From: Candidatus Babelota bacterium
GTDB lineage: Bacteria > Babelota > Babeliae > Babelales > JAHIUU01
Direction: 5' to 3'
NCBI GenBank assembly: GCA_018817025.1
Contig: JAHIUU010000001.1
Coordinates: 6,852-70,851 of the forward strand
DNA: 64,000 nt
Shown here: positions 1 to 64,000 of the stretch, piece by piece
Layout: every line of letters begins with the position of its first letter
How positions within the stretch are numbered: the stretch's first letter is position 1
The notes under the pieces: generated by a model
The model's database searches: none
Told to the model about the DNA's origin: nothing
The model's input: only the letters and a program-made list of their open reading frames with translations
Made by a program: the position numbers and the translations under genes

Positions 1-198
1 GGCATATTTATACCCGCCATAACCCTTGCAAACGGGAAACAGACCAGCTCTTCTCATTTTCTCTTCAATGAGCCGATCCAGCTCAAGGGTTGAAACACCA
101 ACCTCGATGCGATCAGACATTTCGGCCATAATGCCTGCCAGCAACTGGCCCGCCATATGCATTTTGTCAATTGCAGCTTTGTTCTTTATAACAATCAT
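1..198 (-). CDS. map: Methionine aminopeptidase type I, N-terminal fragment (gene runs off the window start)
   Basis: Own reverse-strand translation from ATG (196-198): MIVIKNKAAIDKMHMAGQLLAGIMAEMSDRIEVGVSTLELDRLIEEKMRRAGLFPVCKGYGGYKYA. This matches the MetAP-I N-terminus pattern (I.KMR.AG....GVST.ELD). It starts 3 nt after the secY stop. It is absent from the ORF track because the window edge truncates it. Confidence 0.85.
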   Translation of the reverse strand, partial: MIVIKNKAAIDKMHMAGQLLAGIMAEMSDRIEVGVSTLELDRLIEEKMRRAGLFPVCKGYGGYKYA

Positions 199-201
199 CT
201 A

Positions 202-1524
202 CTAACCACGGCGACCCTTTAGTCGCCCCGTAGCCAAGAACCCCTCGTAACGCCGCTCTATAAGCTGCGATTCTATTTGAGACGAGGTATCAAGCGCAAC
301 ACCAATCACAATCAAAAGGCTCACTCCGGCAAACATCGTTGGAAGCTGTGGCAATAAACCGTACACAACCCCGGGTAGAATCGCTAGAGAAGCCAAGTAA
401 AGCGATCCAGGAAAACCAACCCTGGTCAAAATATAGTCAAAGAAATCTGCTGTTCTTTTCCCGGGTCGAATACCAGGAATAAATCCACCAGACTTACGGA
501 TATTATCCGCTAGCTCAACCGGATTAAAAATTATTGCGGTATAAAAGAACGAGAAAAACATGATCAAGCCAGCAGTTAAGACACTGTGCAGCACACCACC
601 ATAACGCAACCAATCCTCCACAATAACCTTGAAAAATGGAATCTTTGTTGCAATCAGCGATGCAATCGCAATAGGCATCGACATCAATGCACTCGCAAAA
701 ATCACAGGAATAACGCCTGCGCTGTTTAGCTTAAGCGGAATATATGAACTCTGCCCGCCATACACCTTTTGGCCAACAACCCGTTTGGCATACTGAACAG
801 GAATCCGTCGCTCACCTCGTTCCAAGAAGATAATGACCGCTATAATCGCAACCAGAAAAAAACCTAGTAACCCAGCCCAAAACATATCTTCGGCTCCGCC
901 AATACGCACCTTTTCAAAGATCTTTAATACTGCAGCCGGAAAGGTCGATAAAATACCGGCAAAAATAATCATCGAACTACCGTTCCCGATACCATGCGAG
1001 TTGATTTGCTCGCCAAGCCACATGACAAACAATGCACCAACCGCCAAAATAATCATGGTGGTTAAACGAAATCCCCATCCAGGAGTAATAACAAGTCCAG
1101 GAAATCGTTCAACAAAGAGCGCTGTACTTAGGCCATACATAATACTCAAACCAAACGTGAGATAACGAGTGTACTGGCTAATAATTCGACGTCCATGCTC
1201 GCCCTCTTTTGAAAGCTGCTCAAGGGATGGCAGCATCACTGTCAAAAGCTGCATCATAATCGATGCATTGATGTACGGTCCCATACCAAGGGCAAAGATC
1301 GCAAATCGACGCAATGCACCACCGGCAAACAAATCCAAATAAGAAAGCAGGCCACCAGCGGTACCACCACCAATCAACTGGTTGAAAACATGCACGTTGA
1401 CTCCTGGAATCGGAATGTGCGTGCCAAAGCGATACACAAAAAACACCCCCAGCGTAAAAAGAAGCTTCTTTCGTAGCTCAGGGACTAAAAAAATATTTTT
1501 TAAATTACGAACTATTACCACCAC
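202..1524 (-). CDS. secY: Preprotein translocase subunit SecY
   Basis: 440-aa multi-pass membrane ORF with a SecY-like block (FAGGALRRFAIFALGMGPYINASIMMQLL). It occupies the terminal position of the spc cluster after rplO. GTG start. Confidence 0.95.
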   Translation of the reverse strand: MVVIVRNLKNIFLVPELRKKLLFTLGVFFVYRFGTHIPIPGVNVHVFNQLIGGGTAGGLLSYLDLFAGGALRRFAIFALGMGPYINASIMMQLLTVMLPSLEQLSKEGEHGRRIISQYTRYLTFGLSIMYGLSTALFVERFPGLVITPGWGFRLTTMIILAVGALFVMWLGEQINSHGIGNGSSMIIFAGILSTFPAAVLKIFEKVRIGGAEDMFWAGLLGFFLVAIIAVIIFLERGERRIPVQYAKRVVGQKVYGGQSSYIPLKLNSAGVIPVIFASALMSMPIAIASLIATKIPFFKVIVEDWLRYGGVLHSVLTAGLIMFFSFFYTAIIFNPVELADNIRKSGGFIPGIRPGKRTADFFDYILTRVGFPGSLYLASLAILPGVVYGLLPQLPTMFAGVSLLIVIGVALDTSSQIESQLIERRYEGFLATGRLKGRRG

Positions 1525-1534
1525 GTGTTAACTC

Positions 1535-2017
1535 CTACTCTTGCCCTTCCGGGGCAATTTTTTTCTCTCCCGTCAACGCCAATATCAGTGCCTGTCCACC
1601 AGCCTTCTTAATAGCCTCGATGGCAGACTTGCTAAACGCGTCCGCATGTACTGTCAGTTTTTTTGTTATGATTCCATTCGAAAGAATCTTCACCAAAGGC
1701 TCTTTGTTGGACTTAATCAGGCCCTTCTCTCGAAGGGCCTGACGATCAACAATCATGTCTGTATCGAATCGCTCTTCTAAGTCTTTCAAACCAACCAAAC
1801 AGTACTCTTTTTTAAACACGTTGGTAAAACCGCGACAAGGCAATCGTCTACTCAACGGCATCTGTCCACCCTCAAAAAAAGGCTTCAATCCAGAACGACC
1901 GCCAGATCGAGACCGCTGCCCCTTATGCCCACGACCAGAGGTTCCCCCCCTACTGCCGCCTCGGCCAACACGTTTTCGTTTTTTCTTGAGCGACTCAAGC
2001 TCATGCAGCTGTAACAT
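1535..2017 (-). CDS. rplO: 50S ribosomal protein L15
   Basis: MLQLHELESLKKKRKRVGRGGSRGGTSGRGHKGQ is a typical L15 N-terminus. The ORF track begins at a TTG at 2029; the ATG at 2017 is preferred. The gene overlaps the rpsE 3' end. Confidence 0.93.
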   Translation of the reverse strand: MLQLHELESLKKKRKRVGRGGSRGGTSGRGHKGQRSRSGGRSGLKPFFEGGQMPLSRRLPCRGFTNVFKKEYCLVGLKDLEERFDTDMIVDRQALREKGLIKSNKEPLVKILSNGIITKKLTVHADAFSKSAIEAIKKAGGQALILALTGEKKIAPEGQE

Positions 2018-2546
2018 CTTTATTCCCAACTAATTCTTTTCCAATTATTTCTTGTAAACTCTTTCCTCGCATCTTGGCAATATCGGCCGCTGAGCGTAAC
2101 TGCTGCAACGCGTTAACGGTTGCTTTGACCGCGTTTTGCGGATTAACCGATCCTATCGACTTCGCCAAAACATCTCGGATTCCTAGTGCCTCCATAACCG
2201 CTCGAACCGCACCACCCGCAATCACGCCGGTACCCTTCGATGCCGAACGAATCAAAACTTTGCTCGCGCCAAATCGGCCCGTAACGGTATAAGGAATCGT
2301 CGTTTTATAGAGAGGAACAACAAACATATTCTTTTTCGCTCGGCGAAGTGCCTTAGCAATCGCAGAAGCAACATCGCGCCCCTTCCCTAGGGCAATACCG
2401 GCTCGCCCAGCCCCATCGCCAACAACGACAAGTGCCGAAAATGCAAACCGACGACCACCCTTAATAACCTTCGCAACACGGCGAACATTTATAACGGTCT
2501 CGATGAACTCACTTTCTTTTTTAAATTCTTTCTTCTTTTCTGCCAT
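2001..2546 (-). CDS. rpsE: 30S ribosomal protein S5
   Basis: Contains VINVRRVAKVIKGGRRFAFSALVVVGDG, the S5 dsRBD motif. spc-cluster synteny (L18-S5-L15). Confidence 0.95.
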   Translation of the reverse strand: MAEKKKEFKKESEFIETVINVRRVAKVIKGGRRFAFSALVVVGDGAGRAGIALGKGRDVASAIAKALRRAKKNMFVVPLYKTTIPYTVTGRFGASKVLIRSASKGTGVIAGGAVRAVMEALGIRDVLAKSIGSVNPQNAVKATVNALQQLRSAADIAKMRGKSLQEIIGKELVGNKDVTAA

Positions 2547-2557
2547 AGTCTACCCGG

Positions 2558-2914
2558 TTAAAAAGTTAATCCACCTTCTCGCAAACCCTCTGCCAACGCA
2601 CGCACTCGTCCATGATAGCGATACGCTCCCCGATCAAAGAATACTTCCTTAATCGCCTTCTCTGTTGCAAGTTTCCCAAGCTCTAGCCCAACCTGCTTTG
2701 CAAACGAGCTCTTATCACCTTTTGCATCTTTCAGCTTGAGCGAGGAAAAACTAACAAGCGTTTTGCCTGTAGCATCGTCAATAACTTGTGCATAAATCTG
2801 TTTCAAACTTCGAAACACACTTACGCGAGGCTTAGCCCCCCTGCTCAAAAGCCCGTTCCTCACTCGAAAGGAACGTCGCTTGCGCTGTTGTTTTAATTTT
2901 TTTTCTGCACCCAC
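2558..2914 (-). CDS. rplR: 50S ribosomal protein L18
   Basis: 118 aa, ending in the typical L18 sequence FDRGAYRYHGRVRALAEGLREGGLTF. Synteny. Confidence 0.95.
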   Translation of the reverse strand: MGAEKKLKQQRKRRSFRVRNGLLSRGAKPRVSVFRSLKQIYAQVIDDATGKTLVSFSSLKLKDAKGDKSSFAKQVGLELGKLATEKAIKEVFFDRGAYRYHGRVRALAEGLREGGLTF

Positions 2915-2925
2915 CTGTCTATCCT

Positions 2926-3462
2926 TTATGCGCCCGTTTTACCGGCTTTTCGAATAATTTCTTCATCAGCTCGCATCACGCCGGTTCCTTTGTACGGCTC
3001 AGGCGTTCGAAAGCTTCGAACCTTGTCGCAAACACTTCCCAGAAGACCTTTATCATGCGACTTGAACAACAACTGTTGTCCGGTTCTGTCAACATCAACA
3101 GTAACTCCCACAGGCAAAGTATATTCAACCTTGTGACTATACCCCAACGAGAAAACCATATCTTTGCCTGAAATCTGAGCCTTGTACCCTAGGCCCACAA
3201 TCTTCATGGCCAACTCAAAACCTTTTTCAATACCATGTATCTTATTCGCAAGCAACGCCCGATGCAACCCCCATTGCGCGCGAACCTCTCGCGTGTTTTG
3301 CGTTGGCGTTAAAACCAGTGTGCTGCCATCTATCGAGGCGACAAGCTGAACTGGTAACTCATGCTCAAACTTAAGCTTGGCACCACTCACTAAAACGTTA
3401 TTTCCCTTCACCTCAACCTTAGCGGACGAAAAGGGAATTGGCTTTCTTCCTATTTTTGACAT
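2926..3462 (-). CDS. rplF: 50S ribosomal protein L6
   Basis: MSKIGRKPIPFSSAKVEVKGNNV is an L6 N-terminus. Synteny S8-L6-L18. Confidence 0.95.
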   Translation of the reverse strand: MSKIGRKPIPFSSAKVEVKGNNVLVSGAKLKFEHELPVQLVASIDGSTLVLTPTQNTREVRAQWGLHRALLANKIHGIEKGFELAMKIVGLGYKAQISGKDMVFSLGYSHKVEYTLPVGVTVDVDRTGQQLLFKSHDKGLLGSVCDKVRSFRTPEPYKGTGVMRADEEIIRKAGKTGA

Positions 3463-3477
3463 ATCGCATACCCTTTT

Positions 3478-3873
3478 TTACCAAACATGGCAAATAACTT
3501 CGCCGCCAACAGACATCTTCCTTGCTTGCTTATCAGCAATTATCCCTTGATTGGTCGATAGGATAGATATACCAAGGCCACCAATCACCGGGGTCACTCC
3601 CTTTAAACCTGAATAATGCCTACGACCAGGTCGACTAATTCGCTTTATCTCATGAATAACCGACTCACCGCCAACGTACTTAAGATAAAGCTCTAAGAAG
3701 CTTCGATTCCGCTCACCAACAGCCTTCTTAAAATCTCTTATATAACCCTCTTCTTTAAGAACCTGCGCAACGCCGAATCTCATGTTCGAAAAGGGAACGA
3801 TCACCGTACGCTTAGAAACCATCAACGCATTCCGGATCGCTGTTAAAAAATCGCCCATTGTATCAACTGACAT
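3478..3873 (-). CDS. rpsH: 30S ribosomal protein S8
   Basis: DFLTAIRNA...VLKEEGYIRDF and the C-terminal GGEVICHVW are typical of S8. Confidence 0.95.
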   Translation of the reverse strand: MSVDTMGDFLTAIRNALMVSKRTVIVPFSNMRFGVAQVLKEEGYIRDFKKAVGERNRSFLELYLKYVGGESVIHEIKRISRPGRRHYSGLKGVTPVIGGLGISILSTNQGIIADKQARKMSVGGEVICHVW

Positions 3874-3882
3874 AATAATACC

Positions 3883-4068
3883 TCACCAGCTTGTCTTTCT
3901 TACGCCGGGAAGCAAGCCTTCCAGCGCATATTTTCTAAAACAAATTCGACACAACATAAACATTCGCATAAAACCACGCGGCCTTCCACAGTCACGACAA
4001 CGATTTCTTTGTCGTGTCGAAAACTTTGGGGTCTTATTTGCTTTTTCAATTAACGCTTTTCTTGCCAT
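3883..4068 (-). CDS. rpsN: 30S ribosomal protein S14, short zinc-binding (type Z) form
   Basis: 61 aa with CRDCGRPRG...CRICFR (CxxC...CxxC) and the C-terminal GVRKTSW. Lies between L5 and S8. Confidence 0.95.
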
Positions 4069-4073
4069 ATCTT

Positions 4074-4613
4074 TTACTTCCTAAAGGGCATATTAAAACT
4101 CTTCAACAATGCGTATGCTGAGTTATCGTCTTTTGCCGTTGTGTGAACCGAGATGTTCAGGCCACGACTCTTATCAATAGAATCGTAATCAACTTCTGGA
4201 AAGACAAACCAATCTTGCATACCCAAATTATAATTACCATTTCCATCAAACTTTGTGGTCACACCCTGAAAATCTCGCACCCCAGGAAGTGCAACGTTTA
4301 TCAACTTGTCTAAAAAGTCATACATCCTCTGCTTGCGCAGAGTCACCATAACGCCAATAGGAGCACCTTCCCGCAACTTAAATCCAGCAATCGAGTTGCG
4401 AGCTTTTGTTCGAACCGCGCTCTGTCCGGCGATATCACTAATGATGTCTCTAATAGCATTCAAAACCTTGCTATCGCCAACTGCGTCCTTAACGCCCATA
4501 TTAATCACAACTTTTGACAGTCGAGGGATTTGCATAACATTCTTTACCCCCAACTCTTTTTGCAGCGCAGGTCGCAATGTTTCTTTGTATAATGTTTCTA
4601 ATCGAGAACTCAT
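4074..4613 (-). CDS. rplE: 50S ribosomal protein L5
   Basis: 179 aa. The blocks [17 protein letters not shown] and [15 protein letters not shown] are typical of L5. Confidence 0.95.
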
Positions 4614-4633
4614 GTCACCCTCTGTTTACCTAA

Positions 4634-4936
4634 CTAAAAAGCCTCTTTGCAACGATGGCAAGCTCGAAGCTTATTTTGAACCGTCATTCGACAAGCCTTT
4701 TTGCACGAAGGACAAATCGGCATGAGTTTGCAAAATGGTACAAACCCTTCCTCCTTCGAAATTCGACTTGTTTCACCCTGTCGCCGCGCCTTGATGTGGC
4801 GAGTAACCAAGCAAACACCTTTCACCATAGCCTGCTCTTTTTTTCTATCAATAATAATAATGTTTCCCTGCTTCCCCTTATCTTTACCAGAGGTTACAAC
4901 AACGAGGTCGTCTTTCTTTATTCGTACTGCCATCAC
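4634..4936 (-). CDS. rplX: 50S ribosomal protein L24 (with a 4-Cys C-terminal motif)
   Basis: [21 protein letters not shown] is the KOW motif. The C-terminus reads [22 protein letters not shown]. Synteny L14-L24-L5. Confidence 0.93.
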
Positions 4937-5301
4937 AAAACCTCCGGAGCAAGAGAAACAATTTTCGTGTACTTGCGCCCTCGCAACTCACGTGCTACTG
5001 GACCAAAGATACGCGACCCAACAGGCTGCTTGTCTTTGTCGATAATAACAGCCGCATTATCATCAAACCGTACATAACTTCCATCCGATCTACGAAACTC
5101 TTTACGTGTTCTAACAATCACTGCATCTACAACTGCGCTTTTTTTCACAGTACCAGCAGGGATCGCACGCTTGACCGTCGCCTTAACGACATCACCAATG
5201 CGCGCAAAACGGCTCCGAGTTCCACCCTTAACCTCAATCACTTTAAGCTTTTTTGCGCCAGAGTTATCGGCAACGTCCAGCATCGTCTCTTTTTGAATCA
5301 T
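4933..5301 (-). CDS. rplN: 50S ribosomal protein L14
   Basis: [22 protein letters not shown] is the canonical L14 N-terminus. Confidence 0.97.
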
Positions 5302-5318
5302 CGCATCATCCTCAATTC

Positions 5319-5591
5319 TCAGTCAGCCTGCCTTATAATCCGACTCAATACCATATGCTTTGTTTTTGATAAAGGCCGACTTTCAGCAATCTCAACCCAA
5401 TCTCCAACATGGGCAGTCCCCTGCTCATCATGCACCTTATACTTTTTCGACTTCTGCACCGTTTTCCCCAACAACGGATGCTTAAATCGTCTTGTAACCT
5501 TTACAACAACGGTCTTTTGCATCTTATCAGATACAACTTCGCCCTCTAAAACCCGTTTTCTTTTCGTTTCGCTACTTTTTGTTGTATCCAT
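5319..5591 (-). CDS. rpsQ: 30S ribosomal protein S17
   Basis: Contains [36 protein letters not shown], the S17 pattern. Confidence 0.95.
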
Positions 5592-5592
5592 A

Positions 5593-5784
5593 TCACCCTT
5601 GTTCTTTCTGCCTTATATACGTTAATGCCCGAGCAATTTCCCCGCGCAGCTTTTTGAACTGAGAGTTGTCCTTAATGTGCGTGGAGGCAGCACTCAACCG
5701 CAGATTAAAAAGCTCTTTGCGCATTTCGACAATCTTCTCTTGCAACTTTTTTTCATCCATCTTTTTTAGTTCAGTTTTTTTCAT
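5593..5784 (-). CDS. rpmC: 50S ribosomal protein L29
   Basis: 63 aa with [21 protein letters not shown]. Lies between L16 and S17. Confidence 0.92.
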
Positions 5785-6194
5785 GACGAGTCTCGCTCAA
5801 TAAACTTCGTTTTTAACGGCAACTTGTAAGAAGCTGACTGCAAAACCTTCTTTGCATACTCTCTATCAACACCCTTCACTTCACACAAAACTCGCCCTCG
5901 CTTAACAACCGCAACCCAGTACTCAGGACTTCCTTTACCCTTTCCCATTCGCACTTCAGCAGGCTTTTTGGTTATAGGCTTCTGAGGAAAGATTCGCAAA
6001 AACAACTCGCCAACCTTCTTCATCTTACGACCCATGGTGATACGGATCGCCTCTATCTGCCGGGCAGTGATTCGTCCGCCTTCGGTCGCGATAAGACCAT
6101 AGTCACCAAATGCAACCGTTCGCGCGCCATTCGCCAGCCCCCTCACGCGGCCCTTTTGTACTTTCCGATATTTAGTTTTTTTCGGCATCAACAT
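5781..6194 (-). CDS. rplP: 50S ribosomal protein L16
   Basis: [21 protein letters not shown] is the L16 N-terminus. Confidence 0.97.
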
Positions 6195-6218
6195 CTGTCT
6201 ATTCCTAAAGCTTATCTA

Positions 6219-6845
6219 CTAACTTGAGTACTCACCCCGGCAAATCCAAACCTTCACCCCAATCATTCCGTAGGTCGTTTTGGCTTCAGCCAACGAGTAT
6301 GAAACGTCGGATCGCAAGGTATGCAAAGGAACCGAACCTAGTCGCACCCACTCAGAGCGCGCAATCTCAGCACCTCCCAAGCGACCCGCGCAACAAATTT
6401 TAATTCCCTTTGCTCCGGCCTTAAGCGCAGCATGCGCAACCTTCTTCATAACTCGCTTAAAACTTGCTCGACGCTCAAGCTGCTCGGCAATGGATTGTGC
6501 AACAATTGCCGCATCCAGATCAACGTTCTTCACCTCTTGTACCGAAATCTCTACGTTCTTCTTAAATCGATCGTATAGCGACTTCTTAAGTCCTTCGATA
6601 CCATGCCCCTTCTTCCCAATCACCGTCCCAGGACGAGCTGAAAAGATAACAATCCGAAGGTTTTCTCCAGCCTTGTCAATAATAACTCTTGCAGTATCCG
6701 TCCTGCTCAAAGCATTCGCAAGGTATCCTCTTATAGCAAAGTCTTCCATAAGTGCCTTGCCATAACCATTTTTGGCAAACCAATGCGCTCGCCAGTCCTC
6801 GTGAACACCTAATCTAAATCCAAATGGATGAACCTTTTGTCCCAC
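6219..6845 (-). CDS. rpsC: 30S ribosomal protein S3
   Basis: GQKVHPFGFRLGVHEDWRAHWFA is the S3 N-terminus, and a KH domain is present. GTG start. Confidence 0.97.
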   Translation of the reverse strand: MGQKVHPFGFRLGVHEDWRAHWFAKNGYGKALMEDFAIRGYLANALSRTDTARVIIDKAGENLRIVIFSARPGTVIGKKGHGIEGLKKSLYDRFKKNVEISVQEVKNVDLDAAIVAQSIAEQLERRASFKRVMKKVAHAALKAGAKGIKICCAGRLGGAEIARSEWVRLGSVPLHTLRSDVSYSLAEAKTTYGMIGVKVWICRGEYSS

Positions 6846-6848
6846 AAA

Positions 6849-7190
6849 TCACCTCTTTTTCTCTAAAACTACCGTTACATGACTCAGCCGCCTTCGCTGC
6901 ACAGCGGCTCGTCCCATCGCTGCCGGCTTGTAATATTTCAAAACTGGCCCCTGGTCAACTGCAATCTTCTTGATCATAAGCATCTCTGGAGAATCAACCT
7001 CCTTATGCAAATTCTTTGCATTCGCATATGCTGAATCGAGAACCTTAAGTATCGGTTTAACTCTTTTAGTCATATGGGCCTTTAAATAAGCCTGCGACTC
7101 GGCAAGAGATTTCCCCCGAATGACATCCGCTATCGGCCTGAGCTTGTACGGAGAAATTCGAATGTATTTACCTTCAGCTTTAACTTGCAT
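6849..7190 (-). CDS. rplV: 50S ribosomal protein L22
   Basis: 113 aa with YIRISPYKLRPIADVIRGKS. Synteny S19-L22-S3. Confidence 0.95.
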   Translation of the reverse strand: MQVKAEGKYIRISPYKLRPIADVIRGKSLAESQAYLKAHMTKRVKPILKVLDSAYANAKNLHKEVDSPEMLMIKKIAVDQGPVLKYYKPAAMGRAAVQRRRLSHVTVVLEKKR

Positions 7191-7203
7191 CGTTCTTTAC
7201 CTT

Positions 7204-7494
7204 CTACTTTCCAGCGCTGCCCTTTGAGGCCTGACGCTGTCCACTATGCATACGAAATGTTCTCGTTGGTGCAAACTCACCCAACGCATGTCCCACCATG
7301 TTTTCAGAGATAAAAATGGAGGCGAACTTTCTCCCATCATGCACAGCAATCGTCAAACCAACCATCTCAGGAGTAACAACACTTGACCGACTCCAGGTCT
7401 TTATAACTTCTCGCTTGCCTGACTCATGCGCCATCGCCACCTTTTTCATTAATGACGGAGCAACAAAGGGCCCTTTTTTTAACGATCTTGCCAT
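7204..7494 (-). CDS. rpsS: 30S ribosomal protein S19
   Basis: [19 protein letters not shown]...[13 protein letters not shown] is the S19 pattern. Confidence 0.97.
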
Positions 7495-7515
7495 GCACCT
7501 TATCCTCTATTTTCT

Positions 7516-8334
7516 TTATTTTTTTCTACGTTTTAAAATCGCAGAATTCTTTCTCTTTCTCGTTCTCGCACCCTTACAACACTTGCCCCACGGAGTTACC
7601 GGATGAGCACCGGATTTCGAGCGGCCTTCACCACCACCATGGGGGTGATCGACAGGGTTCATAGCCATACCCCTCACCGAAGGCCTCCAGCCCCGATGCC
7701 TGGTTCGGCCAGCCTTTCCAAGTGAAATATTGCGGTAATCAGCATTTGAAAGCGTCCCAACAGTCGCCCAATTTTCAACGCCGATCGTTCGCACCTCCCC
7801 TGAAGGCATCTTAAGAATCGCTCGCTCATCTTCACGCGCAACCAACTGCACCGAAGTACCAGCGCTTCGAGCAAACTTGCCGCCCTGTCCCGGATAAAGT
7901 TCAACGTTATGCACAAAGAAGCCTACCGGAATACTTTTAAGAGGAAGACTGTTTCCAACCTTCGCCTCCGCCTTAGCACTAGCCATAATGGTGTCACCAA
8001 TGCGCAAATTATCGGGCCGAAGCATATAACTTTTTGCCCCACTTTTGTAAACAATGAGCGCAATCGAAACATTTCGATTCGGATCGTATTCGAACGCCCT
8101 AACCGTCCCCTCCACATCTTTGTTAACACGCTTGAAGTCGACCAATCGATAGAGCCTCTTCGCGCCGCCGCCACGGTGTCGAACGGTAATCCGTCCATAC
8201 GCATTACGTCCCCCCGTTTTAGGCAAAGGAGCAGTAAGCGATTTCTCCGGAGCCTTTTTTGTCAGGTCCTTCGAGCAGATAAACTGCTGCGCTCGTAACG
8301 ATGAGTTTCTCGGTTTTCTTTTTACTATTGCCAT
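7516..8334 (-). CDS. rplB: 50S ribosomal protein L2
   Basis: Starts MAIVKRKPRNSSLR and contains MNPVDHPHGGGEGRS. The start is moved to the internal ATG at 8334, 5 nt downstream of the rplW stop. The ORF-track 5' extension overlaps rplW. Confidence 0.96.
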   Translation of the reverse strand: MAIVKRKPRNSSLRAQQFICSKDLTKKAPEKSLTAPLPKTGGRNAYGRITVRHRGGGAKRLYRLVDFKRVNKDVEGTVRAFEYDPNRNVSIALIVYKSGAKSYMLRPDNLRIGDTIMASAKAEAKVGNSLPLKSIPVGFFVHNVELYPGQGGKFARSAGTSVQLVAREDERAILKMPSGEVRTIGVENWATVGTLSNADYRNISLGKAGRTRHRGWRPSVRGMAMNPVDHPHGGGEGRSKSGAHPVTPWGKCCKGARTRKRKNSAILKRRKK

Positions 8335-8338
8335 AATG

Positions 8339-8683
8339 TCACTTTCCCTTTGAGGAGACCGCCTCCTCTTTCGCCGTCGGCACTCCCATAGACTCAAACT
8401 GAGGCAAATCAATCTTATACCCTTCTTTGAGGGTGATTATCGCCTTTTTCTTGTCTGGGGTTTGAAACGGACGCCGTCCAAAAGTCTTATTCTTTCCCTT
8501 CAGATTCATCGTCCGAACGTCGCGAACTTTGACATTCCAAAGTTTCTCAACAGCCTCTTTAATCATCGGCTTGTTCGCACTCTTGTGCACCTCAAATGTA
8601 ATCTTGCCAAATTTATCCCGCAAGCCTTGACTCTTCGTGGCCATGTAAATGCGTTTAATAACGTCATAAATAGTTAAATCCAT
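8339..8683 (-). CDS. rplW: 50S ribosomal protein L23
   Basis: 114 aa with YDVIKRIYMATKSQ...KITFEVHKSANKPMIKEAVEKLWNVKV. Synteny L4-L23-L2. Confidence 0.93.
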   Translation of the reverse strand: MDLTIYDVIKRIYMATKSQGLRDKFGKITFEVHKSANKPMIKEAVEKLWNVKVRDVRTMNLKGKNKTFGRRPFQTPDKKKAIITLKEGYKIDLPQFESMGVPTAKEEAVSSKGK

Positions 8684-9315
8684 TTTGCCACCATATCCTT
8701 AAAGAGCTGTAAATCTTTTTTCAAAAACATCCAATACTGTGCACTACTCAAGTCAAACACATTTGGCTGATCAAAAGAGATAAGCCCAACTTGTGGAATG
8801 TTTCTAAACGACGCACAATTAAAAACATCATCGTAAGGCAAAAATAAAATACCCTTCTTCTCAGCAAGTCCCATACTCTTGATCAGGTCAAACGACTTTT
8901 TCGTCTTCGGCACTTGGCCTAGGGAAAAATCGTTATCGACACAGTAGATCATGTTTTTCTCTGACGCAAGCCGAAACAGGTTCTGCAGACACAATCGTCG
9001 TTGCTTACCATTCAACTTAAGTCCTCGAACCCGTGATTGTGGACCAAAAACCACGCCGCCCTTACGCCACAACGGAGATCGAGCCGAACCAGCACGAGCA
9101 CGCCCGGTTCCTTTCTGCCTCCATGGTTTTTTGTTCGAGAAAGCAACCTGTCCACGTGACTTTACCGCAACCGTTCCCTGTCGCCAATTCTGCAACAGAA
9201 CCCGAACCGCACACGCATACGTTTTTGGGCTTAGTTCCGTAGACGGAACCTCTAACCCCAAACTTACCGCCTCTTGCTCCTGCCCGGCAGAGTTAATCAT
9301 CTTTACTTTGCTCAT
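8674..9315 (-). CDS. rplD: 50S ribosomal protein L4
   Basis: Contains PWRQKGTGRARAGSARSPLWRKGGVVFGP, the L4 signature. The start is set at ATG 9315 (MSKVKMINSAG), overlapping the rplC stop by 4 nt. Confidence 0.95.
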   Translation of the reverse strand: MSKVKMINSAGQEQEAVSLGLEVPSTELSPKTYACAVRVLLQNWRQGTVAVKSRGQVAFSNKKPWRQKGTGRARAGSARSPLWRKGGVVFGPQSRVRGLKLNGKQRRLCLQNLFRLASEKNMIYCVDNDFSLGQVPKTKKSFDLIKSMGLAEKKGILFLPYDDVFNCASFRNIPQVGLISFDQPNVFDLSSAQYWMFLKKDLQLFKDMVAKWI

Positions 9316-9938
9316 AATTGCCTCTCGATAAAGAGCAAGGTGTCCTTCTTGCCAGGAACAGCCCCTTTCACAAACAAACAATTCAGCGTCTCATCAATCT
9401 TTGCAACTTCTAAATTCTTTACCTTCACTCGACGGTAACCATGCTGGCCAGGAAGTTTTTTACCCTTAACAACCTTACCTTGCGAGCACATATTCCCTAT
9501 CGAACCAGGTTTGCGATGAAAGGTCGAACCATGGGCACCAGGACCACCAGAAAAACCCCACCGCTTCATAACACCCTGAAACCCAAGGCCTCGGCTTTTT
9601 CCTGCAACATGAACATTGTCGCCAACCGTCAGCGCAAGGTCCTTCAAACGCAACTGCTTACCAGAAGCGGCTGCTGAACTGTCTTCACCCAGTACAACTT
9701 CGTTGATGTGGACAAAAAACTTTTTCTTGTCCTTCAACCAATCAAAAGAGAACGGCTTATCTCTGTATCTTTTGCGAGGCAATCCCACCTGCAAGGCACT
9801 ATAGCCGTCGTTCTCTTTGGTCTTAACCTGTGTCACAAACCATCCGTTCATATCAATGACGGTCACAGGAATCACCTTCCTATTTTCATCAAAAAGCTGC
9901 GTCATTCCTATCTTTGTCCCAAGAAGCGATCTCACCAT
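9312..9938 (-). CDS. rplC: 50S ribosomal protein L3
   Basis: MVRSLLGTKIGMTQLFDENRKVIPVTVI is the L3 N-terminus. The start is set at ATG 9938, 7 nt below the rpsJ stop. Confidence 0.96.
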   Translation of the reverse strand: MVRSLLGTKIGMTQLFDENRKVIPVTVIDMNGWFVTQVKTKENDGYSALQVGLPRKRYRDKPFSFDWLKDKKKFFVHINEVVLGEDSSAAASGKQLRLKDLALTVGDNVHVAGKSRGLGFQGVMKRWGFSGGPGAHGSTFHRKPGSIGNMCSQGKVVKGKKLPGQHGYRRVKVKNLEVAKIDETLNCLFVKGAVPGKKDTLLFIERQL

Positions 9939-9945
9939 GACGTCC

Positions 9946-10251
9946 TCACTTAATCTCAACATCAACACCGGCAGAAATATTCAGTCGCATCAACGCATCC
10001 ATCGTCTGTTCTGCTGGAGAAACAATATCTAAAATACGCTTATGGGTCACCAATTCAAACTGCTCTCGAGACTTCTTGTCAACATGCGGAGAGCGCAACA
10101 CCGTGAAACAGCGATTCTTATTTGGGAGTGGAACAGGTCCCAATACACTGGAACCTGTTCTTCTCGCTGTCAAAACAATCTGTTTCACCGCATTATCAAG
10201 CAGCTGGTGATCATAAGACTTTAAGGTCAACCGTATCTTTTGTCTTTTCAT
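9946..10251 (-). CDS. rpsJ: 30S ribosomal protein S10
   Basis: Contains [22 protein letters not shown]...[15 protein letters not shown], the S10 pattern. Confidence 0.97.
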
Positions 10252-10254
10252 AAA

Positions 10255-11448
10255 TTACTCAACAATCTCTTTAACAACACCGGCTCCAATTGTCTTGCCA
10301 CCTTCGCGAATAGCAAACTTGAGACCGACATCCATGGCAACCTTGCTAACAAGCTCAACACTAAGTTCAACGTTGTCATCACCAGGCATAACCATCTCGC
10401 GCCCCTCTGGCAACGTCACTGAACCGGTGACATCGGTTGTTCTGAAGTAGAACTGTGGTCGATAGCCACTAAAAAACGGGCTATGTCGGCCACCCTCTTC
10501 CTTCTTCAACACAACAACCTGACACTTGAATTTTGTATGAGGGGTTATCTTGCCAGGAGCAGTAAGAACCTGTCCTCGCTCAACGTCTTCTTTCTTAATT
10601 CCACGCAAAAGCAGTCCAACGTTGTCGCCGGCTTGTCCTTCACCAAGTTCTTTATTAAACATTTCAACGCCAGTAACCGTCGTCTTAAGCGTGTCTCTAA
10701 ACCCGACAACCTCGACTTCTTCACCAACCTTAACAATACCTTGCTCAATACGACCAGTAACAACTGTTCCACGACCAGAGATCGAGAAAACGTCTTCAAC
10801 TGGCATCAAGAAAGGCTTGTCGGTCTCACGCTTAGGAGTTGGAATATAGGTATCAACCGCTTCCATCAACCTCGTGATCGACCCAGCACCGATATCAGAA
10901 GTATCACCCTCTAACGCCTTGAGTGCGGAACCCTTAATAACAGGAATCTCTTCCCCAGGAAAACCATAACTGGTTAACAACTCACGAACCTCTTCTTCAA
11001 CCAACTCGATCATGTCTGGGTCATCAACCATGTCGACCTTGTTTAAGTAGACAACAATCGCAGGAACGTTAACCTGGCGAGCGAGGAGGATATGCTCTCT
11101 TGTTTGAGGCATAGGCCCATCTGCCGCAGAAACAACCAGAATCGCTCCGTCCATCTGCGCCGCACCGGTGATCATATTTTTAACATAATCAGCGTGTCCT
11201 GGGCAGTCGACGTGCGCATAGTGGCGCTTGTCGGTTTCATATTCAACATGAGAAGCCGCAATCGTAATACCACGCTCTCTTTCCTCAGGAGCATTATCAA
11301 TTTGGTCAAACGCCTTGAACTCGGCCCCACCCTTTTCTGAAAGCACCTTGGTTATTGCCGCGGTCAGTGTTGTTTTACCATGGTCAACATGTCCAATGGT
11401 TCCAACATTACAGTGTGGCTTTGTTCTTTCAAATTTACCTTTTGCCAT
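10255..11448 (-). CDS. tuf: Elongation factor Tu
   Basis: [54 protein letters not shown] and NKVD motifs. Confidence 0.99.
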
Positions 11449-11485
11449 TGTACAACCTTTCTTATCATCGTTGAGGCTACGCCTC

Positions 11486-13555
11486 TTACTTTTGTTGACT
11501 CAGTATCGTCTCTTGCACGTTATCAGGAACCTCTCGGTACGCCTCAAACTGCATCGAGTAACTCGCTCTTCCCTTTGTCATGGAACGCAACGACGTTGCG
11601 TACCCAAACATCTCTCCGAGCGGAACCTCCGCCTCGATAACCTGCACCCCTTTTCTTTCGCTCATCCCTAAAATCCTTCCACGGCGCGAGCTAAGGTCAC
11701 CCATCACGTCGCCCATGTGCTCTTCAGGCGTCACCGCCTCGACCTTCATGATCGGCTCAAGCAGCACAGGTCTTGCCCTGCGCATACCATCCTTAAACGC
11801 CATAGAAGCAGCAATCTTAAATGCCAACTCTGATGAGTCAACATCGTGAAACGATCCGTCATAGACAGCAACTTTGACGTCAACAACCGGGTAGCCGGCC
11901 AGAACTCCTGCCGTCAAAGCCTCCTTCACACCCTTCTCGATACCCGGGATGAACTCCCGAGGAATCGTGCCGCCAGTAATTTTATTTTCAAACTCGAATC
12001 CGACGCCTCGCTCTTGCGGCTCCATACGCAACCAAACATGCCCGTATTGGCCATGTCCACCGGACTGCCGAATAAACTTGCCCTCAGATTCTATCTTCTC
12101 GCGGAACGTCTCTTTGTACGCCACCTGAGGTTTGCCGACATTCGCCTCGACTTTGTGCTCTCGCAACAACCGGTCAACGATAATCTCTAGGTGGAGCTCG
12201 CCCATACCGGAGATAACGGTCTCGCCAGTTTCCTCATCAATCGTAAATCGAAACGATGGATCCTCCTGCATCAGCTTGCGCAACGCATTGGACATCCTCT
12301 CGTAATCACCCTTGCCTTTTGGCTCGATTGCGACCTTGATAACCGGCTCAGGACACTCGATTGACTCGAGCAGGAGCGGAGAATCTGCGATACACAAGGT
12401 ATCACCCGTTCCAACATCCTTCATGCCAACAATACCGACAATGTCACCCGCGTGAGCGGTCTTTAACTCTTCCCGCTTGTTTGAGTGCATCTTGAGCAGA
12501 CGACTGACTCGTTCTTTTTTATCTTTCGATGCGTTATACACGTACGAACCAGCATCGATCCTACCAGAATAGATCCGTGCAAATGCTAAAGACCCAACAA
12601 ATGGATCCATCATAATTTTAAACGCCAATGCACAAAAAGGTCCGGCAGGGTCACACTCTCTTATTTCAGTCTGATCGTTGTCTGGATTGATTCCCTCGAT
12701 CGCAGGAACCTCAAGCGGTGATGGCATATAATCAACAACGGCATCGAGCATCAACTGAACGCCTTTGTTCTTAAACGCCGACCCGCAGAACATTGGGGTT
12801 ACCAACTGCGCCACAACACCTTTTCTTAACGCCAACTTTATCTTATCAATGGCTAGAGCCTCGCCGTTCAAATACTTTTCGGCAAGATCGTCATCAAAGT
12901 CACACGCACGTTCAACGATCAGCTCATAAAGCTCTTCGACTTGATCGGCATACTCAGCAGGAACCTCTTTCCACTCAACATTCTCGCCCATACTGCCTTC
13001 AAAAACAGCCATGCGCTTCGTTAAGACGTCGATGACCCCAAAAAAGTTTTCCGCTTGCCCTACAGGTATCTGCATTGCAAGCGGACTTCCGTTCAATTTT
13101 TCTTCTACTTCCTTAACGACTGAAAAGTAGTCAGCCCCAACCCGGTCCAACTTATTAACGAACGCCATTCTCGGTACTTTATATCGGTCAGCCTGTCTCC
13201 AGACCGTCTCTGACTGCGGCTCGACACCGCCAACACCACAAAAAACAGCGACCGCGCCGTCTAAAACTCGCAGCGATCGCTCAACCTCTATCGTGAAGTC
13301 AACGTGCCCCGGGGTATCAATGATATTAATCTGATGATCCTTCCAAAAACAGGTGGTCGCAGCCGATGTGATCGTGATGCCACGCTCCTGCTCCTGAACC
13401 ATCCAGTCCATGACAGCCTCGCCCTCATGAACTTCCCCAATCTTGTGCGACACGCCAGTGTAAAAAAGCACTCGCTCGGTCACCGTCGTCTTGCCCGCAT
13501 CGATGTGGGCCATAATCCCGATATTTCTGTATGATTTTAATTTATCTTTACTCAT
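11486..13555 (-). CDS. fusA: Elongation factor G
   Basis: 689 aa with [44 protein letters not shown] and NKLDR motifs. Confidence 0.99.
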
Positions 13556-13564
13556 TTTTCCAAC

Positions 13565-14047
13565 CTACCACGCATAATGCGAGAACGCGCGATTCGCTTC
13601 TGCCATTCTGTGTACATCACTCTTTTTCTTTGCCGCTGAACCATGCCCCTCAACCGCGTCGAGCAACTCGCTTGCCAACCGCTTTCCCATAGTCTTATCG
13701 TTTCGAGCCGCCGCCGCCTTGATTAGCCAGCGCAGAGAGAGAGCAAGTGCCCGCTGAGGACGAACCTCAACCGGAATCTGATAGACACCGCCACCAACTC
13801 GTCTGGACTTGACCTCAACACTTGGCCTGAGCGATTCAACCGCCCTCTCAAACAACGTGCAAGCTTGGTCATCGTTGATCTTCTTTCTTTGAGCAACGAT
13901 ATCAAGCGCCTCGTACACGATCGCCTGAGCGACATGCTTCTTGCCGCGCTCCATGACCATATTAATCAATCGTTGCACCAGTGGAGATCCAAACCGAACG
14001 TCCACGCCTATATCTCGCCTTAAATTAACTGATTTGCGTCTTGGCAT
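13565..14047 (-). CDS. rpsG: 30S ribosomal protein S7
   Basis: [21 protein letters not shown] and the C-terminal HRMAEANRAFSHYAW are typical of S7. The start overlaps the rpsL stop by 1 nt (TAATG). Confidence 0.97.
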   Translation of the reverse strand: MPRRKSVNLRRDIGVDVRFGSPLVQRLINMVMERGKKHVAQAIVYEALDIVAQRKKINDDQACTLFERAVESLRPSVEVKSRRVGGGVYQIPVEVRPQRALALSLRWLIKAAAARNDKTMGKRLASELLDAVEGHGSAAKKKSDVHRMAEANRAFSHYAW

Positions 14048-14427
14048 TAGCTACCCCCCTTCTTTCGCTTCACGCCATACAGCGATCGAGATTGAGATCG
14101 TCCCTCAACCCCTGCCGTATCAAGCGCTCCACGAACAACATGATACTTTACACCTGGAAGATCCTTCACCCTGCCACCACGAACAAGCACGATCGAGTGC
14201 TCCTGTAGATTGTGCCCTTCGCCGGGAATGTACGCTGTAACCTCTTTGCCACCCGCCAATTTGACACGAGTAACCTTTCGCAGAGCCGAGTTTGGTTTTT
14301 TCGGCGTAACCGTGTAAACACGTACGCAGACACCACGCTTCTGGGGACAATTGCTAAGCGCAGGAGATTTCGTTTTCTTCGCGGTTCGTCTTCGTTTAAA
14401 ACGAACCAATTGACTTATCGTTGGCAT
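14047..14427 (-). CDS. rpsL: 30S ribosomal protein S12
   Basis: [15 protein letters not shown]...[17 protein letters not shown] is the S12 pattern. Confidence 0.98.
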
Positions 14428-14561
14428 AGGGGAAGACCTCGACTAAAAATTCTTTCAAATTACCTACCACAAAACAAAACGGGGCGGAAAAGCTCCGTAG
14501 CCCCGTGCAAACCGTAAGTTTGCCGCAATTTATTGGAAAAAATCGCCATTTGATGATATCA

Positions 14562-14589
14562 ATTCTACCCTTTTTTACGATTTTTTCAA
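14562..14589 (-). promoter_or_regulatory. Candidate sigma70-type promoter of the rpsL super-operon (TTGAAA-16 nt-TAGAAT on the minus strand)
   Basis: Hexamers read from the reverse complement: -35 TTGAAA (14584-14589) and -10 TAGAAT (14562-14567) with a 16-nt spacer. It lies ~135 nt upstream of the rpsL ATG. The context is AT-rich, so a chance match is possible. Confidence 0.35.
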
Positions 14590-14714
14590 GCAAAAAATAT
14601 TTGTTTCGTTCTTTTTTTAGAGCCTACAAAAAACCGTTCTCTTGAACATGACACCACGCTCACCATACGCTATTATTTAACCATGTCCATCACCAAAAAA
14701 TAAGGGCGTCCGTA

Positions 14715-15527
14715 GTGAGAAAGCGATATCTACTTATAACTCTTCTCTTTTTTACCACAAACGCAGCTCGACCGACAGCTATCGACAGCGCCGTTACAAC
14801 CTCTGGGCCGATCGTCGCAACACTTAGTAGCGCAGCAGCTCTCTACTGCTACTACAAAGAACGGATGCTGCTCAAAGAACTAGGCCTGCTTCTTATCAAA
14901 GATGATCGCGATATACTCGAAAAGAAAATATCCCAATTCTCGACCGCAAAATGGGTGCTTTGCGGGGCAGCGCTGGCCTCGACTATAGCGACCATCATCT
15001 GCAATATGCGTATAAACCAAGAAGAAGTAGCACGCCAGAACCTAGAGCGTGAAATTGAGGATGCTCTGATTTTGGCTGAGACAGAATCGATCATGACAAA
15101 AAAGATGACACTCGGTGAAAACATTAAAACAGAAATCGTAGCGCTTAAAGCACGCATCCTGACGCCAGAGATCCTTGGTAACCGGCTCAGGAAAAATCGC
15201 CACTCGATGAAAAAACTGCAACACATAAGTAAACACCCAGAGAAGCAGTTCCTACACAAAAAAATCGTCGTCAAACAAAAAGACCGCTGTCACAGATTCA
15301 TAAAAACCAATAAAAATAAAATAAAAAACAGAAAAAAGAGACTGGGGAAAAAAAACAAGAAACTTAAACAAAGACTTGAGGATCTCAAAGAGAAAATTAA
15401 TCTATATCAACTAATAAAACCAGAAACAGGGTACGAAAATCTCTTTGCAAAGTTCGACGCCCGCATCGATCACTTTCTTAACTCAGAAGAAGCATTGTTC
15501 CGTGAGCGTCTCAACAGAAATAATTAG
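14715..15527 (+). CDS. Hypothetical membrane or secreted protein with a Lys/Arg-rich C-terminal half (paralog of the next gene)
   Basis: 270 aa with a GTG start. It has a hydrophobic N-terminal signal (LLITLLFFTTNAA), two further hydrophobic segments, and a basic coiled-coil-like block (KNKIKNRKKRLGKKNKKLKQRLEDLKEK). I recognise no family. Confidence 0.6.
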   Translation: MRKRYLLITLLFFTTNAARPTAIDSAVTTSGPIVATLSSAAALYCYYKERMLLKELGLLLIKDDRDILEKKISQFSTAKWVLCGAALASTIATIICNMRINQEEVARQNLEREIEDALILAETESIMTKKMTLGENIKTEIVALKARILTPEILGNRLRKNRHSMKKLQHISKHPEKQFLHKKIVVKQKDRCHRFIKTNKNKIKNRKKRLGKKNKKLKQRLEDLKEKINLYQLIKPETGYENLFAKFDARIDHFLNSEEALFRERLNRNN

Positions 15528-15619
15528 CAACGGTATTGTTGTTCTATCGCAAAAACTTCGGTATATTTTGTGTATAACGTGTTATCGCTTATCAAAAACT
15601 ATACTTATTAGGAGACCGT

Positions 15620-16315
15620 ATGAAAAAATCGATGTTCTTTGTCGCATTTTTTTCGCTACTCATTAGCACTCCACAAACCATCCACCCAACAATCTCATCC
15701 AAAGCCATCTTTCCAGCAAGCACCGTACTTACTGTCGCTAGCGGCATCGCAACGGCCTACTACTATAAACAAGAAAAAGATCTTCTTCTCGAACTAGAAA
15801 GACTTTCTGAAACAGCGGCCGCGATCGAAAATTCTGTCATCGAGACAACGCCCAGTGAAATAGCAGCTCTCAAAGAAATAATCGAACAAAAAAGAACAGG
15901 TTTTCAAAAGCGCAAGTGGATCTTCGGTGGAGCAACGCTTCTAAGCTTACTTACGGCCGTGATCAGCGGCGTAAAGTCACGCCAACATTCCGAACAACCA
16001 ACTTCTGTTGATTCTCAAGAAAAAACCAAGCTGCTAAAAGAAACTACAGACCTGCTCGAACAAATCGCCGCCGCTATGAACACAACATCTAAAACCATCG
16101 TACAAACAATTAGAACATTGCTGGTAGATCTCGAACCACTAAGCAAGCAGGTACAAGAAAAAACCAGCACGCTTAACAATGAACTCCCCGAAGAAATCAC
16201 AGGTCTTCTCGGAACGAACACAAAAAAAACGGCGCTCCTGAAACAAATCGCATACAGCCTATCAGCAGGAACTGAGCCAACAGAAACCGAACCAACAGGA
16301 AAAACAGATGACTAA
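15620..16315 (+). CDS. Hypothetical membrane or secreted protein (paralog of the 14715-15527 product)
   Basis: 231 aa. An AGGAG SD sits 6 nt upstream of the ATG. The layout matches its neighbour: a signal peptide, SGIATAYYYKQEKDLLLELERL (compare SAAALYCYYKERMLLKELGLL), and RKWIFGGATLLSLLTAVI (compare AKWVLCGAALASTIATII). Confidence 0.65.
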   Translation: MKKSMFFVAFFSLLISTPQTIHPTISSKAIFPASTVLTVASGIATAYYYKQEKDLLLELERLSETAAAIENSVIETTPSEIAALKEIIEQKRTGFQKRKWIFGGATLLSLLTAVISGVKSRQHSEQPTSVDSQEKTKLLKETTDLLEQIAAAMNTTSKTIVQTIRTLLVDLEPLSKQVQEKTSTLNNELPEEITGLLGTNTKKTALLKQIAYSLSAGTEPTETEPTGKTDD

Positions 16316-17927
16316 AAAACTCGATACAAAGTTTATTGTTCTTACAGGCGGCGTCTGCTCATCAATAGGCAAAGGCGTCCTCGTTGCATCGATGGGAACA
16401 CTGCTCAAAAATGCTGGCTACTCCGTCAGCGTAGTCAAATGGGACCCCTATCTCAATGTAGACCCTGGAACAATGTCCCCCCTCGAACACGGCGAAGTGT
16501 TTGTCACCAACGACGGCGCCGAAACCGACCTCGATCTTGGCCACTATGAACGAGTGCTCGAAACACACCTAAGTGCCCTCTCGTCAGTCTCATCAGGCCA
16601 AATCTTCAAAGAGATCGTCGACAAAGAACGTAACGGCGAGTTTTTGGGTAAGTGCATTCAGCTGGTTCCGCATGTTGTTGACGCGATCAAGGCGCGACTT
16701 ATCGCTTTCGCCAAAAAAGAAAAAACCGATTTTGTTCTTCTAGAAATCGGTGGAACGGTCGGCGACATGGAAGGAGAAATCTTTCTTGAGTCGGTCAGAC
16801 AACTCAAAATGCAACTTGGCCCCCATCAGATGCTCCACAGTCACTTAAGCCTGGTCCCATATCTCAGCTGGGCAAATGAGATTAAAACGAAACCAACACA
16901 ACACAGTGTCATGACGCTCAAGCGGGCCGGCCTTGATCCAGACTGCCTATTCCTACGAACAATGCATAACATGGACAAGCAAGCAACGGACAAGCTGGCA
17001 ATCATGTGCGGCGTCGACAAAGAAATGATCTTTCAGGTCCCAACTTGCAGCCCTATCTATAAGCTCTTTATTAAACTGGCAAAACAAAATCTACACAAAA
17101 AGATTCAAGCTTGGATGGGTATTAAGCGACCAAAAGAAACCGACCTCTCACGCTGGAAAAATCTCATACAGTTAATCGAAAAGAAAAAGAAAAAAGTCAA
17201 AATTGGTCTAATCGCAAAATACGTTGGAAGAAGCGATCCATACATAAGCGTACTCGAAGCAATCAAGTCTGCCGCTTACGCGTGCAATCGTGATGTTGAA
17301 ATTGTCGTTATCGAGGCGGAAAAACTCGAAACCGAACGAGCAACAGGCGAGAGCTGGAAACAGCTTAAATCTCTTGATGGCATAGTAATCCCTGGCGGCT
17401 TCGACAAGCGGGGTATCGAAGGCAAAATCAAAGCAACAAAGTGGGCCCGAGAAAAAAACGTCCCTTTTTTGGGGCTCTGTCTCGGTATGCATGTTATGCT
17501 CATCGAATACGCTCGCTCAGTAATAAAACTCAAAGGCGCTTCCAGTACAGAATTTGACAAAAACTCGCCGCATCCCGTGATCTGCCTCATCGAAGAACAA
17601 CGAAAAATAACACAAAAAGGCGGCTCCATGAGACTCGGAGCCTATCCATGCACCCTCAAACCAAACACCATTGCACGTAAAGCATACGGAAAAAGTCTCA
17701 TTCAGGAACGACACCGCCATCGCTACGAAGTCAATAACGCCTATAAAGAGCAGTTTGAAAAAGGAGGGGTCGTGTTCTCAGGTATTTATAAAGACAAAGA
17801 TCTTGTGGAAATATCTGAGAATGCGACCCACAAATTCATGGTTGGCGTCCAGTTTCATCCAGAATTCCTTTCGACACCGCTCAAGCCACATCCGCTATTT
17901 AAAGCGTTCATGGAAGCTATCGTCTAG
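16308..17927 (+). CDS. pyrG: CTP synthase
   Basis: 539 aa with FIVLTGGVCSSIGKGVLVASMG, GTVGDMEGEIFLES, and a glutamine amidotransferase domain (GLCLGMH..., HRHRYEVN). Confidence 0.97.
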   Translation: MTKKLDTKFIVLTGGVCSSIGKGVLVASMGTLLKNAGYSVSVVKWDPYLNVDPGTMSPLEHGEVFVTNDGAETDLDLGHYERVLETHLSALSSVSSGQIFKEIVDKERNGEFLGKCIQLVPHVVDAIKARLIAFAKKEKTDFVLLEIGGTVGDMEGEIFLESVRQLKMQLGPHQMLHSHLSLVPYLSWANEIKTKPTQHSVMTLKRAGLDPDCLFLRTMHNMDKQATDKLAIMCGVDKEMIFQVPTCSPIYKLFIKLAKQNLHKKIQAWMGIKRPKETDLSRWKNLIQLIEKKKKKVKIGLIAKYVGRSDPYISVLEAIKSAAYACNRDVEIVVIEAEKLETERATGESWKQLKSLDGIVIPGGFDKRGIEGKIKATKWAREKNVPFLGLCLGMHVMLIEYARSVIKLKGASSTEFDKNSPHPVICLIEEQRKITQKGGSMRLGAYPCTLKPNTIARKAYGKSLIQERHRHRYEVNNAYKEQFEKGGVVFSGIYKDKDLVEISENATHKFMVGVQFHPEFLSTPLKPHPLFKAFMEAIV

Positions 17928-17930
17928 ATA

Positions 17931-17959
17931 TTGACCAGAAGGGCTTTTTATATTAGAAT
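17931..17959 (+). promoter_or_regulatory. Candidate sigma70-type promoter for rplM (TTGACC-17 nt-TAGAAT)
   Basis: -35 TTGACC (17931-17936), a 17-nt spacer, and -10 TAGAAT (17954-17959). It lies ~45 nt upstream of the rplM ATG. Confidence 0.45.
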
Positions 17960-18004
17960 ATCGTTGTTCTTATTTGGTTTTTTATATTATTTAGGATTTT
18001 TCCC

Positions 18005-18451
18005 ATGAACATGAATAGAACGTTTTTTTTACGAAAAGAAGACTGTAAAGCAGATTGGCACGTGATTGATGCATCAGACCAGGTTTTGGGTAGAATGGCA
18101 ACACAGATCGCCAACCTATTACGAGGCAAAGGCAAAGCAGCGTTCGCACCCCAAACCAATTGTGGCGACTACGTTATCGTTATTAACTGCGATAAGATCA
18201 AGCTTACCGGTGATAAATGGAACCAAAAAGTTTACAAACGTTTCTCAGGATGGCGAAGTGGTCTAAAATCTCGCACCGCTGAAGAAATGCTTGAAAAAAA
18301 ACCGACTGATATCGTTCGATTAGCTGTCAAAAGAATGCTTCCAAAAAATCGCCTCAGTAGCGAAGTTATCAACCGCTTAAAAGTCTACACAGGCGACCAA
18401 CACCCTCACATAGCACAAGTCACGACAACACAACAACAAAAAACTGCCTAA
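18005..18451 (+). CDS. rplM: 50S ribosomal protein L13
   Basis: Contains DWHVIDASDQVLGRMATQIANLLRGKGK...DYVIVINCDKIKLTG, the L13 pattern. Confidence 0.96.
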   Translation: MNMNRTFFLRKEDCKADWHVIDASDQVLGRMATQIANLLRGKGKAAFAPQTNCGDYVIVINCDKIKLTGDKWNQKVYKRFSGWRSGLKSRTAEEMLEKKPTDIVRLAVKRMLPKNRLSSEVINRLKVYTGDQHPHIAQVTTTQQQKTA

Positions 18452-18470
18452 TCCTACGGGCCAACCCTAG

Positions 18471-19340
18471 GTGAAAAATAACCAGACCCCCCAAAAAACA
18501 ATCAACTATGAGGTTTTTCTCGAGGGGGTTGGTGTTCATAGCGGTGAGCGCTCGGCCATCACACTCAGGCCGGCTCAGGAAAATTCCGGAATAACGCTTC
18601 TAAATAAAAAATTCCCCAACGATCTTCTCCAGATCGGAACAGTCGTGCCTGAACAAGCTATGCACGCAACGGTTTTGAAGGCAAAAACATGGGCTGTTAG
18701 CACGGTCGAGCACCTCATGGCCGCTATCCATGGGCTTGAAATTGACAACCTACTTGTTGAAATTGAAGGCTTTGAGCTACCGATTCTTGATGGCAGTGCG
18801 CTCCCTTTTGTCCAAGCAATTCAGGCTACAGGTCTTAAAATACAAATCGAGCCAAAACAATTTGTAACCCCAAAACAGACGCTTCGATTCGAAGAACAAA
18901 AAAAATACATCGAAATTCAACCAGCCAACAAAGATAACACTCTTTATTTTGACTACTCAGTCAACTTTGAACATCCGTTAGTCCGAGACAGTCGCATGAG
19001 CGGGAGTCTATCCCCAACCTACTTTACTCGAGAAATCGCACCAGCCAGGACCTTCGGTTTTCTTGAACAGCTTCCATTGCTGCGAAAACACGGCCTCGCG
19101 AAAGGTACAACCCTCGGGAACACCGTTGTAGTTGGCCAGGAAATTGTTTTGAATAGTCAGCGATTTGAGGACGAATTCATACGACACAAACTTCTTGATC
19201 TAATTGGCGACCTAACATTATTAGGAAAACCTCTTGCAGGAACAATCATCGCTCACAAAACCGGCCACAGCTTCACACGTAAGATAATCGAACACTCCAT
19301 ACAGCACCCCGATCAGTGGGAAGCGTTTACCTCAAAATAA
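18471..19340 (+). CDS. lpxC: UDP-3-O-acyl-N-acetylglucosamine deacetylase
   Basis: 289 aa with a GTG start. It carries GVGVHSGERSAITLRPA, TVEHLMAAIHGLEIDN, RHKLLDLIGDLTLLG and HKTGHSF, the LpxC signature blocks. Confidence 0.92.
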   Translation: MKNNQTPQKTINYEVFLEGVGVHSGERSAITLRPAQENSGITLLNKKFPNDLLQIGTVVPEQAMHATVLKAKTWAVSTVEHLMAAIHGLEIDNLLVEIEGFELPILDGSALPFVQAIQATGLKIQIEPKQFVTPKQTLRFEEQKKYIEIQPANKDNTLYFDYSVNFEHPLVRDSRMSGSLSPTYFTREIAPARTFGFLEQLPLLRKHGLAKGTTLGNTVVVGQEIVLNSQRFEDEFIRHKLLDLIGDLTLLGKPLAGTIIAHKTGHSFTRKIIEHSIQHPDQWEAFTSK

Positions 19341-20457
19341 GTGCCAAAATATCCTGATACGAAAGAAAGAGGATCAATCCAAGAATCAAAACCCATGACA
19401 AAAGATTGACCGAAAAACGAATTATCTCGGGGATTGGTCGCCGAATAATAAACTCTATCGTTTCAAACAAAAGCTGGCCCCCATCAAGAGCACCAATTGG
19501 CAACAGATTGATGATTGCAAGATTTATACTAATAATTGCTAGAAAAACTAGCAACAAAAGCAGTCCCTGCTGTGCCATCTGAAAGCTCTGCGAAACAATC
19601 ATAATCGGGCCACCAAAATCTTTTATATTGCGCTTGAAGGCAAGCATTTTGATGCTTACTAAAAACTTGCCAACCCACTCATGCGTTTTCGCAACACCTT
19701 TTTTTATCGCCTGAAAAACAGAATACTTTTCATATTCAACACGAATGGTTTCCGGATAGACTGTAGCTCCAGCCAACAACCCGCGCTGTAAATTACTTCC
19801 GTTCTTAGAACCAGGAACTGAAATAACAAGCTCTTTTTTGCCCCGCAAAAGTCGTAACTCTACAGCTTCCCCTTTTTTCTTGGAAAGTTCTTCCGCCAAC
19901 TTGCGCAACGCAGGATACAAAATTTTGGGATCAGCATGAAGACGACGATTATTGACCGCCAAGAGCCTGTCACCCGGCTGGATTCCAAGAGGCATATCTT
20001 CTTTTTTCACTTTTTTTACAAACAGCGCAACTTCTTTTTGCACCGGCATGCCAGTCATATACAAAACACTAAACACCATGTAGGCAAAAAAGATGTTAAA
20101 TAAAATACCCCCAACTAGAACTAAAACTCTTTGCCAATAAGGCTTTGATCGGAACGACCGAGGACTAATATCGTATGCATGCGCCTGTCCTCCTTGGCCA
20201 ACTTCTGCCATGCCAGCAATCTCAACATATCCACCGATCGGAATAATAGCTAAGCGAAAATTCGTATCACCAATTTTTTTCTGGAAAATACTTGGCCCCA
20301 TACCTATCGAAAAGGTTGGCGTGTGGATATTGAAAAGCTTGCAAAATAAAAAATGGCCACACTCATGAATCGTAATAAGCAAACCAAAACCGAGAATGGC
20401 ATAAAATAAAGGAAGTAATTTTGTTGAAAATAATATTCCCAAAGCATATATATTCAT
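19327..20457 (-). CDS. rseP: RIP (site-2) zinc metalloprotease, M50 family
   Basis: 376 aa with HECGHFLFCKLF (HExxH) in TM1, IPIGGYVEIAG, a central PDZ-like segment and a C-terminal NLLPIGALDGG. Confidence 0.88.
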   Translation of the reverse strand: MNIYALGILFSTKLLPLFYAILGFGLLITIHECGHFLFCKLFNIHTPTFSIGMGPSIFQKKIGDTNFRLAIIPIGGYVEIAGMAEVGQGGQAHAYDISPRSFRSKPYWQRVLVLVGGILFNIFFAYMVFSVLYMTGMPVQKEVALFVKKVKKEDMPLGIQPGDRLLAVNNRRLHADPKILYPALRKLAEELSKKKGEAVELRLLRGKKELVISVPGSKNGSNLQRGLLAGATVYPETIRVEYEKYSVFQAIKKGVAKTHEWVGKFLVSIKMLAFKRNIKDFGGPIMIVSQSFQMAQQGLLLLLVFLAIISINLAIINLLPIGALDGGQLLFETIEFIIRRPIPEIIRFSVNLLSWVLILGLILFLSYQDILALILR

Positions 20458-20529
20458 AGATTTGTTCCTAAACTATTTTGAAGTCAATAAAAGATGATTG
20501 TAGCAAAATATCACAAATATGAAAATTTA

Positions 20530-20554
20530 GTGCAAAAATTAGAGTTTTTTGCAC
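20530..20554 (-). terminator. Hairpin spanning the pepP stop codon (possible weak intrinsic terminator)
   Basis: A 9-bp stem GTGCAAAAA/TTTTTGCAC (20530-20538 and 20546-20554) with a 7-nt loop that contains the TAA stop. On the minus-strand RNA it is followed by UAAAUUUUCAUAUUU. The stem is AT-rich, so its strength is doubtful. Confidence 0.3.
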
Positions 20555-21732
20555 CCTTCGTGGGTGATCACAAAGACATCTTCAATCCGAACCCCAATGT
20601 TCTCTTTAGGAAAGTACAATCCAGGCTCTATCGTAATAACATCACCAACACCAAGCGGAATACCTAAATCACCAACATCGTGCACATCAAGACCCAAGAA
20701 GTGCCCTATTCCATGGACAAAATACTGTTTAAGCCCTCGTTCTTCCAAAAATTGCTCGGCCATGTGATGTAAGGACCGCTCAGGCACAGCTGAATTCTGC
20801 AAGAAGGACCCCGGTTTTGCCCGTGATGCGATATATGTTTGTAGTTCTAGAACAATATCGTAAACTTTTTGCTGGCGATCGGTAAACAAACCTGAAACGG
20901 GATAGGTCCTCGTCATGTCTGCACAATAGAGGCCAACTTGTGCACCAATATCAACAACCACAAGATCGCCTTTTTGCAACTTTTTGTCGCGATCCATGTA
21001 GTGCAGTACTGTGCTATTTTTTCCAGCCGCAACAATCGAGGGGAAAGCTATCTGCGCATGCTGCTTCGTAAAAACACGCTCTATCTCAGCCTGTAACTCA
21101 TATTCATACATGTCAGGCTTTATAGTCTGTGCAACAGCAAGATGCGCTTTTTTCGTCACCTCAATCGCTTGAGAGAGCAGCTCAAGCTCATGGTCGTCCT
21201 TTTTTCTGCGTAGCGACGCAACCATCGGTGAAATATCTGCAACCTGCTCCGCAATAAGACTCATACACGAGAACAAATTTTCAAATCGATGGATAGGGAA
21301 AAAGTACGAGTCATTTGATTGGTCAAGTAATGTTAATAGTAGGCCCTGCTTACCAAGATAATCTTTCAGATCTTTTATTACATTTTCATACTCATCTTCA
21401 TAAAAAAATGGCTTCATGTAATAGCTTTGACACGGCTTACCTAACGACTTCATGTCAAAGCTATGGCCCCCCAATGATGCCGTGGTTGCCCATTGTTCCC
21501 GTGCTCGACTGTATTTTGGAAGAAAAAGTTCCTCCCGGCCATCCCAATACAAGCAAGTGACCGCTCCCGGCTCATTAATCCCAGTAAAATAATAAAACGA
21601 ACTCTCTTGCCGAAAGATATATCTTGAATCTTCAAAGCCAGCAAAAAAAACCACAACCCCTCGTTCTACCTCTGGATACATCTCATGAAGCATATCAAGT
21701 AACAACGCTCTTCGTTTCTTGTACATAATCAC
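20539..21732 (-). CDS. pepP: Xaa-Pro aminopeptidase (M24B family)
   Basis: It has an AMP_N-type block (FRQESSFYYFTGINEPGAV) and M24 metal-ligand blocks (VVDIGAQVGLYCADMTRT, HGIGHFLGLDVHD, TIEPGLY, IRIEDV). Confidence 0.88.
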   Translation of the reverse strand: MIMYKKRRALLLDMLHEMYPEVERGVVVFFAGFEDSRYIFRQESSFYYFTGINEPGAVTCLYWDGREELFLPKYSRAREQWATTASLGGHSFDMKSLGKPCQSYYMKPFFYEDEYENVIKDLKDYLGKQGLLLTLLDQSNDSYFFPIHRFENLFSCMSLIAEQVADISPMVASLRRKKDDHELELLSQAIEVTKKAHLAVAQTIKPDMYEYELQAEIERVFTKQHAQIAFPSIVAAGKNSTVLHYMDRDKKLQKGDLVVVDIGAQVGLYCADMTRTYPVSGLFTDRQQKVYDIVLELQTYIASRAKPGSFLQNSAVPERSLHHMAEQFLEERGLKQYFVHGIGHFLGLDVHDVGDLGIPLGVGDVITIEPGLYFPKENIGVRIEDVFVITHEGCKKL

Positions 21733-24053
21733 CTTTCATAGCCTTCTGGCGCCCGATATATCGGCAACCTCTTGAACTTTTGCGCAAATGATCCGATCGA
21801 TTCCAATCGAAGAGAGAGTGTTAATGCTCGCTCACTTTTCCAATTGCCATACTGTCGATACCTCTTCTCCTCCCATCCAATCGAAATTCCCCAACAATGT
21901 CCCTTATAGTCAAAACAGACATGGTGTAGCATCGGTTTCATCGCATTGAATAACGGCAACGCATGCTTATGTTTTGAATAAAACTTTCCATTATAGGTAA
22001 CATTCACAGAATTGCCCAACGGAACCGAGCAGCCAACCATCACAAACGTAGAAATATCAGAAAACAGTTCCCTCTCCCGCCTTACCGCATCTTTTTGATA
22101 AATATATCCTAAAAAAAGATTCCAATTATCTCTCGCAAAGCTCATCATTATTTCGTACGTAGCCAAAGAAAAATTTTTCCAATCATACTCCTGCGTCAAT
22201 GAAAGATCAAAGTCTTTATATGTACACTGTGTTTGTATATGTAGGGGTGCAAGATGCTTCTGGCTATACGATCTACGTAACGGGAAGATGTCTGAACGAT
22301 TGCAAAAATCATATCCCTGCGTTACCACCAAATCCAAACAAAAATCGTTCAGACGCCAGTTGTTTCTCAAGATAAACACAAGTCTGTTTTCCGGATAAAA
22401 ACGATCAAACATATCAATGTGATACCAATGATCCTGGTATATCTTTGGCAGATAGCCCCAGCGAATTATCGGCTGCATGTGGTGCATATATCGATAGTCC
22501 TCATGGCAAAGCGTCTGCTCTGGAAATGCCCACTCAAAACCACACCGGGCAAACAATCTGCAACGAGAACCCACGGAACTTGTCTTGCAAACATTGCTTC
22601 GAAGCTGCAGTTGCGGCTCAACGAAGCCTGTCATATGCTGGTTCCAAACGGTCCAGGACGACTGCGCACGGCCCTTATAAACAAACCGCGCTGTATCAAT
22701 ATCGATGGAAGGCGTTGTCGTAATAGTCCGGTCAACCAACTCGCCAACATAAAACTTTTCGACTTTTTTAGATTCCAAAAATGCATAGTCAAACAACATA
22801 TCATGCCGATAGTGCAAAAATGGTAGAAGCTTGTAATAGCTTGTGCCCCACTCATAGTGAGGCAGATATGTTATAGAAACCTTTTCTTCGTGCTCCCTTT
22901 TCTTTGCCACCAAGCAACGCTCTTCTTCTACAAACTGATTACTCAAGCTTCGTTCAGAATGTGCCACAAACTGCATCGAATGCTTTCTATCATGATATCG
23001 CTGAATGACAGAGTTATAGAACGAATCTTCAACCAACTGCGCATCATTTAAAAACTGATATCCAAGTCGTTTGTCAGTCCCAAAATCGAACCGTATAAGA
23101 CTCTGAAGTCTATGAGTTCCTAGCGCAAACGGCTGAAAATAGTTCCCCTGGACCCAGTACCGCTTGTCGGTTGCTTGAACCAAGCGACCATCTCGTTCCA
23201 ACCACGCGTCCCATTCTTCCGCATAATGACTATCGATAACAATAAAATTATCACTGCTCTTCGCCCAACGAAATTCGTCCGACAGAATAAATCCCTTCTT
23301 TTCAACCAAGTTAAATCCAAACGTCGTATCACAATGAGAACCAAGCAGCCAGTAATATTCTTGGCGAAAGCCAAACCCAAGCTCTGCATCAAACGAAAGG
23401 CGAGGCATCAAAAAACCAGAACCCGCTCGATTTTGCAACGGAAAAACTAATACTGGAAACACAAAAACAGGAATTTGCATAATCTTAAAAAGTAAGCCTG
23501 AGGCTTTAAGAACAGAATTTTTATATAAAACAGCGTGGCTCGCGGTAAAAGACCAATGTGGTGTCGAGTGGTCACAGGCGGTGTAGGCTAACCCCTCCAT
23601 CTCCCAAGTTTGGTCATCCAATTTTTCTGCTTTCGCAGAAGATAAAAAACCTTCTTTGACATGAATCTTAATATTTTTCGCACACCCGGTCTTTGTTGCC
23701 AAACATAATTCGAGAGAATCGGCTAACATAACAAAGTCTGGGTTTTCAAACTTGACAAACGCATTCTCATCACACGTCGCAACAACGGTTTGCCTCTCTT
23801 TATCCAAAACCACCCGATCTGCCCAAATGTGCACTTTATAGTCAAGCAAAATTTCGACTTCTCCATCAAGAAGCACCTGATTTTTATCAGTTATTTTTTG
23901 ATGTGTCGAACGAACAGTAAGAACTTTTATCGAATCAAAAGCGGTTTTTACCCCTGGATGAATGGGAATAGACGTGAGCGCAAAAGCAAAAAAAACCCAA
24001 ACTACTGGCCATCCAGTGGTCGTATGATGGCTCGTGCTTGGCTTCCTCATCAA
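21729..24053 (-). CDS. lptD: LPS-assembly outer-membrane protein LptD
   Basis: 774 aa with a signal peptide. The block AYTACD..PHWSFTASHAVLYKNSVLKASGLLFKIMQIPVFVFPVLVFPLQNRAGSGFLMPRLS...YYW parallels E. coli LptD (YTTC..W.I.A...PVFY.P...FP...R.SGFL.P...YYW). Confidence 0.85.
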   Translation of the reverse strand: MMRKPSTSHHTTTGWPVVWVFFAFALTSIPIHPGVKTAFDSIKVLTVRSTHQKITDKNQVLLDGEVEILLDYKVHIWADRVVLDKERQTVVATCDENAFVKFENPDFVMLADSLELCLATKTGCAKNIKIHVKEGFLSSAKAEKLDDQTWEMEGLAYTACDHSTPHWSFTASHAVLYKNSVLKASGLLFKIMQIPVFVFPVLVFPLQNRAGSGFLMPRLSFDAELGFGFRQEYYWLLGSHCDTTFGFNLVEKKGFILSDEFRWAKSSDNFIVIDSHYAEEWDAWLERDGRLVQATDKRYWVQGNYFQPFALGTHRLQSLIRFDFGTDKRLGYQFLNDAQLVEDSFYNSVIQRYHDRKHSMQFVAHSERSLSNQFVEEERCLVAKKREHEEKVSITYLPHYEWGTSYYKLLPFLHYRHDMLFDYAFLESKKVEKFYVGELVDRTITTTPSIDIDTARFVYKGRAQSSWTVWNQHMTGFVEPQLQLRSNVCKTSSVGSRCRLFARCGFEWAFPEQTLCHEDYRYMHHMQPIIRWGYLPKIYQDHWYHIDMFDRFYPENRLVFILRNNWRLNDFCLDLVVTQGYDFCNRSDIFPLRRSYSQKHLAPLHIQTQCTYKDFDLSLTQEYDWKNFSLATYEIMMSFARDNWNLFLGYIYQKDAVRRERELFSDISTFVMVGCSVPLGNSVNVTYNGKFYSKHKHALPLFNAMKPMLHHVCFDYKGHCWGISIGWEEKRYRQYGNWKSERALTLSLRLESIGSFAQKFKRLPIYRAPEGYER

Positions 24054-24649
24054 AATGGCCGTCTACCCGCTATCGCTTTGTGGATCGTCACCCGATCCAT
24101 TTGCTCCAGGCTGTAGCCGATTGGGATACCACTTGCAAGCCGAGAAACCAAAAGCGAAGCCCCCTCCAATTTTGACGCAACGAAACTCGCGGTCGCCTCA
24201 CCCTCAGGCGTCGGGTTTGTCGCAAAAATAACCTCTTTTATCCCATCATCGATACGAGTCAAAAAAGCGTCCACCGTCAAATCATCAGGTCCTACACCCT
24301 CCAACGGACAAAGCGACCCTCCAAGAACATGGTACAGCCCGTCATAGTCCTGAGTCCTCTCGATCGCCAACAGATCGTGCCAAGTCTCCACAACACATAT
24401 CGAACTACGATCTCGTTTGGAGTCCGCGCAAATCGCACATAAGTCGCTTGTCTGCGTCCAGTTGAAACAATTCTTGCACGGCTTCACCTTTTCTTTCGCC
24501 TCAATAATCGCTCGACAAAGCTGATCGATAGATTTTTGATCGCTCGACAAAAAGTGAGAAGCAACCCTATACAAATTTTTCGAAGCAAGATACGGCACGT
24601 GCTGTAATTGACGAATTAACTTTTCTAGTGATGGAATATGCTTAATCAT
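24050..24649 (-). CDS. recR: Recombination protein RecR
   Basis: 199 aa with a C4 zinc finger (CKNCFNWTQTSDLCAICAD) and a Toprim domain (ICVVETWHDLLAIERTQDYDGLYHVLGG). Confidence 0.93.
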   Translation of the reverse strand: MIKHIPSLEKLIRQLQHVPYLASKNLYRVASHFLSSDQKSIDQLCRAIIEAKEKVKPCKNCFNWTQTSDLCAICADSKRDRSSICVVETWHDLLAIERTQDYDGLYHVLGGSLCPLEGVGPDDLTVDAFLTRIDDGIKEVIFATNPTPEGEATASFVASKLEGASLLVSRLASGIPIGYSLEQMDRVTIHKAIAGRRPF

Positions 24650-24660
24650 ACAATAAAAAC

Positions 24661-26211
24661 TTATTTAAACAGTCTTTTTCTCAACAAATCCTCTCCAACC
24701 GTCAAAACATTATTCATCAACCAATAGAGCACCAGGCCTGCTGGGAAGTTAACAAATATCGCGGTCATAACAATTGGCATAAACATCATCATCATTCGCT
24801 GCTTTTGATCTGCAACAGGAGACACCGTTTGCTGCCACAACATCGTCGCCCCCATTAAAACAGGAAGAACATAGTATGGGTCTGCGGCAGACAAATCGTT
24901 AATCCATCCAAAAAGCGGTGCCTGATACAACGAAAGGTAATTACTTAACACGCGATACAATGAAAACAAAATAGGAAGTTGAACAAACATCGGAAGACAA
25001 CCAACCATTGGTGTCGCAGGAGAAAGCTTATGTTCTTGATGAAATCGCAAGATTTCTTCTTGTTGTTTTTTTGAATCATGCCGAAATTTAGAACGAATTC
25101 TGTTAATCGTTGGTTGATATTTTTGATACTCCTCCATCTTTCGACGAGAAACAATCGAAAGCGGCAAAAACGGCAACTTGAGAAGAATCGTAAGAACAAC
25201 TATGGCTAACCCAAAATTTCCAAGATGCTTATATAAAAATTCTAAAAGCCGTAACAAAATTTTGCACAACCATGAAAGCCATCCAAATGAAAGAACATCT
25301 GCTAGCCGCCCATCAACAGCCTCCAAATCAGACAACAGTTTAGGTCCCATATAAAAAGACAGTTCGACACGCTTCTCTGCCTTTACCTCGGCCCCCTCGA
25401 GAATCGCAACTAATCGCTTGTTTACTCGCTTAAGGTAACCTCCTAGGGCAAAATTTGATGCGTCTTTCGCAAGCGTATGAATAAAATACTTGTCCTCTAC
25501 TCCAAAAATCTCTGGAAGACCCCACACGCTTACAAGCTCCTCGCTCGAAGCTATCTTGCTAATTGCTCCCGCATCTCTTGTCACAAGTCCGTTGATCGTA
25601 TTATCCGCTATCTCAGAAACATGCGGAGCTGGATAAAAAAGTCGCGTATTGATGGGGGTTGGATTTCCTATCAAAGGCTCAAAGTCTAACGTCAGATCAA
25701 GTTTGTATGAATCATCATGGAGTAGGTACGTCTTACGAATACGCCAGTCTCCCGCTTTGGTCTCATACGAAACCGATCGATCGGTCTGTGAGACAAACTT
25801 GTAATTGAACGGGGTCTTTTCATCAAGCGCAAGCAAGAAACAAGCCTCTTCGCGCTGCTCAACCGTATCGTACAAAACTGTCTCGATAGGTCGGCCAGAC
25901 CTGCCCTTGTGTTTTTTAAAAGATAATGCCCGAACAACGCCACCAAAGTTAGAAAACTCGACCTTAACCTGCGGTGTCTGCAATACTACAATCGATTCTT
26001 GATCAGGACTCACCTTTGTATCAATAAAATCAACTTCTCGCTTTGGCTCTCGATGCCAACACTGCTGCACCGGTGTTCGATATACCTGGCCAGCTTGAAT
26101 CTTGTCACCAGCTCCCACTACTCCTGAAGGCTGCGGCTTCTTTGTAAAGTACTGCAACGCCCAAACGGTCAGAAAAGAAAACGCTAACGCAGTTAATACT
26201 CTTCGATTCAT
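24661..26211 (-). CDS. yidC: Membrane protein insertase YidC
   Basis: Contains QPTINRIRSKFRHDSKKQQEEILRFHQEHKLSP..GCLPMFVQLPILFSLY, the YidC/Oxa1 core. The start is set at ATG 26211 (MNRRVLTALAF); the ORF track starts 10 codons upstream. Confidence 0.9.
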   Translation of the reverse strand: MNRRVLTALAFSFLTVWALQYFTKKPQPSGVVGAGDKIQAGQVYRTPVQQCWHREPKREVDFIDTKVSPDQESIVVLQTPQVKVEFSNFGGVVRALSFKKHKGRSGRPIETVLYDTVEQREEACFLLALDEKTPFNYKFVSQTDRSVSYETKAGDWRIRKTYLLHDDSYKLDLTLDFEPLIGNPTPINTRLFYPAPHVSEIADNTINGLVTRDAGAISKIASSEELVSVWGLPEIFGVEDKYFIHTLAKDASNFALGGYLKRVNKRLVAILEGAEVKAEKRVELSFYMGPKLLSDLEAVDGRLADVLSFGWLSWLCKILLRLLEFLYKHLGNFGLAIVVLTILLKLPFLPLSIVSRRKMEEYQKYQPTINRIRSKFRHDSKKQQEEILRFHQEHKLSPATPMVGCLPMFVQLPILFSLYRVLSNYLSLYQAPLFGWINDLSAADPYYVLPVLMGATMLWQQTVSPVADQKQRMMMMFMPIVMTAIFVNFPAGLVLYWLMNNVLTVGEDLLRKRLFK

Positions 26212-26283
26212 CAATTTACCCTTCAGCAATATATGATACAATGGAAAAACAAAAGTTTACCAAAGAATAGGAAGAAGAGCTAG

Positions 26284-27798
26284 GTGGATACAATCAAAAC
26301 AATCGTTATTGCCAATCGAGGAGAGATAGCCCTCCGCATCAATGCAACTTGTCAAGCGCTCGGCATCAAAACAATCGCGCTTTATACACAAGAAGACCAA
26401 TCCCTATCGTACGTTTTTCACGCGGACCAATCATATAAATTGCCTCAAAACGGGCTGGCTGGTTACCTCGATCAAGAAGCTATTATAGAAATAGCCCAGA
26501 GGGCGAGCGCCAATGCCATCCATCCTGGATACGGATTTCTTGCAGAAAACGATCAATTCGCACAAAAGGTCATCGATGCAAAGCTTATATGGGTCGGCCC
26601 AAGCCCCTCTATCATCAAAGCCGTTGCCAACAAAACACAAGCTCAAAAAGTCATGTCTGCTGCAGGTATTCCTACGATCCCAGGCTACTCGTGTAACACA
26701 AGTAAGTCAGATAGTTTTGCCGAAGCAAAAAACGCAGCTGATATAATTGGCTACCCGATTATTCTCAAATCTGCTGACGGTGGTGGCGGTAAAGCAATGC
26801 GAAGCGTTAGCCAAGCAGATCAATTTGACGCATGCTGGAAATCAGTCGTATCCGAATCACAAAAGTTTTTTCGTTCAGACAATATAATTGTTGAAAAGCA
26901 ACTTGAACATGCTCGACATGTTGAAGTCCAGATCGCCGGCGACGGTGACAACTATATCCATCTTTATGAACGGGAGTGTTCAATCCAACGAAATCACCAA
27001 AAAGTAATCGAAACGGCCCCGTGCTTATTTCTTGATTCAAAAACTAAAACAAAACTTCTTGATACTGCTATTGCTGCAGCTCAAGCAATCTCGTACGACC
27101 ATATCGGGACGGTTGAATTTCTCGTCACCACAGACCAACAGTTTTATTTTCTTGAGATGAACACTCGACTCCAAGTTGAACACGCTATTACTGAAGCAAC
27201 GACAGGCATCGACCTTGTTGCCATGCAAATCCACCTCGCTGCCCATAAACAACTCCCATACAAACAACTTGATATTACCCAATCTGGCTATGCTATCGAA
27301 TGTCGTATCTACGCAGAAAATCCTTCACAAAACTTCGCGCCATCGACCGGAACGATCACGAATCTGACGCTGCCAAACGGTCCATTTTTACGAATCGATC
27401 ACGATTTAGAAGAGTGGCAAGAGATTACCCCGTTCTTCGATCCGATGCTCGCAAAGATTACTACTTGGGCAAACAAAAAAGAGCTTGCTATCGCACGCAT
27501 GGTCAACACACTTAAACAAACAAATATTTCTGGGTTGAATACTAATATCTCATTCTTGAAAGCAATTCTCGAATCAAGCGAATTCGTACAGAACCAGATT
27601 TATACAAAACTTTTGCACGATAAAAACTATTTTCAAGCAAAACAAAACAACAAACCCCTGTTTACAAAAACAGAATATCGCGATCTTGCCAGATATATCG
27701 AACAAACAAATAAAAAAAAACAAACCGATAGCAACACACAAACACAAAGCCTGTCACAAGATCTATGGAGAAATAAACGCTGGAGGAACCCGTTGTGA
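26284..27798 (+). CDS. accC: Biotin carboxylase (AccC-type) with a ~55-aa low-complexity C-terminal extension
   Basis: GTG start. Motifs IVIANRGEIALRI, IHPGYGFLAEN, ILKSADGGGGKAMR and EMNTRLQVEHAITE are present. The tail after ~residue 450 is Lys/Gln/Thr-rich. Confidence 0.88.
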   Translation: MDTIKTIVIANRGEIALRINATCQALGIKTIALYTQEDQSLSYVFHADQSYKLPQNGLAGYLDQEAIIEIAQRASANAIHPGYGFLAENDQFAQKVIDAKLIWVGPSPSIIKAVANKTQAQKVMSAAGIPTIPGYSCNTSKSDSFAEAKNAADIIGYPIILKSADGGGGKAMRSVSQADQFDACWKSVVSESQKFFRSDNIIVEKQLEHARHVEVQIAGDGDNYIHLYERECSIQRNHQKVIETAPCLFLDSKTKTKLLDTAIAAAQAISYDHIGTVEFLVTTDQQFYFLEMNTRLQVEHAITEATTGIDLVAMQIHLAAHKQLPYKQLDITQSGYAIECRIYAENPSQNFAPSTGTITNLTLPNGPFLRIDHDLEEWQEITPFFDPMLAKITTWANKKELAIARMVNTLKQTNISGLNTNISFLKAILESSEFVQNQIYTKLLHDKNYFQAKQNNKPLFTKTEYRDLARYIEQTNKKKQTDSNTQTQSLSQDLWRNKRWRNPL

Positions 27799-28199
27799 AA
27801 ATTGTCTCTTGGGATCCAGAAAAAAAGATCGCGTTTCTTGAAAAAGATGGCCAACGATACAAAGCAAAGGTTCTCTCACACAACAAAAACGAATTAGTCT
27901 TATATCTTTTCAACTCAAACGAAACAATCACGGTTTCTATTCGAGAAAACACAGAGACAAGCAAAAAGGCTCCTAATCAGCGCACGACTATCACCAGCCC
28001 GATAGCCGGACGTATCATCAAGATTTACGTGCACGCCGGCCAAAGGGTAGCTAAAGACGCCACACTCCTTACTATCGAATCTATGAAAATGGAAAATGAA
28101 ATCCGTGCTCCGTTCAATCTATTTGTAAAAACTGTTTCTATTGATGAGTTAGATTTGGTAAAACAAAATCAATTGTTGCTAAAAATCGAAGAGGGCTAA
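27795..28199 (+). CDS. Biotinyl-domain protein (BCCP-like, atypical N-terminal half)
   Basis: 134 aa with a GTG start overlapping the accC stop (GTGA). It carries the biotinylation motif LLTIESMKMENEIRAP in a lipoyl/biotinyl fold context (SPIAGRIIKIYVHAGQRV). Confidence 0.75.
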   Translation: MKIVSWDPEKKIAFLEKDGQRYKAKVLSHNKNELVLYLFNSNETITVSIRENTETSKKAPNQRTTITSPIAGRIIKIYVHAGQRVAKDATLLTIESMKMENEIRAPFNLFVKTVSIDELDLVKQNQLLLKIEEG

Positions 28200-28221
28200 T
28201 AGGGCTAATTAGGAGAAGCAA

Positions 28222-28599
28222 GTGAAGCAAAAAAACCATATGTCGAAAAAAAAGTTTCGAATCGGCGAACTCGCACGGGAATTGCAAGTTAAGAAGTTTG
28301 TTATTAGATTTTGGGAAAAAGAGTTCGACTTAAAATCCCACCGTTCACAAGGCGGACAACGCTACTACACACAAGAAGATCTTAAGGCTTTTGATACAAT
28401 AAAATTTTTGCTTTACAAAAAGGGCTTTACAATCGCCGGCGCAAAGACTGAACTTGAAACAATACTCAACCGAAGCAACCATACAGAAAAACAGATCACC
28501 GCAGCAACCCAAACAAAATTTGATGTCCTTCCAAGCGATCTTCTCAACAAAATAGTTTATTTAAAAGAAAAACTAATCGAACTAAAAGAAGCACTCTAA
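28222..28599 (+). CDS. MerR-family transcriptional regulator
   Basis: FRIGELARELQVKKFVIRFWEKEFDL is the MerR-type wHTH, followed by a C-terminal coiled coil. An AGGAG SD sits 6 nt upstream of the GTG. Confidence 0.75.
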   Translation: MKQKNHMSKKKFRIGELARELQVKKFVIRFWEKEFDLKSHRSQGGQRYYTQEDLKAFDTIKFLLYKKGFTIAGAKTELETILNRSNHTEKQITAATQTKFDVLPSDLLNKIVYLKEKLIELKEAL

Positions 28600-28604
28600 C
28601 TACT

Positions 28605-29333
28605 ATGTTCCCAACACAAACCGGATATCTTCTCATTAACAAACCAAAAGACATAACATCGTTTGATTGCATTAGACACATTAAAAAAATTCTCAACGCT
28701 GGTCGAAAAGTAAAAATTGGCCACGCAGGCACCCTTGATCCATTTGCAACCGGACTTTTGATTGTCTGTATTGGTAGAGACGCAACAAAAACAATTTCTC
28801 ATTTGCTTAATCTCGACAAAACATACGTCGTTAAGGCAAAATTAGGTGAGCGAACAGACACGCTTGATTGCACGGGCAGGATGGTTGAAACAAGCAATGT
28901 CCAGATCCAAAAACAGGAAATCGAACTGGCAATTAAAAACCTAGGGAGCTCATACATGCAAACCCCACCAATATACTCTGCGCTTAAACATCAAGGACAG
29001 CCTCTCTACAAACTCGTACGGGAAAAAAAACTCACCGAAAAACAGCTAGCCGAAATTATCAAAGCAAAATCACGAACCGTCACGATTCACAATATAAAGC
29101 TACTCAATTATGCATCACCATATTTTTCATTCAAAGCTCAGGTTTCCAAAGGGACGTATATCCGATCGCTCTCCAACGACATTGCACAAAAAGCCGGATC
29201 CATTGCAACGACATACGAACTTGAGCGAACCAAAATTGGTTCCATCTCACTTACAAAAGCAACTCGCTTGGATATGCTAAAATCTGTCGATGACATACAA
29301 AAAAATATGCTCTCTCAAGAGCAAGTAACCTAA
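28605..29333 (+). CDS. truB: tRNA pseudouridine(55) synthase
   Basis: Contains GYLLINKPKDITSFD and KIGHAGTLDPFATGLLIVCIG (catalytic Asp motif). Confidence 0.92.
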   Translation: MFPTQTGYLLINKPKDITSFDCIRHIKKILNAGRKVKIGHAGTLDPFATGLLIVCIGRDATKTISHLLNLDKTYVVKAKLGERTDTLDCTGRMVETSNVQIQKQEIELAIKNLGSSYMQTPPIYSALKHQGQPLYKLVREKKLTEKQLAEIIKAKSRTVTIHNIKLLNYASPYFSFKAQVSKGTYIRSLSNDIAQKAGSIATTYELERTKIGSISLTKATRLDMLKSVDDIQKNMLSQEQVT

Positions 29334-29344
29334 AGGAGTATGGT

Positions 29345-29887
29345 ATGGAAAAAAAGCTTCTTGTCATTACGATCACGATATTGCTTAGTAGCCCTGCGTA
29401 TGCCGGACAGCCTGTCTCAAAAGAAGAAAAAACACCATGGAACTTTTCGGCATGGCTCTCTGAGGGCTTTCAAAAAACGATGGACCGCATGGAACAAGAA
29501 TTTGAAAAACTCAAACAAGAATTTTCGAAAATCAAACTGTTCGGACCACAAGTGAAAACTCATGAAGACAAAGAAAAAAAACAGTACAATATCGAAGTAA
29601 AACTTTCAGGATACCAAAAAGAAAAAATCTCTATTGCCCTTGATGTTCCTAAGGGAAAAGAGAAGCAACAAATCATGACAATTACTGCATCAAAAGAAAT
29701 TATAGAAAAAGATCCCGCTGGAAAAAAAATTGAAACAAAAGAAGAAAAGTTTGAGTGGTCAGAGACACTTCCAAAAGGCGCAAACGGCCAGAAAGCAACC
29801 GCTCAATTTAAAGATGGCATTCTTTTGATACAAATGCCTCTTGAGATCAAAGAGCAAGTAGAAACTGTTACAATTACTGTTCGCTAA
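29345..29887 (+). CDS. Signal-peptide-bearing alpha-crystallin (Hsp20-like) domain protein
   Basis: It has a signal peptide (MEKKLLVITITILLSSPAYA/GQ). The ACD-like core reads YNIEVKLSGYQKEKISIALD...MTITASKE...FEWSETLPKGANGQKATAQFKDGILLIQMP. An AGGAG SD lies upstream. Confidence 0.6.
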   Translation: MEKKLLVITITILLSSPAYAGQPVSKEEKTPWNFSAWLSEGFQKTMDRMEQEFEKLKQEFSKIKLFGPQVKTHEDKEKKQYNIEVKLSGYQKEKISIALDVPKGKEKQQIMTITASKEIIEKDPAGKKIETKEEKFEWSETLPKGANGQKATAQFKDGILLIQMPLEIKEQVETVTITVR

Positions 29888-30648
29888 AAAACTTCGAGCT
29901 TCCTATAACACTCTCCATATGGCTTATCGGACGCACACTGCTTTGCAACATGTCTATTCGAGACTTTAACTAACTCAATAAAGCTATGGTGTTCATGCGG
30001 AAAAGCAGGATCAAGTATCTGAGATGCATGAAAAGAAATAAGCTTTGTTTTTTCGGCCATTGCATGCTCATCAAAAAACAAAGTCATATCACACTGACTC
30101 TTAGCATAAACAGGATCCCACACTCTATACCCAAAAACTTTCCCCCTGAAAGAAATATTCTTAAGTGCCTGAAGCGTAAGAACATGAACCGTTGCATGCG
30201 TTTTATGAGGATCGCTCATTTCATCAATTAAAAAAACCACGTCTGGATTAATGTAACGAATTGACGACTCAATAATTGCCAGATCGTTACGCGCAAGTTT
30301 TTTTTCTTGCTTCTGTTTTTCGTAAAATGGAAGATTCCAAAAAATCGATTCTATTCCTAGATAATCACAAGAAGCAAGCGCTTCACGCCTGCGAATCTGG
30401 CTCTTGATCGCTTGTTTTTCTCTATCCGACCGATCGCTAAAGCCAGAATCAACTTTTTGCGCAAACCGATCAGTTACCCCATTAAAACCGCTAACGGCAT
30501 ATGCGACGGTAATTGAATCAGGCACAAGCGATAAAAGAAGAGCCCCACACCCAATTACGTCGTCATCGGGATGTGGAGCTACAAAAAGTATTTTCTTACC
30601 TGCTAACTCGATCATCTTTTCTTTGAGCCATACATTTTTTTGAGCCAC
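29884..30648 (-). CDS. PIG-L/LmbE-family N-acetylglucosaminyl deacetylase
   Basis: Contains ILFVAPHPDDDVIGCGALLL and DPHKTHATV, the metal-binding motifs of the PIG-L family. An alternative ATG at 30615 would give a 4-nt overlap with the upstream gene. Confidence 0.72.
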   Translation of the reverse strand: MAQKNVWLKEKMIELAGKKILFVAPHPDDDVIGCGALLLSLVPDSITVAYAVSGFNGVTDRFAQKVDSGFSDRSDREKQAIKSQIRRREALASCDYLGIESIFWNLPFYEKQKQEKKLARNDLAIIESSIRYINPDVVFLIDEMSDPHKTHATVHVLTLQALKNISFRGKVFGYRVWDPVYAKSQCDMTLFFDEHAMAEKTKLISFHASQILDPAFPHEHHSFIELVKVSNRHVAKQCASDKPYGECYRKLEVF

Positions 30649-31205
30649 AGCTTAGAGAATTTTTTTGAAACTCTTCTCAGTAAGCCAAATCCTTTCAACC
30701 AGCTGATCATATCTTCTAGAGTTCGAGCTTCCTGTTCAGCGCCTCCTGGCTTGGTAACTGGCCCCATTCCACAAAATTCAGTGGTTGGCGTCCACTCACC
30801 CTCTTCGAGAGGCTGCGCAAACATAATTTTGAAACCAAACGGATCTTTGACCGAGAAAGAAACAACACCCCAAGGCTGTTTTTTCGGTTGCTCGAGAATC
30901 TCTACTCTTTTCCTTTTGCATCGCTCAAGATACTTGTCAAATCCCTTTTTCATCTCAACATAAACCCCGGCGCCTCGACCAGCACAATGCTTGACAAGAC
31001 TCATCTCTGCAAGTTCTCCTGAGGACGGAGTTCGAAATCCGATGAAGCATTTTCCCTTTTTAAGCAATACATACTCAATATAACTTCGACCGTCTTCCTT
31101 TTTTGTTGCTAACTCAACAACATCAAAACCCAACTTTTCACTATAAAACTTTGCTGCATTCTCTACCGACTCAACAACAAACATCGGCATACAACTCTTC
31201 ATCAT
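30612..31205 (-). CDS. VOC (glyoxalase/bleomycin-resistance fold) family protein with a basic C-terminal tail
   Basis: Contains PMFVVESVENAAKFYSEKLGFDV and QPWGVVSFSVKDPFGFKIMFAQP, which is typical of VOC proteins. A ~55-aa extra tail ends KKFSKLWLKKMYGSKKR. Confidence 0.68.
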   Translation of the reverse strand: MMKSCMPMFVVESVENAAKFYSEKLGFDVVELATKKEDGRSYIEYVLLKKGKCFIGFRTPSSGELAEMSLVKHCAGRGAGVYVEMKKGFDKYLERCKRKRVEILEQPKKQPWGVVSFSVKDPFGFKIMFAQPLEEGEWTPTTEFCGMGPVTKPGGAEQEARTLEDMISWLKGFGLLRRVSKKFSKLWLKKMYGSKKR

Positions 31206-31236
31206 ACCACGCCCCTTCTCATCTTAAATAAACATC

Positions 31237-31503
31237 TTATCTTGCTGCCTGAGCAACCTTCTTTGCAAGACGACTGATTTTTCGTGAAGCGGTACTCTTC
31301 TTTAACAGGCCCTTTCCTCGAGCTCTAGCAATTTTTGCCTCTGCATCTTGCAAACAAGCCTTTGCCGTCTCAACATCCTTATCCAAGAGAGCATCAAGCA
31401 CTTTCCGCGTCGCAGACTTTATATCAGAGCGACGAGCAACGTTTCTCTTGCGTCTGATTTCATTTGTCTTAGCTCTCTTCTTTGCTGATTTTATATTAGC
31501 CAT
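31237..31503 (-). CDS. rpsT: 30S ribosomal protein S20
   Basis: MANIKSAKKRAKTNEIRRKRN is the S20 N-terminus. 88 aa. Confidence 0.95.
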   Translation of the reverse strand: MANIKSAKKRAKTNEIRRKRNVARRSDIKSATRKVLDALLDKDVETAKACLQDAEAKIARARGKGLLKKSTASRKISRLAKKVAQAAR

Positions 31504-31547
31504 CTATCTTTTCTCCACAGTTTTCACATTTTTCTTACGTTCGGTCC

Positions 31548-31745
31548 CTAAACGACCTTCTCAACTTTCCCAGACTTGACGCACTTCGTACAAACCGCGC
31601 CACGCTTAATACTTCTTTGACCTTTATAAACAAACCGCATGACATGAACATTTGGGTACACCCAGCGCTTTGTCTTATTATTCGCATTACTCACGTTGTT
31701 GCCAACTCGAGGCCGTTTTTCACAAACAACACATTTATTCGCCAT
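31548..31745 (-). CDS. rpmB: 50S ribosomal protein L28 (4-Cys form)
   Basis: MANKCVVCEKRPRVGNNVSNANNKTKRWVYPNV, then CTKCVKSG. 65 aa. Confidence 0.93.
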   Translation of the reverse strand: MANKCVVCEKRPRVGNNVSNANNKTKRWVYPNVHVMRFVYKGQRSIKRGAVCTKCVKSGKVEKVV

Positions 31746-31802
31746 TCGCCTATTCCTTTAATTTACCACCAATTTACAATATTCACCCGCGGTTAGAGTG
31801 TC

Positions 31803-31830
31803 ATTTTACCACAACAAAGCTCTTTTTCAA
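31803..31830 (-). promoter_or_regulatory. Candidate promoter for rpmB-rpsT (TTGAAA-16 nt-TGgTAAAAT, extended -10)
   Basis: On the reverse complement: -35 TTGAAA (31825-31830), a 16-nt spacer ending in TGg, and -10 TAAAAT (31803-31808). It lies ~55 nt upstream of the rpmB ATG. Confidence 0.4.
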
Positions 31831-31847
31831 GCAAACAAGCTGTCAAT

Positions 31848-33803
31848 TTATCCGGCCTGAATAGGCCGAACTTCGCCATCACCCAATTCGTCAGATGGAT
31901 CATCAGCATCTGTCAGACTATGAAACTTTCGAAGTTTCATCCCAAGGAGGTGGTACACCTCTTTTGCCTGCAGAGTCTCCTGCTCAAGCAATCCCTTTGC
32001 TAAAATCTCTAACTTGCCCTTATTGTCAACCAAAAGCTTTTCTGCGCTATTGTAACACGAGGTAATGATATCCGATATTTCCGCGTCAATTTTTCGAGCG
32101 GTGTCTTCAGAATAGTCCGCTGAGTGCCTCATTATATCACGGCCAAGGTAGGGATGATCTGTATTGTTTCCAAACACAATCGGTCCAAGCTTGGACATTC
32201 CATATTTACATACCATGCGACGCGCAATTTTGGTTGCATGACTAATATCACTTGCAGCGCCAGTTGACTGCGTATCGAAAACCAACTTCTCCGCCAATAA
32301 GCCGCCAAGCGCAATCATAATCTTTGCTCTCATCAAATCAACACTTTCGATGTGTCGATCTTCTTCAGGAAATGACCAGGAGGCACCCATCGACCTTCCT
32401 CGGGGAACAATGGTAACTTTATGAAGAAGATCGGCGTCTTCAAGCAGTACATTGACCAGCGCATGACCAGATTCATGATACGCCGTCTGAATCTTATCTT
32501 TCTCCGAAAGCACCACAGTCTTGCGTTCCGCGCCGAGTAAAAGCTTATCGCGCGCCTGCTCAAAGTCACCAATTTCAACAAACTGCTTATCCGCCTTAGA
32601 AGCAGATAGCGCCGATTCGTTCACCAGATTCTCAAGATCAGCCCCACTAAACCCAGGCGTTCCACGAGCCACACGAAGCAAATCAAGACCAGGCTTTAGG
32701 GTGATCCGACTGGCATGAATCTGTAAAATCTTCTCTCGACTTTTAAGATCTGGATAAGGCACCTCAACAATCCGGTCAAATCGACCGGGACGAAGCAACG
32801 CATTATCAAGGACATCTGGTCGGTTTGTTGCTGCTAAAACAATAACCGAGCCATGCTCAGTTGAAAAGCCATCCATTTCGGATAACAACTGATTTAGAGT
32901 CTGCTCTCGCTCATCGTTTCCTCCCCCAAGACCAACGCCTCGCTGCCGGCCAACAGCATCAATTTCATCGATAAACACAATACATGGCGAGTGTTTTCTT
33001 GCCTGTACAAACAAATCGCGAACTCGAGAAGCCCCGACACCAACAAACACCTCAACAAAATCTGAACCACTGATGCTGAAAAATGGACAACTTGCCTCCC
33101 CAGCAACTGCCTTTGCGAGAAGCGTTTTCCCGTTGCCTGGTGCGCCGCTAAGCAGCACTCCCTTAGGAATCTTTGCTCCAAGACGACCAAACTTCTTTGG
33201 ATCCTTCAAAAACTTAATAATATCCTGAAGATCATCCTTTGCCTCATCAACCCCAGCAACATCTTTGAAGGTTACATTAACCGTATTTGGAGAAAAAAAT
33301 CTTGCCTTGCTCTTCCCAACATTAAAAATCTTACTGGCACCACCACCACCACCCTGTCCCTGTCGAAAGTAAAACAAGACCGCAAAAAACAAAAAGCTCA
33401 ACATCATAAGCAACAACAACGTCGCCCCCCAGCCAGGCTTATCAATCGGAATAACCGACACATTAACATTGTGAGACGCAAGCAACTCCCAGAGCTTTTC
33501 GGTTGGCATAATATGCGTCTCAAACTGAAGACCATTCTGCCTAAGAGCGCCATATACATAATTATCTTGGACCGTGATTTTTTCAACCTTGTCCTCTTCA
33601 ACCATACTGACAAATTTTGAATAAGAAACCGTTTTGACATCTCGATTAACCGAGTTATACCAAAACAGATAGAACATCCCTCCAACTAGCAGCGCAAGTA
33701 AAAGCCACAAAGCATTTGGACCTTTTTGCGACATCTTTGGATTGCGCCTCTTCTTAGGGCCCTCCCCTTTTCCTGTCTCTTTTTTCATATGCGACGCCCT
33801 CAA
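31848..33803 (-). CDS. ftsH: ATP-dependent zinc metalloprotease FtsH
   Basis: Contains [23 protein letters not shown] (Walker A), [10 protein letters not shown], the SRH, and HESGHALV (HExxH). Several in-frame ATGs lie at the 5' end (33803, 33788, 33734), so the exact start is uncertain. Confidence 0.97.
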
Positions 33804-33923
33804 CTTATTATTTACAAACTTTTCTATCTATAAACCAAGATCCATCTCCGGGAAAAAACGCCTGTTAATGGTACTAAAAACAGACATTTTTTGCAAACTA
33901 ACAGGTGTTTTCCGCCGATTCCC

Positions 33924-35285
33924 CTATAAAGGCCACAACTGCTGACCAGTCCAACGAGGAAAGCTCTTTGGTTCAGGAGTTCGAGTTAATATTCTAATAT
34001 TGCCACTTTTATAGTTCAAAGCAGCAATCTGCTGAGAACTCTTCTTCTTTTTCCCAACCTGATCGATTGAAAAAGCGATATACCGACCACACTCAGACCA
34101 AGATGGTTCGTGCTTGTTGCCCGGACAAGATGTAATTCGGCGTTCATCAAGAACATCAAGGTTATCAAGAGAAAGCGCAAACAGTTGAAATACCCCTTTT
34201 ACAGGCCTCGTATATACAAGCATATTGGTCTTAGGGCAATACGAAGGTGCTGCACAATAGCCGTTCCCCCCGGTCAACCTTCTCGTCCCACCCGTTTTTC
34301 GATTCAGGTAGTAAATCTGCGGTAACCCGGTCTCATAATCGGAACAAAAAACAATATCGCCATTGGCAAGCATGCATGGCGAAACATTATGTGCACCGTT
34401 ATGCGTCAGAGGCTTAAATACCCGTTTTTTTGCCTCTTTGCACATCCTTGGATCGTACAGATACAATTCAGAATTTCCACGCCCCCCAGACAGGCAGATC
34501 GCAGCCGTTTTTCCATCACCGGAGAACGCTGGTTGCATATTGAGACCGGAATACGAGCAAATAACACTATGCCTACCCGTGCGCAAGTCAACCGACATCA
34601 ATCGGTTATTAGACTTCGTCAGCTGGGAGTAAAAAAGAACCGGTACCTTGGTGTGCCAACTTGGTGCAAGGTTAATTGTCTTCGCAGGAACAACAACACA
34701 TTCTCTCTTGCACGCATAGTCGGCTAAACAAATGATCTTGTGATGTGACGAAACCATCTTACAATAGACCACCGAAGTTGAGCAAATCCCTCGATCTCCT
34801 GTAAGCTTTTGCAGAATGTCACCAGAAAGATTATGTCCCTGAGCAACCAAATTTTTTCTTTCTATCGTAACGGTTTTGTCAAAAACGACATGATTTGAAC
34901 TTGTGTCTCTTATCCTCACATGCACACGAGTTCCTCGCTTTTTATTCTTTTCAACAAAACCAAAAGCGGTTACGAGCGAAACACCCTGTTTAAAAAGTTC
35001 TTTCAAATTAATCGCTGTAAGACGGTGCTCTTTCTTTTTGAGGTCAACATCGAATTGATCTGTAAAATTAAGGTCATCACGAACAATCCTGGCAACCTCA
35101 AAAAGTAATGGGTTCTTACTACTACACAGCATCTGATTTTTCAACCGGCTATACAAACCACAATGCGGTCCGGTAACGGTAAACGTTCTCGCATTTGATT
35201 TTGTTACCGTTGCTACCGCATAGACCGCTGTAAAGCCAAACAATTGAGTAAAAACAAAAACAAAAACAAAAAACCGTTTTGTCAT
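33924..35285 (-). CDS. tolB: Tol system periplasmic beta-propeller protein TolB
   Basis: 453 aa with a signal peptide. It shows repeated propeller-blade motifs (PAFSGDGKTAAI, VSPCMLANGDIVFCS, APSYCPKTNMLVY, EPSWSECGRYIAFS) and sits after tolQ-tolR-tolA-like. Confidence 0.78.
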   Translation of the reverse strand: MTKRFFVFVFVFTQLFGFTAVYAVATVTKSNARTFTVTGPHCGLYSRLKNQMLCSSKNPLLFEVARIVRDDLNFTDQFDVDLKKKEHRLTAINLKELFKQGVSLVTAFGFVEKNKKRGTRVHVRIRDTSSNHVVFDKTVTIERKNLVAQGHNLSGDILQKLTGDRGICSTSVVYCKMVSSHHKIICLADYACKRECVVVPAKTINLAPSWHTKVPVLFYSQLTKSNNRLMSVDLRTGRHSVICSYSGLNMQPAFSGDGKTAAICLSGGRGNSELYLYDPRMCKEAKKRVFKPLTHNGAHNVSPCMLANGDIVFCSDYETGLPQIYYLNRKTGGTRRLTGGNGYCAAPSYCPKTNMLVYTRPVKGVFQLFALSLDNLDVLDERRITSCPGNKHEPSWSECGRYIAFSIDQVGKKKKSSQQIAALNYKSGNIRILTRTPEPKSFPRWTGQQLWPL

Positions 35286-35303
35286 AGAATATCTCCCTTC
35301 TCG

Positions 35304-35996
35304 TCACTGCCGAAATGTCACCGCAAAACTCTTGCCCCACAAACATCGATCAAATTTGAACTGTTTCCCGACACGAATAATACTCAAATCATAAATCAGC
35401 ACGTGAGAAGATTTTTGGATTGCAAACTCTTTTATAGATCCGTCGCGAGAAACCACAAAAAAAACTTCACATTCGGTTCCTTTCGGCACCCCGAGAGGTG
35501 GCTTCCATACCCGATCAACCTCCACCTGAATGCACTGCTGATACACAATCACTCGTGGATCGCTCTCTCCCATTAGATTAAAATGGAGCATCTCTTCTTT
35601 CTCAATCACCTCTTCTTTCTTCTGTTCTTCCTGCTTATCTTTTTTCTTCTTATCTACCTCTTTCTTGTCAGCTTTTTTCTCAGGTATTTTCTTCGTCACT
35701 ACTTTTTTTGGTTTTGGCTTCGCGGGAACCTTCTTCGATTTGCTCACCGGTTTTTTTTTCACACATTTCTTTAACGTTTTACTTGTCGATTTTTGCTTAA
35801 AATATCGTCCGTATACGTCCTTAGGCGCCCGTAGCCTACGAAAATAAGCGTTCGTAATCTTTCTCGAGTGTCGTCCATATGCAACAAATCGCTTCCGAAT
35901 GGACGAGTTTCTATTTACAAAACTGATAAATAATAGAATGACAATGTGGAAAAAAAGAGATAGCCATAACAATCGTTTATCCAAAGGACTACCCAT
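35304..35996 (-). CDS. TolA/TonB-like energy-transducer protein
   Basis: It has an N-terminal TM anchor (LLWLSLFFHIVILLFISF), a Lys/Pro/Glu-rich linker (KKKPVSKSKKVPAKPKPKKVV...), and a C-terminal TonB_C/TolA-III-like domain (VDRVWKPPLGVPKGTECEVFFVVSRDGSI). Its position between tolR and tolB suggests TolA. Confidence 0.6.
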   Translation of the reverse strand: MGSPLDKRLLWLSLFFHIVILLFISFVNRNSSIRKRFVAYGRHSRKITNAYFRRLRAPKDVYGRYFKQKSTSKTLKKCVKKKPVSKSKKVPAKPKPKKVVTKKIPEKKADKKEVDKKKKDKQEEQKKEEVIEKEEMLHFNLMGESDPRVIVYQQCIQVEVDRVWKPPLGVPKGTECEVFFVVSRDGSIKEFAIQKSSHVLIYDLSIIRVGKQFKFDRCLWGKSFAVTFRQ

Positions 35997-36405
35997 TCAA
36001 AATTGCCCGGGTCGACATCGCAACGTATTTAACGCCAGCAAGCTTTAGCTCATCGACAATCTGTATCACATGCCCATATGACACTTTCTCGTCCGCTCGA
36101 ATGTAGACAGGAAGATCCTCTCGAACTCCCATCGCCTTTTTCACAGCCTCAACAAGCATTGGTCTATTAATTGGATAACTATTGAAAAACAGCTTCCCCT
36201 CTTTATCAAGCGTTACAACCAGGTCCTGCTGAACGCCAACTTCTTTACTGCTACCCTGGGGCAAATCGATCTTTATGCCATTTTGTATCATAGGCGCAGT
36301 GATCATAAAAATAACCAATAGCGTTAAGGCCGTATCAATCAGCGGAGTAAGAGATACCTCAGGAAAAATTGACCGTTTAAATCGCTTACGTCTTTTTCTG
36401 ACCAT
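35989..36405 (-). CDS. tolR: Biopolymer transport protein TolR/ExbD
   Basis: 138 aa with EVSLTPLIDTALTLLVIFMITAP, the ExbD/TolR TM motif. Confidence 0.8.
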   Translation of the reverse strand: MVRKRRKRFKRSIFPEVSLTPLIDTALTLLVIFMITAPMIQNGIKIDLPQGSSKEVGVQQDLVVTLDKEGKLFFNSYPINRPMLVEAVKKAMGVREDLPVYIRADEKVSYGHVIQIVDELKLAGVKYVAMSTRAILNG

Positions 36406-36407
36406 AA

Positions 36408-37115
36408 TTACCTACGCTCGATTCGAACAAATGCCTGTTTTACAATATTTAAAAACCTATCTGATATACTCAAAAGCTGTAATTCAAATTTGCGCAGCTC
36501 ATTAGAAAAGTAATGAAAAAAAATAAGGGCAGGAATCGAAACAATTAGCCCAGCAAGCGTCGTTGTCAGTGCCTCTGCAATGCCAGGGGCGACGACAGAG
36601 ATATCTGCCGACCGCTGCTGACTAATATCAACAAACGCATGAACCAGCCCCCAAACCGTTCCAAACAAACCAATCAAAGGGGCAACCGCAGCGCTTGTTC
36701 CCAGAACTGGTAGATATTGCTCCTCTTCGGACAAAACAACATCCAGCGACTGGTCGACTAACAACTGTAGGTGTTCAATGTCTTGAATAGACAATGACGC
36801 CTCTTCCTGTGAAGCCCGCTGCACATGAAGCATCTCTTTCAACTCAGTCAACACCCGAATCAAAAACCTTCCGGCAGCAGAATCCTGATAGTTGCCACTC
36901 AGCGCCAAAAGCTCATCAAAGGTTCGAGCCAGCCTCATCTCTCCTTGCAGCTGCTTGATCATCTTCTTCTGCCGATGCAAAAATAAAAATTTACTCAAAA
37001 CAATCCACATGCAAAAAACAGATAAAGAAAAAAGGAAAAAAAGAACGAACTTCGTCATCGCGTCGGCTTGAATAACCAGCTGCCATGCCGGAGCCTTTGT
37101 AAGAAAATTAACCAT
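36408..37115 (-). CDS. tolQ: Proton-channel protein TolQ/ExbB (MotA/TolQ/ExbB family)
   Basis: Contains LGTSAAVAPLIGLFGTVWGLVHAF...IAEALTTTLAGLIVSIPALIF, the family signature. The start is set at ATG 37115, preceded by GGAGAGGGA; the ORF track starts 17 codons upstream. Confidence 0.85.
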   Translation of the reverse strand: MVNFLTKAPAWQLVIQADAMTKFVLFFLFSLSVFCMWIVLSKFLFLHRQKKMIKQLQGEMRLARTFDELLALSGNYQDSAAGRFLIRVLTELKEMLHVQRASQEEASLSIQDIEHLQLLVDQSLDVVLSEEEQYLPVLGTSAAVAPLIGLFGTVWGLVHAFVDISQQRSADISVVAPGIAEALTTTLAGLIVSIPALIFFHYFSNELRKFELQLLSISDRFLNIVKQAFVRIERR

Positions 37116-37221
37116 AGATCCCTCTCCAAAATTATATTGCCACCAATGGTGACTATCGGAAAACATGCCCTGAGTATAGAGAAAAAGTTTGGCTTAATAA
37201 ATATTTTTTACAACAAAACCC

Positions 37222-37251
37222 TTGCTAAACAAGAAATAAATACACTATTAT
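37222..37251 (+). promoter_or_regulatory. Candidate promoter for the large secreted-protein gene (TTGCTA-18 nt-TATTAT)
   Basis: -35 TTGCTA (37222-37227) and -10 TATTAT (37246-37251) in the 204-bp divergent tolQ/large-gene intergenic region. The context is very AT-rich, so specificity is low. Confidence 0.3.
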
Positions 37252-37319
37252 AAAAATAATATAAGACTGGCGCGCAAAATAATGCCAGATTGAATGTCTT
37301 TATCAGAGAGGGTAGAACG

Positions 37320-40300
37320 ATGAAAAAGCTTGTCACACTTCTTCTTATAACTTTCACAGCCGTTTCCTACGAATCTAATGCCGCACCCACCCAGGCAAAT
37401 ACCGCATTCCCCGGAATACACAATCAACAACTCTTGAACTACCACCTTGAACCATTGAGTTCCAGGCTCGGGGGAGGGGTTGTTAACCAGTTCTCTATTG
37501 GCAGCAAAAACAATATTTGGGGAACAACAACCAATCACAAGATTGTGAAATGGGATACCAATAACAAGAAGTGGGTAACCGTTCCAGAAAAACAAAGTAA
37601 GGGAAGGCTCGACATGCTTTCCGTCGCCCCTGACGGTAGAATGTGGGGTGTCAGCGCATCCCAAATAATCTACCACTGGCAAAATAACCAATGGAACAGG
37701 TATGCAGGAAAGCTTAAAAAAATCTCCGTTGGAAGCAAGGGCGGCCACCACGTGTTCGGGGTCAATGCAGCCGGCAGGATATACCACCACCCGTGGGCAA
37801 GTAAATGGGGTTATGTCCCGCTTAAGGATGAAGATACAGGCACAAACAAAATCGCTAAAGACATCTCCGTAGCCAGCGACGGTTCTCTGTGGGCAATATC
37901 AACTGATGGCCTTATCTATAAGAATTCGGTTCATAAGGATGCTGCATATAACAAACGAATCGCTCCTGGAAAATGGACGCTAATCCCTGGAAAACTGGAA
38001 CAAATAAGCGTTGGAAGCAGATTACGAATATTTGGAACAAATAAAAATCACATCGTCTTTCGAAGAAACGTCGGACGAGATAACTGGGCCGCTATACTAC
38101 AAAATTTTAAATCGATTGACGTCGCTGAAGATGGAACGCTCTGGGGAATAGGAAAAAACAACAAAATCTACGAAGTTCATGATACGTTCTTTGGAAACCG
38201 ACTATCAATCGTTGGCGGTATGCGTTCGGTTGGCGACCTAAACGCGGTTTATGATCACTACCGAACAAAAAAACATGAACATCCATTTAACGAATACAAA
38301 GGAACCTCGCCGTTTCTGGAAAAATACTCTTGGTCATCATGGATAGCCCTTCAAGGCGATGAGCGTCTCAAAAATGATATCGAGTTTCTAAAAAACCAAC
38401 GCGACACACTCCAAAAATCTTATGCTGAACGTGCGCTTATTACAAGACTAAAACTAAAATACCTCGAACGTCTCGCCCGATATGATCACAAGAACAAACG
38501 CATCTATGAAGCGTTTATAAATCTCCCTTATCTAGGGCACTACCTCCTAGAACTAAAAAAACTTGTGGATAACAGAAATGAGCTGGTCTCCTACCCCATA
38601 TTAACACGCGTAGAACCAGTAAAATCCAACAGTTTGCTCCCTCTCCAGTCAGCAATTACAACCATTATTAGTCGAGCAAGCGCCCTTGTCGACGAAACAA
38701 CAGGTGATTTTAGGTCATATACCTCTCTACAAAGATATTATTTAAGAAAACTCTTAATCCCTAAAACAGAGGCTGAACGAAAAAATGGAAGTCAAGACAT
38801 CAGGCTTCCTGATCTTCTCGAAGATGCAACGAAACTACTCTCTCTCAGTGACGCGCTGGCGCAAGCGCGTAACAAGTTCGATGCTTCGATCAGCAACCCT
38901 GAAGCAAGCAGCTGGCTCAAAGATTACGAGCAACGGGCAACCTGGATAGAAAAAATTCGTTATCTTGTTGAAAGCATGGCTAGCCCAGAGTTCACCGAGA
39001 TCCTCAAAACAGACAATAAAACCTCGCTCGAAAAACTCTTCAAAGATGTCAAAAGTTTCTTGTACGCAACAACCGAATATGGTAGCCGTAGATCACTTCT
39101 AACAAGCTGGAGCACAAAGTTCTCACAAACTGAGCGTTCGAGACTAGAAGCCTTGATCGAAGCCGGGTTAAATAAGATAGAGAAAGAAAAAGAAAGGATC
39201 CAAGAAACAACCGTCAAGACGTTTATGGGGCTACTCGCAGAGACAAAAGCGCAACAATTTCTCGTCTCAGCGGTTAGCTCTGGTGAAAACCAAGATTTGC
39301 TCTTTAAAAATCTGAAAACACTGAGCGAACAAGTAGCCTCTCGCCCTCTCAGTGAAGCCGAAGTATATCTTGAGTTGATCAATAAACTTGAAGATTTTTC
39401 GGCCAAGGGATATTTTAACTTCGATGTCCCAACAAAAAAAGCTCTCCTCGAGGGGTATATCGACGAAGGAAAAAAGCTCTATCTCTCCATTCTTAAAGAA
39501 ATTGGAACCAGAGATAGAGTCATAGCCGCCGCAGGAGCCGCAGCTTCTTCCGACCCAACACAGCAAGAAAAATATGAACAGTGGCTTAAAACAACGACCG
39601 CCATCACGGAAAAACTTGTTTCCAAGACAAGCCGGTCACCCGAGGAAACAACCGCCCTTAAAAATCTACTCCCCCTGCTTGACGACCCAACACGCGGGCT
39701 CAAGGAACTCTTTCCAGCACACACCAAAGCTAAAATTTCCAGCCTCATCACCAAGCTCAAAACGGTTGTACCTGCGGCTAAAACAAAAGTAAAAATCGTT
39801 GGCTCCATCGTCCAGAAAGTTAGCCCTGAATCTCTGACAACAACACTTAAAAGCCTACATGAAGCATTTAACGATTACTCGGCAAGAATTCATGCGAATC
39901 AAACCCTACAGGCGCAGTGGTTAAGCGATCTCGAAGTTATCGTAAAAAACAGAATCATGCTTCCCAACCAAAATCAATTTGATAACTTAATCAATCTTAT
40001 TAAAGAGACAAATGATGCAGACTGGCTTGCTGAAGAGTGGTTCACCCGTTTCACACCAGCACAGCAAAGTCAACTCAAAAATCTCGTCGCTCAAGGTGAA
40101 CAACCAATTGACTATAACAGCATGTTTTCCTACTTCAGAGAGAACAGATCCCAGCTCTCCCCACAAGTACTAATCGATCTTATCGCACTTCTCATTGAAC
40201 ACCCGTCTTCAAAGCTCAGTAAAAACGAAAATCAACGAGCATGGATCATACGGGAAGCCAAAAACGAGGCCAATAAGCGGTTTAGCCAAGAAGAAAAAGA

Positions 40301-40730
40301 AAATCTGAACCGAGTACTATCTGAAACAGAAACACCAGAGCCAACTTTAGCTCAGCCACCCGCTGCACGAACAACCGGTGAACAAACACAACTCTGGAGA
40401 AATCAAGTCGATAACTGGAACCGACAGATACTTGACTGGCGAGCGGCGGGAATTGCGACAATGGACCAACCAACAGCAGAAAAAACTAAATCTGATATGG
40501 CAAACGTCAAATCGAAAATGGATCAACTGAGTGACCAGGATCTGCCTCCTGACCTACAAAACCTTCTTGATGCCGGCATGACTGCGCTATCGGGCCTGCA
40601 AACGCAGGTGCAAAACCGAATCAATCAGGTCACACCCAAACAAACACCACTGCTAAGAAGACCTGCTCGAGGGAGAGTGATGAGTCGTGTGCCAACAACA
40701 AGAGTGCGTCGTGGTGGCGTCAGGAGATAA
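37320..40730 (+). CDS. Large secreted protein: signal peptide, six tectonin-like propeller repeats, ~850 aa unrecognised helical region and an Arg-rich tail
   Basis: 1136 aa from ATG 37320, with a GAGAGGG SD upstream. The signal peptide is MKKLVTLLLITFTAVSYESNA/AP. See the repeat feature and findings. The start is trimmed 10 codons relative to the ORF track. Confidence 0.8.
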   Translation: MKKLVTLLLITFTAVSYESNAAPTQANTAFPGIHNQQLLNYHLEPLSSRLGGGVVNQFSIGSKNNIWGTTTNHKIVKWDTNNKKWVTVPEKQSKGRLDMLSVAPDGRMWGVSASQIIYHWQNNQWNRYAGKLKKISVGSKGGHHVFGVNAAGRIYHHPWASKWGYVPLKDEDTGTNKIAKDISVASDGSLWAISTDGLIYKNSVHKDAAYNKRIAPGKWTLIPGKLEQISVGSRLRIFGTNKNHIVFRRNVGRDNWAAILQNFKSIDVAEDGTLWGIGKNNKIYEVHDTFFGNRLSIVGGMRSVGDLNAVYDHYRTKKHEHPFNEYKGTSPFLEKYSWSSWIALQGDERLKNDIEFLKNQRDTLQKSYAERALITRLKLKYLERLARYDHKNKRIYEAFINLPYLGHYLLELKKLVDNRNELVSYPILTRVEPVKSNSLLPLQSAITTIISRASALVDETTGDFRSYTSLQRYYLRKLLIPKTEAERKNGSQDIRLPDLLEDATKLLSLSDALAQARNKFDASISNPEASSWLKDYEQRATWIEKIRYLVESMASPEFTEILKTDNKTSLEKLFKDVKSFLYATTEYGSRRSLLTSWSTKFSQTERSRLEALIEAGLNKIEKEKERIQETTVKTFMGLLAETKAQQFLVSAVSSGENQDLLFKNLKTLSEQVASRPLSEAEVYLELINKLEDFSAKGYFNFDVPTKKALLEGYIDEGKKLYLSILKEIGTRDRVIAAAGAAASSDPTQQEKYEQWLKTTTAITEKLVSKTSRSPEETTALKNLLPLLDDPTRGLKELFPAHTKAKISSLITKLKTVVPAAKTKVKIVGSIVQKVSPESLTTTLKSLHEAFNDYSARIHANQTLQAQWLSDLEVIVKNRIMLPNQNQFDNLINLIKETNDADWLAEEWFTRFTPAQQSQLKNLVAQGEQPIDYNSMFSYFRENRSQLSPQVLIDLIALLIEHPSSKLSKNENQRAWIIREAKNEANKRFSQEEKENLNRVLSETETPEPTLAQPPAARTTGEQTQLWRNQVDNWNRQILDWRAAGIATMDQPTAEKTKSDMANVKSKMDQLSDQDLPPDLQNLLDAGMTALSGLQTQVQNRINQVTPKQTPLLRRPARGRVMSRVPTTRVRRGGVRR
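37479..38177 (+). repeat. Six tandem protein-level repeats (26-48 aa) of tectonin/TECPR-like beta-propeller blade type
   Basis: Repeat cores: FSIGSKNNIWGTTTNHKIVKW, LSVAPDGRMWGVSASQIIYHW, ISVGSKGGHHVFGVNAAGRIYHH, ISVASDGSLWAISTDGLIYKN, ISVGSRLRIFGTNKNHIVFRR and IDVAEDGTLWGIGKNNKIYEV. 'SVG' and 'SVA.DG' types alternate. Confidence 0.7.
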
Positions 40731-42120
40731 CACGTTTTTTCAACGCTTCTCGGTCAGTAATCCCCTCGTCGATCTGGATTTTATACGCTTTTTTCAAAAG
40801 CTCGCCCATCTTTGATCCCGGCTTAACAGTATCGATCAAGTCCCGTCCCAGCAGGATTGGCGGCTCCGGCCCCCGTTCGACCTGCGCCTCTCGTATCCGC
40901 TCCAGAAATACAGCGATCTCATCGTCCCCTAACACGAACGCTTTATCAAGCGGCTCATGTCCATCTTTATTCCGCCCCCTAATATCAGCCCAAGAAACAA
41001 AATACAAGTGCTTGGCCGTCACTTCGGGCGCTAGCTTGACCGCCAGCCGCTTATACGCCTTCAATCCTGATTTTTGCTCAACAAGCGTAATCGGCATCCG
41101 ATGGTATCGGACTAACTTGCAAATCGAACGTACCAGCATCGTGTGACGAGTAAACCGATGCAAAAACGATTTCGCCAGTGGAACCCCTTCGACATCATGC
41201 CCAGGCGTTTTTTTTACCTTACCGAAGTCATGACACAGCACCCCCAAAATAATCACAAATTTTTCGTCGAGTGATATGTCATCAAGAGATAGTTTCGCGG
41301 CAGCATCAACCGATTGCATTGTATGCTCAAACACATCCCCTTCCGGATGGTAGTCTGACCGCTGTGCAACGCCAACCAATGCCCCAAGCTCAGGAAAAAG
41401 TTCTTCCAACCGACCAAGCTCATACAACCAACGAAACCCAAGCGACGGCCGTCTCGACTTGAGAAGAAGCTTTCTCATCTCTTCACAGATTCGCTCACGG
41501 GCTAGCGCCCCCCCCGTTGCCACATCGTATAAATCCATATTTTTGCAAACCGTTTGCAACGCATCGTCGGGTTTCATTTCAAACCGCCCAACAAACTGCA
41601 TTACGCGATAGAATCGTAACGGATCCTGAACAAACTTTTCTTTGTCGACCATACAAAGCGTTTTACACTTAAGAGACTCAAGCCCCCCATATGGATCAAT
41701 GACATCAAAATCTGATCCCGCCCCATTACTCAAATCAATCGCCATTGCATTCATAGTTAAGTCTCGACGAAGGCAGGCCTGTTCTATTGTTAACGTCGAG
41801 TCAACCTCAACAGTCGGACGTCTTCCGATGCTGTCTTTTCGAGGCAATGACCAGTCGACATTGTAGCCATGCAACCTCAAAACGCCAAACTGTCTTCCAA
41901 TCAATGAAACATCACCAAATTTACGCAAGCAAAGCTCAAAATCGTCCAGCGAAATATTGTGAACCTCAATATCAATATCTTTTGCTTCCCGCCCAAGAAC
42001 CAGGTCTCGAACAGAACCGCCAACAAGATACGGGACTCCCCCTAGATCGACGACCGACTTCAAGATCATCTCTATCTTTTTTATTTTCTCAATAAAACAT
42101 TCTGGTAATCGTTTTGACAT
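40720..42120 (-). CDS. cca: tRNA nucleotidyltransferase (CCA-adding enzyme / poly(A) polymerase family) with an HD domain
   Basis: 466 aa from ATG 42120 with an AGGAGG SD. It has the PolyA_pol head (PYLVGGSVRDLVLGREAKDIDIEV, RRDLTMNAMA) and an HD domain (LGVLCHDFGK). The ORF-track N-terminal extension runs antisense through tRNA-Ala and was rejected. Confidence 0.78.
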   Translation of the reverse strand: MSKRLPECFIEKIKKIEMILKSVVDLGGVPYLVGGSVRDLVLGREAKDIDIEVHNISLDDFELCLRKFGDVSLIGRQFGVLRLHGYNVDWSLPRKDSIGRRPTVEVDSTLTIEQACLRRDLTMNAMAIDLSNGAGSDFDVIDPYGGLESLKCKTLCMVDKEKFVQDPLRFYRVMQFVGRFEMKPDDALQTVCKNMDLYDVATGGALARERICEEMRKLLLKSRRPSLGFRWLYELGRLEELFPELGALVGVAQRSDYHPEGDVFEHTMQSVDAAAKLSLDDISLDEKFVIILGVLCHDFGKVKKTPGHDVEGVPLAKSFLHRFTRHTMLVRSICKLVRYHRMPITLVEQKSGLKAYKRLAVKLAPEVTAKHLYFVSWADIRGRNKDGHEPLDKAFVLGDDEIAVFLERIREAQVERGPEPPILLGRDLIDTVKPGSKMGELLKKAYKIQIDEGITDREALKKRVIS

Positions 42121-42165
42121 GACCGGCCTCCTGTTTTTGTAAAAAAAATATTGTACCACCACGAC

Positions 42166-42194
42166 TTGCGCTTTGCCAGCAGTTTCCGTACAAT
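42166..42194 (+). promoter_or_regulatory. Candidate promoter for tRNA-Ala (TTGCGC-17 nt-TACAAT)
   Basis: -35 TTGCGC (42166-42171), a 17-nt spacer, and -10 TACAAT (42189-42194). It lies ~30 nt upstream of the tRNA 5' end. Confidence 0.4.
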
Positions 42195-42225
42195 AAGAAC
42201 GTTGTTGCCGTTCTTGATGAACAGT

Positions 42226-42301
42226 GGGGCTATAGCTCAGTTGGTAGAGCGCATGAATGGCATTCATGAGGTCACCGGTTCGATCCCGGTTAGCTCCACC
42301 A
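42226..42301 (+). tRNA. tRNA-Ala (anticodon GGC), CCA encoded
   Basis: Hand-folded cloverleaf: GGGGCTA TA GCTC AGTTGGTA GAGC G CATGA ATGGCAT TCATG AGGTC ACCGG TTCGATC CCGGT TAGCTCC A CCA. It has the G3:U70 Ala identity pair and is 76 nt long. Confidence 0.93.
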
Positions 42302-42319
42302 TATCGCCAGGGAGTCGTA

Positions 42320-42844
42320 ATGAAAAAAACAGAAAAAACTCGTCTCATTCTGTTCTTATCATTCTTCGGCATCACCGGAACCTTTCTTACCATTCAATGG
42401 GGTCTCGCCACAGGAATATACACAACAATGCTCGTCTGGAGCTTCTTCGTCCTTTGCTTCCCAATCCCTCAAAGCGCACTGATCACCTCACGAACCATCT
42501 CTCTTGTCACAAAAAAATCGCTTTTACACGCCGGCGTCATCGTCTGGATCATAGCCCTTTCTCTTAATATAGTAACCTATCTAGCATTTCCATATATCTA
42601 CATGAAAACAAACACAACGTTTCTCTTGTATAGAATTATCACAAACCCGTGGCCATATTGGCTTATAATTGGCACGAGCACATTGGGTGGCATCTACAAA
42701 GCTATTGCTATCAAATCGACAACCAACCTACGGCTATTTTGGCATGTTACAACGAAAGCCATCCTATTCTTTATTGGCGTCACCACGCTTTTTTACCTCT
42801 CTTACAATGAGATCATCATCCTGCTCGTTGCAAAAATGTCATGA
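42320..42844 (+). CDS. Hypothetical multi-pass membrane protein
   Basis: 174 aa from ATG 42320 with a GGAG SD, starting 18 nt after the tRNA-Ala 3' end. About five hydrophobic helices are present. I recognise no family. Confidence 0.55.
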   Translation: MKKTEKTRLILFLSFFGITGTFLTIQWGLATGIYTTMLVWSFFVLCFPIPQSALITSRTISLVTKKSLLHAGVIVWIIALSLNIVTYLAFPYIYMKTNTTFLLYRIITNPWPYWLIIGTSTLGGIYKAIAIKSTTNLRLFWHVTTKAILFFIGVTTLFYLSYNEIIILLVAKMS

Positions 42845-42941
42845 GTCTGTCGCTTTTATTTTCTTTCGAAAAAAAATCTCAGTATACTGTTTCAATCAAG
42901 AAAAACATGTCCCTTAAAACAGAAATCGCTTAGGAGTTTTT

Positions 42942-44516
42942 ATGCAAAATTCATGGCTGGTGGTCCTACCACCATTATTTGTTTTGTTTTTGTCATTTGT
43001 AACACATCGCATCACGCTTTCGTTATTCTTGGGAATCATAAGCGCGACACTGCTCTATCACGACTTTTCGATCCTACCCGCCCTTAAAACAACCGGTACA
43101 CAAATTTTTGAAAAAACAGAGGTCGCAAATCTCTTGTCATGGGAAGCATTTACCGGAAGTTCAAACTTATTCATCTATATCTTCTTACTGATCTTGGGGG
43201 TAATTATTACAATCATCACGGCAACAGGAGCCTCACAAGCGTATGGAAAATTTGTACAAAAACGATTGTGTGATCGCAGGGGCGCCGAAACATCCTCACT
43301 TCTCTTATCACTCTTTTTCTTTATCGACGACTATCTAAATGTCTTAACGGTAGGCTCCGTTATGCCAGCAGTTACCGACCGCTTCAAAATACCTCGGGTA
43401 AAACTCGCTTACTTTATCAACGCGTTCGCTGGAGCGCTCTGCATACTCGTCCCATTCTCCAGCTGGGCCGCGTACATTCTTATGCAACTCGACGCATCCG
43501 GAATTTTACCAACAGCTACCTCCGAAACATTTATTATATCCTCTTCTCTTAACCTGTTTGTACAAGCAATACCATTTGCGTTCTATTCGTTTATCGTTGT
43601 CGCGACAACTTTTTTCATTGTGCGAAGAAATATCTCATTTGGCCCTATGCGTACACAGGAAAAAATCGCTCAAGAAACAGGCAATCTTTTTGGGGGTAAG
43701 CCAAAGCGTGGGAAACCTGACGAAATACACCAAGCCGCAACAACCTGCACCATGATTGACTTCTTGCTCCCAATACTCTTGCTTATTATAACGGTTATAC
43801 TTGGGCTCTTTCTTACAAACTTTAGATCCGGACCAGCTTTATGCGTAGGAGCAGCAACAACACTCGCGCTTATTATCCCCTACTTTCTTATCCGTAAAAA
43901 ATTACAGGTCTCACAATTGAGACCTGTTTTGTGGGACGGGGTAAACCTCATGCTCTCGAGTATTTTGCTAATCACGCTCGCCTGGACCTTTGCTGATATC
44001 CTGGCAGACAACCTTGGAACCGGACAATTTCTTGCACATAAACTTGGAAATTCCGTAAGTTTTTCATTCTTTCCTCTCCTGTTCTTTGTCGGAACCGCTG
44101 GAATAACCTTTGGCATCGGCTCTGCGTGGGGCGCCATGACGGTCGTAATCCCAATCGCTATCCCGATGCTCACCACAATGCACCCTGCCACACCGCCTAT
44201 ACCGCTTGAAGCAATTACAATCGCAATCCCAACTATTAGCGCAATTCTTGCCGGATCAGTTGTCGGAAACATTCTTACCCCAATTGCTGACATCGTCATC
44301 ATAGGCTCAACAAGCACACAGGCGTACCATATGGACCATATTAAAACACAACAAGCCTATATCGCACCGATATTTCTAGCCAGCTGCATTTCATTTCTTC
44401 TCTCAGGAATGCTTATTGATTTGCCAACTTATGCGAACGCACTTCTGTCTCTCAGCGCCGGGGTATTTACCTCGTTTTCACTGGTGACACTGTTAAATTA
44501 TATCTCTACTCGCTAA
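42942..44516 (+). CDS. NhaC-family Na+/H+ antiporter-like transporter
   Basis: 524 aa with ~11-12 TM segments. The block FFFIDDYLNVLTVGSVMPAVTDRFKIPRVKLAYFINAFAGALCILVPFSSW resembles the conserved NhaC-family core (DDYAN.L.VG..MRP..D...ISREKLAY.VD..AAP). An AGGAG SD is present. Confidence 0.55.
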   Translation: MQNSWLVVLPPLFVLFLSFVTHRITLSLFLGIISATLLYHDFSILPALKTTGTQIFEKTEVANLLSWEAFTGSSNLFIYIFLLILGVIITIITATGASQAYGKFVQKRLCDRRGAETSSLLLSLFFFIDDYLNVLTVGSVMPAVTDRFKIPRVKLAYFINAFAGALCILVPFSSWAAYILMQLDASGILPTATSETFIISSSLNLFVQAIPFAFYSFIVVATTFFIVRRNISFGPMRTQEKIAQETGNLFGGKPKRGKPDEIHQAATTCTMIDFLLPILLLIITVILGLFLTNFRSGPALCVGAATTLALIIPYFLIRKKLQVSQLRPVLWDGVNLMLSSILLITLAWTFADILADNLGTGQFLAHKLGNSVSFSFFPLLFFVGTAGITFGIGSAWGAMTVVIPIAIPMLTTMHPATPPIPLEAITIAIPTISAILAGSVVGNILTPIADIVIIGSTSTQAYHMDHIKTQQAYIAPIFLASCISFLLSGMLIDLPTYANALLSLSAGVFTSFSLVTLLNYISTR

Positions 44517-45090
44517 GAGCCTTACGAACGAGCAAAATAAGTTCTTCAACAGCTTGATCAAAAATGTCGTTGACCAGAACATACCCAAAGAGTCGTATTT
44601 TGTGAGCCTCTTTCATCTCTTCCTCTGCCTGGGTAAGACGTTTTTCAATCTGTGATACAGACTCAGTTGCTCGTTTTTCCAAACGTTTTTTCAAGGTCGT
44701 CATATCAGGCGGCGCAATCCAAATCATTATCGCATCACGAAATTCTTTAGAAACACTCTTTGCGCCTTCAATATCAACAATCAAAACATACGACTTGCCT
44801 TGCGTAAGCTCTGACTCTTCAGGCCAAGGAGAACCATAATTTCGACCATTGTACACATTGGTCTCAAGGAAAAATCCATCTTTTTGTTTTTGATGAAACT
44901 CGTCGCCGGAAACAAAAATATAATCCTGTCCAGAAACCTCATTTTCCCGAGGAGGACGAGACGTGTAGGTAACAATCCGAGAAAGATCGTACTCTTTTTG
45001 CAAACGCCTGAGCGCCACGGCAACAACACTGGTCTTACCAGCTCCAGATGGTCCAGACACAACAAACAATTTTCCCGTTTTATTTTCCAT
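44506..45090 (-). CDS. gmk: Guanylate kinase
   Basis: Contains KLFVVSGPSGAGKTSV and TTRPPRE-like YTSRPPRENEVSGQDYIFV. The start is set at ATG 45090 (SD GAGGGTGGA); the ORF track starts at a TTG 7 codons upstream. Confidence 0.88.
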   Translation of the reverse strand: MENKTGKLFVVSGPSGAGKTSVVAVALRRLQKEYDLSRIVTYTSRPPRENEVSGQDYIFVSGDEFHQKQKDGFFLETNVYNGRNYGSPWPEESELTQGKSYVLIVDIEGAKSVSKEFRDAIMIWIAPPDMTTLKKRLEKRATESVSQIEKRLTQAEEEMKEAHKIRLFGYVLVNDIFDQAVEELILLVRKALSE

Positions 45091-45181
45091 GATTCCACCC
45101 TCATTTTTCAAAAAACAAACTTCGTTTATACTACATACATATTATTTTACTAGGAAAACAACTATTTTGTTAGGAAAACAC

Positions 45182-46066
45182 ATGTTTGGCTTTATCAAAG
45201 AAAAATTAACTAAAATCTACAGCCAATTTAGCAGCAAAACTGCAGCCCTCTTTTCTCGAAACACAATTAATCAACAATTTCTTGATGAATTAGCACAACT
45301 ACTCATAACAGCAGACACCGGTGTGGAAACAACAAACACAATTATCAAAAATCTTACTCAACAGATACAGGATAAAAAAATCGCCTCTCCCCAAGAGGTG
45401 AAAAAAGAGCTCGAACGACAACTTATCTCAAGACTCAAAGCGTACCCTTGCAAAGAAAAAAAACCAACCGTTCTGCTTCTTGTTGGAATTAATGGAAGTG
45501 GCAAAACAACATTTGCAGGAAAACTTGCTAAGCAACTTACCAAGAATGCTACGGTTCTACTCGTCGCAGGAGATACCTTTCGAGCAGCGGCAACGCAACA
45601 ATTGCTCGAGTGGGGCAAAAAAATTGGTGTTGACGTATTTATTGGGAAAGAGCAACAGGACCCAGCATCCGTTATTTTTGACGCCTGTAAAAAATTCAAG
45701 ACCGAACGGTATGACCATCTCATAATCGACACAGCCGGTCGCCTGCAAACCAAAACAAATCTCATGAAAGAGTTAGAAAAAATGCGCAGGATTATCGACA
45801 AACAACTTCCCGACAAAACAATTCATACCTGGCTCACCGTCGACTCGATGCTCGGGCAAAATTCTTTTGAACAAGCAAAAATATTTAACGAAGCAACAAC
45901 GCTTACCGGTCTCGTCCTAACCAAGCTTGACGGAACCGGTAAGGGAGGCATCGTCTTTTCAATAACGAATGAGTTGCACCTACCAATTATTTATGTCACA
46001 TTTGGAGAAGATCTTGGTGCAATAAAACCATTTGACGCAAATGAATATATCGGCGATCTCTTATGA
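45182..46066 (+). CDS. ftsY: Signal recognition particle receptor FtsY (short form, NG domain only)
   Basis: 294 aa from ATG 45182. Motifs LLVGINGSGKTTFAGKLA, DTAGRLQ, and VLTKLDGTGKGG are present. Confidence 0.93.
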   Translation: MFGFIKEKLTKIYSQFSSKTAALFSRNTINQQFLDELAQLLITADTGVETTNTIIKNLTQQIQDKKIASPQEVKKELERQLISRLKAYPCKEKKPTVLLLVGINGSGKTTFAGKLAKQLTKNATVLLVAGDTFRAAATQQLLEWGKKIGVDVFIGKEQQDPASVIFDACKKFKTERYDHLIIDTAGRLQTKTNLMKELEKMRRIIDKQLPDKTIHTWLTVDSMLGQNSFEQAKIFNEATTLTGLVLTKLDGTGKGGIVFSITNELHLPIIYVTFGEDLGAIKPFDANEYIGDLL

Positions 46067-46476
46067 AAAAAGTATGCCTCGCACTTCTTCTCTTCATCTC
46101 CCCTCAACACAAACTATTCCCCAAATTTTTTAAGAAGCTACATCGATCAGTCACAAAAAGACTCAAAGATGTAGCCTGCGAAACCATCCCCCCTGCTCAA
46201 CTAATTAGGAAGTCGCGACACAAACGAAAAAACCAAAATAAAAAATTAGATCAGATCCTCCAGGAAAGTCAAATTCTCATCGAACAACTTACTCAAACAC
46301 AAAACCCAAAAATATCGATCGAACAAGAAGAAACAATACAGGCCCTCAGCGTCAAACTACTAACCTACTTTTTACAAGAAAAAATCTCTCAAGAAAAAAA
46401 AGAAAGGCTTAAGCAAGAACTAGTCAAGCTTGACGCTCTCAAACAAACAATCGAACTTTTAAAAAGCGAGAATTAA
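46063..46476 (+). CDS. Hypothetical basic coiled-coil protein with a hydrophobic N-terminus
   Basis: 137 aa. The ATG overlaps the ftsY stop (ATGA), and its stop overlaps the prmC start (TAATG). The sequence MKKVCLALLLFIS is followed by Lys/Gln/Glu-rich helical sequence. Confidence 0.5.
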   Translation: MKKVCLALLLFISPQHKLFPKFFKKLHRSVTKRLKDVACETIPPAQLIRKSRHKRKNQNKKLDQILQESQILIEQLTQTQNPKISIEQEETIQALSVKLLTYFLQEKISQEKKERLKQELVKLDALKQTIELLKSEN

Positions 46477-47399
46477 TGGCCAAAACAATTAATCAGATTA
46501 TAACAGAGACAACAAACAAACTACTCACAGAAAGCAACAATAGCGAGCAGGCTGCACAAGCGGAAAGCTGGTGGCTATTAGAAAAGGTAACAAAAAAACG
46601 TCAGGCTGAATTGATTCGAGAAGAAAAAGCAACCTTGACACACGAGCAAGAAAAAGCTTTAGAATTGTACATAACCCAAAGAACAAAAGAAAATAAGCCT
46701 CTACAATATATTCTTGGTACCGTTCCGTTCTGTGGGCTTGAAATTTTGGTAGAGCCCCCAACGCTTATCCCAAGACCAGAAACTGAAGAGTGGTGCGACC
46801 GACTTATCCAAAAACTTGATCCCGTCAAAGAAGAACGCTTGACCATTCTCGATATTGGCGTCGGTTCTGGGTGCATTGCGTTGGCTCTTGCAAAAGCGTT
46901 TCCATACGCAACCGTTATTGGCGTTGATGCTCACTCCCATGCAATTCGATTAAGCGAAAAAAACAAAACTCATAATAAAATACCAAACGCACTCTTCATC
47001 AAATCTGACCTCTATCGTGAACTTGGACAATATAAGGGCATAATCGATCTAATCGTCAGCAATCCCCCATATATTTCTGAAAAAGAGTTTCTTGGCCTGA
47101 GTAAAGAGGTAACCGACTGGGAAGACAAAAGCGCCCTTGTCACATATGATGAAGGTCTCGCTATTCATAAAAAAATTGTATCTGAAGCAAAGTGTTATCT
47201 CAAAAAAGAAAGTGTCTTAACAAAAAACAAGTTGCCCCAACTATTACTTGAGTTTGGGAAAGGGCAAGAAACCAACTTGCTAGAAATGGTTTCTCAAGCA
47301 GGTTTTACAAACATCACAATCGAAAATGACATGGAAAAAGTTCCCCGCTGGATAACCGCAACCAATTTCGTGTATCCTGAGACAGAAAGAAAAAATTAG
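46476..47399 (+). CDS. prmC: Peptide chain release factor N5-glutamine methyltransferase
   Basis: Contains PLQYILGTVPFCGLEILVEPPTLIPRPETE, a SAM motif (ILDIGVGSGCIALALA) and the catalytic VSNPPYI. Confidence 0.88.
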   Translation: MAKTINQIITETTNKLLTESNNSEQAAQAESWWLLEKVTKKRQAELIREEKATLTHEQEKALELYITQRTKENKPLQYILGTVPFCGLEILVEPPTLIPRPETEEWCDRLIQKLDPVKEERLTILDIGVGSGCIALALAKAFPYATVIGVDAHSHAIRLSEKNKTHNKIPNALFIKSDLYRELGQYKGIIDLIVSNPPYISEKEFLGLSKEVTDWEDKSALVTYDEGLAIHKKIVSEAKCYLKKESVLTKNKLPQLLLEFGKGQETNLLEMVSQAGFTNITIENDMEKVPRWITATNFVYPETERKN

Positions 47400-47427
47400 T
47401 AACCAAGAAAATTTCAAGGAGCTTTTC

Positions 47428-47622
47428 ATGCAAGCATATATTTGTACAATCTGCGGTTTTCTTTACGACGATGAATCAGCAGACCTTGCACCAGACGGCA
47501 CCACAGTCGCCTTTGAAGATCTCGATCTTGAATGGGAATGTCCGGGATGCGGCAGCAAGGGCACACTCTTTAAAACAACCGATTCTGTCAGACCACCAGA
47601 TATTCCAGCCGAAAAGCAATAG
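47428..47622 (+). CDS. Rubredoxin
   Basis: 64 aa. YICTICGFLYDDE...WECPGCGSKGTLF gives two CxxCG knuckles. An AAGGAG SD is present. Confidence 0.88.
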   Translation: MQAYICTICGFLYDDESADLAPDGTTVAFEDLDLEWECPGCGSKGTLFKTTDSVRPPDIPAEKQ

Positions 47623-47654
47623 AAAAAAACACAAAGAAAAACGAGGAGAATCCT

Positions 47655-48605
47655 ATGAGTACTAATAAACGAGAACAAAAAAAAGCCGGCTTTTTCGAGA
47701 TCATAAAAAATCTTTTTTGGCTCCTGCTCTTCCTACAGTTTGCACCGGCCATTTTTTCAAGCCTCCGTAAAACAATTGAAGAAGTAGTCGTACCAAAAAC
47801 ACACGTTGGGCACCTAAAAATAACTGGTCTGATTTCTGATTCGAGCTACTACGTCAAACACATTCAAAAATTTCTTAAAGCCCCACATATCAAAGCTTTG
47901 TACCTTAAAATAGACTCTCCGGGAGGCTTTCCAGGTAGCGCCCAAGCTGTGTTTAATGAACTAAAAAAGTTTAAAGAAAAAAAACCAATTATCGCTTTTA
48001 TCGAAAACATGGGAACGTCTGCAGCATACAACATTGCCGCTGCAGCAAACCACATCGTTGCCGCCCCGTCCGCCCTCGTTGGAAGCATCGGCGTTTGGCT
48101 TCAGGTCCCACCCAATATTAAGTATCTCGGTGAAGATTGGAAAATTAAATTCAGAACAATTCAGTCAGGAGCATATAAAACCGCGGGGAGTCCGTTCAAA
48201 GATATGACGCTCGAAGAAACAACCCTTCTACAAAGTGTCTCTGACGATTCGTACAATCAATTCGTCAAAGATATCGCACAAAGTCGTAATATCTCAATCA
48301 AAAATCATAAAATATGGGCCGACGGAAAAGTATTTACCGGCAACCAAGCTCTCAGTCTAAAGCTAATCGATCAGATCGGCTCACAACAAGACGCACTCGA
48401 TATTCTAAAAAAAGAAGCAATGGTCGAAAAAGAGGAAGAGATTAAGCTTGTACTGCCCCCACGACCATCGAAATTCATGAGAATGTTTGGCGCCGAAGCC
48501 GACACCGATCCTGACTCAGGATTCTCGTCTTTCATGGCAAGTTTTGTTTCAGAAGTAATTCAAAAAGTTTCGACAAAGACAGCAGGGCTGCGCCTTAGGG
48601 CGTAG
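47655..48605 (+). CDS. sppA: Signal peptide peptidase SppA (36K type, S49 family)
   Basis: It has an N-terminal TM, IDSPGGFPGSAQAV, GTSAAYNIAAAANHI (Ser nucleophile region), and GAYKTAGSPF (Lys region). Confidence 0.82.
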   Translation: MSTNKREQKKAGFFEIIKNLFWLLLFLQFAPAIFSSLRKTIEEVVVPKTHVGHLKITGLISDSSYYVKHIQKFLKAPHIKALYLKIDSPGGFPGSAQAVFNELKKFKEKKPIIAFIENMGTSAAYNIAAAANHIVAAPSALVGSIGVWLQVPPNIKYLGEDWKIKFRTIQSGAYKTAGSPFKDMTLEETTLLQSVSDDSYNQFVKDIAQSRNISIKNHKIWADGKVFTGNQALSLKLIDQIGSQQDALDILKKEAMVEKEEEIKLVLPPRPSKFMRMFGAEADTDPDSGFSSFMASFVSEVIQKVSTKTAGLRLRA

Positions 48606-48609
48606 CGCG

Positions 48610-49140
48610 TTAGGACCGCAAACTAAAAACAAAACCCATGCCCATCAAAAAAACAACTGTTAAACTCGAGGCTAGGACGCTTTTAAAAACGGAACGTCCT
48701 GGTCTCCTTTCTTCATCTTCATACACAACAATTTCCTGATTACTCGTCACAGGAGAAACAAACACTTCTTTCACGCATAAATGTTTGGGGTCGTGCGTAG
48801 CATTTTCTTTCTTAGTAGAATCTTTTACGTAAGTTTTTTGGACCAGATTTACTGCGCAATCTTTAACGAAACGCTCAAACTCTTCAGGATTAAAAAAAAC
48901 AATATTCTTCTTCTCAGTCACCTCTTCTCTAACCGGAAGCGCAAATATACTATCATCATCAGGACATTCTCGTATCTCTATAATTTCTTCGCTAGGCTCT
49001 TTTTTTCTGCAACCGTCCAGTTCTCCAAAGAATTCGTTCAGTGGCGTCTCTTCGTTAGGCTGTCTCTTCGTGTTCATCCCAAACAAAGCGCCTGAAACAA
49101 AAAATAAAACCGTTACGAAAAAAATTAACCTCTTGCTCAT
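48610..49140 (-). CDS. Hypothetical acidic protein with a signal peptide and a C-terminal TM anchor
   Basis: 176 aa from ATG 49140. It has MSKRLIFFVTVLFFVSGALFGM, a Glu/Asp-rich middle, and a terminal SVLASSLTVVFLMGMGFVFSLRS. The N-terminal motif is shared with the next gene. Confidence 0.55.
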   Translation of the reverse strand: MSKRLIFFVTVLFFVSGALFGMNTKRQPNEETPLNEFFGELDGCRKKEPSEEIIEIRECPDDDSIFALPVREEVTEKKNIVFFNPEEFERFVKDCAVNLVQKTYVKDSTKKENATHDPKHLCVKEVFVSPVTSNQEIVVYEDEERRPGRSVFKSVLASSLTVVFLMGMGFVFSLRS

Positions 49141-49150
49141 AATCTTGGTC

Positions 49151-49618
49151 CTACATATTAAGCGTACTATTTGTCGTGCCATTATTCATAGAACAATATT
49201 CCGGATGATCCTTAAAAAATTCACAGAGCTTCCCACAATAACCACCAACTTTTTCCTTCAAAGATTCATGATTACAGGGAAACTCTACTGCCATATCTGC
49301 TACCACAACAACCACCAAAACACACAGCCCCATAAAAAACACGACCTGTGCAAGAAGCAGCACATCGCCGATATACTTTTTGCATAACACCCGTCTTTTG
49401 CCATACTGCAAAGCGTCAGAAATCCTGCTGTTTTTATTTTTTTCCGTAAAAATCTCTTGGTCACTTGGAACAGAAGTATCATCGCCGGCTACTGGAACGA
49501 TATAGACACACGTTTCTTTAATAGTACCGTAATCCTCGGGTGCTCGCCCTGGCTTCATCCCAAAAGCACTCTGTCCAAACAATACAATACCAAACAGAAA
49601 CATAAGTATCTTATTCAT
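49151..49618 (-). CDS. Hypothetical single-pass membrane protein with a signal peptide and a Cys-rich tail
   Basis: 155 aa. It has MNKILMFLFGIVLFGQSAFGM, the TM LLLAQVVFFMGLCVLVVVVV, and the tail EFPCNHESLKEKVGGYCGKLCEFFKDHPEYC. Confidence 0.55.
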   Translation of the reverse strand: MNKILMFLFGIVLFGQSAFGMKPGRAPEDYGTIKETCVYIVPVAGDDTSVPSDQEIFTEKNKNSRISDALQYGKRRVLCKKYIGDVLLLAQVVFFMGLCVLVVVVVADMAVEFPCNHESLKEKVGGYCGKLCEFFKDHPEYCSMNNGTTNSTLNM

Positions 49619-49642
49619 GGTGCCCTAACTCCTAACTAATAA

Positions 49643-49882
49643 TTATTTTTTCTTTTCTATACCAAGAAACTCAATCCTGCGATACAGCGTACTCCGACTA
49701 ATCCCTAGAGCCCGTGACGCACGACGATAATTGTGACTGGTCTTTTCAAGAACAACCATAATTACATACCGCTCGACCTCATGCATGATGAGCGGATGAA
49801 TATTTCCCTTTTCATTTCTCCCTAAACTCTCCACCATTTTTGTTACCTCACAACCTAACAAATCATAAATCGAAACCGACAC
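49643..49882 (-). CDS. Fis-type helix-turn-helix DNA-binding protein
   Basis: 79 aa with a GTG start. The C-terminal NYRRASRALGISRSTLYRRIEFLGI is a classic HTH_8 (Fis/NtrC-type) motif. Confidence 0.65.
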   Translation of the reverse strand: MSVSIYDLLGCEVTKMVESLGRNEKGNIHPLIMHEVERYVIMVVLEKTSHNYRRASRALGISRSTLYRRIEFLGIEKKK

Positions 49883-49895
49883 AGTATTATCCCCA

Positions 49896-50888
49896 CTAAG
49901 AAAATTTGTTCAAAAAATAAGTACTATATAACAAATCAAACGAATGAAACGCCGAACCTTGCAACGCCCCTGTTTTAAATGCAAAATCGATACTGTAAAG
50001 CATTTGATGCGCACCCTGTAACTGAGTCAGACTACATTGTCTCCAATCGTAACGCAAAAACGATGCTGGCAAACGAAACGAAAACCGTCTTGCTGCCGGA
50101 AAATTATTCTGCTTTAAAAAGGTGACAACATAATGCGCCCGCCACAACTGCTCTGACCAATATGTTGTCCAGAATGGAATTGGATAATCGTTGTATCGCT
50201 CAGACCACAATGAAAAAAAAGTACGTTCCTGTTTTTTAAAAAACGCACTTGCAAGCGAAGCCAATGATAATTCAGGCGAAACCATTGCTGAAATATTTTT
50301 CTTTAACTCACCAAGGAAACGAATATTAGTAACCGCAAGATACTGCAGAAGCATACAGGCAATATCAAGTGAAACCGTCCCAGAACCTGAGACAATTTCC
50401 TGAACAGCGGCCAGCTTCCCCCCACTCAACTCCGTACCCAAAAAATTAAACAACTCCATTACCTCATGAAACGTCAATTCATTCTTCAACTCGACCATCG
50501 CTTGTGCCTGAGTCATTCGTTTGCGCACTGAGAGAGAAATTTTATGATCTAACGGGAAAAAGAACGCAATTGCATGTGGCCCACGATATAATGTCAAAAT
50601 CTCAACTAAGTCAGGCCCCCTTTTACGCTCTATTTTAACCAACTCGAGAAGATTTCCAAGCCAATAAAAAGAAGTATCTCCCAAAAAACTTTGCTCCAAA
50701 GTTTCCCAAAGCTGCTTTCTGTTTTCCAATCGAAAAGGACAAAGACTAACGATCTCTTGCTGCTTTAAAAAAGAAAAAAGCGTTTGAAAAAAGAAAAGTG
50801 GATACTGGTCGCCAGTAAAACAAATAACACGTTTATCGGTCCAAAACGTTTTATTTTTTGCCAGGGTTAAAAATTCTGATAATTTCAC
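49896..50888 (-). CDS. holA: Putative DNA polymerase III delta subunit
   Basis: 330 aa, the size expected for HolA. It lies immediately downstream of, and 4 nt overlapped with, an LptE-like lipoprotein gene, as in the proteobacterial lptE-holA arrangement. Only weak similarity is visible by eye (C-terminal LTQLQGAHQMLYSIDFAFKTG vs E. coli LRQAVQLLTRTELTLKQDYG). Confidence 0.42.
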   Translation of the reverse strand: MKLSEFLTLAKNKTFWTDKRVICFTGDQYPLFFFQTLFSFLKQQEIVSLCPFRLENRKQLWETLEQSFLGDTSFYWLGNLLELVKIERKRGPDLVEILTLYRGPHAIAFFFPLDHKISLSVRKRMTQAQAMVELKNELTFHEVMELFNFLGTELSGGKLAAVQEIVSGSGTVSLDIACMLLQYLAVTNIRFLGELKKNISAMVSPELSLASLASAFFKKQERTFFSLWSERYNDYPIPFWTTYWSEQLWRAHYVVTFLKQNNFPAARRFSFRLPASFLRYDWRQCSLTQLQGAHQMLYSIDFAFKTGALQGSAFHSFDLLYSTYFLNKFS

Positions 50889-51406
50889 TCGACACTCTTA
50901 AGTAAAAATGGTCTAAAGTATTGGTCTATTCTATACGCCTCTCGCTCAAACAACCGACAATATTCGAAATCGATAAAACCAGAATTCATCACATGATCCT
51001 TTGCTTTCGAAACCAACGTTGTAAACGAAAACAACCTTTGTGCGCACAGCTTCTCATTTCTATCAAACAATCGACACAACAAATCAATCTTCATCTTAAC
51101 AGAATACGAAAGCAAATCTGGCGATAAAAACTTGTATGGCGAGTCGTTTTTTTTCACCGTAACTTTTAAAACATGGCAATCGCCAAGTGTGTCAACAAGC
51201 TTGAATCCAACTCGATCGAAATGACACCACAACGCATCATAAACTATCGGTGAGAGGTTTTCAAATACCAGCTTATTTTCTGGCATCTCAAGGCACAGTC
51301 GAATCTCCTTTCCACCAAGAGAAGCTAGCTCTTTACTGCACGATTTGTGAAGACACGAGGGAAAGAAAAAGGCAATTAGTATGAAACCAACGATCTTTAT
51401 AGACAT
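50885..51406 (-). CDS. Putative lipoprotein, possibly LptE
   Basis: 173 aa from ATG 51406. MSIKIVGFILIAFFFPSC is a lipobox-like Cys following the h-region. Size and position upstream of the holA-like gene fit LptE. No sequence motif was verified. Confidence 0.3.
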   Translation of the reverse strand: MSIKIVGFILIAFFFPSCLHKSCSKELASLGGKEIRLCLEMPENKLVFENLSPIVYDALWCHFDRVGFKLVDTLGDCHVLKVTVKKNDSPYKFLSPDLLSYSVKMKIDLLCRLFDRNEKLCAQRLFSFTTLVSKAKDHVMNSGFIDFEYCRLFEREAYRIDQYFRPFLLKSVE

Positions 51407-51487
51407 GTTATCCAAGTCGTTACATGACATGCTTCAAGCAGGGTCAAAGAGCCAACGGCGATGAGCCCTATAACCTACAAAATCAAA

Positions 51488-51979
51488 CTAAAAAAACCAA
51501 CCAAAAAATCTTTTTACTATATTTTTAGATTCTTTATTACCCTTCTCGTAAACTTGATTAAAAGAATCAATCATATTTATTTCAAAGGGCGTACACAACT
51601 CAAGAAACTGTTCCGCCGAAACATTTGTTTTATTATAAACCAGAACAGCAAACGAATCGAAATTCAGGTGACTATAACAAAAACCATTTTTTAGTTCAGG
51701 ATATTGATCATTATAAACCTCGACCCCTAGCTCCCGAAGCTTACTATGGAGATATTCACCAAATTTAAGATAAGAATATGCATCGACTTTATCGAGAGCG
51801 GTTGCTATCTCATTACATTCTTTTTTATCAAATTTTAGAATACTATTAGCAGTTCTGGCCCACTCTTCAACCGAGCTTGCTTTATATAAACCGATAAGCA
51901 ATGTCTTAAACTCAGGCTGCATTCCGTAACTGGTCTGAAATAAAAAAAGAACAATAATAAAAGAAAAAAACTTTTTCAT
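51488..51979 (-). CDS. Hypothetical secreted protein
   Basis: 163 aa. The signal peptide MKKFFSFIIVLFLFQTSYGM is followed by a soluble mixed-charge sequence. I recognise no family. Confidence 0.5.
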   Translation of the reverse strand: MKKFFSFIIVLFLFQTSYGMQPEFKTLLIGLYKASSVEEWARTANSILKFDKKECNEIATALDKVDAYSYLKFGEYLHSKLRELGVEVYNDQYPELKNGFCYSHLNFDSFAVLVYNKTNVSAEQFLELCTPFEINMIDSFNQVYEKGNKESKNIVKRFFGWFF

Positions 51980-51992
51980 GATTAATAACCTC

Positions 51993-52751
51993 CTAAAAAA
52001 GTATACTTTCTACTTTTTTGGGCTGCAATACTTTTACAGCTCGACTGCTCACTTTAAACAGCTGCTCAATGCCAGATAGCGCCAACTTCTTAACCTGCTC
52101 AAAATCTTCCCATGACATAGGCGACTTCTCACTCGTTCCCTGAATCTCAACAATATCCCCCAATTCAGTCAAAACAAAATTAAAATCAACAGAAGCTCTA
52201 TTGTCCTCTTCTTGAGAAATATCAAGATACAACTGGTCACAAACAACTCCAACTGAGATTGCAGCAATAGAACTTTTGAGAAAACTTTTTTTAATCACTC
52301 CATCTTGAAGCCAACGGCTTTGAGCCATATTAAGCACCAAGCTTGCCGCTGTAATGCAAGCAGATCGCGTTCCACCATCAGCCTGAAGCACATCACAATC
52401 AACCGTAATCGCTCGTTCACCAAGACAATCAAGATCGACAACAGAACGAAGCGAACGTCCAATCAAGCGAGAAATTTCAATACTGCGATTACTTCTTTTT
52501 TGTGCGCTTGATTCACGAAAGGTACGCGTTCTCGTTGCCGAAGGAAGCATGGCATACTCTGCCGTAAGCCACCCCGTCCCACGTCCCCTCAAAAAATGTG
52601 GTCCGGAACTTTGAAGCATCGCGCTCACCAATACTTTTGTCTGACCAATCTCAAACAATATCGACGCATCTGCATAACCAAATAAATCATATGTGATTGA
52701 AATTGGGCGAACCTGATCAAAGGTTCGCCCATCATTTCTAAGAACAATCAT
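51993..52751 (-). CDS. rph: Ribonuclease PH
   Basis: Contains RNDGRTFDQVRPISI, and DCDVLQADGGTRSACITAASLVL. Confidence 0.93.
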   Translation of the reverse strand: MIVLRNDGRTFDQVRPISITYDLFGYADASILFEIGQTKVLVSAMLQSSGPHFLRGRGTGWLTAEYAMLPSATRTRTFRESSAQKRSNRSIEISRLIGRSLRSVVDLDCLGERAITVDCDVLQADGGTRSACITAASLVLNMAQSRWLQDGVIKKSFLKSSIAAISVGVVCDQLYLDISQEEDNRASVDFNFVLTELGDIVEIQGTSEKSPMSWEDFEQVKKLALSGIEQLFKVSSRAVKVLQPKKVESILF

Positions 52752-52759
52752 TGTAAGAC

Positions 52760-54844
52760 TTATTTCAGATCAGGCGCAATCAAACGAATACGACCGGTCT
52801 CTTCCTCGACAGCGACAACCTTAACTTTTAGCGTATCGCCAACTTTGAAATCCTGTGCTAACGTTCGCTGCCTATCCCGGGCAATACTCGAAATATGCAC
52901 TAATCCGTCTTTTCCTGGAACAAGCTCAACAAACATTCCAAACTCAGCAACACGCCTCACTATTCCATCTACCGTGGTGCCAACTTCGATGTCACCTACC
53001 AAGGTTCTGACCCACTGCTCAGCCTTGTGCGCATCTTTTGATGCAGACGAGTAGATACGAACTAGCCCATCATCTGTAATGTCAATTTGCGTATTGGTCG
53101 AAGCGGTAATCTCTTTAATGCTTTTACCACCGGGCCCAATAACCGTACCAATTTTTTCTGGGTCTATCTTAAGCGAAATAACCCGCGGCGCCAATTCCGA
53201 CAACTGAGCCCGAGGCTTATCAAGCACATCGCGCATAGTCTTAATGATATGCAAACGACCAGTACGAGCCTGCTCAAGAGCGCGCTCGAGAAGATCCCTT
53301 GTTAAACCAGCTTTTGCCTTGATGTCCATCTGAACAGCCATGATACCAGTGTCGGTTCCTGTTATCTTGAAGTCCATCAACCCAAATGCGTCTTCTGAAC
53401 CAAGAATATCGGTTAAAACATGAGTGTTCCCATCGGAATCTTTCATCATACCCATGGCAATACCGCCAACCATATCTTTTATTGGAACACCAGCATCCAT
53501 AAGTGCAAGCGTTGTCGCGCAAACGGTTGCCATAGAAGATGAACCATTCGATTCAAACATATCAACAACCGAACGAATCGTGTAAGGAAATTTATCCTGC
53601 TCAGGAAGCACATGCGCGAATGAACGCTCAGCCAAATAGCCGTGTCCAATTTCACGCCGACCAACACCCCGAATAGGTTTTACCTCGCCGGTGGAAAACG
53701 GAGGAAAGTTGTAATGCAACATAAACGTTCGCTCGTAATCACCTTTAAGGTTTTCCATTCTTTGCGCATCTTGAGCCGTCCCAAGCGTCAAACTTGCCAA
53801 TGCCTGAGTCTCGCCACGACGAAACATCGCAGATCCGTGAACTGTTGGCAAAAGACCTATCTCAGCAGTAATGGGCCGAACCTGGTCGAACGGTCTCCCG
53901 TCAAGTCGACTATTCTTTTGTGCAACAAGATTTGGAAGATATTCTTTTAATAAAGAATCAAACAAGTATAAAATTTTTGGTTTTGAAGTTATACCAGACT
54001 CGATCTCTTTCTCGAAGAATTCAACAACATCTTTCTTCAAAGCTTTAAGAGCCTCCGATTGCTCAGCCTTTGTCGGCGCAAACAAAGTCTCACAGTTTTC
54101 TGGCTTGAAATGAGCCTGAACCTTTTCTTCCCACTCTTTCCAAACCTCAACACTGGACAAGTCTGGCTCTTCGACGCTCAATTCTTTTTTAATATCAAGC
54201 TGCCACTTAACCTGCACCTTTATTTGCTCATGAGCTAAAAATAACGCCTCGATCAGATCAGCTTCAGAAAGCAAGTCGCAATGTCCCTCAACCATACAAA
54301 TACCATCATTGGTACCAGCAACAATAAGGTCAACACTAGACTCTTTCATCTCTTCAGCAGAAGTGTTCAATACCCATTTTCCGTCAACCCGTCCAACCTG
54401 TACCGCACCAACTGGTCCCAGGAAAGGAATCTTTGAGATGGTCAACGCAAGAGATGATGCAATAAGTCCAAGAACCGCTGACGGAAACTTTCCATCATAC
54501 GAGTAAACAGAAGAAATAACCTGAACCTCATTAAAATAATATTTGGGAAATAATGGGCGAATCGGACGATCAATCAGCCGAGAGGAAAGGACCTCAGTAT
54601 CGTTAAGTCTTCCTTCTCGCTTAATGTAGCCACCCGGAAACTTTCCAGCAGCAGAAGTCTTTTCCCGATACTCAACAGTAAGTGGAAAAAAACCAATAAA
54701 ATCTCTCTCCTCAGAGGTCGCAACCGCCGTCGACAGAACAATCGTATCACCGTGTCTTAGCCACGCAGCACCATCCGCCTGCCTCGCAAACTTATCAACT
54801 TCAACTTCAAACCCCAATTCTGGTAGTTTAAAAATTTTCGACAT
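52760..54844 (-). CDS. pnp: Polyribonucleotide nucleotidyltransferase (PNPase)
   Basis: 694 aa with two RNase PH-like domains (RLDGRPFDQVRPI), a KH domain (IGTVIGPGGKSIKEI) and an S1 domain (GIVRRVAEFGMFVEL). Confidence 0.97.
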   Translation of the reverse strand: MSKIFKLPELGFEVEVDKFARQADGAAWLRHGDTIVLSTAVATSEERDFIGFFPLTVEYREKTSAAGKFPGGYIKREGRLNDTEVLSSRLIDRPIRPLFPKYYFNEVQVISSVYSYDGKFPSAVLGLIASSLALTISKIPFLGPVGAVQVGRVDGKWVLNTSAEEMKESSVDLIVAGTNDGICMVEGHCDLLSEADLIEALFLAHEQIKVQVKWQLDIKKELSVEEPDLSSVEVWKEWEEKVQAHFKPENCETLFAPTKAEQSEALKALKKDVVEFFEKEIESGITSKPKILYLFDSLLKEYLPNLVAQKNSRLDGRPFDQVRPITAEIGLLPTVHGSAMFRRGETQALASLTLGTAQDAQRMENLKGDYERTFMLHYNFPPFSTGEVKPIRGVGRREIGHGYLAERSFAHVLPEQDKFPYTIRSVVDMFESNGSSSMATVCATTLALMDAGVPIKDMVGGIAMGMMKDSDGNTHVLTDILGSEDAFGLMDFKITGTDTGIMAVQMDIKAKAGLTRDLLERALEQARTGRLHIIKTMRDVLDKPRAQLSELAPRVISLKIDPEKIGTVIGPGGKSIKEITASTNTQIDITDDGLVRIYSSASKDAHKAEQWVRTLVGDIEVGTTVDGIVRRVAEFGMFVELVPGKDGLVHISSIARDRQRTLAQDFKVGDTLKVKVVAVEEETGRIRLIAPDLK

Positions 54845-54871
54845 ATATGATCCCCAAAGTAGAACTGTTTT

Positions 54872-55147
54872 TTATTTCTTTATTCCCAATTTATTCGCCA
54901 CAAACTCGTAGCGCTCAAAACTTGTCTTCTTTAAATAACCAAAAAAAGCACGTCGCCGTGCAACCAGCCTTATGAGGCCGCGACGGGAGTGCTTATCTTT
55001 TGGAAACGATTTCAGATGACTCGCAATATGCTTTATTCTTTCAGTAATCAAAGCAATTTGCACTTCACTTGAACCGGTATCTATCTCAGATCGCCCAAAC
55101 TCTTTGGCGATCGTCTCTTTTATCTCTTTTGTTATCATTTCTGGCAT
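54872..55147 (-). CDS. rpsO: 30S ribosomal protein S15
   Basis: Contains DTGSSEVQIALITERIKHIASHLKSFPKDKHSRRGLIRLVARRR, the S15 pattern. Confidence 0.95.
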   Translation of the reverse strand: MPEMITKEIKETIAKEFGRSEIDTGSSEVQIALITERIKHIASHLKSFPKDKHSRRGLIRLVARRRAFFGYLKKTSFERYEFVANKLGIKK

Positions 55148-55172
55148 CCTACCTAACGATTTTTATGTGTCC

Positions 55173-55248
55173 TGGTAGGCACGAGCGGAGTCGAACCGCT
55201 GACCCTTGCTACGTCAAAGCAATGCTCTACCACCTGAGCTACGTGCCT
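55173..55248 (-). tRNA. tRNA-Val (anticodon GAC), CCA encoded
   Basis: The reverse complement was hand-folded: AGGCACG TA GCTC AGGTGGTA GAGC A TTGCT TTGACGT AGCAA GGGTC AGCGG TTCGACT CCGCT CGTGCCT A CCA. 76 nt. Confidence 0.93.
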
Positions 55249-55266
55249 GAACACCATACATTTCAA

Positions 55267-58200
55267 TTATCCAAGCGAAATCTTATCCAAGCCAACTTCC
55301 ATCTGCTCCTCATCACGAGCCCGCTGCTCGAGCACAGAAACATCCTCGCCGATATGTTTCAATTTGAAGGAAGGAACGCCTGTTCCAGCAGGGATAAGCT
55401 TACCAATTATCACATTTTCTTTCAAGCCGAATAAGTAATCCACCTGCCCCATAATAGCAGCCTCCGTCAAGACTCTCGTAGTCTCCTGAAACGATGCGGC
55501 CGAAAAGAAGCTCTCTGTGCCCAAAGAGGCCTTGGTTATACCCATCAAAAGAGGCTTTGCAACGGCAACCTTCTTACCTTCCTTGGCGATAACCTGGTTG
55601 ACCGACTGCAGATGAACCCTATCAACACGATCTCCAATGACGAAACTGGTATCTCCTGGATCAACAATACTCACTTTTCTTAGCATTTGACGAACAATAA
55701 GCTCAATATGCCTATCGTGAATCGTTACCCCCTGGAGTGTATAAACCTCCTGAATCTCCTTCACAAGATATTTTTGAAGTTCATCAGGACCGAGAATCCT
55801 CAAAATATCGTGCGCATTAGGAGTCCCTGAAGTTAGCGAATCACCCGCCTTTACGCTGCCACCATCTTCAATATTGATATGTTTACTTCGTGGAACACTA
55901 TATTCAAAGGTCTGCTCATCGTCGGTCGTCAACGAAATACGACGCTGCCCCCGATGAATACCGCCAAATCGAACAATCCCATCAACATCAGCAATAACCG
56001 CGGTGTCTTTTGGAACCCTAGCCTCAAAAAGCTCTGCGACGCGAGGAAGACCCCCTGTAATATCTTTTGTTCGTTTTTCTTCTTTCGGCAATTTTGCTAA
56101 AACGCTACCCGGTGTAATCTGGCTACCCTCATCAACATAAAGCATCGCCCCGGTCGGTAAGTAGTAACGAGCCTCTTCTTCTCCGTCAGCATGCTCAATA
56201 ACAATACACGGCTGGTGCTTCTCGTCTCGTATTGCCAGAATCGTCTTGTACGCCTGTTCAGCGTCTTCCCGGTATTCTTCCCGATAGGTAACATTCTCAA
56301 TAAGATCTACAAACTTAATCCTGCCACCCTTTTCAGAAATAATCACCTTATGAGGATCCCACTCTGAAACCATGGCACCAGACTCAACAACCACACCATC
56401 GTCAACGAGAAGAAGTGAACCATGTTCAAGGTCGAATAACTCCAACTCTCTTCCATCCTCAGAAACGATCGCCAACTTCGCCTTACGGTTCATTACAATC
56501 TTTGAACCATCTTCTTTGGTTACAAGCTGCACACCGCGATATTGGACTTTTCCACTAAAGTTGGTCTTATAGAAATACTGCTCAAGCAAGCCACTTGCGG
56601 TACCTCCGATATGGAACGTTCTCATAGTAAGCTGCGTTCCAGGCTCACCAATCGACTGCGCGGCGATAATCCCAACAGGCGCACCAACATCGACAAGCTT
56701 CAACGTCGAAAGATCCATGCCGTAACATTTTGCACAAATACCACGACTGGACTGACAGGTTAACACCGATCGAACAGGAACATGCGTTACCGCAGACTCC
56801 TTAACCTTTGTCAACACATCATGGGTTACCATTTCACCCGCACGCATTACCAACTTACCACTCACAGGATCTTTAACATCTTCTGCTATAATTCTTCCAA
56901 AGACTCGATCAGGTAACGACTCAATCGTGTTACCTGACTCTTTTAAGTCAGACACAACAATATACCCAAGCGTACTACAATCATCTTTTGTAACAATAAC
57001 ATCCTGCGCAACATCAACCAATCTTCGAGTTAAGTACCCAGAATCAGCTGTTTTTAACGCCGTATCAGCCAAACCTTTTCGCGCTCCGTGCGTTGAAATG
57101 AAATATTCAAACACACTCAACCCGCCTTTAAAGTTCGCCAAAACAGGGACTTCCATAATTTCGCCCGACGGCTTCGCCATCAAGCCTCTCATTCCGCCAA
57201 GCTGTCTTATTTGTTGACGCGATCCACGAGCCCCAGAATCAAGAAACATGAAAACCGGATTAAACTTCGCGCTTGTCTTGTCTTTATTCAAGCAGACTTG
57301 GCGATCTTGCTCCTCAAGCTCACCGATCATATCATGGGCAACATCCTCAGTTGCACGCGCCCAAATCTGAATAACTTTATTGTATCGTTCACCGTTGGTA
57401 ATTGCACCATCGCGGTATAGCTTCTCGATTTTAACAACTTCTTTCTTGCAAGCCTCAACAATTCCAGCCTTCGACCCTGGAACAACCAGGTCATCAACGG
57501 CAAGAGAAATACCGCCCAGCGTCGCATGCATAAAGCCAAGATGCTTTATCTCATCAAGAACGCGAACCGTCTCGGCCTCACCACACGCACGGTATAGCTT
57601 GGAAACAAGTTTCACGAGATCATTCTTCTTCATTGCCTTGTTGATCCACTCAAATAAAGCACCATCAGGCAAAATCTCGTATAACAACACCCGACCAACA
57701 GTCGTCTCCACTAACTTGCCATCACTCAAGCGAACCTCGATAGAAGCGTGCAGGCTCAGCTTGTCATGCTGATGCGCAAACACTACCTCCTGAACACTTG
57801 AAAACTTAAGACCTTCGCCAACAACATTCTTTCGTCCTTTAGTCATAAAATAGAGACCCAGAACCATATCCTGCGAAGGAACGGCAATTGGCCGACCATT
57901 AGAAGGAGATAGAATATTATGGGAAGAAAGCATTAGATTTTTTGCCTCTAACTGAGCTCTCTTACTCAACGGAACATGCACCGCCATCTGGTCACCGTCA
58001 AAGTCTGCGTTAAATGCAGAACAAACAAGCGGGTGAATCTTGATTGCCTTTCCTTCAACGAGAATCGGGTAAAAAGCTTGAATCCCTAATCTGTGCAGCG
58101 TTGGTGCTCGGTTTAGCAACACTGGTCTATCCTGAACCACCGTTTCAAGAGCGCCCCATACTTCAGGGGCCAGGGTTTCAACCATGCGCTTAGCAGATCT

Positions 58201-59394
58201 TAAACTCATCGCCAACTCACATCGTTGAAGTTCAACGTAGACATATGGCTTGAAAAGCTCAAGTGCCATAATCTTTGGTAGACCACATTGGTATAATTTT
58301 AATTCTGGCTCAACAACAATAACGGAACGACCTGAATAGTCGACACGTTTACCAAGTAAGTTCTGTCGGAATCGCCCCTGCTTTCCACGCAACATCTCAC
58401 TTAACGACTTCAATGGTCGCTTATTGGAACCACGAACAGGCTGCCCCCTTCGTCCATTATCAATAAGCGCATCAACCGATTCCTGAAGCATTCGCTTTTC
58501 ATTTTTAACAATTACCTCAGGAGCCTCAAGCTCAAGGAGACGACGCAAGCGAATATTTCGGTTCAAAACCCGTCGATAGAGATCATTCAAGTCTGAACTG
58601 GCAAAACGACCCCCTTCCAATGGAACAAGCGGACGCAAATCAGGAGGAATAACTGGCAATACCTCTAAGACAACCCACTCTGGTCGCAGATTCGCCTGGA
58701 GCAACCCAGAGAGCACTCGATACCGTTTTGCCAAGCGATGCTTTGCCGCAACAGAAGCTGTTTGCTTATACAACTCCTCAAGCCGGCGAACTTCAAAATT
58801 CAAGTCTATCATTGAAAGAAGAACACGAACTGCCTGAGCACCCATACCTGCTTTAAACAGCGTATCTTCATCATGGGCACTGACGTAGTCTTCGTACTCT
58901 TGACTATTCAAAAGCGTCTTTATGGGATATGGCGAGCCACCCTGATTTAAAACAATATAACTATCAAAGTAGATAACACGCTCTAAGTCTTTTACGGTCA
59001 TTCCCAAGATCAAACTTAAATAGCTTGGTATTCCCTTTAGATACCAAATATGGCACACCGGAGAAACAAGCTTTATGTGACCCATTCGTTCGCGGCGAAC
59101 CCTTGACTGAATAACCTCTACCCCGCACTTTTCGCATGTCACCCCACGGTGTTTCATGCGTTTATATTTACCACAATTACATTCCCAATCCTTGACGGGA
59201 CCAAAAACTCTTGCGCAAAACAAACCATCTCGTTCCGGCTTCAATGTTCTATAGTTGATGGTTTCTATCTTTTTCACTTCACCATACGAAAGAGAAAGTA
59301 TCTTTTCCGGTGAAGCAATGCCAATTTTAATTGCGTCAAATTGGGTGGTGTTAATATATTCTCGGAAACGCTCAAGTATCCTATTATTCACCAA
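55267..59394 (-). CDS. rpoC: DNA-directed RNA polymerase subunit beta'
   Basis: Contains [14 protein letters not shown], a zinc-binding [20 protein letters not shown], and the catalytic NADFDGDQM. No ATG is available at the 5' end: the start is TTG (59394) or GTG (59391), inside the last rpoB codons and downstream of an AAGGAG SD. Confidence 0.98.
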
Positions 59395-62300
59395 CTTTCT
59401 CCTTGCTTGCCTTAAATAGATCGACTTGCAACCCCAAACTTTGAAGTTCTTTCACTAATACATTGAAAGATTCTGGAACTCCAGGATCAGGAATATCATC
59501 ACCCCGCACAATCGCCTCATACGCCTTAACTCGTCCGTTCACATCATCAGACTTAACGGTCAGCATCTCCTGCAAGGCATATGCTGCACCATAGGCGTAT
59601 AATGCCCACACTTCCATCTCTCCTAGTCGCTGTCCTCCAAACTGTGCTTTACCACCAAGCGGTTGCTGCGTTATCAGCGAGTACGGACCAACCGAACGCG
59701 CATGTAGCTTGTCGTCAACCAAGTGATTCAGTTTCATCATATATATGTATCCAACGGTCACAGGTTGTACAAATGGCAAGCCCGTCTGCCCATTATAAAG
59801 CTTGTACGCTGCATCCTGCGGTAGGCCGAGATCCTTTAACATAGGACGGATCTCTTCCTCATAGTCTGCACCATCAAAAATTGGTGTCTTGAAAAAGACC
59901 CCGTCCTTTCCTGCTTTATGAGCAAGATCAAGCACCATCTCTTTGCCTGAGTGCTTCTCAAGATCCTCAACAAAAGACTTTCCATAGTACTTTTCTAGAT
60001 GTTCTTTCGTCTTTGCATAGCGCACCGATTCAAGATTTTGAGCAAACCAATTTCCTGCCTTTCTTCCCACCATACCGAGAATCGTTTCCAAGATCTGACC
60101 GATATTCATACGCGCAGGAACACCAAGCGGATTCAAAACGATATCAACCGGTGTTCCATCCTCGAGATATGGCATGTCCTCAACGTTAACAATCTGGGAA
60201 ATAACCCCTTTGTTTCCATGACGACCTGCAACCTTATCCCCGACAGATAAATGCCGTTTCATCGCAACATAAACACGAACCATTTTTATGACACCTGACG
60301 GTAAATCATCGCCTTTTCGCAATTTGCTAATCTGCTCTTCTTTAAGCGCCTGCAACACTGAAATCTGATTCTTATACGATTCTTTAAGCTCCTTGAGCTG
60401 AGCAGCAAGCGTTTTATCTGTTAATTCAACTTGCAAGAGTAAATCTAACTCTGCGTCCAGAAGCTTTACTTCAGAAAAAGAGTCTTTCTCCAAGAATTTT
60501 TTAAACTTGGCTCCAGACTTCGGCTTCTTCCCCTTAAGCAAAGAGGCCACTCTTTTGATTATTGCTCGGTCAAGAATTGCAATGTGCTGACAAAAGTCAT
60601 CCTCTATTTTCGCTGTCTTAATTGCAGCAATCTCTTTGTAGCGTTTATCTTTTCGTATCCCACTTCGAGAGAAAAGCTTAACATCAACAACCGTTGCCTC
60701 AACTCCTGGTGGAACTCGTAACGAGGTGTCCCGAACTTCCCGAGATTTCTCTCCGAAAATTGCGCGTAAAAGCTTCTCCTCAGGAGAAGCCTGCACGTCA
60801 CCCTTAAGAGTCACTTTTCCAACCAGAATCTCACCCGGCTTAACCCTGGTTCCAATTCGAACAATTCCGTCGTCATCAAGCGCTTCCAAATCTTTTTCGC
60901 TAACATTTGGAATGTCTCTCGTTATCTCTTCCGCTCCTAGCTTGGTGTCTCTAGCTTCAACAACAAACTCTTCGATATGCACCGAAGTGAAAACGTCTTC
61001 GGCAACAAGACGCTTACTAACAACAATAGCATCCTCAAAGTTGTAACCATGCCACAACATGAACGCAACCAAAACATTGCTTCCCAAAGCCAACTCTCCG
61101 CGATTTGTCGCCGCACCATTGGTAAGCACATCACCACGCTCAACACAATCACCAATCTTAACGACAGGAACGTGATGAATCCAGGTGTTGTGACTCGAAC
61201 GAGCAAATTTCTTGAGTTCGTAAATGTCAACCGGACGAGAAAGCCACTCTTTGCTAATCTTGGAATCATCGCCCCCGCCATCAACAATACGAACAACAAT
61301 CTTTTCTGAGGAAACATACTCAACAATACCACCGCTTCGAGCAACTAACACAGCACCCTCTGCAGCCCCAAGCTCTGCTTCCATACCAGTCCCAACAAGT
61401 GGAGGCCGACACTTTATCAATGGAACCGCTTGCCGTTGCATATTCGATCCCATTAATGCACGGTTTGCATCATCGTGCTCCAAAAACGGAATTAGTGACG
61501 TTGCAACCGAAACAAGCTGTCGAGGAGAGGCATCAACATAGGTAACATCTTTTGCGTCAACCGTAATAATGTTTCCGCTCTTTCGAGCAAGAACCTCTTT
61601 ATCAGTAATCTTGTTTTTTGCGTCGACATTGATCGTCGCCTGTGCAACAAGTTCATCGACCTCTTGAAACGCATCGAGGCAAACAACATCATCCCCAATG
61701 ACACCATCATTCACCGGACGATACGTTGTTTCAATAAAGCCAAGCTCGTTTACTCGAGCATACGTTGCTAGAGAAGAAATAAGACCAATATTCTGCCCTT
61801 CAGGAGTCTCGATCGGACAAATTCTTCCGTAGTGAGAAGTGTGTACATCCCGAACCTCAAAAGTCGCTCGCTCTCTTGTAATTCCACCAGGCCCAAGCGC
61901 AGAGAGTCTTCTTTTGTGTGCCATTTCTGCTAGTGGATTTGTTTGATCCATAAACTGAGACAACTGACCCGTACCAAAAAACTCTCGTAATACCGCCGCA
62001 AGAGGCTTAACATTCAAATAGTCATATGGCATGAGCGCAGCGTGATATTCCTGCAAGCGAAACCGCTCTTTTGCGATTCGCTCGACTCGAGCAAGCCCTG
62101 CATACAGCTGACCTTGCAATAATTCACCAACGAGCCTCACGCAACGATTACCAAGATGGTCAATGTCATCAAGATCGCCCTCACCCCGTTCTTTCAAAGC
62201 AACCAAATACTTCAAAGTTTCGATAATATCTTCACGCGTCAGCTGGGTAACCTCTTCGTCAATCTCTAGACCTAATTTTCTGTTGGTACGAATTCTGCCT

Positions 62301-63739
62301 ACCCGAGTAAGATCGTAAAAGCGGGGATTAAAAAACAGGTTATCGAAAAATTCTTCCATAACCTGTACCGCGGGAACATCGCCCGCACGAAGTTTACAGT
62401 AAACCTCTTTGAGCGCATCAAGACGGCTCGCAGCAGAACTTTGCGCAAGCGTCAGCGCAATCGTTGGCTGATACACAAAGCTTGAAGACTGAATAATATT
62501 AAGAACATACGCATCCTGCTTTGCAATCGTATCGAGAATCTCGCTCGTCAAAACATCGCCACGCTTTGCAAAAATCTCACCGGTCTCAAGATCAACAACA
62601 TCATCCCCTAAAATACGATTGAGGAGACTATTTTTTCGCACATGAAGATGAGTAACCTTGTGCTTTGCAAGGTCTTTAAGCATCTTGTCTGTAAATCGCT
62701 GACCAACTAAAAACTTCTTTGCCAAACTTTCGGGCAACGCTTCCGCTTCCAAACGCTGGCCAAGCAGCGACTTATCAACTGGTTTGTAGAAATCACCTTT
62801 CTTAACGGTAATTGAATCAAACTTATAGAAAAGTGGCAATATTTCATCACGCTCAATACCCAACGCCTGCAAAAAGGTCGTTACCGAAATTTTCTTTTTC
62901 TTATCAATTCGAACATGAAGAATGTCGTTGTGGTCAAACTCAAAATCAAGCCAAGAACCGCGAGCAGGAATTAATCGAGCCATGTGACAGGGCTGGCCTC
63001 GAAAATCTTTAATCTTTTTACTTAACGTAAAGACAACGCCAGGTGCTCTGTGAATCTGGCTAACCACGACCCGATCAACACCATTGATCAAGAACGTCCC
63101 ATGACCGCCTAAGCGAAATGATCCATCAGCACCTTCGTATAAATCACACATAACCGGCAAATCGCAAAAGAAAACCTCTTGCTCTTTAATATCCTTAACA
63201 ACTCTCTCCCCAGATTCTTTCCCCCCAGACTGAGTATCCCAGCTAATAAGCTGTACCTTAACCTTTAACGGCATCGAATATGTTTTACCACTAAATCGAC
63301 ATTCATCAACCAGCAGTGGCGCCTTCACAAAAACCCGAGATGAACATTTTTTACAAGAGATATAGCGCGCTGTATTCTTTTTGCACTTAGGACAAGAGCC
63401 TGAATCCTCCAGCCGAGAACAATCAGATTTTTTGCATGAAGAACAGCTCCATTTGTATCGATTCTCGATCCCCGTAAGCTGACCACAAACACAAGCCCAA
63501 TCACCCAGCTCATAACTTACAAACTCTAATGAAAGCGCATCTTGATGCTCAACAGGAAAGACGTCTCGAAAAATTTTCTCCAACCCAACATTTTTACGTT
63601 CGAACGGCAAAAAGTCTAGCTGGATAAAGTTGTTGAATGACTTCGATTGAATTTCTATAAGATTCGGCAGAGAAACAACCTCCTTAATCTTGCCAAAAGA
63701 TCTCCGGATTACTCCCTTACCTCGCGAAAATCGAGACAT
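59384..63739 (-). CDS. rpoB: DNA-directed RNA polymerase subunit beta (with a Cys-rich N-terminal insertion)
   Basis: 1451 aa with [49 protein letters not shown] and [12 protein letters not shown] at 63739 with an AGGAG SD. Confidence 0.98.
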
Positions 63740-63777
63740 GCATTCGCTCCTAAATCGTAATTTTACCCAAAACCACT

Positions 63778-63813
63778 AAAGTATCACCAGGGTCAGACCC
63801 CTGGTGATACTTT
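63778..63813 (-). terminator. Perfect 15-bp hairpin in the rplL-rpoB spacer (attenuator/partial-terminator candidate)
   Basis: AAAGTATCACCAGGG-tcagac-CCCTGGTGATACTTT. It begins 28 nt after the rplL stop and ends 39 nt before the rpoB ATG. On the minus-strand RNA it is followed by AGUGGUUUUGGG. Confidence 0.5.
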
Positions 63814-63840
63814 TTATATCTTACTTGCTACAGGAATCGC

Positions 63841-64000
63841 TTATGATAGCTCAACCTTTGCTCCGGCAGCCTCCAGAGCCTCCTTCATCTTCTTTGCATC
63901 ATCTTTAGGAGCAGATTCAGAAACAACACACGGGGCCCCCTCAGCCATCTCTTTCGCATCCTTCAGAGACAAGCCCTGAATCGATGCTCTGAGAGCCTTA
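63841..64000 (-). CDS. rplL: 50S ribosomal protein L7/L12, C-terminal fragment (5' part beyond the window end)
   Basis: Own reverse-strand translation: ...[52 protein letters not shown]. This matches the L7/L12 C-terminal domain (GLGLKEAKDLVE.AP...K..AE..K..LE.AGA.VE.K). Confidence 0.88.

Follow-up and report, generated by a model that had tools for sequence, protein, structure and literature searches.

The window, a stretch of 64,000 nucleotides from a Candidatus Dependentiae MAG, carries the gene KKA53_00300, annotated as a hypothetical protein of 1136 amino acids. The gene was confirmed to lie divergent from tolQ-tolR-tolA-tolB, as a sequence-only reading of this DNA had claimed. Its open reading frame spans 37290-40730 if translation starts at a TTG and 37320-40730 (1136 aa) if it starts at an ATG. 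The ATG was preferred because it is preceded, at 7-14 nt, by a GAGAGGG ribosome-binding site, because it is the start in the public gene calls, and because the sequence is identical in an independent Logan assembly. The features of the locus, all on the + strand, are as follows.

37222..37251, +, sigma-70-like promoter candidate, TTGCTA-18-TATTAT (consensus scan)
37320..40730, +, CDS KKA53_00300, hypothetical protein, 1136 aa plus stop
37320..37382, +, Sec-type signal peptide, residues 1-21, MKKLVTLLLITFTAVSYESNA/AP (read from the sequence)
37476..38171, +, six-bladed Tectonin beta-propeller, residues 53-284 (Pfam PF19193, PDB 5fsb, AF2, Foldseek, blade parsing)
37476-37547, 37602-37673 and 37707-37784, +, propeller blades 1-3, residues 53-76, 95-118 and 130-155
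37848-37919, 37989-38057 and 38100-38171, +, propeller blades 4-6, residues 177-200, 224-246 and 261-284
38220..38855, +, helical region of low model confidence, residues 301-512 (AF2 pLDDT 33-64; no detectable repeat)
38856..39167, +, helical repeat copy 1, residues 513-616 (repeat HMM E 2e-15, AF2 pLDDT ~90)
39234..39470, +, degenerate helical repeat, residues 639-717 (repeat HMM E 0.1, alone not significant; helical in AF2)
39516..39755, +, helical repeat copy 2, residues 733-812 (repeat HMM E 2.6e-10)
39834..40097, +, helical repeat copy 3, residues 839-926, with the invariant Trp W867 (repeat HMM E 3e-15, alignments, AF2 pLDDT ~90)
40125..40325, +, partial repeat and conserved helical segment, residues 936-1002, ...NQRAWIIREAKNEANKRFSQEEKENLNRVL (AF2 pLDDT >90; repeat HMM weak)
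40377..40631, +, confident three-helix segment, residues 1020-1104 (AF2 model helices 720-743, 750-771 and 777-804, pLDDT 85-93)
40647..40727, +, disordered polycationic tail, residues 1110-1136, PLLRRPARGRVMSRVPTTRVRRGGVRR, ending in -RR (AF2 pLDDT <50)

The hexamers of the promoter candidate are kept at the orthologous locus L002 as TTGATA and TATATT; the count of sigma-70-like sites in the region was not above that of shuffles, and the candidate is therefore weak evidence. Read by eye, the N-terminus shows the n-, h- and c-regions of a Sec signal and lacks a lipobox Cys, in agreement with the signal peptide proposed earlier, and the N-termini of the orthologue P0003 and of the paralogues resemble it. 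An LptD-like gene is present within the window, which implies an LPS outer membrane. No phage genes were found near KKA53_00300, and BLAST detected neither a paralogue within the window nor internal repeats in the protein.

The six-bladed tectonin-type propeller proposed for the N-terminal part was borne out by profile, sequence match and fold. The Pfam Tectonin profile PF19193, the sole significant Pfam domain of the protein, matched residues 56-250 (E 6.2e-31, 108 bits against a cut-off of 30), and phmmer matched PDB 5fsb (Tectonin 2) with an E of 2.9e-21 and an identity of ~29%. The structure model suggested earlier as a check also pointed to a propeller: the AF2 model, a single-sequence one with a pLDDT of 62 and poorly modelled blades 5-6, was all-beta, and its best Foldseek matches were 5fsb/5fsc (TM 0.78-0.80, target-normalised, E 4e-15). 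Repeats had been placed at 37479-38177; they are present, with profile scores that put them well outside chance, and the coordinates are revised to 37476-38171.

Like Tectonin 2 of Laccaria bicolor (5FSB/5FSC), the propeller of KKA53_00300 has six blades of ~35-45 aa each with ISxG...WGxN...IY cores. However, Tectonin 2 is a stand-alone protein of ~226 aa with six near-identical O-methyl-sugar sites, whereas here the propeller heads a 1136-aa secreted protein. The sugar contacts of Tectonin 2 are the Asn of WGVN and the Tyr of IY at each site, with Ser200/Asn216/Tyr222/Trp3 in site 6 (PMC6359319). In KKA53_00300 blades 3 and 5 retain the Asn, and blades 2, 3, 4, and 6 the Tyr. Because the Asn and Tyr pair survives in one of the six blades (blade 3 only), the propeller may have a weakened or changed lectin activity, or none; carbohydrate binding by the propeller, and its sugar specificity, are what we infer. 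Fish-egg lectin and tachylectin-type lectins (4RUQ/4RUS) belong to the same propeller family (E 1e-4; TM ~0.72) and are likewise extracellular, but they serve animal innate immunity and have neither a helical extension nor a cationic tail. A TECPR1-type tectonin-repeat protein, with DysF and PH domains, was rejected, as Tectonin was the only significant Pfam domain.

The description of the propeller family as mostly eukaryotic turned out to be uninformative, since tectonin-only relatives occur on diverse metagenome contigs (GC 0.35-0.57) and the gene is native in composition, its GC and GC3 being equal to those of the neighbour genes. Recent horizontal transfer from a eukaryotic host was rejected on the same match in GC and GC3. 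A metagenome scan with the alignment of the query and P0003 returned tectonin-only proteins alone, none of them with the helical repeat.

The ~840 aa that follow the propeller were all-helical in the AF2 model (pTM 0.41), Leu/Lys/Glu-rich and with 3% Gly. The C-terminal ~75% of the protein had been described as helical, which holds, and as unrecognisable, which holds for curated families and solved structures but not for the protein's own family: the region contains three clear and two degenerate copies of a family-specific ~80-aa helical repeat. Copy 1 is conserved with residues 410-495 of P0003, and query residues 835-1012 are 27% identical to P0003 558-732. Residues 301-512 align with P0003 only loosely, and where the query has residues 1020-1104, P0003 carries an acidic E/K-rich linker. 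Alignment of residues 301-512 and 1003-1136 to the repeat profile with hhalign revealed no further copies.

Neither the C-terminal region nor the repeat profile had a significant match in Pfam, NCBIfam, PHROGs, or the PDB sequences. When the C-terminal model was compared with PDB and BFVD by Foldseek, no match had an E <1e-3, and generic helical-repeat noise (TM <0.25) was all that appeared; searching with the whole chain of a multi-domain model has little sensitivity for an 80-aa module. The ~80-aa helical repeat with its invariant Trp, previously undescribed, has no Pfam, PDB or Foldseek match. Below threshold, the query repeat reached 14.7 bits with PF18363 (PI_PP_I; gathering threshold 28.5) over model positions 53-84 of 94. 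Six of the 34 repeats matched this profile, all below threshold, and the whole-protein sum for P0004 was 45 bits; no solved structure related to the match was found. The Pfam name is 'Phosphoinositide phosphatase insertion domain', and we take the family to derive from Legionella effectors. A link to phosphoinositide-phosphatase effectors through this recurrent but partial and sub-threshold match was retained as a lead, not a finding.

The Arg-rich tail noted earlier was also recovered: the last 20 aa carry a net charge of +8, with an Arg/Gly-rich end, ...RVRRGGVRR, that aligns with the P0003 tail, ...TTTSTVRGGIRR. Terminal -RR was found in 9 of 177 ORFs, against 0.28 expected from composition, and eight of these nine are encoded divergent from tolQ. 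When basic tails (net charge of at least +5) were counted crudely, signal-peptide-bearing proteins did not stand apart from the rest; an exact -RR end did set apart the proteins encoded divergent from tolQ. At the C-terminus of KKA53_00300 there was no Pfam or NCBIfam match to LPXTG, PEP-CTERM, GlyGly-CTERM, the T9SS CTD or an autotransporter barrel, and the last 60 aa hold no hydrophobic segment. Tails at locus L005 resemble eukaryotic RGG/GAR motifs (RRRGGRGGRGSARR and ARGRGRGDRGRGR), and the tail at L010 is H1-like (KKPAAKKAAVKK). A disordered, positively charged, Arg-rich extreme C-terminus is also what we take to be typical of type IV (VirB/D4) substrates. This candidate was rejected: the charge fits, but a Sec-type signal is present and a T4SS is unreported for the phylum.

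Relatives came from an exhaustive HMMER scan and synteny-guided searches. With the C-terminal region as query against 1.8e9 representatives, HMMER found only P0003 (E 2e-22) and P0004 (E 1e-8), and word-index searches with the full protein, the N-domain or the repeat alignment recovered nothing beyond the protein itself and one tectonin-only protein. The family was defined by a signal peptide, at least three ~80-aa Trp-containing helical repeats, a basic disordered tail ending in -RR, and a gene divergent from tolQ; all of these are found in KKA53_00300 and are common to P0003, P0004/P0007, and a 2416-aa protein at L003. On these sequence comparisons, KKA53_00300 belongs to a small family restricted to Dependentiae. 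Two proteins at L005 carry the repeats and a basic tail; the one of 521 aa ends in -RR and the one of 1351 aa in ...RGRGR. To call KKA53_00300 an orphan was an overstatement, as other Dependentiae carry its positional orthologue as well as multi-domain paralogues.

The genes of KKA53_00300, P0003, and P0004 are all divergent from tolQ-tolR-tolA-tolB-ftsH. P0003, the positional orthologue, is 23% identical to KKA53_00300, while 15 syntenic neighbours are 47-86% identical; judged by protein identity, the family diverges far faster than its neighbours. In more distant Dependentiae MAGs (TolQ 43-58% identical) the position beside tolQ is occupied by arrays of large proteins with signal-peptide-like N-termini, among them repeat-bearing proteins (L005) and tectonin-bearing proteins (L010, L017). 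At L004, L008, L009, and L012 the tolQ-side gene content differs or the family is absent. General synteny alone may account for the conservation of the tolQ-adjacent position.

The heads of the family vary. The 2416-aa protein at L003 combines PF08931 (66 bits) with Tectonin, and P0007, which is intact at 3314 aa, starts with a signal peptide, carries many RBP-head-like modules and ~18 repeats, and ends in KKIRR. The domain content of these relatives shows heads swapped between tectonin and lactophage-RBP-like (PF08931) modules on common repeats and a common tail. The arrangement is like that of lactococcal phage receptor-binding proteins, with an exchangeable head on a stalk: the L003 paralogues join many PF08931 saccharide-recognising heads to the family's helical repeats and -RR tail, although KKA53_00300 itself is without PF08931. 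The copy number of the helical module ranges from 3 to about 18. Ebh of Staphylococcus aureus (FIVAR/GA repeats), a giant surface adhesin of helical-bundle repeats, offers a further likeness, with its signal peptide, tandem ~70-80-aa helical modules, and positive C-terminus; Ebh has a C-terminal transmembrane anchor and KKA53_00300 does not, and no sequence or profile relation between the two was found.

We favor, with a probability of about 0.5, that KKA53_00300 is an exported, modular, host-glycan-binding attachment protein with a lectin head, a helical stalk, and a cationic tail on the LPS surface; its function, sugar specificity, and the role of its tail are what we infer. The earlier proposal of an exported glycan-binding adhesin or effector is still the best reading, with the contact pair kept in one of six blades and lectin activity putative. 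Dependentiae genomes are reported to encode Sec and a type II system, together with many signal-peptide-bearing ORFans (PMC6561590, PMC4776705). The protein would cross the inner membrane by Sec and would exit the periplasm most plausibly via the type II system, no other dedicated exporter having been reported in the phylum. The propeller would bind a glycan on the surface or vacuole of the protist host, with the helical repeats as spacer or stalk, and the polycationic tail may retain the protein non-covalently on the anionic LPS outer surface or on a partner protein. Retention on LPS by the tail is purely an analogy. Profile searches found no known surface-anchor or sorting domain in KKA53_00300, and Foldseek found no structural match marking the helical region as a rod. 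Fast turnover of sequence and heads could then be an adaptation to host surface glycans, making the protein a determinant of host range or attachment. A further, speculative and rather doubtful suggestion is that the Gly/Arg-rich -RR tail might be an undescribed Dependentiae sorting or anchoring signal, possibly coupled to Tol or LPS, that displays interchangeable glycan-binding heads (tectonin, phage-RBP-like, FAMeT-like) on stalks of the new repeat, with the hypervariable tolQ-side locus as a host-range determinant.

A soluble secreted effector, acting in the lumen of the host vacuole, the cytosol or the nucleus, is conceivable, if somewhat doubtful. The tail would then be a host-directed element for RGG-box-like RNA binding, nuclear/nucleolar targeting or membrane penetration, and the repeats would bind host proteins or lipids. 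The RGG/GAR-like and H1-like tails of the relatives at L005 and L010, the fast evolution of KKA53_00300, and the recurrent PF18363 match would all suit such a protein, as would the report that Dependentiae secrete many signal-peptide-bearing ORFan effectors. Nevertheless, with only Sec and type II reported for the phylum there is no known route into the host cytosol, the PF18363 match spans about one third of the model, with the query below the cut-off and no solved structure matched, and the giant multi-head paralogues with their phage receptor-binding modules resemble surface fibres.

These same heads argue for outward-facing recognition and against a structural protein of the periplasm or envelope tied to Tol, comparable to the tol-pal accessory proteins, in which the propeller would recognise peptidoglycan or LPS of the bacterium itself and the tail would bind envelope polymers. 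Such a role is unlikely. The gene adjoins tolQRAB in divergent orientation in several Dependentiae, and the protein has a Sec signal without a recognisable domain for outer-membrane translocation or anchoring; but a housekeeping partner would be expected to be conserved like TolA, TolB, and TolQ (56-77% identical), not at 23% and with lengths from 815 to 3314 aa. The tolQ-side gene content, which differs or lacks the family at L004, L008, L009, and L012, speaks against it as well, and many other genes of the block are syntenic too, so that adjacency needs no functional link. We consider it very unlikely that the protein is a secreted lectin aimed at other microbes or non-host particles, binding LPS or O-methyl-glycans in competition or aggregation. 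Tectonin 2 of L. bicolor and the lectins of horseshoe crab and fish are indeed defence proteins that bind bacterial LPS or O-methylated glycans, but the Dependentiae in culture live as obligate intracellular parasites, their genomes are minimal and no antibacterial lifestyle has been reported for them, and the binding residues of KKA53_00300 have mostly diverged.

The phylum Dependentiae, whose members parasitise protists, is widespread and almost uncultured. Should KKA53_00300 be no more than another of the numerous ORFans that reduced parasites secrete, only its annotation would improve. As an attachment protein, it would be a concrete candidate for host recognition and attachment that combines a fast-evolving, swappable lectin head with a novel repeat stalk and a conserved -RR tail, and it provides a bacterial tectonin for work on glycan specificity. 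With its fixed address beside tolQ, the locus can be retrieved from any Dependentiae MAG, and it may serve in predicting host range, in defining a new repeat domain, and perhaps in revealing a new surface-retention signal.

The gene of the tectonin-headed protein is an intact open reading frame of 1136 aa (window 37320-40730, + strand) with GAGAGGG upstream of its ATG at 37320. Public annotation lists it, on a contig of 94 kb, as 'hypothetical protein KKA53_00300 [Candidatus Dependentiae bacterium]', and the identical sequence occurs in a second, independent assembly. Its GC content (0.444) and GC3 (0.425) agree with those of nearby genes. The N-terminus, MKKLVTLLLITFTAVSYESNA followed by AP, reads as a predicted Sec signal peptide without a lipobox; the whole protein contains no cysteine. 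The GC skew is uniform and strongly negative over all 64 kb (-0.08 to -0.29) and most genes lie on the - strand, which fits a single replichore; this gene belongs to the + strand minority. The following features flank it:

37169-37213: near-invariant intergenic block by the tolQ start, (C)TGAGTATA(G/A)AGAAAAAG...CTTAATAAA(T/C)A(T/C)TTTTTACA
37222-37251: candidate sigma-70-like site, conserved in the orthologous locus L002 of another Dependentiae assembly
40720-40730: 11-nt overlap of the gene's 3' end with the convergent CCA-adding enzyme (PolyA_pol) gene
42226-42301: tRNA-Ala(GGC) gene

The intergenic block is common to the window, L002 and a further tolQ-adjoining locus, L003, while the remaining intergenic sequence diverges; the block probably represents the promoter or 5' leader of tolQ. 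The listed 557-aa ORF of the CCA-adding enzyme is an over-extension that reads through the tRNA gene (public gene call, 466 aa).

The head matched Pfam Tectonin PF19193 (E 6.2e-31, 108 bits, cut-off 30), and the nearest solved structure by sequence was Laccaria bicolor Tectonin 2 (5fsb, E 2.9e-21), with carp fish-egg lectin next. The single-sequence AF2 model of the domain was all-beta (pLDDT 62, pTM 0.63), with 5fsb/5fsc (E 4e-15, TM 0.78-0.80) and then fishelectin as closest structural neighbours. Six blades were parsed:

37476-38171, + strand: blades at residues 53-76, 95-118, 130-155, 177-200, 224-246 and 261-284

As profile, sequence, fold and blade parsing agree, the six-bladed tectonin propeller proposed in the sequence-only reading is correct, and the repeat interval given there (37479-38177) essentially coincides with these blades. 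Tectonin 2 binds its sugar through Asn (in WGVN), Tyr (in IY), Ser and Trp (PMC6359319). Asn and Tyr occur together only in blade 3; blade 5 has the Asn without the Tyr, and blades 2, 4 and 6 the Tyr without the Asn. With the pair kept in this one blade, lectin activity is plausible, but neither activity nor specificity can be assumed.

The C-terminal 75% of the protein had been described as unrecognisable helical sequence. It is indeed helical and without match among curated families or solved structures; however, it is not featureless, as it contains a family-specific helical repeat. An AF2 model from a small alignment was wholly helical (pLDDT 70.5, pTM 0.41), with confident blocks at residues 510-630, 840-1000 and 1020-1100 and the last 27 residues disordered; Foldseek found no match to it below E 1e-3 in PDB or BFVD. 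An exhaustive HMMER scan of residues 300-1136 against 1.8 billion representatives returned two relatives, the positional orthologue P0003 (815 aa, E 2e-22) and a giant paralogue, P0004 (1919 aa, E 1e-8, nine matching stretches), which is made up of tandem ~80-aa helical units. A profile built from these units and then iterated identified three clear repeats in the protein:

residues 513-616 (E 2e-15)
residues 733-812 (E 3e-10)
residues 839-926 (E 3e-15)

Two degenerate copies accompany them, and residues 301-512 and 1003-1136 held no additional ones. P0003 has two clear (E 3e-17, 7e-19) and two weak repeats, and other proteins carry 7 to about 18 copies. The repeat carries one invariant Trp (consensus ...SxEx(R/K)xxW(L/I)xx(I/V)EYLxxNxxGxSxEELxxLxxLIxxI...FxxxxxxKLxxLIxxG). 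Its sole recurrent Pfam signal was a partial, sub-threshold match to PF18363 in 6 of 34 repeats (14.7 bits for a repeat of the protein studied here), a link that no related solved chain supported.

P0003 shares the whole architecture of signal peptide, tectonin, helical repeats and basic tail, and its end, ...TTTSTVRGGIRR, aligns with ...PTTRVRRGGVRR. In the window, L002 and L003 the family gene is directly divergent from tolQ-tolR-tolA-tolB-ftsH, and in the first two the convergent gene of the CCA-adding enzyme comes next. The L003 giants carry many tandem ~90-100-aa beta modules matching PF08931 ('lactophage receptor-binding protein head', from lactococcal phage), sometimes with a tectonin, and then 7-18 helical repeats. 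The same position was fetched from GTDB representative genomes via TolQ. In MAGs of more distantly related Dependentiae/Babeliales (TolQ 43-58% identical), it is often occupied by an array of genes for large proteins whose N-termini are signal-peptide-like. Listed here are the genes of L003, with P0007, and then those of the distant loci:

L003:5817-25760 (ENA ERZ24794671 contig): array of giant secreted-protein genes divergent from tolQ
L003, 2416 aa: signal peptide, tectonin, many PF08931 modules (66 bits), about 10 helical repeats, end ...KRHIRR
L003, at least 1502 aa: helical repeats, then an RBP-head-like module
L003, P0006 (1335 aa) and P0004 (1919 aa): one protein, P0007, in another assembly
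P0007, 3314 aa: signal peptide, many head modules, about 18 repeats, end ...KKIRR
L005: two helical-repeat proteins, tails RRRGGRGGRGSARR and ARGRGRGDRGRGR
L017: tectonin protein, end KKGGGRR
L010:2152-7963: tectonin plus PF12248 proteins, Lys/Ala-rich tails
L006:1712-5077 and L007:6441-9722: large PF12248 proteins, signal-peptide-like N-termini

Since P0007 is a single protein, the P0006/P0004 split is a frameshift or assembly error. PF12248 ('Methyltransf_FA'), presumably a beta-sandwich module, occurs at this position alone or with tectonin and may be a further exchangeable head type. At L004, L008, L009 and L012 the genes at this position were unrelated to the family. Ends in -RR were found in 9 of the 177 ORFs of these loci against 0.28 expected from composition, and eight of the nine sit divergent from tolQ.

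A glyoxalase-family protein (30612-31205, - strand) carries a strongly basic C-terminal tail (...RRAAKKYSKLWLKK...), unusual for that family, which is conserved across distant Dependentiae, in the orthologous ORFs of L002, L004-L006, L009, L010, L014 and L017 (net charge of the last 20 aa, +8 to +10). In addition, five small ORFs in a run (155-206 aa, 48610-51979, - strand), several with signal-peptide-like N-termini, had no significant Pfam match; they resemble the secreted or membrane ORFans that are typical of Dependentiae.

Between the window and L002, 15 syntenic neighbours are 47-86% identical (TolQ 77%, TolR 84%, FtsH 80%, TolA 56%, CCA-adding enzyme 66%), whereas the tectonin-helical proteins (1136 vs 815 aa) share 23% identity; no other gene of the block evolves nearly as fast. 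The conserved address next to tolQ could point to a Tol-linked envelope role, but the divergence rate and the swapping of heads make this unlikely.

These results firmly establish a real, Sec-targeted modular protein whose tectonin propeller head is combined with a helical repeat of a novel type and a polycationic, disordered tail ending in -RR. Its family is small and restricted to Dependentiae; within it, glycan-recognition heads are exchangeable, the number of repeats varies, the genomic address is conserved and sequences diverge very fast. This architecture and these family traits suggest that the protein faces outward and serves in host recognition or attachment. The tectonin head would bind a host glycan, the helical repeats would act as a spacer, and the cationic tail would retain the protein at an anionic surface that bears LPS. 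An LptD-like gene in the window (773 aa, 21729-24050, - strand; weak LptD_2 match above threshold, 31 vs 22.5 bits) implies LPS export to the outer membrane in this organism. A type II system would be the most likely route beyond the periplasm, being the only dedicated exporter besides Sec reported for Dependentiae (PMC4776705), and such export fits the reported secretion of many signal-peptide-bearing ORFans by these bacteria (PMC6561590). The main rival to an attachment protein is a soluble effector, in which the RGG-like tail would be directed at nucleic acid, the nucleus or membranes of the host.

Neither tectonin propellers nor lectin-headed adhesins are new kinds, and it is no surprise that an obligate parasite has a secreted protein that evolves fast. 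As far as libraries and searches show, the combination of the helical repeat, which has no counterpart in Pfam, PDB or Foldseek, with a conserved -RR cationic tail and a hypervariable tolQ-adjoining locus is undescribed. The family offers a practical way into host recognition in a phylum with almost no cultured members.

Follow-up and report, generated by a model that had tools for sequence, protein, structure and literature searches.

The structural zinc sites of bacterial RNA polymerase (RNAP) are usually described only in the beta' subunit, where the ligands of the Escherichia coli N-terminal zinc-binding domain are C70, C72, C85, and C88. Lineage-specific RNAP inserts are usually described as metal-free BEAN or sandwich-barrel domains. 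Archaeal and eukaryotic Rpb2 have a Cys4 site near the C-terminus, in a part of the clamp. A 2024 catalogue of beta insertions describes five sites (the N-terminal and the C-terminal half of uD2, uD3, uD5, and uD4) with metal-free inserts of the BEAN fold (PMC11515920). It lists no site in the part of the protrusion considered here and never mentions zinc (PMC11515920). Beta1a corresponds to Thermus residues 17 to 139, and Mfd and CarD bind the polymerase at the edge strand of beta1 (PMC3001067).

The beta subunit compared here with these systems is encoded in a 64,000-nucleotide stretch of DNA from a member of the Dependentiae (TM6), referred to as the window. According to the open reading frame list and its translation, rpoB (59384 to 63739, minus strand) encodes a 1451-aa protein in which all six Pfam RpoB families (Rpb2_1, Rpb2_2, Rpb2_3, Rpb2_45, Rpb2_6, and Rpb2_7) exceed their gathering cutoffs, in that order. 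The protein is 49% identical to E. coli RpoB and 109 residues longer than E. coli beta. In the MAFFT alignment 60 of the extra residues form a Cys-rich module, which accounts for part of the unusual length, as the sequence-only reading had proposed, and two further inserts of 13 aa (aa 200 to 212) and 15 aa (aa 1077 to 1091) add 28. The gene for the beta' subunit, rpoC (55267 to 59394, minus strand), adjoins rpoB directly, with an overlap of 11 nt if the TTG at 59394 is the rpoC start, and translation and motif extraction revealed that this organism's own beta' retains the canonical N-terminal zinc-binding motif, a segment of 23 residues. Upstream of rpoB an L7/L12-like C-terminus, read by eye, is encoded on the minus strand at about 63830 to 64000 of the window. 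This RpoB is in the canonical rplL-rpoB-rpoC operon context. No Cys cluster is visible in the translation of its C-terminal region.

Several other readings of the window were considered and discarded. The 62-aa open reading frame at 63325 to 63513 is an out-of-frame mechanical open reading frame inside rpoB, and its interpretation as an overlapping gene was dropped. An intein reading of the Cys module was also rejected. Mfd was looked for in the window, since its presence would have borne on whether the beta1 edge that it binds remains in use, and was not found; the candidate, a 1146-aa open reading frame at 37290 to 40730, is a Tectonin-domain protein, and no other open reading frame in the window is of that size.

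The Cys-rich module comprises aa 81 to 140 in the beta1 (protrusion) domain (63320 to 63499, minus strand), as delimited with phmmer and MAFFT and supported by homologs and AF2 models; the 61 residues from D80 to A140 map exactly to positions 63320 to 63502 of the window. In phmmer searches against all PDB chains, residues 8 to 80 matched E. coli beta residues 8 to 77 and residues 144 to 305 matched E. coli beta residues 82 to 225, which places the module between E. coli beta residues 77 and 82. The identical N-terminal gap was obtained against every solved bacterial or plastid RNAP, and no solved RNAP among the PDB chains carries an insertion here. Two chains of the Taq beta1 domain, 3mlq_A and 4xax_A, aligned to aa 27 to 80, right up to the insert, and the MAFFT alignment with E. 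coli RpoB placed the 60-aa insert after E. coli residue 77. The claim, made from the sequence alone, that some 60 aa are genuinely inserted in the N-terminal region is thus confirmed by the searches against PDB and by the alignment with E. coli RpoB. The suspicion that the insertion is not a catalogued one is also supported by the 2024 catalogue: it is absent from the five sites of PMC11515920, and its site is in beta1a, upstream of the lobe.

The module contains 9 of the 20 Cys residues of RpoB (C83, C85, C99, C102, C107, C116, C119, C129, and C132), spaced as CxC-x13-CxxC, then C107, then CxxC-x9-CxxC. The translation agrees with the nine Cys residues, arranged as CxC...CxxC and CxxC-x9-CxxC, that had been listed earlier. 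Nine Cys in 61 residues, compared with 0.8% Cys in the remaining protein, is an enrichment with a binomial P of 1.5e-9. The module has a net charge of +8 (13 K/R versus 5 D/E).

All of the 120 best full-length homologs (63 to 82% identical; 1406 to 1457 aa) contained the module, and about 170 unique module sequences and 107 GTDB species representatives extended this to all of the Dependentiae RpoBs examined. The record titles of carriers, where taxonomically specific, were all Dependentiae, Babeliales, or TM6, which supports the earlier proposal of a lineage-specific insert in RpoB. A profile of the module searched against 1.84e9 representative proteins yielded only 18 matches at E<=1e-3. Apart from Dependentiae RpoB, these comprised one Streptomyces-type family and two repeat proteins that covered only 20 profile positions; no RpoB of any other phylum with the module was found among the 1.84 billion proteins. 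No viral contig encoding the module was found. Mean column identity was 71% within the module versus 63% for the whole protein alignment. From these comparisons of homologs, the module is apparently phylum-wide in Dependentiae. Two checks posed by the sequence-only reading came out in its favor: comparisons across RpoB sequences established the boundaries of the insert and, among RpoB carriers with specific names, its restriction to Dependentiae, and the Cys residues are conserved in relatives, across both the homologs and the aligned modules.

The Cys module is a true lineage-specific RNAP insertion variant that is apparently undescribed. In literature on Dependentiae/TM6 RpoB zinc insertions the module was not described, with beta-In1 to In3 of Lane & Darst 2010 outside the comparison, nor does it appear in the C. 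destructans genome paper. As a separate observation on database labels, many records with a module-bearing RpoB are designated 'Pseudomonadota' or simply 'bacterium'.

The module was modeled with AF2 at a pLDDT of about 84 to 92 in context and of 90.3 when modeled alone, and the models predict with confidence that it folds autonomously. The model of 63 residues is a small beta-rich unit with a single 4-residue helix and a few strands, all short. The CxC and CxxC pairs adjoin predicted strands (80-82, 96-99/105-107, and 124-126/137-139), as do the knuckles of zinc ribbons. Neither Pfam nor Foldseek searches of PDB and BFVD linked the module significantly to any described family of zinc ribbons. 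Pfam searches with the 61-aa segment gave only subthreshold matches to Zn_ribbon_3 (E=0.043; 13.7 bits versus a cutoff of 27) and tRNA-synt_1g. Foldseek searches with the isolated module yielded nothing significant in PDB (best E, 0.78) or in BFVD (best E, 0.029), and the best matches, all nonsignificant, were of the zinc-ribbon type: MCM zinc finger, Rpb12, RNF126, reverse gyrase, and FmdB. Foldseek with a 610-aa model recovered only RNAP beta chains.

The pattern of Cys conservation suggests how putative zinc sites may be arranged. We propose an outer site formed by the first knuckle C83-V-C85 (63485 to 63493, minus strand) and the second knuckle C129-K-K-C132 (63344 to 63355, minus strand) and an inner site formed by the first knuckle C99-S-S-C102 (63434 to 63445, minus strand) and the second knuckle C116-P-K-C119 (63383 to 63394, minus strand). 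C129 and C132 were present in 170/170 aligned modules, and so were C83 and C85, for which the count reflects that CxC was required by the pattern used for module extraction. Most of the 14 sequences missed by this pattern are fragments; P0022 has the complete module but a variant flank, and P0030 alone is substituted at CxC. The inner Cys residues were less constant (Cys99 in 159/170, Cys102 in 154/170, and 154/170 at each position of the second knuckle). All eight Cys, which would suffice for the two Zn(Cys)4 sites proposed previously, were found in 154 of the 170 unique modules. Another 16 modules had the four outer Cys with zero or one of C99, C102, C116, and C119 left, and the reverse, with the inner Cys retained and the outer ones lost, was seen in none of the 170. 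C107, the ninth Cys, varies and occurs in 84/170. The joint loss of the four inner Cys with retention of the outer ones suggests nested sites, with C83/C85/C129/C132 around C99/C102/C116/C119. In the model C99-S-S-C102 is located at the turn of the predicted hairpin 96-99/105-107 and C129-K-K-C132 at the turn of the predicted hairpin 124-126/137-139 (DSSP strands). A base sheet could be formed by predicted strands 80-82, 124-126, and 137-139, and CxC follows strand 80-82. Both the binding of zinc and the nested pairing are inferred from these features.

A second lineage-specific insert of 13 aa (L200 to G212; 63104 to 63142, minus strand), recognized with phmmer, alignment, and AF2, accompanies the Cys module in Dependentiae RpoB. 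It is a predicted beta-hairpin (strands 200-202 and 208-210; block pLDDT about 85) directly following the strand on which the Mfd/CarD-contact motif I184-K185-E186 is located. Neither phmmer searches against PDB nor the alignments revealed this insert in E. coli or in other phyla. Conserved basic residues are a further feature of the Cys module. R94 and R135 are invariant in the 170 modules, and the lysines predicted at the tip are K in 148/170 (K103) and 153/170 (K104); this KK motif is retained even in variants without the inner Cys.

We consider it somewhat probable, at roughly 60%, that beta1 of Dependentiae carries an independently folding, nested zinc-type module that provides a basic contact surface for nucleic acid or a protein factor. 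The outer ligands (C83/C85 and C129/C132) would staple the base of the module, at the points where the insert exits and rejoins the beta1 sheet. The inner Zn(Cys)4 hairpin (C99/C102 and C116/C119) would stabilize the tip and may be dispensable in some lineages. The module and the 13-aa hairpin after the neighboring strand could together extend the exposed protrusion surface as a strongly basic knob with KK at its tip. Such a knob would have a noncatalytic role as an extra surface on the upstream-facing side of the polymerase, contacted either by DNA (upstream or fork) or by a transcription factor specific to the lineage. We infer the surface exposure of the module, its upstream-facing location, and its having a binding partner. 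The tip lysines are not conserved in the Streptomyces-type family, and thus contact with nucleic acid is not a universal property of the module.

This family is a rare group of RNAP-derived beta-beta' fusion proteins, exemplified by P0239, a 'hypothetical protein' of Streptomyces chartreusis. Besides the two repeat proteins matched over 20 positions, the fusions were the only carriers of the module other than RpoB among the 1.84e9 proteins searched at E<=1e-3. They share with the RpoB module the eight Cys and equivalents of R94, Y95, L110, Y126, R135, and V136, with a second knuckle that is CxC rather than the CxxC of Dependentiae RpoB. They also share the second insert (12 to 13 aa) in the same beta1 context as in Dependentiae RpoB. 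The family is otherwise only about 30% identical, yet both inserts have been kept, and therefore the two inserts may be one functional or structural unit. The fusions are about 1250 aa long, and what remains in them of the polymerase subunits is limited to beta1a, part of Rpb2_6, the beta C-terminus, and beta' domain 1. They have no matches to Pfam catalytic domains and no NADFDGD motif and are predicted to be catalytically dead. Each fusion gene is directly downstream of a gene for a short NACHT/AAA_16 (STAND) NTPase, in neighborhoods that are variable, several of them with defense-type genes. PADLOC did not recognize the fusion protein, and the search for phage or plasmid homologs of P0239 revealed none beyond ordinary rpoB/rpoC. 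One speculative, and in our estimation doubtful, interpretation is that the module and the 13-aa hairpin are an unrecognized functional surface of the upstream face, for contact with DNA or a regulator, that was carried into a dead, STAND-paired beta-beta' fusion that is a candidate RNAP decoy or sensor, possibly for RNAP-hijacking phage proteins. The flap region, the beta C-terminus, and the beta' zinc/clamp-helix region would have been carried into the fusion along with the module surface. If so, the shared inserts would be traces of an rpoBC segment that passed long ago between a Dependentiae-type lineage and actinobacteria, and they would identify the module as belonging to an interaction face rather than being mere decoration.

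The sequence-only reading was correct that there are enough Cys for two sites, but it implied a sequential layout, with independent sites C83/C85/C99/C102 and C116/C119/C129/C132. The spacing does match the known beta' CxC-x12/13-CxxC and the classical CxxC-x9-CxxC ribbon. A 15-residue segment of the module also resembles the 15-residue beta' motif (hhalign 87% over 15 columns), BLAST aligns the start of the module with a zinc motif of the beta' type in P0239, and in the beta' zinc-binding domain the CxC has the following CxxC as its partner, so that a true copy would favor the same pairing here. However, the hhalign match ends before the second knuckle, and the 16 variants that keep C83/C85/C129/C132 with at most one inner Cys would have both sequential sites half-destroyed, leaving the remaining halves needlessly invariant. 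Sequential pairing is thus disfavored: it is probably wrong on this sequence evidence, and we regard such a layout as rather unlikely. The resemblance to beta' might instead reflect duplication of the beta' zinc-binding domain into rpoB, where it would act as a zinc finger contacting nucleic acid or sigma on the opposite pincer. The WxCxCG first knuckle occurs both in RpoB (aa 81 to 86) and in RpoC (aa 70 to 75), proteins of the P0239 family carry the motif twice, and rpoB and rpoC are adjacent. Yet the likeness spans only the 15 columns, with no significant similarity beyond them; RYxW, GxGRL/CSRL, TARY, and SRV of the module have no counterpart in beta'; and the module profile matched no beta' protein among the 1.84e9 representatives at E<=1e-3, making such a duplication improbable.

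It is also possible in principle that the Cys clusters bind iron, as rubredoxin-like Fe(Cys)4 or Fe-S centers, and that they make the polymerase redox or iron responsive in the protist host. Eight conserved Cys in CxxC pairs could ligate iron, and the one Foldseek match at E=0.029, which is nonsignificant, was to a phage protein annotated with a 4Fe-4S ferredoxin-type domain. We nevertheless consider iron binding very unlikely, because RpoB has no rubredoxin CxxCG/CPxCG signatures and no CxxCxxC ferredoxin motif, the best structural neighbors of the module are zinc ribbons, and the dispensability of the inner site in several lineages would be odd for a sensor. Another proposal is that the module is purely a structural brace, a zinc-stapled loop that stabilizes beta1 in a reduced-genome parasite and has no interaction partner. 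No partner was found for the module, and much of its conservation is in Cys, aromatic, and Gly residues and might be purely structural. However, beta1 of all other bacteria folds without the module, variants that lack the inner zinc site still conserve the surface KK tip, and the Streptomyces-type family, although highly diverged and stripped of most of beta, has kept the module intact. A role solely as a brace therefore seems quite improbable. The chance that the insert is an artefact of assembly, frameshifting, or contamination, a concern that had accompanied its first description, is negligible: it is in frame within an uninterrupted 1451-aa open reading frame and recurs in over 100 genomes that were assembled independently, among them complete chromosomes (e.g., AP025250.1).

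A phylum-wide module with two putative zinc sites in the beta protrusion would be a new type of insert at a new site, and the core enzyme would be predicted to hold four zinc ions instead of two. The module offers a simple sequence signature of Dependentiae RpoB that is useful for binning and taxonomy and a defined target for studying transcription in obligate protist parasites. The common inserts also tie a housekeeping polymerase to an uncharacterized, STAND-linked, RNAP-derived family that could be a new conflict system.

Among the described systems, the beta' zinc-binding domain resembles the module in being a small Cys4 zinc element within a large RNAP subunit. Both have the first knuckle (D)WxCxCG, followed by the next CxxC at x12 in beta' versus x13 in the module. 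The beta' domain has one site and is at the N-terminus of beta', on the clamp, whereas the module is in the beta protrusion and has two proposed sites, with its CxC most likely paired with the last CxxC, unlike the beta' CxC, which pairs with the next. The zinc ribbons of Rpb12/RpoP, TFIIB/TFB, TFIIS, and TFIIE-alpha share the generic fold class with the module, and Rpb12 chains and the TFIIE-alpha zinc finger are among its best structural neighbors, all nonsignificant (E>=0.78; TM about 0.4). These archaeal and eukaryotic ribbons are, however, separate subunits or factors rather than insertions in the second-largest subunit, and they have no sequence similarity to the module; the zinc site of Rpb2 is C-terminal, in contrast to the N-terminal module in the protrusion. 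The E. coli inserts SI1/beta-i4 and SI2/beta-i9 and the BEAN domains are, like the module, clade restricted and phylogeny following, and they occupy a surface loop of a universal beta domain. All of these inserts, including the module, are dispensable for catalysis in other bacteria. The module lacks the two antiparallel bracket-like elements of the BEAN fold (CATH 3.90.105.10), and no BEAN chain was among the matches listed. Unlike BEAN inserts, the module is in the N-terminal half of the protrusion, comprises only 60 aa, and is Cys rich and zinc-ribbon-like.

The uninterrupted RpoB open reading frame (window positions 59384 to 63739, minus strand) encodes 1451 amino acids. The sequence-only reading had placed a cysteine-rich insertion at 63320 to 63502 in the N-terminal region, and this was confirmed, with residues D80 to A140 as written corresponding exactly to that interval. 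When the protein was compared with every PDB chain with phmmer, the N terminus matched in two pieces, leaving residues 81 to 143 unmatched between residues 77 and 82 of E. coli beta, and the break was identical with all other solved RNA polymerases. Alignment with E. coli RpoB with MAFFT delimited a 60-amino-acid insertion (residues 81 to 140, window 63320 to 63499), referred to here as the module, as well as a second insert of 13 amino acids (residues 200 to 212, window 63104 to 63142) and a third of 15 (residues 1077 to 1091, window 60466 to 60510), which follows E. coli residue 987 and presumably lies within the SI2 region. Together they make up 88 of the 109 residues in excess of E. coli, and the module explains part of the unusual length, as had been proposed. 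It holds 9 of the 20 cysteines in RpoB (binomial P = 1.5e-9 versus the rest of the protein).

Several features of the locus were observed alongside the insertion. A perfect 15-bp hairpin with seven G-C pairs and a 6-nt loop (63778 to 63813) lies 5' of rpoB in the rplL-rpoB intergenic region, followed by a weak T tract on the transcribed minus strand and preceded by the C terminus of an L7/L12-like protein, read by eye from the sequence. We take it to resemble the E. coli rplL-rpoB attenuator. In the next gene, rpoC (55267 to 59394, minus strand), the earliest possible start codon is a TTG, and from there the reading frame shares 11 nt with the 3' end of rpoB (59384 to 59394). No ATG lies close by. 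These features suggest that rpoC uses a non-ATG start and that translation of beta' is coupled to that of beta. Directly downstream of rpoC, rpsO (S15, 91 amino acids) and pnp (PNPase, 694 amino acids), which together span 52760 to 55147 on the minus strand, occupy the place held in many bacteria by rpsL-rpsG-fusA. Elsewhere in the window, a 1146-amino-acid open reading frame (37290 to 40730, plus strand) carries a Tectonin domain (Pfam E 6e-31), best known from eukaryotes and notable for a parasite of protists.

By the names of the nearest homologues, the bacterium belongs to the Dependentiae (TM6/Babeliales). The module was present in all 120 best full-length RpoB homologues (63 to 82% identity, 1406 to 1457 amino acids) and in N-terminal RpoB fragments of Dependentiae that span the region. 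A back-translated module pattern, scanned against one genome per GTDB species, found it in 107 species representatives. All records with taxonomically specific titles were Dependentiae, Babeliales, or TM6, the rest being auto-labelled 'bacterium' or 'Pseudomonadota'. The compared RpoB N termini of Methylomirabilota, Pseudomonadota, and Firmicutes lacked it. Many public MAG records with a Dependentiae-type module are titled 'uncultured Pseudomonadota bacterium' (e.g., loci L010, L011, L018, L022, and L023), and the module could provide a quick test for such mislabelling. Mean column identity was 71% in the module versus 63% across the whole-protein alignment. Among 170 unique module sequences taken by an extraction pattern, W81, G86, G90, R94, Y95, W97, L110, Y126, R135, and V136 were invariant or nearly so, and positions 103, 104, and 121 were lysine in more than 80%. 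Fourteen sequences escaped the pattern; most were truncated fragments, whereas in P0022 the module is complete and its flanking sequence deviates, and P0030 had valine at position 83.

With AlphaFold2 pLDDT values of 84 to 92 in context (RpoB residues 1 to 610, 137 sequences) and a mean of 90.3 when modelled alone (60 sequences), the module is predicted to behave as an autonomous mini-domain. Its predicted elements are a strand (80-82), a helix (91-94), a hairpin (96-99/105-107), and strands at 124-126 and 137-139. Foldseek returned no significant structural neighbour in PDB or BFVD; the best weak matches were zinc-ribbon-type proteins in PDB (MCM zinc finger, Rpb12, RNF126, and reverse gyrase) and FmdB-type ribbons in BFVD, and Pfam gave Zn_ribbon_3 alone, below threshold. 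The predicted structure is zinc-ribbon-like at the level of fold class, and by Pfam and Foldseek the module belongs to no described zinc-ribbon family. We consider it very likely that this is a real, conserved, metal-type structural module.

The sequence-only reading proposed two Zn(Cys)4 sites. Eight cysteines are indeed conserved, all eight being present in 154 of the 170 sequences, whereas the ninth, C107, is cysteine in 84. The sequential pairing that the proposal implied is less likely. It would agree with the beta' zinc-binding domain, in which the CxC pairs with the next CxxC and whose first knuckle resembles that of the module (hhalign 87% over 15 columns). However, the inner cysteines (C99, C102, C116, and C119) are lost as a set while the outer four (C83, C85, C129, and C132) stay: in 11 of the 170 sequences all inner cysteines are absent and the outer four kept, in 5 a single inner cysteine is left beside the outer four, and in none are the inner four kept with outer cysteines lost. 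Such reduced modules, 42 to 58 amino acids long, occur in some Dependentiae lineages and retain a KK tip along with the outer four. Because the inner cysteines are lost together and the outer ones strictly retained, nested pairing is probable, in which an outer ribbon would staple the base of the module and a dispensable inner zinc hairpin would sit at its tip. The predicted structure is compatible with nesting, as the CxC follows strand 80-82, C129xxC132 is at the turn between strands 124-126 and 137-139, and C99xxC102 is at the turn of the 96-99/105-107 hairpin. Variants without the inner set (e.g., P0217, P0218, P0040, P0237, and P0245) are putative natural one-zinc modules that would be useful for experiments.

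The beta1 domain (Thermus residues 17 to 139 plus 334 to 395) is a four-stranded antiparallel sheet with helices behind. Mfd and CarD both make use of its edge, where the RID of Mfd pairs with edge strand 4 (Taq G106 to E110, the I-K-E motif; PMC3001067). Isolated Thermus beta1 chains (3mlq_A and 4xax_A) aligned by phmmer to RpoB residues 27 to 80, stopping at the module. In the AlphaFold2 model of residues 1 to 610 the module comes after a long strand (69-78), I184-K185-E186 lies inside strand 180-195, and the second insert forms a hairpin (200-202/208-210) directly after that strand. If these strands are antiparallel neighbours in one sheet, the module and the second insert would leave the same end of it.

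In our preferred reading, the module would have no catalytic role and would extend the surface of the protrusion by a basic unit stabilised by zinc. That this surface binds nucleic acid or a factor peculiar to the lineage is a tentative suggestion, and we regard it as rather doubtful. The reading is favoured because the module sits in the domain whose edge Mfd and CarD use, has a net charge of +8, keeps its KK tip in variants without the inner cysteine site, and is retained in a Streptomyces-type fusion family. In that family, however, the module lysines are not conserved, and no partner of the module was found in this analysis. For the whole reading, a zinc-type module with nested sites forming a basic protrusion extension that contacts nucleic acid or a factor, we estimate a probability of about 0.6.

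A module HMM (A2) searched against 1.84 billion representative proteins (E <= 1e-3) gave 18 matches: Dependentiae RpoB clusters or fragments, one Streptomyces-type family, and two repeat proteins that match just 20 module-profile positions. The viral contig search found the module on no viral contig. The sole non-RpoB carriers were rare proteins of about 1250 amino acids, including P0239 ('hypothetical protein', Streptomyces chartreusis), P0255 (Streptomyces sp.), P0250, and P0251, with genes at L081:10001-13759, L082:2880-6719, L083:6001-9777, L084:2832-6608, and L085:6001-9822. An extension of about 120 amino acids precedes a beta1a segment that aligns to RpoB residues 33 to 211 (30% identity, E 7e-24) and contains the module with all eight cysteines as well as an equivalent, 12 to 13 amino acids long, of the second insert. 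This segment is followed by a portion of Rpb2 domain 6 (versus RpoB residues 904 to 1007), the beta C terminus, and beta' domain 1, which has a zinc motif of its own. Pfam detected no other RpoB or RpoC domains and the NADFDGD motif is absent; judged by sequence, the proteins are catalytically dead. The beta' part was about equally similar (24 to 33% identity) to Dependentiae beta' and to six other bacterial beta' subunits, which leaves the two shared inserts as the only sequence signal tying the family to Dependentiae-type RpoB. The motif DWxCxCG, found in RpoC residues 69 to 75 (window 59170 to 59190) and RpoB residues 80 to 86 (window 63482 to 63502), also occurs twice in several fusions, and its repetition may reflect duplication or convergence.

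In four independent neighbourhoods (L081, L082, L083/L084, and L085) the fusion gene is immediately downstream of a gene for a short NACHT/AAA_16 STAND NTPase. The surroundings vary, and several flanks carry defence-type genes (Mrr_cat, pPIWI_RE_Y, helicases, AAA_15/21, NB-ARC, and integrase-like). PADLOC recognised neither the fusion nor the NTPase-fusion pair, the NTPase matching Avs1b weakly, and nothing on the family was found in the literature searched. The pair is a candidate for a new conflict or regulatory system, and one may speculate that the fusion presents the factor-binding face of RNA polymerase as a decoy or as a sensor. The significance of the module would rise if this link to a STAND-associated pseudo-polymerase is functional.

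No account of the module turned up in full-text literature searches, which did not extend to the older catalogue of Lane & Darst. Five insertion sites in beta are given in a survey from 2024 that covers insertional domains of both beta and beta' (PMC11515920); none of the five falls in this region of the protrusion, and neither zinc nor Dependentiae is mentioned there. The module is a real lineage-specific insertion, apparently undescribed, that brings to bacterial beta both a new structural type and a new insertion site, which is moderately surprising to an RNA polymerase specialist.
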